Source: Haliotis cracherodii (lineage: Eukaryota). From it: a DNA stretch of 64,000 bases. This document shows, one piece after another, positions 1 through 64,000 of the stretch. The DNA is taken from contig NW_027266271.1 in assembly GCF_022045235.1 (NCBI RefSeq), positions 4,836,001 through 4,900,000 of the forward strand, written 5' to 3'. The notes beneath the pieces are model-generated. The model saw only the letters and a program-made list of their open reading frames with translations. It made no database searches and was not told where the DNA came from. Numbering within the stretch: the stretch's first letter is position 1; every line of letters starts with the position of its first letter. A program made the position numbers and the translations under genes.

Positions 1-580
1 CTACAGCCGATCTACCTGACGTATGTCAACACGTCATGCACTACAACCGATGCACCTAACGTGTGTTAACACGTCAAACACTACAACCGATCTACCAGAC
101 GTATGTTAACACGTCATGCATTGTAACCGATCTACCTGACGTATGTCAACACGTCATGCATTACAACCGATAACCTAATGTATGTCAACACGTCAAACAC
201 TACAACCGACCCACCTGACGTATGTCAACACGTCATGAACTACAACCGATACACCTAACGTGTCAACACGTCAAACACTACAACCGATCTACCTGACAAC
301 ACGCTATGGATTGTAACCTAGACACCTAACGCATGTTAATACGTCATGCATTACAACCGATCTACCCAACGTATGTCAACATGTCATGCACTACAACCGA
401 TCTACCTAACGTGTCAACAAGTCAGACACTACAACCGATCTACCTAACGTGTCAACACGTCAGACACTACAACCGATCTACCTAACGTGTCAACACATCA
501 GACGCTACAACCGATCTACCTCACGTATGTCCATCGATATGCTTAACGTATGTTAACACTTCAAATACTACAACCGATAT
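1..580. repeat. 40-bp minisatellite (CTACAACCGATCTACCTAACGTATGTCAACACGTCATGCA), about 14 diverged copies, runs off the window start
   Basis: CTACA(A/G)CCGA recurs at 1, 41 and 81; some units are 38 bp. Confidence 0.95.
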
Positions 581-889
581 CCATATATTTTTGACAACAT
601 GCTTATGTCAGTCAGCATAAGGTAAAACAGTCCGCAATCTCCATCATTACTTATCTCTGACTTTTGATACGTTATTAAGATCTGCCAAGGAATATGTGAA
701 AACCGTTCAATCCTCGAAAAACATTCTTTCAACAACTCCTCCCCCTTTATGGTGAGAAATTGTAATAATCACGATGTTCTTCATTTACATCAAAGTATTA
801 TATTTCAAATCCCCAGCAGACACGCATACATACGTGGTACTCGTTCACACTCGATAAATCTATTTAAATGGAATAGTTAGGGGTTGGGA

Positions 890-1143
890 GGGCGGTGGTA
901 ACTAAAAAAGTTAAGGGTCTATCGTAGTAATCAGATATATTGTCAGCTTCCTGTACGAGAGAATACTACTAGTCATACAACAACAACACATTTATGAACA
1001 CTTAGATTTTTTAACCTTAGCGGGATACGAAGATGCAACCCCTTGTAGTCCTTCATGCTACTCCCTGTGCTACGGAGATTGTTGTCGTCAAAGGTGTCAA
1101 GCTTGCTAGTCACCATTAACCGAGTTAGGTGAAGTTGTACATT
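890..1143 (-). repeat. Dispersed ~250-bp repeat with an internal tRNA-like segment, copy 1
   Basis: Colinear with 11355-11624 (GGTCTATCGTAG, TTGTCAGCTTCC, TTGTAGTCCTT, CTGTGCTA.GGAGATTGTTG.CGTCA, CTAGTCAC, TTGTACA). Minus strand of 1013-1078 resembles a tRNA with A/B-box-like motifs. Confidence 0.7.
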
Positions 1144-1180
1144 TTGTTAATACTGTACCGAGTTCTTTATAAGTATGGTG

Positions 1181-1343
1181 AGTGAGTGAGTATGGTTTTA
1201 AGCCGCTTTTAGCAATATTCCAGAAATATCACGGCGGGGGACACCAGAAATGGGCTTCACACATTGTACCCATGTCGGGAATCGAACCCGGGTCTTCGGC
1301 GTGACGAGCTAACGCTTTAACCACTAGGCTACCCGACCGCTCC
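1181..1343 (-). mobile_element. tRNA(Asp)-like SINE, family 1, full length
   Basis: Minus strand has A box TAGCCTAGTGG, GTCAC anticodon-like region, B box GGTTCGATTCC and an (ACTC)n tail. 12-bp TSD ATAAGTATGGTG at 1169-1180 and 1344-1355. Confidence 0.95.
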
Positions 1344-2019
1344 ATAAGTATGGTGGTTAGAGGTATATGTGTTATGCAAGCGCCCGTGGATCTGATTCGC
1401 ACATGTAGTTTCAATACATATATTATACATTTTATCCATATTTGACCTAATGATGCACTTGTTTTAAACGGATTTAATTCTAAACATGTTTATACATGTT
1501 TAGAATTTGAACCCGTAACATGTTTTAAATTCGAAACATTTTCAAATTCTTAATATGTTTAAATTTTAAACATGTTCAAATATGTTGTTATTTAAACGAA
1601 ATTATTTCCATGGATTTTCTTACAGCACTAGGAGTGGAATAGTTAACTGAACAACTCATGTTTACAATTCACACTTAATATTTCTGGCATTAGGCTTTCT
1701 GGAATTAGGCTTATAATTTAACTTAATGTATTTTGCTACACGTTGTAAAGGGTTCAGCATATTTTCTTTTCGCACTTCACCGATGTCATTTTCTACATTT
1801 CGTTGTCAGTACTACAGATTACTATATTATATTATTCGCAAATTTTATTCATAGACACATTCCCAAAACTTAATACACTGCATAAGATCAAGTAGCGCAA
1901 TTGACGGATGCGAGATAACGTTAACATCGGACATGCCCCATATATCCCTGGGTAAATTGGCCTTAGGTTATGAAACGTCTATCGAAAGCAATTTATCATA
2001 ACAAACTCTTACAGTGCTA

Positions 2020-4450
2020 ATTTTATGCATAATGTAGTAAATATATTTTGCCAGTCGCGACATACTATTTCTACGTGTGTCTTGCATTAACTCGACAAAT
2101 TTAAACACCCATGGATGTGCATATGAATACTACTTCAGATACAACATTCTTAAATAAGTGTATTTCGGACAGGTCAGTAGAACACGAAATTCGTCTTCTT
2201 CTTCGTTTTCACAAAATGGACAAAGTCCCTGTTTTATCTGTAATTTCAGTCCAGCCCATATACTCCTTTCAATCATAAACATGTGTGAGCTTATAATAAA
2301 CAGTTGAGGGGGCTATCCTATATTTTGCAATGTTAATGCTATTGTGATACATTTCAAAACACAGGGAATCTTTCATAAATATACTCAGTGTGGTATGACT
2401 GAGATCGGATTATTACTGCCTACACAATTGCACATGTATATTGTGGATTCTCTGTATAAAATCCGATAAAAAGCCAACGTTATTTACGATAAATTCCGAT
2501 AACCAAACATAACCAGAACTCATTTAATACATCTCTTACCAAAATGACTCAGCTTTCTTCATAAGGATGGGTTAATTCTGTATTTAACAGGACGTGGTAA
2601 ATAATACTAACATTTCTATTGGGATCACACTTTAAAATTTAATAATAGTCTTAAAGTGATCAGGGGTTCCTAATTCACCATACAAGAACTGGCGGTGTAG
2701 AGGATTAAACACAACATTTTTTTCATAATTCAAAGTTGAACGCTCTCCATTGCCTTGGCTTCTCTGAAAATCCACAGCTCACAACCGTAACATAATAAAG
2801 ATGGTATATTAAAGACTGAAATAATCAACACCAAGGTAGTGGTGAGAATGTATTACTCTGTATAATGTGAGATAAGAGCTTCCCCCCTTCTCTCCCTTGG
2901 GTCTTTGGCATTCAGAGAAACCACCTGATGATGAAAATAAAGCTCCCAGATTCTTAGAATTATTAACCCCAGTTGCATAGGCGTTGTAAATTCACCTTTC
3001 TGTTTTGGCTCATCTTCCACCTTTAATAAAATATTCCATGAATAAAAATCGGCATAGTATTTTAATTGTAAGTAAATACGTTTCTTTTGTCGATAAAATT
3101 TCAGGAAATTTTATACATATATAAGGAATAAGAATTCTATACGCTTTCACAACTTTACCGAAATGAGTGGACTTTCAATGATATCTGACCAAGCTGTATA
3201 TTATATCTAGTACTCATGTAGTAAATTACCATTGACAGCATATCGCCCAGCATTGTTAAATTGGTCAATTGAACACATCTAAATTGTGGATTAAGATGTC
3301 AACCAAACCAGAATAAATTAACATGTTGTTGAAAAAATGGTTTCATCCGCAAATTAACATGGTTACAATATATACAAACAAGGTTATGTAAGGGAGTTTC
3401 CGGAATGAACAGCGATCAGGTTATATTGAAGAGGAGGTGTACTGCATCTGCAGTTGTTCTGAAATACTTCAAGGTGAGGTATTCGCTGTCGTCCGTGCAT
3501 AGGCTGTAACGTCTCATGTAGTTTCACATAGTCCAAATGTTCTGACATGATTTCCATGTATTTGACCGGTATCCAACCCCCACCACAAATGCACATGGAA
3601 CCAGGGGTTTGGATGACTAGCATCCAGTTAACTTCAAATATCCAGAACATCTCGCAAATAAATATGGACCATATCAGTTAACGAAAATTGTCATGTCTGA
3701 AATAAGTGCAAAACTATATTTAATCAAGCTTTACAGATTTTGTAAAGAGCAAGTTTAAATGGAGGTGTATCCCAATCTGACATCCCAAGTTTCCTGTTTC
3801 GTAGAAAATAACCAAATAACCTCAAAGGGGACGGCAACATGTGAAGTTTTTTTGGTTCTGTCTCAGGATTAAACCAGCAAGTTTAGTTGTGTGCAGCTGT
3901 TATATACAATAAGTAACTAAAGGTCCATATCCACATTTAGTTGACCCCTAAGATAAAACAGACCGTACCAGATGTATTCAATCCAATGACTGATTTCATC
4001 AAGAGCTCTACCAGTAGATGTGACAATAGTAGTAAAAGGTAAATTCAAATGTTCATGGAGCCAGATTACAAGATATTAATCAGCATTTATGATATGAATG
4101 TTTTCCAACAATTACAACAAGGCTTTACAAAGTTTGGACTGTAATCTACATGTTATTGTATTGTTACTTTTTATTTTGAAGTTGCCACTTTTTACACCTT
4201 TCAAAAACAAAGATTATAATTGACTGAATGGTCTTCTAATTTGTTGCGATGGTGGTGATCACACACTTGAACCGGTCAATGCCACATTGTAAATAAATGA
4301 TTTGCTGCACCATATCATTAACACATACAAAAAAAACCTGCTTTGTACATGCTCTTAACAGAATAGTCCGTGAGACGATAATATTCATTGAGACAGAAAA
4401 TTGATTTTCGTGCGTATGTAAGTGCCTAGTCATGTTTCCACTTTCACCTT
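2020..4450 (-). mobile_element. Highly decayed RTE-X-like LINE (RT domain to C-terminal zinc knuckle)
   Basis: Manual minus-strand translation: LCPFCENEEEDEFRVLLTCPKY (~2160-2230), LLCYGCELWIFREAKAMESVQL (~2735-2800), YGELG (~2665-2680), AGF (~3870-3880). Many stops and frameshifts; clade call from recalled motif order. Confidence 0.7.
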
Positions 4451-4499
4451 TAGATACCAATGACATAAGTTATGTCTAGAAAACAAAGGAAAGATAAAC

Positions 4500-5190
4500 C
4501 AACCACAGTGTTACATTTCTCCATGATATAACTACAGCAGTGTTACATCCCTCCATGATACAACTACAGCAGTGTTACATTTCTCCATGATACAACTACA
4601 GCAGTGTTACATTTCTCCATGATACAACTACAGCAGTGTTACATTTCTCCATGATACAACTACAGCAGTGTTACATGTCTCCATGATACCACTACAGCAG
4701 TGTTACATGTCTCCATGATACAACTACAGCAGTGTTACATTTCTCCATGATACAACTACAGCAGTGTTACATTTCTCCATGATACAACTACAGCAGTGTT
4801 ACATTTCTCCATGATACCACTACAGCAGTGTTACATGTCTCCATGATACAACTACAGCAGTGTTACATGTCTCCATGATACAACTACAGCAGTGTTACAT
4901 TTCTCCATGATACAACTACAGCAGTGTTACATTTCTCCATGATACAACTACAGCAGTGTTACATTTCTCCATGATACCACTACAGCAGTGTTACATGTCT
5001 CCATGATACAACTACAGCAGTGTTACATGTCTCCATGATACAACTACAGCAGTGTTACATTTCTCCATGATACAACTACAGCAGTGTTACATTTCTCCAT
5101 GATACAACTACAGCAGTGTTACATGTCTCCATGATACATCTACAGCAGTGTTACATGTCTCCATGATACAACTACACAAGTACTACATTT
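4500..5190. repeat. 32-bp minisatellite A (CAACTACAGCAGTGTTACATTTCTCCATGATA), about 21 near-identical copies
   Basis: Direct 32-bp periodicity. Confidence 0.97.
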
Positions 5191-5349
5191 CTCCGTCATA
5201 AAATAGTTAAGTGTTCCTTTTCACTCTGATAAACCAACTAGAGTGCTACATTTTACACTGATAAAACAAATACACTTCTCCATGTTTCCAACATGCTACT
5301 ACTTTGATGCATGTATCCCTGATAAAACAGCTACAGTGATAAAGTTCTC

Positions 5350-6360
5350 CTTGATAAACCAACAACACTGCTATGTTACTCCCCAATAAACCACCAACAC
5401 TGCTATGTTACTCCCCAATAAACCACCAACACTGCTATGTTACTCCCCAATAAACCACCAACACTGCTATGTTACTCCCAAATAAACCACCAACACTGCT
5501 ATGTTACTCCCCAATAAACCACCAACACTGCTATGTTACTCCCCAATAAACCACCAACACTGCTATGTTACTCCCCAATAAACCACCAACACTGCTATGT
5601 TACTCCCAAATAAACCACCAACACTGCTATGTTACTCCCCAATAAACCACCAACACTGCTATGTTACTCTCCAATAAACCAACAACACTGCTATGTTACT
5701 CCCCAATAAACCAACAACACTGCTATGTTACTCCCCAATAAAACGACAACACTGCTATGCTACTCCCCAATAAAACGACAACACTGCTATGTTACTCCCC
5801 AATAAAACAACACTGCTATGTTACTCCCCAATAAAACAACACTGCTATGTTACTCCCCAATAAAACAACACAAGTGCTATAGTACTCTCCAATTAAACGA
5901 CAACAGTGCTATACTACTCCCCAATAAATCGACAATGCTGCTATGTTACTCCCCAATAAAACAACACAAGTGCCATAGTACTCTCCAATTAAACGACAAC
6001 AGTGCTTTACTACTCCCCAATAAATCGACAACGCTGCTATGTTACTCCCCAATAAAACAACACAAGTGCCATAGTACTCTCCAATTAAACGACAACAGTG
6101 CTTTACTACTCCCCAATAAAACGACAACACTGCTATGTTACTCCCCAATAAAACAACAAAACTGCTATGTTACTCCCCAATAAAACAACAAAACTGCTAT
6201 GTTACTCCCTAATAAAACGACACCAGTGCTATAGTACTCCCAAATTAAACGACACCAGTGCTATAGTACTCCCCAATAAAACGACAACACTGCTATGTTA
6301 CTCCCCAATAAAACGACAACACTGCTATGTTACTACCCAATAAAACGTCAACAGTGCTGC
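5350..6360. repeat. 32-bp minisatellite B (AACCACCAACACTGCTATGTTACTCCCCAATA) with a 96-bp trimeric higher-order repeat near 5840-6130
   Basis: Direct periodicity; ORF 5818..6183 repeats every 32 aa (96 bp). Confidence 0.95.
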
Positions 6361-6735
6361 ATATCTCCCTGGTACAATTTTACTGCTTCAATGTTCCCTG
6401 GTAAAAGAATTACAATCCTTCATTTATCCAAAATATCCAAAATAAATAACTACAGTACTGTGTTTATCCCTGATAACCATCTCCCAAATAGATTCACACA
6501 ATACCCCTTCTTCACTGAACGAAAGGTTAGTCACGTGACATTATTGGATCATTCATTACATGAGGTGACCCAAACGCTTTCTTACCTGTGCAATGAGAAG
6601 TTTGTCCCCCATACTTTAGGTGACATGTAATCCTCACAGTAAAACGAAAATAGTCAAACGAAATTTTACTGGCTTTAATCGTTTAACTTCTTTTGAAGTT
6701 GGAGTATGCATTTAGAAGTTTGAGTACTAAGAAAG

Positions 6736-6989
6736 GCTGTGAAGATCCGGGTTAGACTAGATCTTCAACAACCCATGCTTGACGTAAAAGGTGACTATGC
6801 TTGTCGGAAGGGGGGACTAACGGTATCGGGTGGTCAGGCTGGCTTACTTGGTTGATGCATGTCATCGTATCCCAATTGCGTGGTTCGATGCTCATGATAT
6901 CAATCACTGGATTGTCTAGTCCAGACACGATTATCTACAGACCGCCGCCATATAGCTGGAATATTACTGAGTGCGGCGGTAAACAACAA
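6736..6989 (+). mobile_element. SINE family 2 (no tRNA head visible) with duplicated ATGCTTGTCGTAAGAGGCGACT-like motif
   Basis: Body resembles a recalled abundant abalone SINE. 3' tail GCTGGAATATTACTGAGTGCGGCGGTAAACAACAA is homologous to the family 1 tail. Confidence 0.8.
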
Positions 6990-7011
6990 TGAAAAAATGA
7001 AACGACAAAGA

Positions 7012-7159
7012 AAGGATAAGATACATGGATGAACAACATCTGTATTACAATAAGGAGCGACGTTTCGGTGTAGACTGCTTGATAACGGTGTTTGAACCTA
7101 CACCGAAACGTCGCTCTTAATTGCAATAAAGAAGTTGTTTGTCCATATATCCTATCCTT
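7012..7159. mobile_element. Palindromic Penelope-like terminal-repeat remnant (two inverted 62-bp arms)
   Basis: 7012-7073 is the reverse complement of 7098-7159 (53/62 matches, innermost 19 bp perfect). Right arm carries CGAAACGTCG and AATAAAGAAGTTGT. Confidence 0.75.
7077..7114 (+). ncRNA. Minimal type I hammerhead ribozyme core (C3U/G8A variant), probably truncated
   Basis: GC-TTGATAA-C-[GGTGT ttgaacct ACACC]-GAAA-CG-TC-GC: core boxes, 5-bp stem II, palindromic ACGT stem III. Only 2 bp of stem I are visible. Confidence 0.6.
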
Positions 7160-7284
7160 ACTCTTATATGAAAGAAATAGAAATAGAACCACAATTATGA
7201 GTGTCACTACCAGGAACATGAGGGCCGGTTCCAGGTATACGAGTGTCACTACCAGGTACACCTGGACCGGTTCCAGGTATACGA

Positions 7285-7454
7285 GGGGCGGTCGGGTATC
7301 CTAGTGGTTAAAGCGTTAGCTCGTCACGCCGAAGACCCGGGTTCGATTCCCGACATGGGTACAATGTGTGAAGCCCATTACTGGTGTCCCCCGCCGTGAT
7401 ATTGCTGGAATATTGCTAAAAGCGGAGTAAAACCATACTCACTCACTCACTCAC
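7285..7454 (+). mobile_element. tRNA(Asp)-like SINE, family 1
   Basis: A/B boxes and (ACTC)n tail; TSD TCCAGGTATACGA at 7272-7284 and 7455-7467. Confidence 0.95.
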
Positions 7455-7760
7455 TCCAGGTATACGAGTGTCACTACCAGGTACATGATGGCCGGTTCCA
7501 GGTGTACGAGTGTCACTACTAAGTACACCAGGGCCAGTCCCAGTTATACGAGTGTCACTACTAGGTACATGATGGCCGGTTCCACGTATACGAGTGTCAC
7601 TAACAGGTACATGATGGCCGGTTCCACGTATACGAGTGTCACTAACAGGTACATGATGGCCGGTTCCACGTATACGAGTGTCACTAACAGGTAGATGATG
7701 GCCGGTTCCAGGTGTATGAGTGTCACTACTAGGTACACCTGGGCCGGTTCCAGTTATACG

Positions 7761-7926
7761 CGGGCGGTCGGGTAACCTAGTGGTTAAAGCGTTCGCTCGC
7801 CACGCCGAAGACCCGGGTTCGATTCCCGACATGGGTACAATGTGTGAAGCCCATTTCTGGTGTCCCCCGCCGTGATGTTGCTGGAATATTGCTAAAAGCG
7901 GCGTAAAACCATACTCACTCACTCAC
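7761..7926 (+). mobile_element. tRNA(Asp)-like SINE, family 1
   Basis: A/B boxes and (ACTC)n tail; flanked by TCCAG(T/G)TATACG at 7749-7760 and 7927-7938. Confidence 0.95.
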
Positions 7927-8849
7927 TCCAGGTATACGAGTGTCACTACCAGGTACATGATGGCCGGTTCCAGGTATACGAGTGTCTCAACCAGGTACAC
8001 GGGCGCCAGATTTCAGGTATACGATTACCAGTATAATGTGCATGAATGTCACTATCAGGCATATGACCACTACATGTATGAGAGTTTGACTCCCACCCGT
8101 TCAGGACTAAGACTGAAACTTAATATGAAGATGTGTATGTTTGCCGTGTGTGTATTTACGAATTTATTGAGGGTAGTGTCATTCGATAGTCACAATTCCT
8201 TATTTTCTCCGATCCAAGGCGAGCATGTATTTGTATCAATCTAGAGTAATATTTTTTATGGAATTAAGCGCACCATTAATTGGTTAGACAAATAGCATCG
8301 AACAGCACCAGCTTCGAGCAGATAGTTGATTATATCTCATAGATGAGCAGCGACGTGACACATTAAGTCAGTATAACATTATTTAAAGTGAATCAAGACA
8401 GAGAGTCTACCAAGAAGACCTCTGCCGATATCTGACGGTCACGGAATACTAGGCACTTCGTTAAGAATACGCCAATAGGCCAAAACGGATTTCGTTGAGG
8501 ATTATGTATGTGATTAAGTTTTAATACACTTGCTTTATGGTCAAATACGCATAATATTAATAGCATATCTTCGTCATGTAACGAAGCAAATGCCAAACAC
8601 GAACGCAATCTAGCTGCAACAATGATAAGGAGATACAGATGAATGACCAGAACAGCGATTTGGCCAAAGCTATGTCAAGCTACTTATGATGTAGACCCTC
8701 TATAATGAATTCATTTTATAACAAAAGAAGAACCTTAAAACATCATCGTCTACTGGTATGTAGCCAGCTGTGTCTATCATACGGTGGATACATAGACAGG
8801 TGTCGACTGGTATGTAGCTGGTGTGGCTATCATGTCGCTGACCCAGACA

Positions 8850-10062
8850 TAGAAGACACAATCAACAGATGTAGACAGGACACTATACATACATGGAGAC
8901 AGGACACTATACACAGATGGAGACAGGACACTATACATAGATGGAGGCAGGACACTATACATACATGGAGACAGGACACTATACACAGATGGAGACAGGA
9001 CACTATACACAGATGGAGACAAGACACTATACACAGATGGAGACAGGACACTATACACAGATGGAGACAGGACACTATACACAGATGGAGACAGGACACT
9101 ATACACAGATGGAGACAGGACACTAAACAGGCTGGGGAGAGGACACTATACACAGCTGGAGACAGGACACTCTACACAGATGTAGACAAAATACTCTACA
9201 CAAATGGAGACAGGACACTATACATAGATCGAGACAGGACACTATACACAGATGGAGACAGGACACTATACACAGATGGAAACAGGACACTATACACAGA
9301 TGGAAACAGGACACTTTACACAGATGGAGACAGGACACTGCACAGGCTGGGGAGAGGACACTTTACACAGCTGGAGAGAGGACACTATACACAGGTGGAG
9401 ACAGGACACTATACACACATGGAAACAGGACACTAAACACAGACAGAGACAGGACCCTATAAATAGATGGAGACAGGACACTATAAATAGATGGAGACAG
9501 GACACTATACACAGATGTAGACAGGACCCCATACACAGATGTAGACAGGACACCATACAGATGGAGACAGGACACTATAAATAGATGGAGACAGGACACT
9601 ATACACAGATGTAGACAGGACCCCATACACAGATGTAGACAGGACACCATACAGCTGGAGACAGGACACTATACACAGGTGGGGACAGGACACTATACAC
9701 AGGTGGGGACAGGACACTATACACACATGGAAACAGGACACCATACAGATGGAGACAGGACACTATACACAGGTGGGGACAGGACACTATACACAGGTGG
9801 GGACAGGACACTATACACACATGGAAACAGGACACCATACAGATGGAGACAGGACACTATACACAGGTGGGGACAGGACACTATACACAGGTGGGGACAG
9901 GACACTATACACACATGGAAACAGGACACCATACAGATGGAGACAGGACACTATACACAGGTGGGGACAGGACACTATACACAGGTGGGGACAGGACACT
10001 ATACACACATGGAAACAGGACACTAAACACAGACAGAGACAGGACCCTATACAGGCTGGAGA
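8850..10062. repeat. 24-bp minisatellite (GGAGACAGGACACTATACACAGAT) with a 94-bp tetrameric higher-order repeat at ~9650-10025
   Basis: 8-aa periodicity in ORFs; minus-strand ORFs starting at 9744, 9838 and 9932 are offset by 94 bp. Confidence 0.95.
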
Positions 10063-10429
10063 CATATTAATATTATATATATTAATTCCAAAAAGAATAA
10101 AAGTGAATTTTGAAAAATATGACATGAGATTGATTTTTAGTTTGTAAACTTGACAAACAACTGAAGGTGAATTGGACTACCGCCAATGACGTATTTCAAC
10201 CTCACTGCTAGTCTCTCCTGTAAATAATGGCTTCTGTTTTAGTACAGTGCACACAGGCTGTCTGTGTCCATACCTCATTCATGTTTAGGTTTAGATTGAG
10301 ACTGTCGACATACTACATGTTCTCATATTAATATGTGTGCCCGCGCGTGTGTAACATATTACGAACTATGTCAAACAGTAGTCGTTTAAATGAGGCCTGC
10401 TAAATAAGTGTTGTGAGTGTTGTGTGGAA

Positions 10430-10720
10430 GAGAAGCAAGACGGGCCCACCCACGGCGAGAGAGGCAGACAGGTGTCCATGGCACGTCACCTCTATAAGGC
10501 GGAATACTTCACGTATATTGCAAATATTTCTCTTCCTTTTTAGCACGGACCATAAAGCCTCCCCCGTCACATGTGAGCGGAGTTAGTGAGCCCGAGGTGT
10601 CAGCGGCGGCAGCGGGAGTGCGGGCCGGAGGCATACATACACCCGGGTCTGCTTATCGCCACCAATCTGGCGACTTGTCGCACCCTCAACGAAAGCGAGG
10701 ATAAACTGTGTTTTTGAAGT
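10430..10720. promoter_or_regulatory. Unique GC/CpG-rich island, candidate promoter, 5' exon or enhancer
   Basis: More than a dozen CpGs in 10560-10700 against an AT-rich background; CACGTCA and CTATAAG near 10482-10498; E-box CACATG(TG). No coding signal. Confidence 0.3.
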
Positions 10721-11354
10721 TAAAGTATTTGCCTTAGGCTACCTGTTTAGGGATTACATCTCCTCAACAATGATGCAGCGATCCAATGATTTTCAATCGG
10801 GCAGCTACCTTTACGGAAATAGATGTACCAAAGTGAAATGTTTGAGTGTTGGTGGAACGCTGATACCATCGGAATACGTTATGCATAGCTGTTAACAACC
10901 CGATAATACGTTCCCTAAAACTCCGTCGATATTGCCTTGTTTCACATTATCAAACACATCACGCATACTTGGTTAATAATGTCATCATACATGCCAGACA
11001 ACCAACTGTAACTGGGAGGAGAGTGTCACGTTGGGACGACACGTAGGTGAAAGTATGCAGCCTTCACAGTTAAGTGGCAAACCTTAAACAAGTCATTAAT
11101 TTTGCCTGTGTTTGAAAGGTTCATAAACTGAATGTTGACGAGACTAAGGAGAATATAATTACAGCCATCATTAGGCAGGCGTTGAATCTGTGGGATAGCG
11201 TTACTATGGGAACGTGAAGTGATTTATTTCTAACAGTGTTTACAAAATATCGTTTACAAAATATCGCCCATTGTCGTCAACTATGGTTTACATTGAGATG
11301 CAGTTATAATACAGAACATGTAACAAGGTCGTTATAAGTCCTCTCTCTCTCTCT

Positions 11355-11621
11355 GGGGGGTAGCTTAAAATGTTCCCGGTCTATCGTAGCAACTCACGCA
11401 TACTTTTCATTGTCAGCTTCCGTTTTCTGCATGATAGAAAAACTATTAGTTATACAGCAACGGCACATTTGTTAACACAAAACGTTTAAACCTCGCTGGG
11501 CTACGAACCTGCAATCTCTTGAATTGTAGTCCTTTACGCTAACAACTGTGCTAAGGAGATTGTTGACGTCACAAATATCATTTTTTTCTAGTCACAATTT
11601 ACTCAGCTTGGTTCGTTTGTA
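11355..11621 (-). repeat. Dispersed repeat with an internal tRNA-like segment, copy 2
   Basis: Homologous to 890-1143. Minus strand of 11488-11559 reads TCTCCTTAGCACAGTTGTTAGCG...GGACTACAATTC...GCAGGTTCGTAGCCCAGCGAGG. Confidence 0.7.
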
Positions 11622-11875
11622 CACTAACGTAAAACATATCTGTGCTTCATGTAAAGTTCAATAAAAATAAATTTAAACAATGCGTCTCTCAATAAACAGT
11701 CATGAAGATTCATTGATTCACAATATGCACGTGCATAGTAAAGCACGGCGCACAACTGGATGGAAACATGATACTCAAACACGTGTTGTTTTAAATGTGA
11801 ATAACACACAATAATTGTTTAGCCCTCATGTGCTCATAAAAACACTTTTGTTTTACCGTAAATAACGATTACGCA

Positions 11876-12281
11876 ATGACTCGGCTTGCTGAAAATCAAC
11901 GTCTGCCCGCCGTGAGTATGCTATAAAACAGGAAAGGCCAAAAGCGAAGTTGCCAGAACTTTTAGTGTTCATCGAAACACGATATCCTCCATTTGGAGAC
12001 GTCATCTACAGCAGGGCAGCACTCATCACTTGTAAAAGATATTTTTGAGGCAGCATAACATGAGTATACTGCCATGGCCGGCTCTTTCTCCAGACCTTTC
12101 CCCCATAGAACAAGTCTGGGATGAGATGGAACGACGCCTGTGAAAGGAAAAGAACCAGCCAGTAAAGTAATCTTTTGTTGACATTTGGAACAACTGGCTG
12201 TTTTTCATTCACCTCGTGCCTTCAATGCACCGCCGCTTCCTCGCCTGTATCAACACAAATGTTGGTCAGACCCACTATTGA
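11876..12281 (+). mobile_element. Internally deleted Tc1-family transposase remnant; element may span ~11622-12712
   Basis: MTRLAENQRLPAVSML..GKAKSEVARTFSVHRNTISSIWRR (paired-like HTH) is joined directly to FLRQHNMSILPWPALSPDLSPIEQVWDEMERRL and ...CINTNVGQTHY*; the first two catalytic Asp regions are deleted. Weak TIR similarity between TA-CACT at 11620 and CAGTG-TA at 12714. Confidence 0.85.
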
Positions 12282-13998
12282 TATTGTTCATTGTGTTGTT
12301 ACACCAACCCTCTCTTGGCCTGACCAAATAATATGTTGTTATTTTTAAAACATAACATTTACACCACTGTATATATAGCACAGTTACTCTACTTGTATAC
12401 ATTATTATGTAAATAGTGTACCAAGGTCATTTTATGTCCTGGTATATAATCATAAATGCTATGCAAGTGCCTATGAATTTATTTGCACATCTAATTTCAC
12501 TATATTGGCCATATTGTTATACATCATATCAATATTTGACTTCAAGCCCAATGATGTGCATAAGATGGTGTTGTGATAAGGTGGTGTTAGCTCCTTTCAT
12601 ACATTTAGAAGCTAAACGTGTTGAGATAGAACACACCAAATGTGTATTCCGTTTAAAATTTCCTAAACATGTTTTGTATGTGTTTACATTCTAAGCACAT
12701 TTTTTGACAGTGTAAAGATCCAACCCCAGAAAATACATCCGGTAACACATAGGTATATCTATGATATGTGATCGCACCCCTGTCTCTGACGCCTCGAGCC
12801 ATAGTGAATTCCTAACTGCAGAACACATAATATCATGGCCAGGTAAAAGTCAACCCTACATATACGAACAGGATACAGCAAAACGATGTAATGCACATAA
12901 CACAGATATTGATCAAAAAGGCTTATTGATGTTATTTTCCTCGTTCCGTTTAATAGAAACTATTCGTATTCGTTTAAACAACTATTTGTTTCTGGAATGG
13001 GCCAAGCTGTCAACGTTATGGCGACTACTAATAACAAGTTCATCTAAAAATCACCCCACTTTAATATCATACAAACTTTACTAAATAGAACCTCTTGTTT
13101 AGGGGAAACATATTTTAATCTTATGAAAAGGATCGAGCACAAGTCATCACAACATAGAACGTCCCATACAATAGATCTTCATGTATGCTTATTTACAATT
13201 AATGAATTACATGGCACAAAAGAACAAAGAAAAATAGAGAAAAGTATGTACATTAATATTGCTCGCTCGAACCGTTTTCTTTTCTATATATATATATGAA
13301 TGCGCATTCCTAAACATGTTTTCGTTCACATGATTAGGTAAAGCTGCATTGTCAATTATCATCAAATTAATATTAACATCAGAAGTACGTTTCACAGTTT
13401 ACAATATTGAGTGTATCAATTCGTTTTTTAGCTTATATAAAAAATGGACATTCAGTGAAATATGTTTTGAATTTCACAAGGGTTGCCACGTCGGCATTTT
13501 GGTTCCTCGCTTAACCCTTTTCTGAATAAAATGAATAAATTTTAATTCACTATCTCCATATCTTAATGTTGTATGCATTGTTGTCATTTTCCTGAGACCA
13601 TATGAGAAAAAAATCGGTATTAATACGTATGTAAGTGTACCGCTGTGTAATCCCAACCAATCAGATACGGTCACGAGAAGTCAAGAACTGATATATCATT
13701 CTTGACAAAATGTCAAACAAGAAACTTTTATCGACGAGAGGAATTCTTAAAAGTTATATTCGATGTCATAAGGAGCAGCAGTTATACCGTCTAGGTGAAC
13801 ACGTCCATGCTGTACAGGCGTTGTTCGAGCTGACTGCATAACATCGAGTCCACCGAGTGTCAACATGGCGCCATTGTTTATGGCATCGTCAATGATGCCC
13901 CTGTATCCTGCTCATTAACCTGGCCATCAGAAATAAACAATTGGAGGCATTGTGCGGTAGTCTGGATATTGATGTCTGAGTTGACATATAGAGAATCC

Positions 13999-14070
13999 CA
14001 CCCGATTGTCTTTTGATATCAAATGTTTCAATGAATGTTGATACATTTGATATCAAAAGACACTCGGGTG
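13999..14070. repeat. 33-bp-arm inverted repeat (hairpin), probable collapsed MITE
   Basis: 13999-14031 vs 14038-14070: 31/33 complementary, 6-nt loop TGAATG. Confidence 0.85.
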
Positions 14071-14432
14071 ATATTTTATTTATCAAACAACATCATTCTT
14101 ACTATTTTATCAGTTTGTGGACAGTAATAAGCAGTGTCTTACATGTAAAAAGTACTCTAACAGCTTTAGGAGCAGGGCCATTAGTGATGTCATTTGATTG
14201 TGACGTCATGGTAACCAATGAAGTCACAATGGTCTACAAAGCATTGTGATGCAATTTCACTGCAGGGATATCTACAATGTGGGGGCCAGTTTGGGATGAT
14301 AAATGGTCTAACTATGACGATAACGATGATGATGATCGTTCGCTGCCATCTCTGGCCAATTATTCTAAATGATTATGCTGAGTAAGAGCGTTGACGAGCT
14401 GGAACCATAGTCATAATCTTATATTTTTTGCA

Positions 14433-14610
14433 TGAGCATTCAAAGGGATAAAAACAGGGCATTAAACGTACATACATGATATATTTTGTTTTCATGAAAG
14501 TTGTATCAAAATAACCATCACGCTTGTCTATGTTATATCTTTGATCCCGCCGTATTGATAACAACCATTTTTTGAACGTTTAATGCCCTGTTTTTATCCC
14601 ATTGAATGCT

Positions 14611-14681
<71 letters not shown>

Positions 14682-14780
14682 TGTACATACATGATATATT
14701 TTGTTTTCATGAAAGTTGTATCAAAATAACCATCACGCTTGTCTATGTTATATCTTTGATCCCGCCGTATTGATAACAAC
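14433..14780. repeat. Compound local duplication A-B-A'(inverted)-(TA)n-B
   Basis: A 14433-14469 and A' 14576-14612 are inverted (36/37). B 14468-14565 and 14683-14780 are identical over 98 bp. (AT)~31 lies at 14613-14675. Confidence 0.92.
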
Positions 14781-14794
14781 AAAAATACATATCT

Positions 14795-16342
14795 TTTGTC
14801 GCCATGCATAATGGTATAACATCGCCATGTGTCACCATACACAGTGGTATAAAATCGTCATGTGTCGCCATACAAAGTGGTATGACATCGTCATGTGTCG
14901 CCATGCACAATGGTATACCATCGTCATGTGTCGCCATGCGCAGTGGTATAACATCGTCATGTGTCGCCATGCACAGTGGTATAACATCGTCATGTATCGC
15001 CATGTACAGTGTTATAACATCGTCATATGTCGCCATGCACAGTGGTATATATAACATCGTCATGTGTCGCCATGCACAACGGTATAACATCGTCATGTGT
15101 CGCCATGCACAGTTGTATAACATCGTCATCTGTCAACATGCACAATGGTATAACATCGTTATGTTTCGCCATGCACAATGGTATAACATCGTCATGTGTC
15201 GCCATGCACAATGGACTAACATCGTCATGTGTCGCCATGCACAATGGTACAACATCGTCTTGTGTCGCCATGCACAGTGTTATAACATCGTCATGTGTCG
15301 CCATGCACAGTGGTATATATAACATCGTCATGTGTCGGCATGAACAATGGTATATATAACATCGTCACGTTTCGCCATGCACAACGTCATGACATCGTCA
15401 TGTGTCGCCATGCACAGTGGTATATATAACATCGTCATGTGTCGCCATGCACAATGGCATAACATCGTCATTTGTCGCCATGCCCAATGGCATAATATCG
15501 TCATGTGTCTCCATCCACAGTGGTATATATAACATCGTCATGTGTCGCCATGCACAATGGTATAACATCGTCATGTGTCGCCATGCACAATGGTATAACA
15601 TCGTCATGTGTCGCCATGCATAGTGTTATAACATCGTCATGTGTCGCCATGCACAGTGGTATATATAACATCGTCATCTTTCGCATTGCACAACGGCATA
15701 ACATCGTCATAACATCGTCATGTGTCAACATGCACAGTGGTATAACATCGTCATGTGTCAACATGCACAATGGTATTACATCTTCATGTGTTGCCATATG
15801 CAATGGTATTACATCGTTATGTTTCGCCATGCACAATGGTATAACATCGTCATGTGTCGCCATGCACAATGGTATAATATCGTCATGTGTCACCATGCAC
15901 AATGGTACAACATCGTCTTGTGTCGCCATGCACAGTGTTATAACATCGTCATGTGTCGCCATGCACAGTGGTATATATAACATCGTCATGTGTCGCCATG
16001 CACAACGGCATAATATCGTCATAACATCGTCATGTGTCGCCATGCACAGTGGTATAACATCGTCATGTGTCAACATGCACAATGGTATAACATCGTCATG
16101 TGTCGCCATGCACAGTGGTATATATAACATCGTCATGTGTCGCCATGCACAACGGCATAATATCGTCATAACATCGTCATGTGTCGCCATGCACAGTGGT
16201 ATAACATCGTCATGTGTCAACATGCACAATGGTATAACATCGTCATGTGTCGCCATGCACAATGGTATAACATCGTCATGTGTCGCCATGCACAATGGTA
16301 TAACATCGTCATGTGTCGCCATGCACAATGGCATAACATCGT
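14795..16342. repeat. 33-bp minisatellite (GTCGCCATGCACAATGGTATAACATCGTCATGT)
   Basis: 11-aa periodicity in ORFs; variants with +4 (ATAT) and +11 insertions. Confidence 0.96.
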
Positions 16343-17472
16343 CCACAGGGGTATAAGATTGCGTCGTCAGGCACAGGGTTATAACATTTCGTCGCCTGGC
16401 TCGGTGGTATAAGATTGCGTTGCCAGGCACAGTGTTATAACATTCCACCTTCAGGCACAGTGGTATAAGATTGCGTCTTCAGGCAAAGTGGCACAAAATT
16501 GGGTCGCAAGGCACAGTGTTATAACATTGTGTCGCCAGACACAGTGGTATAACATAACGTCTCCACGCACAGTGGTATAACATCGCGTCGCCAGGCTTAG
16601 TGGTTTAACGTTACGTCATCAGCCACAGTGGTATAACATTACGTCTCCAGGCACAGTGGTATAACATCGCGTCGCCAGGCACAGTGGTTTTAAATCGCGT
16701 CGCAAGGCTCAGTGGTATAACATTACGTCTCCAGCCGCAGTGGCATAACATCGTGTCACCAGGCACAGTGCCATAACATCGCGTCGCCAGGCACAGTGGT
16801 TTAACATCGCGTCTCCAGCCACAGTGGTATAACATCGCACCGCCAGTCACATTGGTATAAGATTGCGTCGCCAGGCACAGTGGTATATTATTACGTCTCC
16901 AGCCACAGTGGTATAAAATCACGTCTCCAGTCACAGTGGTACAGCTCTACGTCTCCAGCCACAGTGGTATAACATCACGTCACCAGACTCAGTGGTATAA
17001 CATCGCGTCACCAGACTCAGTGGTACAACATCACGTCTCCAGCCCCAGTGGTATAACATCGCCCTGCCAGGCACATTGGTATAAGATTGCGTCGCCAGGC
17101 ACAGTGGTATAACATTACGTCTCCAGTCACAGTGGTATAACATTACGTCGCCAGAAAGAGTGGTGTAAGATTGCGTCGCTAGGCACAGTGGTTTAACATT
17201 AAGTCTCTAGGCACAGTGGTAGAACATTACGTCGCCAGACAGAGTGGTATAACATCACGTCTCCAGTCACAGTGGTATAACACTACGTCTCCAGGCACAG
17301 TGGTATAACATCACGTCTCCAGCCACAGTGGTATAACATCGCGCCGCCAGGCACATTGGTCAAGATTGCGTCGCCAGTCTCAGTGGTATAACATTACGTC
17401 CCCAGCCACAGTGGTATAACATCACGTTGTCCAGCCACAGTGGTATAAGATTGTCATGTGTCGCAATGCACA
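16343..17472. repeat. 28-bp minisatellite (GTCGCCAGGCACAGTGGTATAACATCGC), a deletion relative of the 33-mer
   Basis: ACAGTGG at 16541 and 16569; returns to a 33-mer-type unit at ~17452. Confidence 0.93.
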
Positions 17473-20400
17473 GCAGTACATCAAATGTAATTGAGAAAGC
17501 ATGTCGTCATTGCAATTTCGATACTGCTTTGTAATCCTAGTGAGTTAAAATTCGTCTCATCGGCATTGTTTAAGCCATATAGCGAACTTGCAATCATGAC
17601 TAATAACACAGGTGAAAACATGTACAGAGACATGAAACGTTGAATAGATAACAACTTCTTTCACACTATGAAGGGGCAAGAAGTTGAAGTGAAACGCAGT
17701 CACAAACATTAAAGCAGGAAAATGTTTCACTTGTTCATGTTCCGTTTAACCTCAATCAAAGACTTCATCCAACATACATAGATAATTATCACATAATGGG
17801 TACGTTTCTCTGCAGGGTAAAGCCAACGGATGAAAACGACATCCGTCGGGGTCATATGCGGATAGAGATGAAAATATCAAAGATCAAGTAGGGACTACTT
17901 TTAGTGTTCACAAACAAACTTGGCGTCGTCCTTGTCATTCGGTGATCGAGTCAGAATTAACCATCTGGAATTTGGAGAAACAACTGGGATAACTGCTGTC
18001 ATTATCAGAAGAATAGTCTGATATACCGAAATTCAGTGTCTAATTGTGACGTAGCTATGGCATTTTTACAAGTTTTGGCAACTTTGGAGATATGAATTGC
18101 GAAATAATTTAGCGAGGACACCAACCTAGCGGGATCAGTTTCCATAGCTTCGCTTGTATACCTCCCGTGTGGGAATTGTTACTTTGTTTCGTTTCGTCGG
18201 TGTATGTACATCTGACTGCACTTCGTAACGTTATGACTGGACAGGCAGACTCTAAAGAAACGTGAAGTCTCAAAGACATTGGTAAGAGTAGCTTCCCTTT
18301 GATAGAGGGCAGTTACTCTACGGACAGACCGATGGAGTGCCGCGAAAGGCAAGTAGAAACAATTTGTGTCGGCAATTGTTGTTTTGCCTATATTTGGTTA
18401 CGCCACTGTATAAGTAACAGGTTTCAGTTGGAACTATATTGACTGCTGTCACTGTCCGACGGACACATCACTAACCTTATAGCGTAATTTATATTAATGC
18501 GTACATTCCAGAAAAAACTTGCAATATTTTGGTAATGTTTGCGAGAGATGGGAAGAGATTTTTTATGACGTAATATGATACAGAGATTATCACACTTGTG
18601 TGTTTCGGGATTGTAAATATCCTTATTAGGAAAAACATTATGTATTAAGCTGGCCAAGGTTCTCTAAGCACAATGTTTATTCCTAATACAGGATAGTTGC
18701 CATCCCCAGACACACTCGCGTGATAACCTCCACATATCTTTAAAAGTAGCCTCTAATTTCAAGTAGGAAAATGAAATATATATATCATATGTCCACAGAC
18801 TTTAGATAGTGGGATGAGTTTGCAAAGGAAATATCCTCGAGCGGAAAATATTCCCTAGGGAGCAAACCATATTGAATACACGCCGGTCCGGTTTGTTCTG
18901 TTTGTGCCCATGTTTGTTATAAGCTCTGGCATTATGCAGGTGGCCCAGGATTTAATGCATAAAATCCTCCTGAAAGGACATACATATAACATTAACTTTG
19001 ACTCGCAACGATACTTACGAAACTATAGCTTGTATTTGAAACAAAGTGTTGTTACAGAATAGCCAGATAATCGTTTCTCAATGCTATTTATTTAATTAAA
19101 ATAAAGAAATAAAAGGATAAGGTGGAGGTACGTGCAGGGATGCTTGCCCCTCCCTCTCCAGCTAATTACGTGACTTGGGTAACAAGGCGACATAACTGAC
19201 AGCTCTGGGTGTCTACAGACATCACAAAAACACCGTTGACGGTCATGTCTATACACCACGATTTATTTACATCTTGCCACTTTATGTGTTTCCAGGTTTG
19301 CAGAAAAGTTACAAGAATTTGGCACACGTTTCAAGCGCGAGGTTGGCAGCTCTCTAAAGATACTAGGTCTGCGATACTTACGAGGGAGGAAGTATTTCTT
19401 CACTGTCCGCGTGTCAATTGTGCTACTGAAAGAACCATACATTATTATGTACCTGTGAAAGTGTTATATATCACCCTACGATGTATTGTATTGTCCTTTT
19501 GTAGTCGTTTGTAAAAGTTAGAGATTCCACCTTCCTGTAATCAATGCTAAATCAAGGCATTTAGAGGTTGCTGTCTGCATATAGAGATGGTTGGCATTTA
19601 CATGCATTACATCACAAGCGTCAACATGTAGATCCATGCACGGGGCCGGTATGCAGTCTTAGTAGACATCTGTTTGGATAAACTGTTTGCTCCTGTAACA
19701 ATAGCAACGTACATTTAACCTAGTGTTTGATGTAATATTACTTGGTTCTATTTTGTTATCAAGTAGAGACATAACAATTGGTGAGACTATACTATGGCAT
19801 CTTGATGTTGCCCAGTTTCCTGGGACGTCTGGACACGGTACCGCCAGGGTGCCGCCAGGCGGGGGTACAACTGTCGTGCAGCAGACACTACCAGCCCCTC
19901 GTAAAGCACCGCTCGTAAATTGCGACCAGCCGACATGTAATTGGGAATCGGCAGGAATTGATGTTTTGCCAGTAATGCACCGCGTTATTACGACGTGTTT
20001 TTCTTCACAAACGTACTTACTGAACTATGTTTATCCAGTGAGGAGTTTGACACACAGTCTAGATGACATGACGAGGGGCTACTTACACATCCTGTTCCAG
20101 GATTCGCAAAATGGTGTGGATCTCCAAACAAATTCATTGTTTTTTATCACATTAACTCAATCCGTTACACATGCTCCCACAGTGTAAACAGACAGCCACT
20201 GATTCCGTGTATAAGCAGGTAGCCATAAATGTATTGTGCTATCCCGTGCAGATCGCGGGTGTGAATCACGGAATGGTCATACTTTATCTACTATCTTTGC
20301 TCGATTTTTGCCATATTTACCAGCAACGCATCTGCTTTTAGCCTAGAGGTGATGTCAGTAGTTAGCTGTCACTGTCCCCAGCCTTTATGCGATTGCTCTA

Positions 20401-21319
20401 AGCAAAACTATACAACAGGTACATGCAGGATAACGTCACTTCGACGTCAATCATTTTGTGTCTCCCCGTCAAGGATTATTTAAGACGCCTTATTCATATT
20501 CATATGTATTAACATATATGATAAGAAACGAACTAATGTGATGTGACACTTATACTCCAGTAGACCCCCAATTACTAATTCCAAGGGTCCTTACAGGAAA
20601 TAAGAGTGTCCTGTAAAGTAAACAAATGGTGTCGTGAACTGTACTGTAAAAAATAATTATTCTTTAATTACAGTATCTTTATATTAGTTGTCTTGTGTCT
20701 TTATATTTTGGTACAATGAAACTTATTACGCGTTCCTCGTGACGCAATATATAAATATCTTTTTATGCGTCCATTCTATACATTTGTTCGTACTGGACGA
20801 AACACATTTCAGCATGACTTAAAACCCTAACCGCATAATTCCGCCCACACCTCTAGCCAGGGTCAGGAGCAGTCGTGGCCATCTTAATAGACGGAAACGC
20901 AAAAATTAAAGTTTATTCCACAGCTGTTCGTGCTTCTAATATTTCATGATGAATGATTTTATCCTTTTCAGCCAAGAATGGGAAAACGACAACCATAGCA
21001 TTTGCAATGTACGAAAGGTGAAAGAACAGACCCAAATCCATATTATTTCTTGGTTTGGCTTACAGACCACATCATGCCTGGACACGTTGACTCGTGTAAA
21101 TCATAAACAAAGAGGGAATACAAGTATTTGCGACATTTCTTATGTCATTCTATTAGTGAATGGTACAAAACAGAAACATTTGTATCTCTCACCAAATGAT
21201 TTAGTCCAGACAAAAGAATTCCCGGTATTTATGTTGTGTTCTACATTTCCCGTATATTCTCGAGAAAAGCATCTATGTTCATAAAACACAGCTATGCAGA
21301 ACAGACTAAACAAAATTGA

Positions 21320-22640
21320 GATAGACACCGTAGACAAGGCTACAGTACACAGACAATACACGAGGAGAGATAGACAGTATTGACAAAGTTAGAATACACA
21401 GGCTGTAAACTAAGGGAGGCAGACCGTTGACAAGGTTGCAATACACATGCCATCAACCAGGAGACTTTGATATTATATACAAGGTTACAATACATAGACC
21501 ATCAACCAGGACAGATAGACAGAGTAGACAAGACCTTCAACTTGGGGATAAATATACTACAGACAAGGTTACATTACACAGATCATCAACTAGGAGAGAC
21601 AGACACAGTAGACACATACCATCACTGTAGATACAGACCATCAACTTGGGGATAAATATACTACAGACAAGGTTATATAACATAGAACACCAACCAGGAG
21701 ATATATATACTACAGACAAGGCTACAATACATAGACCATACCAGGAGATATATATGCTACAGACAAGTCTACAATACATATACCATCAACCAGGAGAGAT
21801 ATACTTTAGCCAATGCTACAATACATAGACCATCAACTAGGAGATATATATACTACAGACAAGGCTACAATACATAGACCATCAACTAGGAGGGATATAT
21901 ACTACAGACAAGTCTACAATACATAGACCATCAACCAGGAGAGATATATACTACAGTCAATGCTAAAATACATAGACCATCAACCAGGAGATATATATAC
22001 TACAGACAAGTCTACAATACATAGACCATCAACCAGGAGAGATATATACTACAGTCAATGCTAAAATACATAGACCATCAACTAGGAGATATATATACTA
22101 CAGACAAGTCTACAATACATAGACCAACAACCAGGAGATATATATACTACAGACAATGCTACAATACATAGACCATCAACCAGGAGATATGTATACTACA
22201 GACAAGGCTTCAATACATAGACCAACAACCAGGAGATATATACTACAGACAAGTCTACAATACATAGACCATCAACCAGGAGAGATATATACTACAGTCA
22301 ATGCCAAATTACATAGACCATCAACTAGGAGATATATATACTACAGACAGGTCTACAATACATAGACTATCAACCAGGAGATATGTATACTATAGACAAG
22401 GCTTCAATACATAGACCAACAACCAGGAGATATATACTACAAACAAGGTTACAATACATAGACCATCAACCAGGAGATATGTATACTACAGACAAGGCTA
22501 CAATACATAGACCATCAACCAGGAGATATGTATACTACAGACAAGGCTACAATACATAGACCATCAACTAGGAGATATATATACTACAGACAAGGCTACA
22601 CTACACATACCATCAGCTAGGAGAGACAGAGATATACATA
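21320..22640. repeat. ~49-bp minisatellite (TACTACAGACAAGGCTACAATACATAGACCATCAACCAGGAGATATATA)
   Basis: TACTACAG at 21851, 21900, 21949 and 21998; degenerate left edge. Confidence 0.95.
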
Positions 22641-22644
22641 AGGT

Positions 22645-24120
22645 GTTTCTTTAAATTCCATATGAAGTGGCAGAAAGACATTATGATGCTTTGCCAAGTA
22701 TCGTAATCAAGTTCGTTAGTCAAGTCATGGACATCTGCACCGAGAAAGAATGAAAGCATATCATCATCGTCAAGCATACCTATTGTCACGCATACATCTA
22801 CAACAAGTTTATCAATCAGGCATGAGAAGAAATTATTTCTGTCCGGCATAAACATTTCACAGTGCAAAATAATATGGCAATCATAGTCATAGCAATGTCT
22901 ATTACAATGGTTACATTCTTTCGACACTTTTGCTCTTGATCCGATGTTAATACAAAGTTGCAGGGGTTGTCTTAAATGTGGATAGAGATACATTACATTA
23001 TAAAAAAACATGCATTTGTAACCGTTTATGAATTTTATGGTATCGTGAAACATCTGGTCTCTGTGCTAGTCTCTCTCTCAATATGTACTGTTCATTCTCT
23101 GATAGACGTCTGATTACTAGAGCTCGCCAAGCCGATTTAGTTGGGAATGAACCGCCATAAGTATATCCCTTTATATAGTTATCCAAATGGTATTTTTTAG
23201 CAGTATATAGAAGGATGTTGCATATGCTTACTGGACGGCTAATATTGACAATAGCGTTGGTAGCAATGTGAGCACAAAATAGGTCTTTTGTTATTGAGTT
23301 ACAATCGTTATTGCAGAGCCTTCCTAATAATTGTAGTCTACATTTATCAAAGTAGCCATTCATTGACCACATGCCCAAGTAAGAAATAGACGAATCGTTT
23401 GGATGTCTTTTACCAAAACCTTGTATATGACGAGCAAAGTAACGTTGTGTACATTTAATCATTTCAAATTCTTTACCGTATAGGGCTGGTAACAATTCAC
23501 ATCCATAAAAGCTTGTAGATAAAATTATTCTTTTCCATATATTGAGGTCTGAATCTTTGAGGCCGAGTGATCGTAGTGAATTAACACATTTTCTTGCTTT
23601 TGAGCAACATGTCATGATTCTTTCTTTACAGGATAAATTACTGTTTATGATTATTCCGCCATATTTGACGGAGTCGGAGGTGTCAATTATTGCATCGCCA
23701 AACTTGTAGGTTACTTTATTATGACGCTGGCGTGTTTTGTAGAATACTCTGTGATTTACTCTTGGAGGCATTATAGGTGAGTCTCCATTTGTTGGCAGAT
23801 AAACGAACTTAATCAAGGGAAGACTGTAAGCCCCGTGGGGTTGTAGACAAGAGCGTTGCGTCATCGGCCAATAGCACACAGGGTATGTAGATGCCATAAA
23901 TAGAGAGGCAATCGTTTGCTTTCCTTAGTTCACATATAAGGTCATTTATGAAAACGAGAAAGAACCATGCTGACATAACTCGACCTTGCCCAACACCTTG
24001 TTTAATGGGAAACTCATCAGATCTTTCTCCGTTGTAGGATATAAAAGCACAGCTGTTTGTATAGCAATGGAAAAGTAAGTTCCATAATTTACCCTTCACA
24101 AATAGACCGTCGTGCCAGAC
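22645..24120 (-). mobile_element. 5'-truncated, frameshifted LINE ORF2 (RT C-half to zinc knuckle), RTE-X-like
   Basis: ORF 23809..24099: QGVGQGRVMSAWFFLVFINDL...VLLADD. ORF 22998..23897: KYGGII, FYGCEL, QRYFARHIQGF. ORF 22613..23053: CNHC...HIILHC. Confidence 0.88.
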
Positions 24121-26100
24121 AAGACTAACATTAACTGATCTCTATGGACCAAATAGTGATGACCCGATTTCTATAAAGATCTATTTAATTATATGGACCA
24201 CTACGAAATGATTTATTAGTTATTGTGGATGACTGGAACCTCATTCTTAATCGTGTTGATATAGAAAATTCTGAAAATATATATAACCCTAAAGGAAGAC
24301 GGGTAGTATTGTCAAAAATAGAATCGTTAAATATGATAGATATATGGGGAGAACTAAAAACAAGACGTAAAGAAATTTACATGGCGGGAGAAAAAACCTA
24401 GTCAACAAGCTAGGCTGGACTTAGTGTTTGAAGATATAAGACATATGACATTGGAAACAAATATTTTACCGGGACACAAGTGACCACTCAGTCATAACAT
24501 TATCATTCTCTGATACAATAAATCATGAAATAGGACGCGAATGTTGGAAATTACATTCTTCACTCTATTAAATAAAGATTATACAGATCTTGCTATGACA
24601 GTAACATAGACGAAACTAAAAAAGAATACAGTACCATCGAACAAAGTGAATTAGGTATCAAATGTATAGATGACATAGAGGGGAAAACGATTTCATTTTC
24701 TTCCTTCATTAAAATAGAAATTATGTCAGTAAACTAATAAACAAAATAATAACTGAAGATGATAGTGTATATTGGGTGAGTTAAGAAACTTTATATAAAA
24801 ATTAAATACATCTGCTGGCAATGATGACAGAAGTTACAAAAATTTCACAAATTTAGTGATTCCAACATTGGACAACCAAATGAAAAAACCTTTTAAAAAG
24901 AGAAATCGAGCGTGAAGAAGAAATTTCATTTGTAGTTAAAATCACGAAAAACAATAAAAACCCTGGTATCGTTGGCTTTACTATTGAATTATTTATGTTT
25001 TTTTTCTGGAAAGAACTCAAATTCGGTATATACAGATTTGTACTAATAACAAAAGGAGTAAAACAATAAAAAGAGGAGTTATAGTTTGTATACCAAAATC
25101 AAATAAAAACAGAACATGGATAAAAAATTGGAGACATTTTGGAATGCACTACAAAATAATTAGTACTTGTACTGCAAACCGTATAAAAGTAACATTAGAA
25201 TTGCTCATTCATAATAACCAAACAGGATTTATTTCAAGAAGATTCATTTCAGAAAACACAAGATTGTTATACGACATTATCTTTGAAACAAAAAGACAAA
25301 ATATACCAGGTTTACTTCTACTGATATATATGGAAAAGTGATACATTTTGATACGGTATCAAAACAATTTATAAACAAAGTTTTACAAAAATATGGATTT
25401 GGACCTGAAATGATAAGGTGGATACTTACGATAGTACATCAAACATAAAACAAAATGGACATCTATCGGAATGTTTTACAATTGAAAGAGACTTTCGACA
25501 AGGTAACCCATTGTCGCCATATGGCACAATAAGCAATTTGAAGTACCGGTATTATGAATTATATTTAATCCATGCTTAAGTGAACTCTGTACAATCAATA
25601 CAAAAAGAAAGCTAGAGGAAATAAATAGACTGCAAGAAGTAAATAGACTAGAGAAATTAGTCATAAATACTTTAGCATTTTCAAAACTTGTTCACATACT
25701 TTCGACACGTTTAGATTTTTCAATACAGATTTCTAAATAGAAATATCTACACAAAGAAGGGTAACAGTGTTAACAATGAGTATTGTAGACAACAATGAGG
25801 ATACCTGCCATGTGGGAATGTGATGAGACTAAACAATTTTGGAATGGTCTCGAACTTTAGCTGAGTAACTATCTTTCACAAACAAATATGAATATCATAT
25901 TTGGTTTGGTTCTAACTAATCTAATCAATCATATTCGGAAAAATGCATATTCAGGTAGTTGGAATCAAAGGAATCAAACCGAAAAAAGATATACTTTTAA
26001 AACTACTTCAAAGCATATATTCACTCGAGAAATTTATTGCTATAAAAAGGATGACGAAAAGAACTTTAACAAAAAATGGTCAATCTCAGCATTTGATCCT
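24121..26100 (+). mobile_element. Decayed, internally deleted L1/Tx1-like LINE ORF2, related to 40028-44511
   Basis: LTLTDLYGPNSDDP, DWNL, FTW, QARLD (APE endonuclease); ANRIKVTLELLIHNNQTGFISRRFISENTRLLYDII (RT, ORF 25144..25341); RQGNP. Confidence 0.88.
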
Positions 26101-26276
26101 CAGCTCTTTGTTGATACATGCTATGTTTGAGTCTGATTGTGTGTTGCAACCTGTTCCGTTTGAAATGTGACGCTGTTTGTTTCAAAACCTTTAAATTTTG
26201 AAGAGTGTATTGTGTCATTATATTGCAATCCAATATTTGTCTTGACGGAATGCTGTATGACTCTAGAACTCTTGCA

Positions 26277-26372
26277 ACAACAGGTTACAATATACTCACC
26301 ACAAACTAGGAGAGGTAGACACCCTTGAAAGAATACAATACACTCACCACAAACTAGTAGAGGTAGACACCA
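26277..26372. repeat. Two diverged units of the 49-bp satellite resuming after the LINE pair
   Basis: TACAATA(T/C)ACTCACCACAAACTAG(G/T)AGAGGTAGACACC twice; similar to units at 21320-21620 and 22590-22635. Confidence 0.6.
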
Positions 26373-26879
26373 TGGAGAGGTGGGACTTTTATCCTGTGTG
26401 GATAACGTCCGGGTCGGCTTTTGTCCTATGGGGCTTTTATCCACAGGGTTTATGCTCTGCTCCCGATTAATCGACTTTTCTTGAAAGTGTCAAAATCAGG
26501 AATGACACACTACGCACGTGTGTGGCGCTACTGCGCGAGGCACGTGCAAACTATAGGATGTGGTTTGGTGTTTAGTTTTACAGACATAAACTTACTTGCA
26601 CGGAAAGTTTGTCGTCAACACTTATCTCTGTTCTAATACTTGGTATTAAGATTTAAATTTCATGAGGATACGAAAAGGCGAGGATTTGGGTCTTTCCCAC
26701 ATTTAGACCCCAAACACTTTTAGCTCCTAAATGATATTCTTCTCGTACCTGTTGTGCTTTAAGTGTGCTACAGTGGGCAGTGATATTTTACAGATACTAG
26801 ATACTGGTTAAGTATGGTACACTGGATAAAGGTGTCTTTATGGTACTAGATACCGATTGAGTGTGCTACACTGGAAGGC

Positions 26880-27778
26880 AGAAGGCACGCAAATGTACCA
26901 ACTAGTGGCAGAAGAGTGAGTAGCCTGATGCCCTCGGAGACACCAGCTAGTGGCAGAAGAAGAGTGAGTAGCTTGATGCCTTCGGAGACACCAGCTAGTG
27001 GCAGAAGAGTGAGTAGCCTGATGCCCTCGGAGACACCAGCTAGTGGCAGAAGAAGAACAAGTACCCTGATGGCCTCGGAGACACCACCTAGTGGCAGAAG
27101 AAGAACGAGTAGCCTGTTGCCCTCGGAGACACCAGCTAGTGGCAGAAGAAGAACGAGTAGCCTGATGCCCTCGGAGACACCAGCTAGTGGCAGAAGAAGA
27201 ACGAGTAGCCTGATGCCTTCGGAGACACCAGCTAGTGGCAGAAGAAGAGTGAGTAGCCTGATGCCTTCGGAGACACCAGCTAGTGGCAGAAGAAGAGTGA
27301 GTAGCCTGTTGCCCTCGGAGACACCAGCTAGAGGCAGAAGAAGAACGAGTAGCCTGATGCCTTCGGAGACACCAGCTAGTGGCAGAAGAAGAGTGAGTAG
27401 CCTGTTGCCCTCGGAGACACCAGCTAGAGGCAGAAGAAGAACGAGTAGCCTGATGCCTTCGGAGACACCAGCTAGTGGCAGAAGAAGAACGAGTAGCCTG
27501 ATGCCTTCGGAGACACCAGCTAGTGGCAGAAGAAGAGTGAGTAGCCTGATGCCTTCGGAGACACCAGCTAGAGGCAGAAGAAGAGTGAGTAGCCTAATGC
27601 CTTTAGAGACACTAGCTAGAGACAGAAGAAGAACGAGTAGCCTGATGCCTTGGGAGACACCAGCTAGGGGCAGAATGAGAACGAATAGCCTGATGCCTTT
27701 AGAGACACCAACTAGAGGCAGAAGAAGAGTGAGTAAGTAGCCTGATGCCTTCGGAGACACCAGCTAGTGGCAGAAGAG
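26880..27778. repeat. 48-bp minisatellite (GATGCCTTCGGAGACACCAGCTAGTGGCAGAAGAAGAGTGAGTAGCCT), about 19 copies
   Basis: 16-aa periodicity on both strands (ORFs 26916..27740 and 26846..27760). Confidence 0.96.
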
Positions 27779-28269
27779 TTGATTGTTGAACTACTATAGA
27801 TATCGTATAAGCAATGACAAAACAGCATAGGGCGAAATTCGTGTATAGGATAATCTGTGTTGATATTTCACATCCTGTGTGAGGTGATAGTCCCTATCTT
27901 TGTTCTATGATTAACAGCGTTGTTTTGTCTTCTTCGTGCCCTACAAATCAACAGCACTGCAATTGAAAGATCAGTGAGCGATGTTGGAAATTTATTGTCT
28001 GTACACATCGTTTCCGATTTACAGAAAGAACACATATCTGTGGTTTTGCTAGCGCACGGAACAGTTGAATCATTCTTTGGAATCTAAGTAATAATTCTAT
28101 TAACATCTTTATATCTATATGTCATCCCAGAAGTGTAGACGATGTTTTCTTTGTCGGCTGATCAATAAAGAACGAATAATGTCATGTTAGTGAGGCACAA
28201 AACGTTAATACGTCTGTGCTTCCAGACATGGTAGATCTATCAACTGGCTGGTATACCACTGTTTCAGTT

Positions 28270-29900
28270 GCCCTCTTACCCACGTGTCAATGAAAAAAAC
28301 CCTCAAATCTTCTTAGTTACCAACGTGTCAGTGTAGTAGCCCCTCACATCTTCTTCCGTACCAACGTGTCAGTGCAGTAGCCCCTCACAGCTTCTTCCTC
28401 ACCCACATGTAAGTGTTGTAGATCATCACATCTTCATCAACCAAGTGTCAGTGCAGAAGTCCCTCACTTCTTCTCCTTCCTTACCCACGTGTCAGTGTAG
28501 TAGCCCCTCATATCTTCTTCCTCAATCACATATCAGTGTAGTAGCCCCTCACATCTTCTTCCTAATTGACGTGTCGGTGTAGTAGCCCCTCACATCTTCT
28601 TCCTTATGCATGTGTCAGTGTAGTAGCCCCTCACGTCTTCTTCCTTAACCACGTGTCAGTTTAGCAGCCCCTCACATCTTCTTCCTGATTGACGTGTCAG
28701 TGTAGTAGCCCCTCACATCTTCTTCCTTATGCATGTGTCAGTGTAGTAACCCCTCACATCTTCTTCCTAATTGACGTGTCAGTGTAGTAGCCCCTCACAT
28801 CTTCTTCCTTATGCATGTGTCAGTGTAGTAGCCCCTCACATCTTCTTCTTTATGCACTTGTCAGTGTAGTAGCCTCTCACATCTTCTTCCTTAACCACGT
28901 GTCAGTTTAGTAACCCCTCACATCTTCTTCCTAATTGACGTGTCAGTGTAGTAGCCCCTCACATCTTCTTCCTTATGCATGTGTCAGTGTAGTAGCCCCT
29001 CACATCTTCTTCTTTATGCACTTGTCAGTGTAGTAGCCTCTCACATCTTCTTCCTTAACCACGTGTCAGTGTAGTAGCCCCTCACATCTTCTTCCTTATG
29101 CATGTGTCAGTGTAGTAGCCCCTTACATCTTCTTCCTTATGCACTTGTCAGTGTAGTAGCCCATCACATCTTCTTCCTTAACCACGTGTCAGTTTAGTAG
29201 CCGCTCACAACTTCCTAATTGACGTGTCAGTGTAGTAGCCCCTCACATCTTCTTCCTTATGCATGTGTCAGTGTAGTAGCCCCTCACATCTCCTTCATGC
29301 CCACGTGTTAGTTTAGTAGCTCCTCACTTCTTCTCCTTCCTCATCCACGAGTCAGTGTAGTAGCCCCTCCCATCTCCTTTCTTACCCACGTGTCAGCGTA
29401 TAACCCCTCGCATCTTCTTCCTTACCAACGTGTCAGTGTATTAGCCCCTCACATCTTTTTCCTTACCCAAGTGACAGTGTAGTAGCCCCTTGCATCTCCT
29501 TCCTTACCCAAGTGTCAGTGTAGTAGCCCCTCCCATTTCCTTTCTTACCCACGTGTTAGTGTAGTAGCCCCTCCCATCTCATTTCTTACCCACGTGTCAG
29601 TGTAGTAGCCCCTTACATCTTCTACTTTATGCACGTGTCCACGCTCCACATAGCAACGTCCTTACCCATTGTAGTAGCTCATGGGTTTAGTGTAGTAGCT
29701 CCTAGTAACTCCTTACTTATATACGTGTCAGTGCAGTAGCCCTCACAACTCATTCCTAACCCACGTGTCAGTGTAGAAGCTCCTAGTAACTCCTTCTTTC
29801 CATACATGTCAGTGTGGTAGCACCTAGTGTGGTGGCCTCTGACAACTCCTTCTTTACCAACGTGCCAGTGTGGTAGATCCTTGTGTGGTGGCCTCTGACA
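28270..29900. repeat. 41-bp minisatellite (GTGTCAGTGTAGTAGCCCCTCACATCTTCTTCCTTATGCAT) switching to a 56-bp unit at ~29790
   Basis: GTGTCAG at 28694 and 28735; the last two units carry the extra TGTGGTGGCCTCTG segment. Confidence 0.94.
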
Positions 29901-31493
29901 TATTACATATATATTGGAAGAAGATCATATACACATGTATCATATTGATTTTTGGTGTAATTAAATGGACAATTAGCATGTGCTATTTACAAGTTTACAC
30001 TTGCTTACAATATATACATTGTTTTGCTTAAGCAACTTCGGATGACTTCATCCCACTTTTTAACTGCACCGCCAATATTTATCATGGTTTATGTCCATAC
30101 ATTGTAGTCCATCTTCAAGTTGTTCAGGTAAACCTCCAAGCAGAAAAGACAGAAAGGTGTCATCGTCTGTCCAGATTCTAACAAATATTTTAACATCAAG
30201 CAAATCAATGATTTTATCAAATAAGATATTTCTTTCTTCTAAATTCTTTTGACATGACATGAAAACGTGTTCCACAAATACTTTCCTTTGGTTCTATTGG
30301 CATTGAACCTTAGCGAACTAGTCTAGCTGAAGAAGTAAAATATTCTGGTCTATCAAGAGCAAGTTTCCATAATCTATGTTCTCGTCCAGATCGTATTTTT
30401 AGATATCTAGATAGAGATAATCTACTCAGAAGCGCATTGTTTAGTACTTGTTTTTCGTGGACCTTTTCTTTCACCAGTTTTGACCATAATCGTTCCTCGG
30501 TTAAATGTGAACACAATCATTAACCTCGTCAGACAAATTATATTTTGAGTCAAGACGTTGCATGCTAACAATAGGTGATTTCGTGTCCCACTTGTTCTTA
30601 TAAACTAGTGTTGCTTTATATCTAAACTGTCCATGTCGGACTAGAAACATTTGCTTGAAAATATACCTTAGGTTTGAATTACATAGCTTACCAAGGAGCA
30701 AAAGCTTTTGTTGATCAATGCATCCTTGTATGGATATAACACCAATTGTGTCTCTCTCGATTTCTTTAGGCATACGCTTATTGAAACCCTGGATTTTCTT
30801 ACAGAAAAAGCGTTGAGCGATTTCGAGCATTTCGTATTCTTTTTTGGATAGCTTTTCCCACAAATGACATCCATATAAGCCACAGGGTAATATCACTCGT
30901 TGCCAGATGCGCACAGCGGCTATAGGATTAAGTCCACCAAAGTACAGACCAGCATCATGGTTTACATTTATCAATTTTCTCAGTTTTGCACATACTAACC
31001 TCGTTCTTTCCACAGAAGTTTTAACAGTACTTATGTACATTCCCGCACAGTCAACTGCCTTACCAATGTACAGATGTTCAGGCGAGCTTATATCCATCAT
31101 ATGTTTTTATAGGACAGTCATTTGTTATACACAGAAGGATAGGCCGATGGTCTGAGACAGCATATGATATATCAGTATTAATGGTAAAACCAATAAAATT
31201 ATTCAGATAATCAACACTCACAAACATTTTGTCTATTATTGTGCTCACATCTTTACATTTGCTTGAGAACGTATAGTTAGTAATATCTTATAATGGTACA
31301 ACTGAATATAGGGTTCGTTTCATTCAGTACCCTTTGAAGACAACGAGATCTCATTCTTTAGACAACAGATTGTCGTATATCTGCATTACAATCTCCAGTA
31401 TGAATAGTAAGACCATGTTGTGAGTATATGTCATACAATTCCATCGCATAGTCCAGCTGTTGGAAATATACACTGTCTAAGATGTTAGTGGAA
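29901..31493 (-). mobile_element. 5'-truncated decayed RTE-X-like LINE fragment inside the 56-bp satellite
   Basis: ORF 30501..31100 (GLNPIAAVRIWQRVILPCGLYGCHLW...AQRFFCKKIQGF) is homologous to 22998..23897; EHVFMSC knuckle remnant. Flanked by GACA at 29897-29900 and 31494-31497. Confidence 0.85.
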
Positions 31494-32103
31494 GACAACT
31501 CCTTCTTTACCAAAGTGTCAGTGTGGGAGTTCCATGTGTTGTGGCCTCTGACAATTCCTTCTTTACCTACGTGTCAGTGTGGTAGCTCCTTGTGTTGTGA
31601 AGTCTGACAATTCCATCTTAACCCAAGTGGCAGTGTGGCAGCCCCTTGTGTTGTGACCTCTGACAACTCCTTCTTTACCCACGTGGCAGTGTGGTAGCTC
31701 CTTTTGTTGTGGCCTCTGACAATTCCTTCTTTGCCAAAGTGTCAGTGTGACAGCTCCTTGGGTTGTGAAGTCTGGAAACTCCTTCTTTACCAAAGTGTCA
31801 GTGTGGTAGCTCCTTGTGTTGTGAAGTCTGACAACCCCATCTTTACCAAAGTGTCAGTGTGGTAGCTCCTTGTGTTGTGAAGTCTGACAACCCCTTCTTT
31901 ACCCACGTGTCAGTGTGGAAGGTCCTTGTGTTGTGACCTCTGACAATTCCTTCTTTACCCAAGTGGCAGTGTGGTAGCTCCTTGTTTTGTGACCTCTGAC
32001 AACTCCTTCTTTACCCACGTGTCAGTGTGGAAGCTCTTTGTGTGGTGGCCTCTGACAACTCTTTCTGTACCCAAGTGTCACTGTGGCAGCTCTTTGTGTT
32101 GTG
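31494..32103. repeat. 56-bp minisatellite (GTGTCAGTGTGGTAGCTCCTTGTGTTGTGAAGTCTGACAACTCCTTCTTTACCAAA), about 11 copies
   Basis: GTGTCA at 31515 and 31571. Confidence 0.94.
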
Positions 32104-33043
32104 TACTTTACCCCATATGTACGTATAGTGGTCCCCCACAAGTCACTCTTTGCCCGCGTGCCAACGTTTACAGAAATCCTACCTTAATGTACCCAGTCTG
32201 GAATGCCTGTCCTGTGTATACGACAACGGCGACTGATCTTGTATATTCTAAGAGGTTGTTTCTTAACTTGGCTTGCCTTCTGTGTGTCAAGAGTTCAGAG
32301 TGTTCTATGTCGGATATACCCCGTGTACTTCACATTATAAGGAGGTCTTCATTTTTCTTGATGCTTTTCTTTGTTCATATATTCAAGAAGTAACGTTAAA
32401 AATCTGGAACGGCTGCCAAATTGTAGCACTTCTCCAACAGGACCAAGCACGAATAACTCATACAGTATTGTTAGTGATTTGTCAGACACTTTAATCTTGA
32501 AATCTTCGTTTTCATCCAGAAATGATTTTGTCTTCACGCGGTCAAGATTAATGCTCGACTACACAATTAATGTATCATGTATATGCCACCTTCCATTTTC
32601 TGTCTCAAATGCTCTGCCTCTTCACCAACTAACTGCTACGCATTAAGTGACTGTTTCAATCCTGTCGGCCATATTGACATTGTAAGTCAATGTACAACTG
32701 TGCACATACTCCTGAGTTTAGATTGTTGTAGCAGTGTTCATCTGATACATTATTTATCAGTTGTACCTGGACTATTGCTGCAAGTAATATCTAATTATAT
32801 ACCTCGCTGTATGGACCGGTACGTGATACAGGTGCACAAAAGGTGCGTTTTTACGTATGTTAAGTTATTGGAATATGAACTTCGACATGAATTGCGGTTG
32901 TGTTTTCGTATGTAACCCTCCTGTACTCATGTTTTTAATACATGTAATATTCATTGTCTGTAAATAATTCAAAACAATATCTCTCAACAGCTACAACTAA
33001 AAACCCAAACGGTTTCTATGGAAACATGTATTAGCTACCTTAC

Positions 33044-33107
33044 GAGGTGAGGTGATGGGGATTAACGTCGCGTTCAATATTATTGCACTTACGTATTTAT
33101 ATATGTG

Positions 33108-33147
<40 letters not shown>

Positions 33148-33288
33148 TGTGTGTGGCTGCTTGTACTAGTGCGGACTAATGCCTATTTATAGTGCTAGCC
33201 CAATGAGATACCATGTCGCAGTTTAACATGAATACCTTACCCAGACACAGTATACTGACTCCGAGCGGCACTGTCCTTGTTTTAGCCC
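33044..33288 (-). mobile_element. 5'-truncated SINE family 3 remnant containing a (GTGC)n microsatellite (33107-33148)
   Basis: Minus-strand tail AATATTGAACGCGACGTTAATCCCCATCACCTCACCTC; body CTCGGAGTCAGTATACTGTGTCTGGGT...GCTAGCACTATAAA resembles recalled molluscan SINE central domains. Confidence 0.55.
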
Positions 33289-33946
33289 CGACACTGACAC
33301 ATATCACATACCAACAACAACACCTACCTCATCCCAAAATTGACACAAACTAACATACCTTATTCCAACACTGACACCTACCTCACCACAACACTGACAC
33401 TTACCTTCTCCCAACTAAGACACTCCTCGCACACGTCTTAAACTGCACCCCAACGCCGTCATATGCTTCACACACATCTTATACCCAATTCCGACACGAT
33501 ACATACTTCAGACACATGTTAACCTTTACTCCGACACCAACACACATCCGAGACACAATTTATACCTCACCCGACACCGACAAACACTACACACACTTCT
33601 GATATCTCACCCTGATTCTAACACACACAACACACGCCTCTTATATCTCACCCTGACACTGACACACACTACACACACTTCTTATAACTCACCCTGACAC
33701 TGACACACACTACACACGCCTCAGATATCTCACCCTGACACTGACATAATATATACGCACTTCTTATATCTCACCCTGACACTGACAAACACAACACACA
33801 CCTCTGATATCTCACCTTGACAATGACACACACAACACACGCCTCAGATATCTCACCCCGACACTGACACACCCTACAAGCACTTCTGATATCTCACCCT
33901 GACACCGACACACACTACACACGCTTCTTATATCTCACCCTGACAC

Positions 33947-34107
33947 GGGGCGGTCGGGTAGCCTAGTGGTTAAAGCGTTCGCTCGTCAGGGCGAAGACCC
34001 GGGTTCCATTCCCGACATAGGTACAATGTGTGAAGCCCATTTCTGGTGTCCCCCGCCGTGATATTGCTGAAATATTGCTAAAAGCGACGTAAAACCATAT
34101 TCACTCA
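33947..34107 (+). mobile_element. tRNA(Asp)-like SINE, family 1 (mutated B box)
   Basis: TSD CTCACCCTGACAC at 33934-33946 and 34108-34120; B box reads GGTTCCATTCC. Confidence 0.95.
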
Positions 34108-34694
34108 CTCACCCTGACACTGACACACATTACACACACTTCTTATATCTCACCCTAACACTGACACATACTACACACACTTCTCATAACTCACCCTGAC
34201 ACTGACACATACTACACACACTTCTCATAACTCACCCTGACACTGACACATACTACACAAACTTCTGATATCTTACCCTGACACTGACCTACACTACACA
34301 CGCCTCTGATATCTCACCCTGACACTGACACAACATACACGGACTTCTTATATCTCAACCTGACACTGACACATACTACACAGGCCTCTGATATCTCACC
34401 CTGACACTGACAAAACATACACGCACTTCTTATATCTCACCCTGACACTGACACAACCTACACACACTTTTTATGACTCACCCTGACACTGACACATACT
34501 ACACACATTTGTAATATCTCACCCTGACATTGACATACCCTACAGGCACTTCTTATATCTCACCCTGATTCTGACACACACTACACACGCATCTAATATC
34601 TCACCCTGACACTGACAGACTCTACACGCACTTCTGATATCTCACCCTGACACCGACACACACTACACACGCTTCTTATATCTCACCCTGACAC

Positions 34695-34854
34695 AGGGCG
34701 GTCGGGTAGCCTAGTGGTTAAAGCGTTCGCTCGTCACGCCGAAGACCCGGGTTCCATTCCCGACATAGGTACAATGTGTGAAGCCCATTTCTGGCGTCCC
34801 CCGCCGTGATATTGCTGGAATATTGCTAAAACGGCTTAAAACCATACTGACTCA
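34695..34854 (+). mobile_element. tRNA(Asp)-like SINE, family 1 (mutated B box), duplicate of 33947-34107
   Basis: Same TSD, same upstream flank and same private variants GGTTCCATTCCCGACATAGG. Confidence 0.95.
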
Positions 34855-37800
34855 CTCACCCTGACACTGACTTAACATTACACACACTTCTTATATCTCA
34901 CCCTAACACTGACACATACTACACACACTTCTCATAACTCAACCTGACACTGACAGATACTACACAAACTTCTGATATCTCACTCGACACTGGCCTACAC
35001 TACACACGCCTCTGATATCTCACTCTGACACTGACACAACATACACACTTCTGATATCTAACCCTGACACTGACACACACTACACACGCACTTCTGATAT
35101 CTCACCCTGACACTGACACACATTACACACACTTCTTATATCTCACCCTGACACTGACACACATTACACACGCTTCTTATATCTTACCCTGACATCGACA
35201 CAAACCTCACACACCTCTCATGTCTCATCTCGACACCGACACAGATATGAGACACCTCTCATACTTCAACCCGACGACGCACACTTCAGACACCTTTTAT
35301 TACTCACCCCGATACAAAAACCCACTACAGACACCTTTCATACAACACCGTGACACCGAAGCACACTTCACACAGCTCTTATACCTCAACCCCACACCGA
35401 AGCACACTTCACACAGCTCTTATACCTCAACCCGACAACGACACACACTTGACACACCTCTCATACCTCAACCCGACACCGACACACTTCAAACTCCTCA
35501 TATAACTCACCCCGACACCGACACACTTCACATACATCGTATATCTCATTTCGTCACTTAAACACCTCTAATACCTTTCCCTGACAAAGACAAACACTTC
35601 ACACACATCCTATATCTCATTTCGAACTGAAACACACCTCATACCTCTCCCCGACACAAACACACATTTCAGACACCTTTTATTCCACGACCTGACACAG
35701 ACACACACTTCAGACACCTTTTATACCTCAACCCGACACCGACACACACTTGACACACCTCTAATACCTCACCCCGACACCACACATCACATCACACACA
35801 TCTAAATCTCATTTCGACACTAAAACACCTCTTATACCTCACCCCGACACCGACACACACTTCAGACGCCTTTATTCCTCGACCTGACACCAACACACAC
35901 TTCAGACACCTTTTATATCTCACCCCGACACCCGACACCGTCGCATACTTCACACACCTCTAACACCTCACCAGACACCGAAACATACTTCACACACATC
36001 TTATACATCGTTTCGACACTAAAACAGCTCTAATACCTCAACCCGACACTGACACACACTTCACACACATCTTCTACCTCACTTCGACACTAAAGCTCTA
36101 TTACTTTACCCAGACACTGACACATACTTCACACACCTCTTATACCTCACCCAAACACTGACACATACTTCACACACCTTTTATACCTCGGCCCGATACC
36201 GCCTCACACTCTTCACACACATCTTCTATCTCATTTCGACACTGAAACTCCTCTAATACCTCAGCCCGACACCGCCACACAATTCACATGCATTGTTTAT
36301 CTCATTTCGACACAGAAACACCCCTTATGTCTCGACCCGAGACGGAAACACACTTTACACTGTTGTTATCATTTCGACACTGAAATACTCGTACCTCTAA
36401 TGCATCACTCCGACACCGACACACACACTTCACACACATCTTCTACCTCACTTCGACACTGAAACGGCTCTAACACCTCACCCCGACACTGTTTCATACC
36501 TGAAACACCTCTTATAACTGACCCCGACACCAACACACACTACAGACACCTCTTTTACCTCACCTCACCGAAACAAACTTGACACACACTTCAGTCACCT
36601 TTTATTCCTCGACCTCACAACAACACACACTTCAGACAACTTTTATATCTCACCCCGACTCCAACACACACTTCAGTCACCTTCTGTTCCTTGACCTCAC
36701 ACCAACACACACTTCAGACACCTTTTATACCTCAGACCCACACCAACACACACTTCAGACACATTTTATACCCCACCTCGACACCAACACACACTTCAGA
36801 CACATTTTATACCTCACCTCGAAGCCGACACACACTTCAGTCACCTTTTATTCCTCGACCTCACACCAACACACACTTCAGACACCTTTTATACCTCAGA
36901 ACCACACCAACAGACACTTCAGACACCTTTTATACCCCATCTCGACACCAACGCACACTTCAGTCATCTTTTATTCCTCGACCTCACACCAACACACACT
37001 TCAGACACCTTTTATTCCTCAACCTCACTCCAACACACACGTTTATACCTCAGAACCACACCAACACACACTTCAGACACCTTTTATACCTCAAATCGAC
37101 ACCAACACACACTTCAGTCACCTTTTATTCCTCGACCTCACACCAACACACACTTCAGACACCTTTTATACCTCAGACCAACATCAATATTCACCTCAAA
37201 CACCTGTTATACCTCACCCCGACACCAACGTAAAGTTCAGACACCTTTTGTACCTCAAACCCACACCAACATACACTTGAAACACTTCTAATACTTTACC
37301 CCGTCACCAACACACACTTCAGATACCTGTTATACCTCAGAACCACACCAACACACACTTCAGACACCTTTATATACCTCACCTCAACACCGACACACAC
37401 TTCAGTCACCTTTTATTCCTCGATCTCACACCAACACACACTTCAGACACCTTTTATACCTCAGAACCACACCAAGAGACACTTTAGACACCTTTATATA
37501 CCTCATCTCGAGACCAACGCACACTTCAGACACCTTTTATTCCTCGACCTCCCACCAACACACACTTCAGACACCTTTTATACCTCAGACCCACACCAAC
37601 ACAAACTTCAGACACCTTTATATACCTCACCTCGACACCGACACACACTTCAGTCACCTTTTATTCCTCGATCTCATACCAACACACACTTCAGACACCT
37701 TTTATACCTCAGAACCACACCAAGAGACACTTTAGACACCTTTATATACCTCATCTCGACACAAACACACACTTCAGACACCTTTTATTCCTCGACCTCA

Positions 37801-40027
37801 CACCAACACACACTTCAGACGCCTTTTATACCTCAGACCCACACCAACACAAACTTCAGACACCTTTTATACCTCACCTTGACACCGACACACACTTCAG
37901 TCATCTTTTATTCCTCGACCTCACACCAGCACACACTTCAGACGCCTTTTATACCTCAGACCCACACCAACATACACCTGAAACACCTCTTATACCTCAA
38001 CCCGACACCAACACACAGTTCAGATACCTTTTATTCCTCGACCTGACACCAACACACACTTCAGACACCTTTTATACCTCGACCTTCACCAAAAAACACT
38101 TGAAACACCTTTTACACCTCACTCCGACACCGACACACACATGAAACATCTCGAATACTACACCCCGACACCAACACATCAGATACCTTTTATTCCTCGA
38201 CCTTACACAAATACACAGTTCAGACACCTTTTGTACCTCAGGCCCACACCAACATACACCTGAAACACCTCTTATACCTCACCCCCACACCGACACACAG
38301 TTCAGATACCTTTTATTCCTCGACCTGACACCAACACACACCTTAGACAACTTTTATACCTCAGACCCTCACAAACACACACTTCAAACGTCTTTTATAC
38401 CACGACCCGATGACAACACAATCTTGACACACCTCTAATACCTCAACCCGACACAGAAACACAAGTGAAACACCTCTTATATCTAACCCCAACATCAACA
38501 AACACTTCCGATACCTCTTATTCCTCGACCTGACACCAACACTCACTTCAGACACCTTTTATACCTTACCTCGACACCGACACACACTTAAGAAGCCTTT
38601 GATATATCATCTCGACACCAACACACACTTCACACACCTCTTTTACCTCACCTCGACACCGAGACATACTTGGCACACCTCAGTTATCTCAACCCGACAC
38701 CTCCACACACTTGAAACACCTCCAATACTTCACCCCGACTCCAACACACAGATACCTTTTATACCTCACATAGACACCAACGCACACTTCAGACACCTTT
38801 TATACCTCACCCCGACACCGACACATAGTTAAGAAGCCTTTGATATATCATCTCGACACTGACACACGCTTCACACACCTCTTTTACCTCACCTCGACAC
38901 CGAGACATACTTGACACACCTCAGTTATCTCAACCCGACACCGACACACTTGAAAGACCTCTTATACCTCAACCCGACACCTCCACACACTTGAAACACC
39001 TCCACTACTTCACCCCGACACCAACACACAGATACCTTTTATACCTCACCTCGACACCAACACACACTTCAGACACCTTTTATACCTCACCTCGACACCA
39101 ACACACACTTCAGACACCTTTTATACCACACTTCGACACTGACACACACTTCAGTCACCTTGTATTCCTCGACCTCACACCAACACACACTTCAGACACC
39201 TTGTATACCTCAGAACCACACCAACACACTCTTCAGACACCTTTTATACCTCACCTCGACACCGACACACACTTCAGACACCTTGTATACCTCAGAACCA
39301 CACCAACACACACTTCAGACACCTTTTATACCTCACCTCGACACCGACACACACTTCAGACGCCTTGTATACCTCAGAACCACACCAACACACTCTTCAG
39401 ACACCTACTTATACCTCACCTCGACACCGACACACACTTCAGTCACCTTTTATTCCTCGACGTCACACCAACACACACTTCAGACACCTTTTATACCTCA
39501 GACCCACACCAACACACACTTCAGACACCTTTTATACCTCACCTCGACACCAACACACACTTCAGACGCCTTGTATACCTCAGAACCACACCAACACACT
39601 CTTCAGACACCTTTTATACCTCACCTCGACACCGAGACACACTTCAGTCACCTTTTATTCCTCGCCCTCACACGAACACACACTTCAGACACCTTTTATA
39701 CCTCAGACCCACACCAACATACACCTGAAACACCTGTTATTCCTCACCCCGACACCAACGCAAAGTTCAAACACCTTTTATTCCACGACCTGACACCAAC
39801 ACACACTTCAGACAACTTTTATACCTCACACCGACACCAACACACACTTCAGACACCTTTTATACCTCACCCCGACACCAATACACTTGAAACACCTCTT
39901 GTACCTCACCCCGACACCAACACACACTTCAGACACCTTATATACCTCACCCCGACACCAAAACACACTTCAGGCATCTTTTATACCTCAACCCGACACC
40001 GACACACTTGAAACATCTCTTATACCT

Positions 40028-43000
40028 GTCGTGTTGTGTTATGACAAATGAAGGCATGAAAAAGGTATTTTCTAAACCCCCTTTGGGTCTTTAACCTGTT
40101 TCATATGATTTATTACATTGTCTTGTTTTCTGACATTTTCACTAATTATGGATTTTATGCTACTTTACTTTGTTCGAAGCCAGAGACCGAACATTCGTTA
40201 TTTTGTTTGCCATACAAGTGCTAAGGACAAGTTTTTTTCTGTATGGAAAGGGGTTAAATTGCAGCGTTAGAAATTGGCACTGGTCCTGTGGTCCTTGCCA
40301 GACTGCCCAATGGTGAAGGTATCCTAGGGGCTAGTGGAGATTGGCCCATTTTAGGGGTTTTGCTGTGTGTAATCATCGTAGGGACTGCTGGACAAAAACT
40401 GTTAGTTTCTAACCCTGAATTTGAAGATAAATTCGAAAACAGTAAAGTGTAATTTGTTTGTATGAATCCGATTCTCTAGACATGACCAATCTGCATATAC
40501 CATGTTAAGATTTAGTAAAAGAAAACCGGCAGTGTTGAATTATGTTTGTACATTTCTGTTGTTGACATTTGTAGAGGGCTTGCAGAAAAAAGTAAAAGAC
40601 TTGAAATTATGAAAATTTGGCGCAAAAAGAAGTATTCTGTAATATGTCTCCAAGATATTCACATTTCTGATAGAGATAAAGACATATTTAGAAACGATGC
40701 GGGACTTAATTGCATCATAGCTCCTTTTACAAGAAACTCTAGAGGAGTAGCTATTTTATTTAATAATAACACTGAAATCAAAATTCATAAAAGTTATATT
40801 GATAATAAGGGGAACTCTATTATATCAGATCTAACTATTGATGGGATTAAAATGACATTGACTAACCTTTATGGCCCAAATAAAGATGATCCTTCATTTT
40901 ATATAAAAATATTTGAATTAATTGAAGAATTGGGAAACGAATCAATGATTTTATGTGGTGATTGGAACCTGGTATTAAATCCATTTGTAGATCTAGAAAA
41001 TTATAAACATATCAATAACCCTTGTGCAAGAAAGATTATTACAGAGAAAATAGAGCGACTTGATTTAGTAGATATTTGGCGAGAACAAAACCCTGACAGC
41101 AGAAAATTTACATGGTGGAAAAGAAACCCAAACCAACAGGATAGATTAGACTATTTTCTTATTTCACAGAATTTGCATATCCTCTCATGTGATACGGCTA
41201 TTATGACAGGGTATAAATCTGACCACTCCCCAATAACATTTTCATTTTCGAACGCTTTAAGTAAAGAGAGGGGGAGCGGATATTGGAAATTTAACACCTC
41301 ACTATTGCAAAAAGAAGAGTATAGTAAGATAGTCAAGGAGACTCTTAAAGAAACATTACATGAGTATGCTGATAGCAAATATACTGAAGAGGAAATTGAT
41401 TCTCATATTAAAAATTCAACATTGCAACTAACAAATTCTAACTGTCTTTTTCTGGAAACTTTCTTAATAAAGCTAAGAGGTAAAACTATCTCTTTCTCTT
41501 CCTTTTTAAAGAAAGATAAGAACAAGAAACTAAAAGACTTGGAAGAAAATATTAGGGTTCTGGAAGATGAAATAAGAAATGATTTCCAAAATGTAGATGA
41601 AAAAATATTTTCCGATTTATCAACAATGAAAAAACAGTTAGAAAAATACCATGAAGAGGAGGTAAAAGGATCCCTAATTAGGAAAAGAATAACCTGGTAT
41701 AAAGAAGGAGAGAAACCTACAAGTTATTTCTGCCACATTGAAAATAGACATTATACCACTAAACTAATTAATAGCATTAAAACAGAAAAGGGTGAAATTA
41801 TTACAGATCGTAAAACAATCTTGGATGACTTAAAGGATTTTTAGTCTAAACTCTATAAACAGACCTACAAAAATAATAATTTTAATAATAACCTGTTAGA
41901 AGAAATCAACACAGCAAAAATTAATGCAAAAGAATATCATGACCTAGAAAAAGATCTCTCAAAATTAGTCTTATCTATGAAAAATGATAAAAGTCCAGGA
42001 ATAGACGGTTACCCTATTGAGTTTTTCAATTTTTTCTGGAATGATTTAGGAGAATGAATATTTAGATTCATACAGGAAACCTTTGATGACAACTCATTAT
42101 CATGTACAATGAACAGGGGAGTTATCACCTGTCTTCCAAAACCAAACAAAGACAGAAAATTGTTAAAAAACTGGCGCCCAATCTCATTACTAAACGCTTT
42201 ATATAAATTTATCAGCTCATGTGTTGCTAATAGAATTTAAAAAACCTTAAATACAATCATACACCATAACCAAACAGGATTTATTCCAGGTAGATGTATA
42301 AGTGAAAACACTAGGAAGCTCTATGATATTATCTTTGAAACTAAAAGACTTAACAAACCTGGCCTACTCCTATTAATAGATTTTGAAAAGGCTTTTGATA
42401 CAATTTCTAAACCTTTTATAATACAAGTAATGACAAAATTTGGTTTTAGACCGAATATCATTAAATGTGTAGGTATTTTGACTTCAAATACCACTGCATC
42501 TGTTATTCAAAATGGACATCTATCATCATTTTTTAGGCTTGAGAGGGGATGTAGACAAGGAGATCCAATTTCACCCTATTTATTTATTATCGCTGTAGAA
42601 ATTCTAGGTATTATGATAAGAACAAATCCAGATATAAAAGGTATAAGACTTAACGATAAGGAAAGTAAACTAGGTCAGTATGCAGACGATGCTCAATTAT
42701 TTCTATATGGATCTGAAAAAAAGCCCTAATACTTCAATGGATACCCTCAACAAATTCTATCAAATGTCAGGACTTAAAATAAATGTAGAAAAAACAAAAG
42801 CAATTTGGATAGGATCATTGTCTGAAAGTAATCTAGTTTTAGCACAAGACTTTAAACTTGATTGGCATAAGGGAGATTTTGAAATTTTAGGGATAACTTT
42901 AAATGCATCATTGAACGACCTTTGGGTAATCAATACTAGAAAAAGACTAGAACATATTAATAGACTACTAGCTAATTAGCTATATCAACTCTGGTACATA

Positions 43001-44398
43001 TCTTCTCTGCTCTACCCAATCCACCTAAAGATTTTATTACCGACCTAAACACATTAATTTTTAGATTCCTTTGGAATAACAAAAACGACAAAATTAAGAG
43101 ATCAACTATTGGTAGAAATTATGAAGATGGAGGTCTAAGGGTGATAGATATTGAATGTTTTATTAGTGCTCTCAAACTATCCTCATTACAAAAGTATATA
43201 AAAAAGCATGAAGATTCTACAAAAATCATTCCTTTAAAACACCTTTTCAAACTTGGTTCTAATGCTGTAGAATGTAGAATCTAAACATGACAACCCTTAT
43301 TGGAGAGATGTATTGTCTGCTTGGAAGATATTTTACCAAAAAATGAGTTTGTATGAATATGATTTAGACCACATTCTGATCAACCACTCTGGCTGAATCA
43401 TTTATTTAAATCATCTTATATTATAAAAAACTGGTTTAATTAAGGTGTCCAGAGTGTTAGAGACCTTTGCGACAACAACGGTTTTCTTAGTTTTGAAAAT
43501 TTCAAACAAAAATATAAGATCTGGGGAACTTTTCTAGACTTTTCAAAAATTATTGAACAATATTCCAAAGAGTTGGAGATTTCAAATCAGAGACAAAACC
43601 CTTGATGTTAATGTAGTTCAGCTGAACAATATATGTAAACACTTTTTAATAACGTTAAAAAATCAAGGACTTTTTATGATGAACTCATTCGGAATGATGC
43701 TGTACCGAAATCATTAGAACACTGGAATACGGTTTTTCCTCAAGGTTTGGATTGGAAAGATATACTTCTGTGTTATAGAAAATGCACGCGCGATTGTAAA
43801 CTTTTAGATTTTCAATATTGATTTATAAACAGAATAATTTACACTAAGAAAGAATTATTCAAGATGAAACTTGTCGATGAAGATATTTGTACTTTGTGTA
43901 AAACTGCTTCTGAAGATATGTCTCATGTATATTTCGATTGCCAATCTGTTCAACAATTTTGGCTTAAAGTTGAAAACTTCCTGAATAAACAACCTGCAAA
44001 CAAATTTTATCCTTTCGAAACTTAATATCTTTTTTGGTATTTCCACTCAAAACCGTGTAACAAATCATATTATTATACTAGCAAAACGATTCATCTACAT
44101 ATCAAACATAAAACAACAAGATTTATCTTTCGAGCAATTTCTTTCACTACTAAAAGACACAATTTGTTTGGAATTTTTATCGCTAAAAAAAATAATCAAC
44201 TTTACCAATATGCTCAGAAATGGCAAAACTTACATCTCATAATCTAACGAAGCAGTAGAAACATACTACCTGTTAATTAGTAATCATCTATTTCTTGTAA
44301 ACAAATATTTATAATCTCCCTCTCAGTTTGAGAAGACGACATATCCTACACAACCTGCCTGTCCTCACCTATGAAAACTATAACTTGTGTTGATACTG

Positions 44399-44448
<50 letters not shown>

Positions 44449-44511
44449 GTTAATAGCTACACTTGTAACCATATACATGAAATGGAATAATAAAAAAAAA
44501 AGATAAAAAAA
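40028..44511 (+). mobile_element. L1/Tx1-clade non-LTR retrotransposon, 5'-truncated (no ORF1), inserted in the 41-bp satellite
   Basis: Whole ORF2 domain order, 3' UTR with (AT)n at 44400-44445, AATAAA at 44489 and A-rich tail. Possible TSD TTATACCT at 40020-40027 and 44521-44528. Confidence 0.93.
40546..44247 (+). pseudogene. Disrupted LINE ORF2: APE endonuclease, reverse transcriptase, C-terminal zinc knuckle
   Basis: CRGL, CLQDIH, NLYGPN, CGDWN, RLDYFL, SDHSP (APE); KSPGIDG, KNWRPISLLN, IDFEKAFD, RGCRQGDPISPYLF, QYADD (RT); CTLC...HVYFDC. Stops (e.g. 41842) and frameshifts. Confidence 0.95.
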
Positions 44512-44520
44512 CCTAAACCT

Positions 44521-47500
44521 TTATACCTCAAACTCTCACCAACACACACTTCAAACACCTTTTATACCTCACCCCGACACCAACACAAACTTCAGACACC
44601 TTTTATACCTCACCCCGACACCAACACAAACTTCAGACACCTTTCATACCTCACCCCGACACCAATGCACTTGAAACACCTGTTATACCTCACCCCGACA
44701 CCAACACACACTTCAGACACCTTATATACCTCACCCCGACACCAAAACACATTTCAGACATCTTTTATACCTCACACCGGCACCAACACACACTTGAAAC
44801 ACCTCTTATACCTCAACCCGAGGCCAACAAACTCTTTAGACACCTTTAATAGCTCAACCCGACACCAACACACACTTCAGATACCTTTTATTCCTCGACC
44901 TGACACCAACACACTCTTCAGACACCTTTTATACCTCAACCCGACACCGACAGACACTTGAAACATCTCTTATGCCTCACACCGACACCAACACACACTT
45001 GAAACACCTCTTATACCTCACCCCGACACCAACACACTCTTTAGACACCTTTAATACCTCACCCCGACACCAACGCACACTTCAGACAACTTTTATACCT
45101 CACCCCGACACCAACACACATTTCAGATACCTTTTATTCCTCGACCTGGCACCAACACACTCTTCCGACACCTTTTATACCTCACCCCGACACCAACACA
45201 CACTTGAAACACCTTTTATACCTCACACCGACACCAACACACTCTTCAGACACCTTTTATACCTCACCCCGACACCAACACACACTTGAAACACCTCTAA
45301 CACCTCACCCCGACACCAACACACACTTCAGACACCTTTTATACCTCACACCGACACCGACACTCTTGAAACACCTCTAATACCTCCCCCCGACACAAAC
45401 AAACTCTTCAGACACCTTTTATACCTCACCCCGATACCAACAAACTCTTCAGACACCTTTTATACCTCACACCGACACCAAGAAGCACTTGAAACACCTC
45501 TTATACCTCAACCCGACACCAACAAACTCTTTAGACACCTTTAAAACCTCACCCCCAAACCAACACACACTTCAGACACCATTTATACCTCAACTCCACA
45601 CCAACACACACTTCAGACATCTTTTATACCTCACACCGGCACCAACACACACTTGAAACACCTCTTATACCTCAACCCGACGCCAACACACACTTCAGAC
45701 ACCTTTAATAGCTCAACCCGACACCAACACACACTTCAGATACCTTTTATTCCTCGACCTGACACCAACACACACTTGAAACACCTCTTATACCTCACAC
45801 CGACACCAACACACACTTGAAACACCTCTTATACCTCACCCCGACACCAACACAGTCTTTAGACACCTTTAATACCTCGACCTGGCACCAACGCACACTT
45901 CAGACAACTTTTATACCTCACCCCGACACCAACACACTTGAAACACCTCACATACCTCACCCCGACACCAACACACACTTGAAACACCTCTAACACCTCA
46001 CCCCGACACCAACACACACTTCATACACCTTTTATACCTCACACCGACACCAACACACACTTCAGACACCTCTGATACCTCAACTCGACACCGACAGACT
46101 TGAAACACCTCCTATACCTCACCCCGACACCAACACACTATTCAGACACCTTTTATACCTCACACCGACACCAAGATGCACTTGAAACACCTCTTATACC
46201 TCACCCGGACACCAACAAACTCTTTAGACACCTTTAATACCTCACCCCTAAACCAACACACACTTCAGACACCATTTATACCTCAACTCGACACCAACAC
46301 ACACTTCAGACATCTTTTATACCTCGACCTGACACCAACACACTCTTCAGACACCTTTTATACCTCAACCCGACACCGACAGACACTTGAAACATCTCTT
46401 ATACCTCACACCGACACCAACACACACTGGAAACACCTCTTATACCTCACACCGACACCAAGACACGCTTAAGACACCTCTTATACATCACCCCGACACC
46501 AACACACACTTGAAACACCTCTTATACCTAACCCCGACACCAACACACTCTTTAGACACCTTTAATACCTCACCCCGACACCAACGCACACTTCAGACAA
46601 CTTTTATACCTCACCCGACACCAACACACACTTCAGACATCTTTTATACCTCACCCCGACACCAACACACACTTCAGATACCTTTTATTCCTCGACCTGG
46701 CACCAACACACTCTTCAGACACCTTTTATACCTCAACCCGACACCGACAGACACTTGAAACACCTCTTATACCTCACACCTACACCAACACACACTGGAA
46801 ACACCTCTAATACCTCAACCTGACACCAAGACACTCTTCAGACGCCTTTTATACCTCACACCGACACCAAGACACGCTTGAGACACCTCTTATACCTCAC
46901 ACCGACACCAACACACACTTGAAACACCTCTTATACCTAATCCCGACACCAACACACTCTTCAGACACCTTTTATACCCCACCCCGACAACAACACAAAC
47001 TTCAGACATCTTTTATACCTCACCCCGACACCAACACACACTTGAAACACCTCTAACACCTCACCCCGACACCAACACACACTTCAGACACCATTTATAC
47101 CTCAACTCCACACCAACACACACTTCAGACATCTTTTATACCTCACACCGGCACCAACACACACTTGAAACACCTCTTATACCTCAACCCGAGGCCAACA
47201 CACTCTTTAGACACTTTTAATAGCTCAACCCGACACCAACACACACTTCAGATACCTTTTATTCCTCGACCTGACACCAACACACGCTTCAGACACCTTT
47301 TATACCTCAACCCGACACCGACAGACACTTGAAACACCTCTTATACCTCACACCGACACTAACACACACTGGAAACACCTCTTATACCTCAACCTGACAC
47401 CAAGACACTCTTCAGACGCCTTTTATACCTCACACCGACACCAAGGCACGCTTGAGACACCTCTTATACCTCACCCCGACACCAACACACACTTGAAACA

Positions 47501-49325
47501 CCTCTTATACCTAACCCCGACACCAACACACTCTTTAGACACCTTTAATACCTCGACCTGGCACCAACGCACACTTGAGACACCATTTATACCTCACCCC
47601 GACACCAACACACACTTCAGACACCTTTGATACCTCAACTCGACACCGACACACTTGAAACACCTCACATACCTGACCCCGACACCAACACACTATTCAG
47701 ACACCTTTTATACCTCACACCGACACCAAGATGCACTTGAAACACCTCTTATACCTCACCCCGACACCAACAAACTCTTTAGACACCTTTAATACCTCAC
47801 CCCGACACCAACACACACTTCAGACACCATTTATACCTCAACTCGACAGCAACACACACTTCACACATCTTTTATACCTCACACCGGCACCAACACACAC
47901 TTGAAACACCTCTTATACCTCAACCTGACACCAAGACACTCTTCAGACGCCTTTTATGCCTCACACCGACACCAAGACACGCTTGAGACACCTCTTCTAC
48001 CTCACCCCGACAACAACACACACTTGAAACACCTCTTATACCTAACCCCGACACCAACACACTCTTTAGCCCCCTTTATACCTCACCCCGACACCAACGC
48101 ACACTTCAGACAACTTTTATACCTCACCCCGACACCAACACACACTTCAGACATCTTTTACACCTCACCCCGACACCAACACACACTTCAGATACCTTTT
48201 ATTCCTCGACCTTAGCCAGCACACTCTTCCGACACCTTTTGTACCTCACACCGACACCAACGCACTCTTCAGACACCTTTTCTACCTCACCCCGACACCA
48301 ACACACTTGAAACACCTCACATACCTCACACCGACACCAACACACACTGGAAACACCTCTTATACCTCAACCTGACACCAACACACTCTTCCGACACCTT
48401 TTATACCTCAACCCGACACCAACACACACTTCACTAACATCTTCTATCTCATTTCGAAACTGAAACACCTCTAACACCTCACCCCCACACCGTCACACAC
48501 CTCACATACATCTTATATCTCATGTCGACACTGAAACACACACCTCACATACATCTTATATCTCATTTCGACACTGAAACACACACTGCACATACATCTT
48601 ATATCTCATGTCGACACTGACGAATACTTCACACACTTCTTATTCCTCACCCCCACACCGTCACACACCTCAAATACATCTTATATCTCATGTCGACACT
48701 GACGAATACTTCACACACTTCTTATTCCTCACCCCCACACCGTCACACACCTCAAATACATCTTATATCTCATGTCGACACTGACGAATACTTCACACAC
48801 TTCTTATTCCTCACCCCCACACCGTCACACACCTCAAATACATCTTATATCTCATGTCGACACTGACGAATACTTCACACACTTCTTATACTTCACCTCG
48901 ACACCGTCACACACCTCACATACATCTTATATCTCATTTCGACACTGAAACACACACTGCACATACATCTGATATCTCATTTCGACACTGAAACAAACAC
49001 CTCACATACATCTTATATCTCATGTCGAGATTGAAACACACACTTAACATACATCTTATACCTCATTTCGACACTGAAACACCTTTAAAACTTCACCCTG
49101 ACACCGACACACACTTCAGACACATCTTATACGTCATTGCGACACTGAAACACCTCCGATACATAACCCCGACACCTACACATATTTCAAACACCTCTTA
49201 TACCTTGTCCTGACACCGACACCAGCTTGGCCAACCTCTTTTTCATCACCCCGACACCGACACTCACTTCAGACACCTTTGTTACATCACGCCACTGCCG
49301 TAACCAACTTCGCACACCTCTTAAA
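44521..49325. repeat. 41-bp C/A-rich satellite, right block, with an 82-bp dimeric higher-order repeat at ~48595-48920
   Basis: TTTATACCT at 44561 and 44602; four near-identical 82-bp dimers containing CTGACGAATAC. Confidence 0.95.
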
Positions 49326-49796
49326 CATAATCATTGTACCTTGTTGTATTGCTTGGTATGAAGTGTTGCAACTTATTACTGGAAGAACGCATTCTGTATG
49401 GTGAACCCACATTATTACTTTCTGTCATAATGGTAATGCCATCGTTTGCTTTTTTCACAAAGTATTGATACTCAAATCGCAACCAGTTTCACAAGAATTG
49501 ATTGCTCGCGGAATTTGACTTTCAAAACATCAAACGGTTAAAAGAGCTTGGATTGGTATTTTTTACAAACTAGCCAAGTAAATGCACAGAATTTGATAAG
49601 GTTAACGTCACACAGTGGGTTTTAGACGTCGTTTAACATCTTACTTCATAAATTACAGTTTTCATTTAGAGAGACAAATTTACGAGCTCTGTTCGCTCAT
49701 CACTTACGCAATCGTATCATATTAAATTGCACGTCCCTAGCGCTAATAGAGCGCAATGTTTATGAGATGTGAGAGAGGCTGTATTTGAAAGTAACC

Positions 49797-49824
<28 letters not shown>
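49797..49824. repeat. (GT)n microsatellite
   Basis: Direct read. Confidence 0.97.
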
Positions 49825-49827
<3 letters not shown>

Positions 49828-50488
49828 ACAGTGAGACTGGGTGCAGGAAGGCAGGCGGGGGACAGCGTGATTACAACCTGCCACTGCGCAGCTAGCCGAT
49901 ACACACAGTAAACATCTGTCACCAGCCGTGTGGGATTTACCTAAACACCGCCTGCCGCATTCGCCCCACCAATTACTGCCTCACATATTAGCAGTATAGG
50001 GGTGTTCTGTCAAACCGTTTCTTCTGTGTATTTCGACACACATAAACATACATAATTATATAGATAAGACGCGGATTGGGAGCAGTGGACTATCTCACGC
50101 CGTCAGATGTTATAATTGTTTTCTTGATGACCTAGAAACACGCACTATACATTCTTGCAGACAAGGTATAGCACCATCAACCTGATCCACCCGTTTGTAG
50201 CAGACATTACCCCGACGACGGTCAACAATGCAGGCATGCAAGATGTTATAGGTACAACAATGGCTCAACAGGGTCTGCGCACACATGGAGACGAGCAGTA
50301 CTAGTGTATCAGGCAAAGTTGACCAAGTGCAGGACGAACACTGTAGTTTTAAAAAAGATGTTTCATGATATTACCAATATACCTCCGCTAGTTCGGATTA
50401 GAGTTGCCTCCCTTACACTACAAGACCCCACCCCCCACCCCTGACATTTAGACACTCGCGAACAACGTTTCTTCAGCTTTCTGTTCTG

Positions 50489-50668
50489 TCAGAATATCGG
50501 CTGTCTGTAAGTGACATTAGAGTATCGGGCGTCTGTAAGTGGCAACAGAATATCGGCCGTCTGTAAGTGGCATCAGAATATCGGCCGTCTGTAAGTGGCA
50601 TCAGAATATCGGCCGTCTGTAAGTGGCATCAGAATATCGGCCGTCTGTAAGTGGCATCAGAATATCGG
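50489..50668. repeat. 28-bp minisatellite (TCAGAATATCGGCCGTCTGTAAGTGGCA), about 6.5 copies
   Basis: TCAGAAT at 50601 and 50629. Confidence 0.95.
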
Positions 50669-50704
50669 CGCCGCCTTAGACGACTGGGCCACCCTTGCCC
50701 CCAC

Positions 50705-52970
50705 ACTCAAGGTAGTGGTAATAGTCAAGGTAGTGGTAACACTCGTGGTAGCGGTAATACTAAAGGTAGTGGTAACACACAAGGTAGTGGTAATATTGAA
50801 GGTAGTTCTAACACTCGAGGTAGTGGTAATACTCAAGGTGGTGGTAACACTCGAGGTAGTGGTAATACTCAAAGTAGTGGTAACAGTCAAGGTAGAGGTA
50901 ATACTCGAGGTAGTGGTAATACTCAAAGTAGTGGTAACAGTCAAGGTAGAGGTAATACTCAAGGTAGTGGTAATACTCAAGGTATTGGTTATACTCAAAG
51001 GTAGTGGTAATACACAAGATAGTGGTCATACACATGGTAGTGGTAATACTCAAGGTACTGGTCATACACATGGTAGTGGTAATACTCAAGGTGGTGGTAA
51101 CAATCAAGGTAGTGGTAATACTGAAGGTAGTGGTATTACTCAAGGTAGTGGTATAACTCAAGGTAGTGGTCATACACAAGGTAGTGGTATAACTCAAGGT
51201 AGTGGTAGTTCTTAAGGTTGTGGTTACACTCAAGGTAGTGGTAATACTCAAGGTACTGGTAATACTCAAGGTACTGGTAATACTCAAGGTACTGGTAATA
51301 TTCAAGGTAGTGGTAATACACAAGGTTGTGGTATAACTCAAGGCTGTGGTTACACTCAAGGTAGTGGTATAACTCAAGGTAGTGGTAATACTCAAGGTAC
51401 TGGTAATACTCAAGGTACTGGTAATACTCAAGGTAGTGGTATAACTCAAGGTAGTGGTAATACTCAAGGTACTGGTAATACTCAAGGTACTGGTAATACT
51501 CAAGGTAGTGGTATAACTCAAGGTAGTGGTAATACTCAAGGTAGTGGTAATACACAAGGTAGTGGTAATACACAAGATAGTGGTCATACACAAGGTTGTG
51601 GTATAACTCAAGGCTGTGGTTACACTCAAGGTAGTGGTATAACTCAAGGTAGTGGTAATACTCAAGGTACTGGTAATACTCAAGGTACTGGTAATACTCA
51701 AGGTACTGGTAATATTCAAGGTAGTGGTAATACACAAAGTTGTGGTATAACTCAAGGTAGTGGTTACACTCAAGGTAGTTGTTACACTCAAGGTAGTGGT
51801 AATACACAAGGTAGTGTTAATACACAAGGTAGTGGTAGCTCTTAAGGTAGTGGTTACACTCAAGGTAGTGGTAATACACAAGATAGTGGTAATACTCAAG
51901 GTAGTGGTAATACTCAAGGTAGTGGTAATACTAAAGGTAGTGGTATAACTCAAGGTAGTGGTAATACACAAGGTAGTGGTTACACACAAGGTAGTGGTAT
52001 AACTCAAAGCTGTGGTTACACTCAAGGTAGTGGTAATACACAAGGTAGTGGTTACACTCAAGGTAAGTGGTATAACTCAAGGTAGTGGTAGCTCTTAAGG
52101 TAGTGGTTACACTCAAGGTAGTGGTAACACTCAAGGTAGTGGTAATACACAAGGTAGTGGTAATAAACAAGGTAGTGGTATAACCCAAGGCTGTGGTTAC
52201 ACTCAAGGTAGTGGTATTAGTCAAGGTAGTGGTTACACTCAAGGTATAGGTAACACTCAAGGTAGTGGTAATCCAAAAGGTATTGGTAATACACACGGCA
52301 GTGGTTACTCTCTAGATCGTGGTTATACTCAAGGTGGTTGTAATACACAAGCTAGTGGTAATACTCAAAGTAGAGGTAATACTCAAGGTAGTGGTAACAC
52401 TTGAGGAAGTTGTAATCCTCAAAGGAGTGGTAATACTCAAGGCACTGGTACTACTCAAGGTACTGGTAATATTCAAGGTAGTGGTAATATTGAAAGTAGT
52501 GGTAATACTGAAGGTAGTGGTAATACTGAAGGTAGTGGTAATACACAAGGTAGTGGTTATACTCAAGTTGGTGATTACACTCAGGGTAGCGGTAATAGGT
52601 AAGGTAGTGGTAATGCACAAGGTAGTGGTAATAGTCAAGGAAGTGGTAATACTGAAGGTGGTGGTTACACTCAAGTTAGCGGTAATACTGAATAATACTG
52701 AAGGTAGAAGTAATACTGAAGGTAGTGTCAATACTTAAGGTAGTGTTCATACTTAAGGTAGGGGTAATACTTAAGGTAGGGGTGATATTTAAGATAGAGG
52801 TAATTCTTAAGTTAGTGGCATTACTCAAGGTAGCGGTAATACGGAATGTATTTGAAATACTGAAAGTGGCGGTAATACTGAAGGTGTGGGTAATGTTGAT
52901 GGCAGGGGTAATTGTCAAGGTAATCGGTAATACATGAATTAATCGGAAATATGGAAGGTAGCGGTAATTG
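50705..52970. repeat. 18-bp minisatellite (ACTCAAGGTAGTGGTAAT), about 125 copies
   Basis: 6-aa periodic ORFs in several frames and on both strands; degenerate right edge. Confidence 0.96.
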
Positions 52971-53009
52971 TCACGGTATGTAGCTGTAACATGTGAGGTA
53001 GCAGCACCC

Positions 53010-53278
53010 GGAAAACAAGTGTCTAATTGTGTGGTGTCACCCTGGGCAAGTGCCTTAGTTCAAATGTGCCACTGTTCACCCAGCAGGGAATGGGTACCCG
53101 ATATGTGAGGTGGATGTAAAAGCCCTCTAGCTCCTGTAAGGCAGCTTGGTTATATACTCCCCAGGGAGTTGAGATTGATAACTGGAATGCAAACGGATCC
53201 ATTGGTGGGGGAACAAATAAAACCTCATTTGAGCAGATACTAGTACCTGGATACTTGCGGTATATAAATTAAAATACT
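53010..53278 (+). mobile_element. Decayed CORE-like SINE with L2-type 3' tail
   Basis: GTCACCCTGGGCAAGTGCCTTAG and CTGTTCACCCAGCAGGGAATGGGTACC (CORE-like); tail TTTGAGCAG...GCGGTATATAAAT. Confidence 0.55.
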
Positions 53279-53283
53279 GCTAA

Positions 53284-55367
53284 TGGTGTACCTAGATAGG
53301 GAGGATATAACCCTCTGAACCAAACGTACACCACCCAGTTAGGGCTAACCCCCCAAAGATGGTTAAAACTGGGTTACAGAACGCAATGACGAAATGCCCA
53401 GTCAGCCTCCCTCCGGTTTACAAATCAACCAAACTGGATATGGGACTTGCCCCAGCGGGAGGCATAGAACCCATCTAAGAATGGACGCACCAACTAAAGT
53501 ACACACTTCTTGAGCGAAAGCAACAAGATGGCCAGAAATACCACGAATAAATGGACAATTACTGATGCAGCATCAGGACAAAGCCATGCCAATGTATACA
53601 AATATGACAGCATAATATTCGTGACCAGCTCCGGCGACTAAAGCTGTGACATGCGCCGTGAAATGGAATTAACGTTCGCATTATTCTCCCTAAATTACCT
53701 GATGCAGATGTCACGCACACATTGGCTCAAAAAATGAAATTCCGGATGGACGCCTCGAAGATTTTGAATTTTCTCCCTATTCAGACCCCACTTCTGTCAA
53801 TGATCTTTTTGATGGTCCCTTTTATATTTTGTTTATATCATTCTATAATCAAAATTAATATGGGATTTACCGATTGAGAAACGGGGGTCAATTAAACAAT
53901 TTAACCAACCAATACCACAGAATCAACTTCAGAAATAAAACGACATTATTTTAGTCACATTTAATGCGGACTGTTCTTTGCATAACATTAATTGTTGCGT
54001 GTATGCTGCTGCTCGAACACTGGAGGAACTCCATACAGTTTCCAAAGACAACGAACCACAAAAGGGTAGTAAACAAAATTATCAAAAGAAAAAGCTGTTC
54101 CAAATAAAGGTAAATGAAACAAGGAAAGATTTCTCATGGGAATCAGTGTTAAAACGCCAAAAATCAATTTGGAAAAATATGAAAACAGAATACAAGACAA
54201 CAAAAGAGAAAATTCTAAATTTAATTCTTGATTCTCTGAGAACAAAGTTAAAGGTTTGGACAGAACGTTTGACAAGATAAAAAAGTTCATAAAACAAAAT
54301 AAACTGTTCAAATCTAATGACAAACATATTTACAGGCAATAATATGCAACCTATGGCAGTGATGAGAAAAGACCCACCATGGATTCCAGTGAAAGGTTTT
54401 GGAAACAGTTGTGGTCCATACTTGGGAACTGCAACCTCCAGGATCCATGGGTAGAGGATTACAATAATAATGTACATGACAAAATAAGATTACCATTGTT
54501 GTGTTTCATTACACCCGATTGCCTTTAAAAAGGTAAGGAGCTTGTGTCATCATACTGCGCTTCCAATGACATTATTTACATGGAGCAGAAAGGATGTTGA
54601 GGTTGTAGGCATCAATTGCTAGTTCCGAAAATGATCCTTGAAGAGGCTAAAACTTACCAGTGCAACCTCTCAATGTGTTGGATAGACTACAGAAAAGCTT
54701 ATAAGCTGTATGATTCTGGATTTTGAGATCAATGAAATGTATTTACCTCCCCGAGCGACTACTTGTTTTACTCAAGTCTTTACTGGTCAACTCACCTTGA
54801 GATGTGTTCACAAGGGCATGTAGTGACTTCTGAACCCATTTACATTAAAAGAGGGATTTATCAGGGCGATTCTTTTAGTCCTTTGCTTTTCTGTTTGTTA
54901 CTAACTCCTTTAACGTTTTTGCTCAGCAAAGAGGAAGGGTATCATCCGGGACCTCCTCAGCACAGATCCCAAACACCCCTTACTCACCTCCTTTACATGG
55001 ATGACCTTGAACTTATTGCCAATGGAGGATTCACACTCAAAAAACAGATTCTCCTTGTCGAGTCCTTTTCTAATAACATCGGCATCTCATTTGGACTTGA
55101 CAAATCCAATATTCTTCATTTGAAACGTGGCAAGGTAGAAGAGGGAGGATCAGTCAGTTTACGTGGGGTAGGAGTTATTGACCATCTCGAGGAAGGTCAG
55201 GCCTATACGTTATTCGGAATGCAGGTTAGGGACTAACTCCAGAATACCCATATCAAGGGAAAACTTCGGGCAGAGTACAAATATAGACTTAAGAAACTCT
55301 GGAGTTCAGAGCTGAACGCTTGCAATAAAGTCAAAACCACAAATATTTACGTTGTACCCGTCCTCTC
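53284..55367 (+). mobile_element. Decayed R4/Dong-clade (restriction-like endonuclease type) non-LTR retrotransposon, 3'-truncated
   Basis: INCCVYAAA, WIDYRKAY (54679), RGIYQGDSFSPLLFCL, HLLYMDDL, FSNNIGISFGLDK, EYKYRLKKLWSSELNACNKV. No endonuclease domain retained; 5' boundary inferred. Confidence 0.85.
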
Positions 55368-55439
55368 GGTTTGCACATCGGTTTTTCGATTCATACCCCA
55401 ATGAACTGAAATGAATACACAGTAAATCCTCGATTGGGC

Positions 55440-55738
55440 TGTATTACTCGTTACATGTGTTTTTCACATTACACATTCATATATCAAGCTAGACAAAAGT
55501 TTTTTTGGGGGATAACAGCTTCTTTATGATGTCATTTTGTCTACTTTGTCATCCGTCAATTTCTAAGAAATGCCTATCAAACAATATATATCAAGTTTCC
55601 TAACACATGTATTACGCTGTCTATTACGTTACATATGTTATTCATAATATACATGCATATATTAAGGTATCTGAAACGTTACATGTGTTATACATATTAT
55701 TCATACATATATTAAATCGTCTAACTCGTTACATGTGA
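55440..55738. repeat. Degenerate ~50-bp tandem repeat (CGTTACATGTGTT...CATATATTAA..GTCT)
   Basis: CGTTACAT(G/A)TG at ~55449, 55627, 55677 and 55727. Confidence 0.6.
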
Positions 55739-55749
55739 GTTGAAATGAC

Positions 55750-56690
55750 AAAATATAGGACGTTAACAGTCTTTCTAACCAACGAACGACCAGGGTCAAT
55801 GTATTGAGAATGTTTCTGGAATCCCAAAGACTTAATTTCAGTCATTGTCACGAGAACAAACGAAACCATTTGATGCCACTAATTTGTAAAAAAAATTGTA
55901 TGAACAAGACTATACTCTGCGTCATTGAATGTAATTAAACGACTCCAGCAACGATTACTGAAGGGTGGGTCTACAAATAGTAAGAGCCCATAGTATCCAC
56001 TAGAGATTACAGTTCATTTGTCCCAACCAGAAACAGACTCCACTAAATCAGACAAAGACCGCATGTTCTTGAATTTGAGATTTGCAAACAAGGGAATTGA
56101 TGACTTACATTTAAGTACCTTTCTCAGAAAAAAGCAGTTTCCCGAAATGTACTACATCATTTCAAATTTTAGGAACCACAAACAATTTAATTTTCCTATA
56201 CGGACATAAATTCATCCAGTTTGTTCAATGATAGGAATATGTTGCAAAACGTGGACTTGGCAACCTATGATGTTAATTCCACTACAGGTGGCTGCCCAAA
56301 CTCATACCAACCTGGAATCACTTTTCTATTGCTGACAATAACAACCTTCGTCAGTTATTCATGACAATGGACAAAAATATTGTTGGCAGCCTCCAACCAA
56401 CTGGGATCACAACTTTAAAATCCTTTTGGATGCTGTCGAAGCATATACCAAAAGTGAACCAAAGGAGAAGGCGAACCTATTAACTGTATTTTAGAGTGGG
56501 CCATGTTAGTGTGTAATGCCGTCGTTGGTAGAATGCATAAACTAAATATAGGAAACAGAATTGGAGTAATCCCATTCTGTCCCAGCCAGTCCTTAACAGT
56601 TTGCTGTTGTTCCCACTGACAAGACCTCAAAGAACATTATTATGTGATCACAGAATTTGGTATAAGTGTCATATCAAAGAATGTTACATG
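55750..56690 (+). mobile_element. Penelope-like element ORF remnant (region N-terminal to RT; probably a clade with N-terminal GIY-YIG)
   Basis: RMFLNLRFANKGID (ORF 56018), NWDHNFKILLDAVEAY, EW and FAVVPTDKTSKNII (the PLE VVPADK-type motif), across frameshifts. Family call is from recall. Confidence 0.6.
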
Positions 56691-56708
56691 TTGACTGAGG
56701 AAGAAATC

Positions 56709-57045
56709 TGCCTTTTGATGACTTGTGATGTTTATATTTTTTCTTTCTTTTTTTATGTTTTCATGACGGCAAATGAGAGTAGTGCTCGTTTCCGGAGCAG
56801 AACCACAAAACCGTTGAATATTTAAGAATGGAACTTGCTATACAGAGCGGTTGAAAACTGGTGCCTTTTGAGGATTTGGGATTTAGTTATATTTTTATAT
56901 TTTTCTGATGTTTTCATGACGTCTAGTTGGACTTTTACTGAAAATAAAGTGCGTACACATTTCCGGGGCAGAACTCGATTGAATATTTCTGGATGAAACA
57001 TCCTATGCAGGTCAGTCTAGTGGTGAACTGGTGCCTTTTGAGATG
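56709..57045. repeat. Degenerate ~160-bp tandem repeat, about 2 copies
   Basis: Repeated blocks TGCCTTTTGA, ATGTTTTCATGACG, TTTCCGG.GCAGAAC, TTGAATATTT and AACTGGTGCCTTTTGAG. Confidence 0.7.
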
Positions 57046-57224
57046 TTGAAAAATACTGAACATCATTATTATGTTTCTTCACTAAACTGAAGGTATCCAA
57101 TGGCAATGAACCCAAAGTGGGGTATAAGTAGCCAAATTCCGTTTCCGAATTCCACCAGTTCATGGGGTTATGCCACCTCCTGATGACTCTTGTTTGTATT
57201 GGATTACAAAGCTCCATACAAATA

Positions 57225-58726
57225 TACTGAACCGCAAAAGGAACGTCACCATGGATATATATATGAGAAACCTTATTTGTCCAAACACTGTAAACATACT
57301 TGAGACATATTAAAAAGATGAAACTTGGCAAAACTGATCATCAAGGTTAAAATTAAAGTGCCAATGTTCACAAAGTGAAACACAACACTAGTCATCACAA
57401 GTCAGTACCTCGTGTGTCCGCCACATGCATTGATGAGTGCCGTGCAACGTCGATACATGGAATGGATGAGGTGGTTGATAAAGACCACAGGAACTTGAGC
57501 CCACACTCTGAGGAACGCCTAACGCAGTTCAGCTGCAGTTGTCGACCTTGGTCGGAGGTCATTCAGTCGTCTTTGAATCTCGTCCCACAGGTGCTCAATG
57601 GGATTTAAATCGGGCCTGAGGGCAAGCCACTGCATGGCTCTGATGCCATTCTGCTGGAGGAAGTCCCTCGCAGTGTGGACACGGGCGTTATCATTCTGAA
57701 ACTCGTGGTTGCGGCGATATGCCAAATGAGGTGTGGCGTGTGGTCTCAAGACTTGATCAATGTACCGAGCTACCGTGACACAATTGCCTCTCTTTGGACC
57801 GATGTCCTGGAAGACCACAGGGCCGACCCTCTGTACAAGACCAATTCCATCCCACACCATGATGCTCGGATCACCCCACGAGTCTCTTTCAAAAGCACAA
57901 GCATCCGAATAACGTTCCCCATGGCGTTGCTAGACTCCCTGCTATATGCTGTTGAGATACGGTAACGGCTTTCATCTGAGTAGAGGACTCTTCTCCACTG
58001 CTGGTAGTGCCAATGCTGAGGCTGTGTTGCCCACTGAAGACGGTCCCGTCGATGACGTGGTGTCAGAATGGGTCCTCGGTGTGACCTGTAACGGTAGTGG
58101 TGTCTGCTCGTCAATCGTCGACGCACGGTGTCGGCACTAATATGTCGCTGGTGTGTCCCCATGGTCTGTCGAACAGTTTCCGCAGCGGTAAAGCTCTCTT
58201 GAAGATGCTGACGCACAATCTGACGATCCTGACGTCGGGTGGTGACCCTTGGTCTTCCACTACGTGGTCAGTCATCTGTAATGTTGGTGGTCTGGTACCG
58301 TTGCTGGAGCTTGATATGGTCCTTACGTGGACTTGAAATGCATTGGCTACTTGCGGTTTGTCCAGCATGCAATCGTCCATGAACTTGGTCTCGCTGATTT
58401 CTTGTCAATCTTGGCATGTGGAAGCAATTCAATAACAAATGAATGTTATCCGATCTGGGTGGATTTTTATAGGGCAAGAAATGGGGGAACGTATGTGCAT
58501 TTCAATTTGCACGGAACTCACGTGCATCGGGTTACCATGGCCGTCGCCGTGATGCGTTTTAGCGATTGGTTTATTGTCATCTGCTTTGTTTTTTAAATCA
58601 TCAAATTTCATTTTCCGGACAAGTTAAATTTAAATTTGAGAAAACTTTGACAAAAATTCCCCAGATATTTAAATGACAAATTTTCATGCAATGTTACTTG
58701 GGTGACGTTTCTTTTGCGGTTAAGTA
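57225..58726 (-). mobile_element. Near full-length Tc1-family DNA transposon (1502 bp) with TIRs and TA TSD
   Basis: 26-bp TIRs at 57225-57250 and 58701-58726 (24/26 match); TA at 57223-57224 and 58727-58728. Confidence 0.95.
57402..58417 (-). pseudogene. Frameshifted Tc1-type DDE transposase
   Basis: MPRLTRNQR..., ISADTVRRRL, VLYSDESRY, MVWDGI, FQNDNARVH, RPDLNPIEHLWD, GGHTRY* spread over several frames. Confidence 0.93.
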
Positions 58727-58849
58727 TACATATAAAGAGAGATCTATTGCAGGGTCCAGCAAATTTACCACCAAATCCCTTTTTCAAGTTACCTATTAAA
58801 ATTACTCTTGCTGTGACATAAATGCACATATTTTACAATACCATACCTT

Positions 58850-59302
58850 GTCGTCACTATGGTAGTGTTCAATTTTCTACATGTTTTTACTCGTGGTGGA
58901 CGATGAATTAGCATGCAACAGAAGACTGCGATTGCCCTCTTTGGATAGGTCCTGCGGCGATGTTCCGATCGGCAGCGCTGAATCTCGGCATTTTCTAACT
59001 TGTTGACAATTGGATGACAAATTATTGGCTTATGCTTGCCTTTTTATAGCCACTACCATAAGCAACGAATACCATAACTTGCACGTGCATTTTGCTTTAA
59101 TGTTTTCCTCCATGATATTTTTCAAGAAGTGTGAAAACAAAGACATTGCAGATCGACAAAGGCCGCGTTTTGACGCACCGTTTGTCGAATATCAGGCCAC
59201 CAACATTTTCCAATAACATATATCCAATTTATATACCTGTTGTTGTTTTGTGGTGTGTAGTCCAGTTCGCACTACCTGTGAGTTTCTTTATTTTGAAGAG
59301 TG
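58850..59302 (-). mobile_element. 5' fragment of a third Tc1-family element (one TIR plus transposase N-terminus)
   Basis: Minus strand starts TA-CACTCTTCAAAATAAAGAAAC at 59304; ATG at 58991 gives MPRFSAADRNIAAGPIQRGQSQSSVAC*FIVHH. Confidence 0.75.
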
Positions 59303-60784
59303 TATATTAAGCTGTCTAACACGTTATTACACGTATTATAATATAATACGCCATCGGAAGAAGAGTTGAGATACAGAAATGGGATTAAATTGGGAATGTT
59401 TCTTTTCAGACACATCCACCTCATCTTCATGAAGATTCATGTCTGTTAATGTTTCTGTTATATTTCTGAAATAGTAATTAGCAACAGTTATTTGCCTCCA
59501 TATTTAGGAATGGTATGACCCCATACCTCAAGAGAATAACAATACCAATGTGCTGGCATTGTCAAATATGCCCTACAGATAAGAAAAATCATTCATGAAC
59601 TAGATATTACACATTGCTTTGTCATCTGTCACAATATTGGTTAGGTCGCGCGACTATTGTGCATGGATCTGCAGACTTAATCACCACTGAAGTCAGGTCA
59701 TGGAAATGTCCATGGCATATTAACATATGTTAGGAAGACAATGGTTTCAGTTGGCGCAGTGCAAACCCTGATAGATATGAATCTCGGTGATTTGAACAAA
59801 AGTTTAATTGACAAATCAATGTGTAATTCCGTCATTGTAGTGTCGTGACCAGGGTGAACGTCAGTGAGTTTACCTGCAAATGCTGCATGTAATGTGTTGT
59901 TGCCCTCTAAACATGTATCCTCGCAAAGTGCTCTTGAAAACCTGTGATTCTATGTTTGATTGGTTGACATGTTTCTGATGGATATATCATTGACATTGAA
60001 TTTATACCACACTGTTCAGTTTCCGTTACGTCCCTAATGACCATGTTCAAGCTTCGATCTGCCGGCGGTGTGTTTGCAAGGCTATCTGACTGTAAAGCGG
60101 ACTATACAATGATCATTCAGGAATGCTGTCAGACGATCTGAAACAGACGTAAACCGTCGTCCATTAAATACTTGGTGCTATGTATTTCGTCTGGTTTGGT
60201 GCATACTGATCTCATTTCATCCTAGGTGTTATTTACAACCTGCGAGCTTGCGTAGTGCAAAATGCGACATGTAGACAGTATGGCTGTACAGCCCCCCGGG
60301 ACCAAACCAACTCTGGTTCATTACGGGTAAAGAAATAAACACGATATCAAGGTATGGCAAAATTATATGTTATTCAAGCGGCAACAGGTTGTAAAACGAT
60401 CGCCCACGACGAGATATTCACAATATGTGACCAACCACGCTGATTGATGTGATATGTGTTGTTTATCACCTGATTTAAACACATCCCAATGTCGACCTTT
60501 TCTTCTGCGTGTAGTAGAGTTTAATTACCTGGAAATAGAGCTGTAAGTGTGGAGGCCACCCACCTTTGGGAAAATGCAAATCAAGACTTCGACCCTGTTC
60601 ACAGTCCAAAATGAAAAGAGTTTTATGTTGTACTGACAAACAGCAAAGTCATGTGGCCATCAATTAGCTGCTACCAAGACAGTGTACCGTTCTGACGTCG
60701 GGGAACATGCAGTGCTGGACCGTCAGGGATGGGCTAGTACAATACCGTCATTGACTTAATAGTATAGCCTTGATAAATTTGATG

Positions 60785-63140
60785 CCGACAGAGGGTGCAG
60801 AATGTAGGTGTGTGGAGGTAGGGGACAGAGGGTACAGACTGTAGGCGTTTGGAGGTAGGGACAGATGGTGCAGAATGTAGGCGTGTTGAGGTAGGGACAG
60901 ATGGTACAGAATGTAGGCGTGTAGAGGTAGGGACAGATGGTGCAGAATGTAGGTGTGTAGAGGTAGGGGACAGAGGGTACAGACTGTAGGCGTTTGGAGG
61001 TAGGGACAGAGGGTGCAGAATGTAGGCGTGTGGAGGTAGGGACAGAGGGTGCAGAATGTAGGTGTGTGGAGGTAGGGGACAGAGGGTGCAGAATGTAGGC
61101 ATGTGGAGGTAGGGACAGAGGGTGCAGAATGTAGGTGTGTGGAGGTAGGGGACAGAGGGTACAGACTGTAGGCGTGTAGAGGTAGGGACAGATGGTGCAG
61201 AATGTAGGTGTGTAGAGGTAGGGGACAGAGGGTACAGACTGTAGGCGTTTGGAGGTAGGGACAGAGGGTGCAGAATGTAGGCGTGTAGAGGTAGGGGACA
61301 GAGGGTGCAGACTGTAGGCGTGCGGAGGTAGGGACAGATGGTGCAGAATGTAGGCGTGTAGAGGTAGGGGACAGAGGGTGCAGACTGTAGGCGTGTGGAG
61401 GTAGGGACAGATGGTGCAGAATGTAGGCGTGCGGAGGTAGGGACAGATTGTGCAGAATGTAGGCGTGTAGAGGTAGGGGACAGAGGGTGCAGACTGTAGG
61501 CGTGCGGAGGTAGGGACAGAGGGTGCAGAATGTAGGCGTGTGGAGGTAGGGACAGAGGGTACAGACTGTAGGCGTGTAGAGGTAGGGACAGAGGGTGCAG
61601 AATGTAGGTGTGTGGAGGTAGGGGACAGAGGGTACAGACTGTAGGCGTTTGGAGGTAGGGACAGAGGGTACAGAATGTAGGCGTGTAGAGGTAGGGACAG
61701 ATGGTGCAGAATGTAGGTGTGTAGAGGTAGGGGACAGAGGGTGCAGAATGTAGGCGTGCGGAGGTAGGGACAGAGGGTGCAGAATGTAGGCGTGTGGAGG
61801 TAGGGACAGAGGGTACAGACTGTAGGCGTGTAGAGGTAGGGACAGATGGTGCAGAATGTAGGTGTGTAGAGGTAGGGGACAGAGGGTACAGACTGTAGGC
61901 GTTTGGAGGTAGGGACAGAGGGTACAGAATGTAGGCGTGTAGAGGTAGGGACAGATGGTGCAGAATGTAGGCGTGTAGAGGTAGGGGACAGAGGGTGCAG
62001 AATGTAGGCGTGCGGAGGTAGGGACAGATGGTGCAGAATGTAGGCGTGTAGAGGTAGGGGACAGATGGTGCAGAATGTAGGCGTGTAGAGGTAGGGGACA
62101 GAGGGTGCAGACTGTAGGCGTGCGGAGGTAGGGACAGATGGTGCAGAATGTAGGCGTGTAGAGGTAGGGACAGAGGGTGCAGAATGTAGGCGTGTGGAGG
62201 TAGGGACAAAGGGTGCAGAATGTAGGCGTGCGGAGGTAGGGACAGATGGTGCAGAATGTAGGCGTGTAGAGGTAGGGGACAGAGGGTGCAGACTGTAGGC
62301 GTGCGGAGGTAGGGACAGATGGTGCAGAATGTAGGCGTGCGGAGGTAGGGACAGAGGGTGCAGAATGTAGGCGTGTGGAGGTAGGGACAAAGGGTGCAGA
62401 ATGTAGGCGTGTGGAGATAGGGACAGAGGGTGCAGAATGTAGGCGTGTAGAGGTAGGGGACAGATGGTGCAGAACGTAGGCGTGCGGAGGTAGGGACAAA
62501 GGGTGCAGAATGTAGGCGTGTGGAGGTAGGGACAGATGGTGCAGACTGTAGGCGTGCGGAGGTAGGGACAGATGGTGCAGAATGTAGGCGTGTAGAGGTA
62601 GGAACAGATGGTGCAGAATGTAGGCGTGTAGAGGTAGGGACAGATGGTGCAGAATGTAGGCGTGTAGAGGTAGGGACAGATGGTGCAGAATGTAGGCGTG
62701 TAGAGGTAGGGACAGATGGTGCAGAATGTAGGCGTGTAGAGGTAGGGACAGATGGTGCAGAATGTAGGCGTGTAGAGGTAGGGACAGATGGTGCAGAATG
62801 TAGGCGTGCGGAGGTAGGGACAGATGGTGCAGAATGTAGGCGTGTAGAGGTAGGGACAGATGGTGCAGAATGTAGGCGTGTAGAGGTAGGGACAGATGGT
62901 GCAGAATGTAGGCGTGTAGAGGTAGGGACAGAGGGTGCAGAATGTAGGCATGTGGAGGTAGGGACAGAGGGTGCAGAATGTAGGCGTGTGGAGGTAGGGA
63001 CAGAGGGTGCAGAATGTAGGCGTGTAGAGGTAGGGACAGATGGTGCAGAACGAGGCGTGTGGAGGTAGGGACAGATGGTGCAGAACGAGGCGTGTGGAGG
63101 TAGGGGACAAGAGGGTGCAGACTGTAAGGACAAGGGTGAC
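60785..63140. repeat. 36-bp G-rich minisatellite (GAGGGTGCAGAATGTAGGCGTGTGGAGGTAGGGACA), about 65 copies
   Basis: 12-aa periodicity; 37-bp variants with an extra G. Confidence 0.97.
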
Positions 63141-63847
63141 AAGTTTGTGTCGGTTGAGTAGACGCAGTGACTGGGTATTGTATTAAACAGTCGGCTACAA
63201 GATCATGTTACCGTATTATCGACAATTATATGCCGATTAAACGAACCGTTTTCAATTAGTCATTTTAGAAATTAGGGAGCTGTAGATGAGAGGTGAAACT
63301 GTTTGTATATTTACGTGGATATCCCCCCATTCATTACCTCCACTCGACTGTTGCCCATGCGAGGCTCAATCCGCCCAACAATGTTCAGCATTGCTTATTT
63401 AGAAATTCCACTGGAGATTTATGCCTGGCTACAACTGAGTTAGCCTACAATTTAGCCAGTGCCGTTCTACCCACACCAAAGGGTAATCGGTACCTGCTAT
63501 TTACGAGGTCCAGGTGTGGACGCAGGACTCTGCCATTAAGGTATGCGGTTGCCGGGGCCAGGGTTACCCCTCTGTATGTAGAGTCAGAGGGCGATGTACC
63601 CACGAACCCCGACACTACTTCTCATTAACAACAGGATGTTACAAATGCAATTGCGTTATTCGATACGTACGCGACTTTATGTTATGTTTGAGGGCAAAAG
63701 CTAAATAATAATCACTAAAGTCATCACAAGATATCATCACTGACGAATCCAATAAGAAAAAATATATATAATTTACATATTCCATATTTTAAAAGAAATC
63801 AAGTTGTTCCAAGCAGATAGGCAGGCGCCTCTATCGCAAAACATTAC

Positions 63848-64000
63848 GGGACACGTCTGTAGCTCTATTATATCATGGTATAGGGCATGTCTGTAGCTCT
63901 TTTATACAATGTTATAGGGCATGTCTGTAGCTCTATTATACCATGTTATAGGGCATGTCTGTAGCTCTATTATACCATGTTATAGGACACGTCTGTAGCT
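63848..64000. repeat. 34-bp minisatellite (GGGCATGTCTGTAGCTCTATTATACCATGTTATA), runs off the window end
   Basis: GTCTGTAGCT at 63855 and 63889. Confidence 0.93.

What the first reader, a model, noticed from the sequence alone, without database searches (positions are those of the whole stretch)
7012..7159. Palindromic Penelope-type terminal repeat carrying a variant minimal hammerhead ribozyme
Seen: two 62-bp inverted arms enclose TTGATAA-C-stemII(GGTGT/ACACC)-GAAA-CG-TC. Known: Penelope-like elements carry minimal type I hammerheads with a palindromic stem III (ACGU) thought to work as dimers, and C3U/G8A keeps the 3-8 pair; PLE insertions often leave inverted partial terminal repeats. Inference: this is an ORF-less PLE/retrozyme footprint. 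The antisense arm would sequester the GAAACGUC half of the ribozyme in a long hairpin, silencing it and possibly yielding small RNAs.
Basis: partly seen in the sequence, partly recalled or inferred. Interest (0 to 1): 0.7.

Follow-up and report, generated by a model that had tools for sequence, protein, structure and literature searches.

The report
Penelope hairpin stubs record ribozyme cutting

Summary
The hairpin and the U3-A8 minimal hammerhead are real. They are not a retrozyme or a regulatory hairpin. They are two head-to-head copies of the 5' leader of an autonomous Penelope-like element (RT plus GIY-YIG-type ORF found elsewhere in this genome). The window copy's one-sided tail lies at 6684-6736, cut off by a later 271-bp insertion. 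Across copies, 41 of 46 arm pairs have one long and one short arm, and 35 of 46 have target duplications (mode 12 bp). Of 58 arms reaching the leader's start, 34 stop in 8 nt about 30 nt behind a TATA box, the likely transcription start. About 41 arms start exactly at the first base after the predicted cut, against 9 and 4 at neighbouring bases, and their partner arms rarely pass the cut (4 of 29, versus 107 of 128). This suggests in vivo cleavage and one RNA templating both arms. The same contrast failed in a sister family. Components are published; this scan noted run-off and cut-site peaks before on other DNA. In passing: an RNase H-bearing LINE sits 17-22 nt behind TATA boxes (23 of 41 sites), including this promoter.

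The parts
6684..6736 (-). 3' end and 'tail' of the long (left) arm; holds the first codons of the parent ORF (ATG at 6711-6709); carries a small internal duplication
   Evidence: BLAST and pairwise alignment to the parent element, 77% over 57 columns; ORF start inside the tail shown in L133
6737..7007 (+). Later insertion of an abundant ~270-bp repeat that splits the left arm; 8-bp duplication AAGAAAGG at 6729-6736 and 7008-7015
   Evidence: 60 hits over 200 bp in 53 of 292 loci then held; junction letters
7008..7073 (-). Left arm: antisense copy of leader positions ~27-94; stops within the stem II loop region
7074..7162 (+). Right (short) arm: leader positions ~2-92; begins at the inferred transcription start (ACTGC, one base lost) and ends at the short 3' end class
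7079..7112 (+). Minimal type I hammerhead core, U3-A8 variant, inserted base 9.1, 5-bp stem II, palindromic C15.2-G16.2, predicted cut after C7112; stem I 2 bp (7077-7078 with 7113-7114)
   Evidence: descriptor in PMC4209133

Best explanation
The hairpin is a decayed head-to-head pair of 5'-leader copies of an autonomous Penelope-like retrotransposon, likely made in one insertion event when both strands of a ~12-nt staggered cut primed reverse transcription on the element's RNA at two internal sites ~34 nt apart and both cDNAs stopped at or before the RNA's likely start. Shown by sequence: leader order TATA box, initiator-like TCACT, hammerhead, ATG in the tail; two 3'-end classes, one per arm; 10-17-bp duplications; a pile-up of arm ends ~30 nt behind the TATA box; a sharp excess of arms starting at the first base after C17; correlated truncation of the two arms. 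Inferred: the pile-up is the transcription start; the excess at C17+1 is the 5' end of self-cleaved RNA (roughly 1 in 7 paired insertions has both arms downstream of the cut); one RNA, or transcripts of one source copy, templates both arms; the cDNA ends are joined by end joining or microhomology. The window copy came from an uncut template, has no promoter, and if transcribed by read-through would fold so that the ribozyme's 3' half is locked in the long stem; it is most likely a neutral fossil.
For: Family: 473 and 1034 exact matches to two patterns, reversed controls 0. Parent ORF: RVT_1 hit E 9e-8, C-terminal AVYHIPC..GQAY.GET..R..EH motif read by eye, homologues with the same Pfam set, one also with PF01541; ORF N-terminus follows the tail in L133. 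Architecture in 82 anchor-picked loci, 128 arms: 41 of 46 inverted pairs have one long and one short arm; duplications in 35 of 46 (mode 12) versus 20 of 2070 mismatched pairs; 34 of 58 arms reaching +5 stop in -2..+5; stop rate 8.1% per base at -1..+5 versus 1.4% in the body (p 9e-12). A sister family shows the same TATA-initiator-hammerhead-ATG layout. An independent TATA-seeking LINE cuts at this same start. Cut site: 41 arms begin at position 42 versus 9 at 43 and 4 at 41 on contigs C1-C41 (p 2e-10); their partner arms pass position 40 in 4 of 29 versus 107 of 128 background arms; in the anchor-picked sample 7 of 9 versus 6 of 35 (p 0.001); both subfamilies contribute (31 and 8). Arms share subtype in 18 of 19 and 14 of 14 loci, shuffle means 9.9 and 4.6. 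Published biochemistry agrees: both strands cut and extended, two internal start sites, uncut RNA the main template (PMC11167929).
Against: No transcript 5' end or cleavage product was observed; only contigs of guessed-RNA runs were available. The cut-site contrast was not reproduced in the sister family: 14 junctions at 42 versus 16 at 41 on C1-C8; the base at 41 is T there, so added or chance T may blur it, but that is my inference. Only 1 of 128 arms in the anchor-picked sample starts exactly at 42. PMC11167929 found no RNA-seq reads ending at the cut site in Anolis; PMC4209133 found low in vitro activity and none for a monomer. Subtype sharing in the anchor-picked sample only equalled the shuffle maximum (18 of 18, 22 of 24). 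The window's own arms differ at the position-46 subtype site, and no target duplication could be found around the window copy. No intact full-length parent was found. D. virilis Penelope has a TATA-less internal promoter (PMC2377424 passages), so the TATA start is not universal.
Confidence: 0.75

Rival explanations
1. Self-priming or snap-back: one cDNA (or an antisense template, as proposed for Adineta elements) folds back and copies itself to make the second arm.
For: Arms share subtype and some rare variants (5 shared vs shuffle mean 1.3, max 6); stem II and small palindromes offer fold-back points; PMC3846280 proposes self-priming (passages).
Against: A fold-back copy cannot be longer at its 3' end than the first strand, so the tailed arm should be the one reaching furthest 5'; the short arm does so in 29 of 41 pairs. 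Centre junctions are scattered. Both strands are extended in vitro (PMC11167929).
Confidence: 0.12
2. The peak at position 42 is not cleavage: it comes from a polymerase pause, from the 2-nt GC microhomology at 42-43, or from source copies that happen to begin there.
For: Four or five symmetric junctions overlap on GC (e.g. L407, L410); no 42-versus-41 contrast in the sister family; 38 of 43 junctions have A before G42, which I cannot fully explain.
Against: Most junctions at 42 are asymmetric; a pause would not also confine the partner arm (4 of 29); two subfamilies show it; a structure stall is expected 3' of stem I or II, not between C17 and N1.1 (inference).
Confidence: 0.25
3. A non-autonomous palindromic element or retrozyme that spreads as a unit, with the hairpin silencing the ribozyme or feeding small RNAs.
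For: High copy number; strong fold; the antisense arm sequesters the 3' core in silico.
Against: Junctions vary copy by copy and either arm may carry the tail; no promoter in the stubs; near-neutral decay with CpG loss at 12.5%; hammerheads are inverted, not tandem monomers, in most loci examined.
Confidence: 0.05

Closest known systems
Minimal hammerheads of metazoan Penelope-like elements (Cervera and De la Pena 2014, PMC4209133; read parts 1-2 of 4)
   Same: U3-A8 core variant, unpaired base between 9 and 10.1, G10.1-C11.1, palindromic 15.2-16.2, pairs of motifs 100-700 bp apart on opposite strands; a 2-bp helix I is reported for D. virilis.
   Different: That paper has no in vivo evidence of cleavage; here copy ends peak at C17+1. 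Here the motif sits only 6-9 nt behind the inferred RNA start.
EN+ Penelope-like insertion units with inverted 5'-truncated copy and one-sided 30-40-bp tail (Craig 2021, PMC8557442, passages; Arkhipova 2013, PMC3846280, passages)
   Same: Inverted arms, one tail, short target duplication, ORF start within the repeat or tail, TATATATA plus TCACT in the repeat.
   Different: The smallest form (about 110-220 bp) dominates here; arm ends pile at the inferred start; the data favour two primers on a sense RNA over self-priming on an antisense template.
Poseidon element PAc of Anolis carolinensis (Frangieh 2024, PMC11167929; read parts 1-2 of 4)
   Same: Two internal RT start sites bounding the tail, both strands cut and extended, uncut RNA as the main template.
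   Different: In PAc the ORF starts inside the hammerhead; here about 75 nt downstream of the cut. PAc RNA-seq showed no ends at the cut site.
Metazoan retrozymes (PMC7229834, search listing only; features recalled)
   Same: Short non-coding repeat with a type I hammerhead.
   Different: Not tandem direct monomers; derived directly from an autonomous element's leader.

Membership tests
Minimal type I hammerhead (PLE type) | Core boxes YUGANRA and GAAA..UH with an intact 3-8 pair | tested here: met
   3-8 pair C-G in 6, U-A in 4 of 10 hand-picked sequences
Minimal type I hammerhead (PLE type) | Stem II with covariation, G10.1-C11.1, inserted base 9.1 | tested here: met
   94% of cells paired, 3 of 5 pairs with changes on both sides; related sequences, so shuffle counts are not probabilities
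Minimal type I hammerhead (PLE type) | Helix I of 4-5 bp | tested here: not met
   2 bp in this family, 2-3 bp in sisters; a 2-bp helix I is reported for D. virilis Penelope
Minimal type I hammerhead (PLE type) | Self-cleavage after N17 | not testable with these tools
   Indirect only: excess of copies starting at N17+1 in this family, not reproduced in the sister family
EN+ Penelope-like element | Single ORF with RT and C-terminal GIY-YIG endonuclease linked to the repeat | tested here: met
   RVT_1; GIY-YIG-type motif by eye only, no Pfam hit for it; one homologue carries PF01541; no intact full-length copy found
EN+ Penelope-like element | Inverted truncated copy, one-sided 30-40-bp tail, short target duplication | tested here: met
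   41 of 46 and 35 of 46 pairs; in the window copy the tail is present, the duplication not found
Penelope/Poseidon clade | Placement in an RT tree with reference elements | not tested
   No reference set was used; assignment rests on domain order and motifs recalled from memory
Retrozyme | Non-autonomous unit with tandem direct hammerheads that spreads as a unit through circular RNA | tested here: not met
   Inverted arms with variable junctions and an autonomous parent; circular RNA not testable

The most novel reading that the evidence does not exclude
These stubs are a genome-wide fossil record of the Penelope copying cycle: a dimeric enzyme primes both target strands on one RNA at two sites, both cDNAs run off the same 5' end, and in a minority of events that end was made by the U3-A8 hammerhead with only a 2-bp stem I, so the ribozyme does cut in the germ line and cut RNA is still inserted. 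The element's TATA promoter is in turn a landing site for a LINE that homes on TATA boxes.
Probability: 0.55. Interest if true: 0.65.

Novelty: new member of a known kind. Interest (0 to 1): 0.42.

Why it matters
The window copy does not matter by itself. The family bears on two open points in the papers read: whether minimal Penelope hammerheads ever cut in vivo (PMC4209133 says in vivo evidence is absent; PMC11167929 found no cut-site reads), and how head-to-head units with a one-sided tail arise. The data give exact positions to test: RNA start at leader -1..+2, cut at 41/42, RT starts near 94 and 128. The LINE seen in passing, if confirmed, would be a retroelement that inserts between TATA box and start site in sense orientation and so could capture or break promoters. 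I did not find that in three literature searches (a fourth gave Ty3 at Pol III genes), but this scan has noted it on other DNA.

Tried and rejected
Rfam scan: no hammerhead family hit. RNA evidence: no RNA holder on record was listed; contigs of four guessed-RNA runs cannot show starts or cuts and gave no place where many molecules begin or end; not used as evidence. A full-length intact parent was sought through inverted or direct pairs and two DNA searches; only broken copies were found. Strict site-specificity of the LINE for this Penelope site was rejected: among the first 30 LINE loci one insertion cluster (L166-L168) is in this family's site and two (L150, L156) in a sister family's. The LINE is absent from the window. 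A first look for the cut-site peak in 128 arms showed only 1 arm; the peak appeared only with genome-wide patterns. Replication in the sister family was inconclusive. A first alignment for covariation had wrong coordinates for minus-strand loci and was redone. No target duplication was found for the window copy. A sequence look-up in earlier scan notes returned nothing. Supplements of the papers were not read; PMC4209133's min-HHR lists and PMC11167929's Fig. S2 may bear on novelty.

Full report
Observation. The hairpin is there: arms 7009-7073 and 7098-7162, 65 nt, 85% complementary, 55 of 65 Watson-Crick pairs and 3 G-U among the 10 others, folding energy far below all 200 shuffles. The motif is as described, with U3 at 7079 and the predicted cut after C7112. 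Stem I is only 2 bp. Rfam did not detect it.

A large family. The window lies in a 1.18-Gb animal genome; the closest named homologues of the parent protein are from abalones. A DNA search gave 1236 candidates, 40 scored. Two exact patterns gave 473 and 1034 matches with reversed controls at 0. In the 30 best loci each copy is two inverted copies of one ~130-nt unit, with a variable centre and in most a ~35-nt extension on one side only. I number the unit from the C of CACTTGC as 1; U3 is 8 and C17 is 41.

Parent element. [quoted passage not shown] One of 120 listed homologues carries PF01541. In L133 the unit runs downstream into MPLKEVIHRLHG..NHLMFLMRC, with the ATG inside the tail; I recall this as a Penelope-type N-terminus. 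So the unit is the 5' leader of the element's RNA, repeated at the 3' end. TATATATA lies about 30 nt upstream of an initiator-like TCACT; the same pair of motifs is reported for Adineta elements (PMC3846280, passages). No intact full-length copy was found.

The window copy. The right arm is unit ~2-92, the left arm ~27-94, and the left arm's tail lies at 6684-6736, separated by a 271-bp common repeat with an 8-bp duplication. No duplication flanks the whole copy. It has no TATA box.

Architecture of the family. I took the first 100 of 1034 anchor matches; 83 loci were analysed, 8 loci already held were left out, one duplicate locus and anchor hits without 3' extension were dropped, leaving 128 arms in 82 loci. 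3' ends fall near 91-95 or 125-129. Of 46 inverted pairs (two loci give two pairings each), 41 have one long and one short arm; 35 have a 10-17-bp duplication, 13 of them 12 bp, versus 20 of 2070 mismatched pairs. Of 58 arms reaching +5, 34 stop in -2..+5. The short arm reaches further 5' in 29 of 41 pairs, which is against fold-back copying. Arms of one insertion share subtype: 18 of 19 and 14 of 14 in loci L001-L030, 18 of 18 and 22 of 24 in the anchor sample, where shuffles could reach the same values. After insertion the core is not clearly spared: 19 of 764 substitutions versus 58 of 1616 in the 3' part, and 94 of 751 at CpG. A sister family with C3-G8 (1191 pattern matches) has the same order of TATA, initiator, hammerhead and ATG, and many of its copies also end just before the core (read by eye). 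Ten hand-picked sequences from about five families show changes on both sides in 6 of 9 pairs. These features match PMC4209133 (parts 1-2 of 4 read), PMC8557442 (passages) and PMC11167929 (parts 1-2 of 4 read).

Does the ribozyme cut? Only 1 of the 128 arms starts exactly at 42. L228 showed repeated starts at 42, so I counted genome-wide: 85, 70 and 20 matches for arms whose expected upstream base is replaced at the 41/42, 42/43 and 40/41 steps. I classified all matches on contigs C1-C41 except two rows of one tandem array (68, 53 of 55, and 16); 17 matches of the first set on C45-C80 were not classified. True junctions: 43 at position 42 after dropping 6 duplicates, 41 after also removing an internal deletion (L403) and a duplicate (L437), and L424/L425 may be one event; 9 at 43, counting the array once and including some probable mutants; 4 at 41 (p 2e-10). 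In 39 loci starting at 42, 29 have an adjacent partner arm and only 4 of these pass position 40, versus 107 of 128 background arms. In the anchor sample, 44 of 82 loci had an adjacent pair: when the index arm starts at 41 or later the partner does too in 7 of 9, otherwise in 6 of 35 (p 0.001). The simplest reading is that a minority of templates were cut at C17 and that both arms were copied from the same RNA. Against this: in the sister family the first 30 matches of each set gave 14 junctions at 42 and 16 at 41 on C1-C8, so the contrast was not reproduced; no RNA end was observed; and PMC11167929 found no reads ending at the cut site. Two literature searches and two broader ones listed no paper on run-off at the start site or on cut-site peaks in genomic copies; supplements were not read.

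The LINE. Several copies carry a LINE with AP endonuclease, RT and RNase H domains ('I group' is my recalled label) inserted between the TATA box and the initiator, with different 5' truncations and a duplication of -10..+1; L166-L168 holds three nested insertions. Its 3' motif has 3500 exact matches. Of 110 3' ends examined, 87 were distinct: 45 with a duplication, 36 without, 6 running off the locus. After dropping 3 nested and 1 duplicate, 23 of 41 have TATAWA starting 17-22 nt before the duplication in the LINE's sense, 0 in antisense, against a mean of 1.0 in 29 control windows and 1 of 35 Penelope sites. By target cluster it is 19 of 37; initiator-like words follow in 10 of 23 versus 42 of 519 untargeted TATAWA. 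The 36 sites without a duplication were not tested. Drosophila I-element has only a weak promoter preference (PMC10018349, passages). This supports the start-site reading independently, but the LINE is not in the window.

Earlier scan notes. I wrote down the run-off, LINE and cut-site readings (notes) before the matching look-ups. The scan had already noted similar stubs and the LINE hotspot in this genome, TATA-seeking LINEs in other genomes, run-off at the start and cut-site excesses. These are unchecked notes, not support. The partner-arm test did not appear in the lines shown.

Verdict. The feature is a real, ordinary, dead Penelope-like insertion of a known layout with a known hammerhead variant. 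Its family gives fairly strong indirect evidence for dual priming on one RNA, run-off at a TATA-defined start and occasional cleavage in vivo, with one failed replication. Novelty: new member of a known kind. Interest 0.42.

Noticed in passing
L039, L044, L062, L065, L066, L074, L076, L084, L086, L087, L090, L166-L168, L239 and 41 resolved sites: An RNase H-bearing LINE (about 3500 3' motifs) inserts in sense orientation 17-22 nt downstream of the first T of TATA boxes, with 8-14-bp duplications ending near the start site; 23 of 41 sites, 0 antisense. Targets include three Penelope families' promoters and other repeats. Full-length copies begin AGT(T/C)G, which would rebuild an initiator at the junction.
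   Followed up: yes
L061, L063, L040/L041: LINE sequence appears carried inside Penelope-type units: a 5.3-kb block between inverted leaders with a one-sided tail and a ~12-bp duplication (read by eye), and a hairpin whose centre is the LINE's AAGT tail in both directions.
   Followed up: partly
L228:2551-3979, L350, L411, L434: Arms starting at the cut site are joined to pieces of the element's own ORF, as if the cDNA jumped after running off a cut RNA; L486-L492 is a 40-bp tandem array whose units each start at the sister family's cut site.
   Followed up: partly
L275, L263, L254: Several LINE targets lie a few bases before an ORF starting MANAQ or similar; the L275 peptide resembles a FLYWCH-type transposase start (recalled, not tested).
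   Followed up: no
window 7286-7452 and 7762-7928: Two 96% identical tRNA-headed SINE-like copies (weak Rfam tRNA hits) inside a 42-bp tandem array (about 7187-8010); their 3' end resembles that of the repeat at 6737-7007.
   Followed up: no
window 5000-6400 and 8770-9490: Long 32-bp and 24-bp tandem arrays flank the region.
   Followed up: no
window 40519-41841 (+): 441-aa open frame with an AP endonuclease domain; it does not match the TATA-seeking LINE at DNA level.
   Followed up: partly
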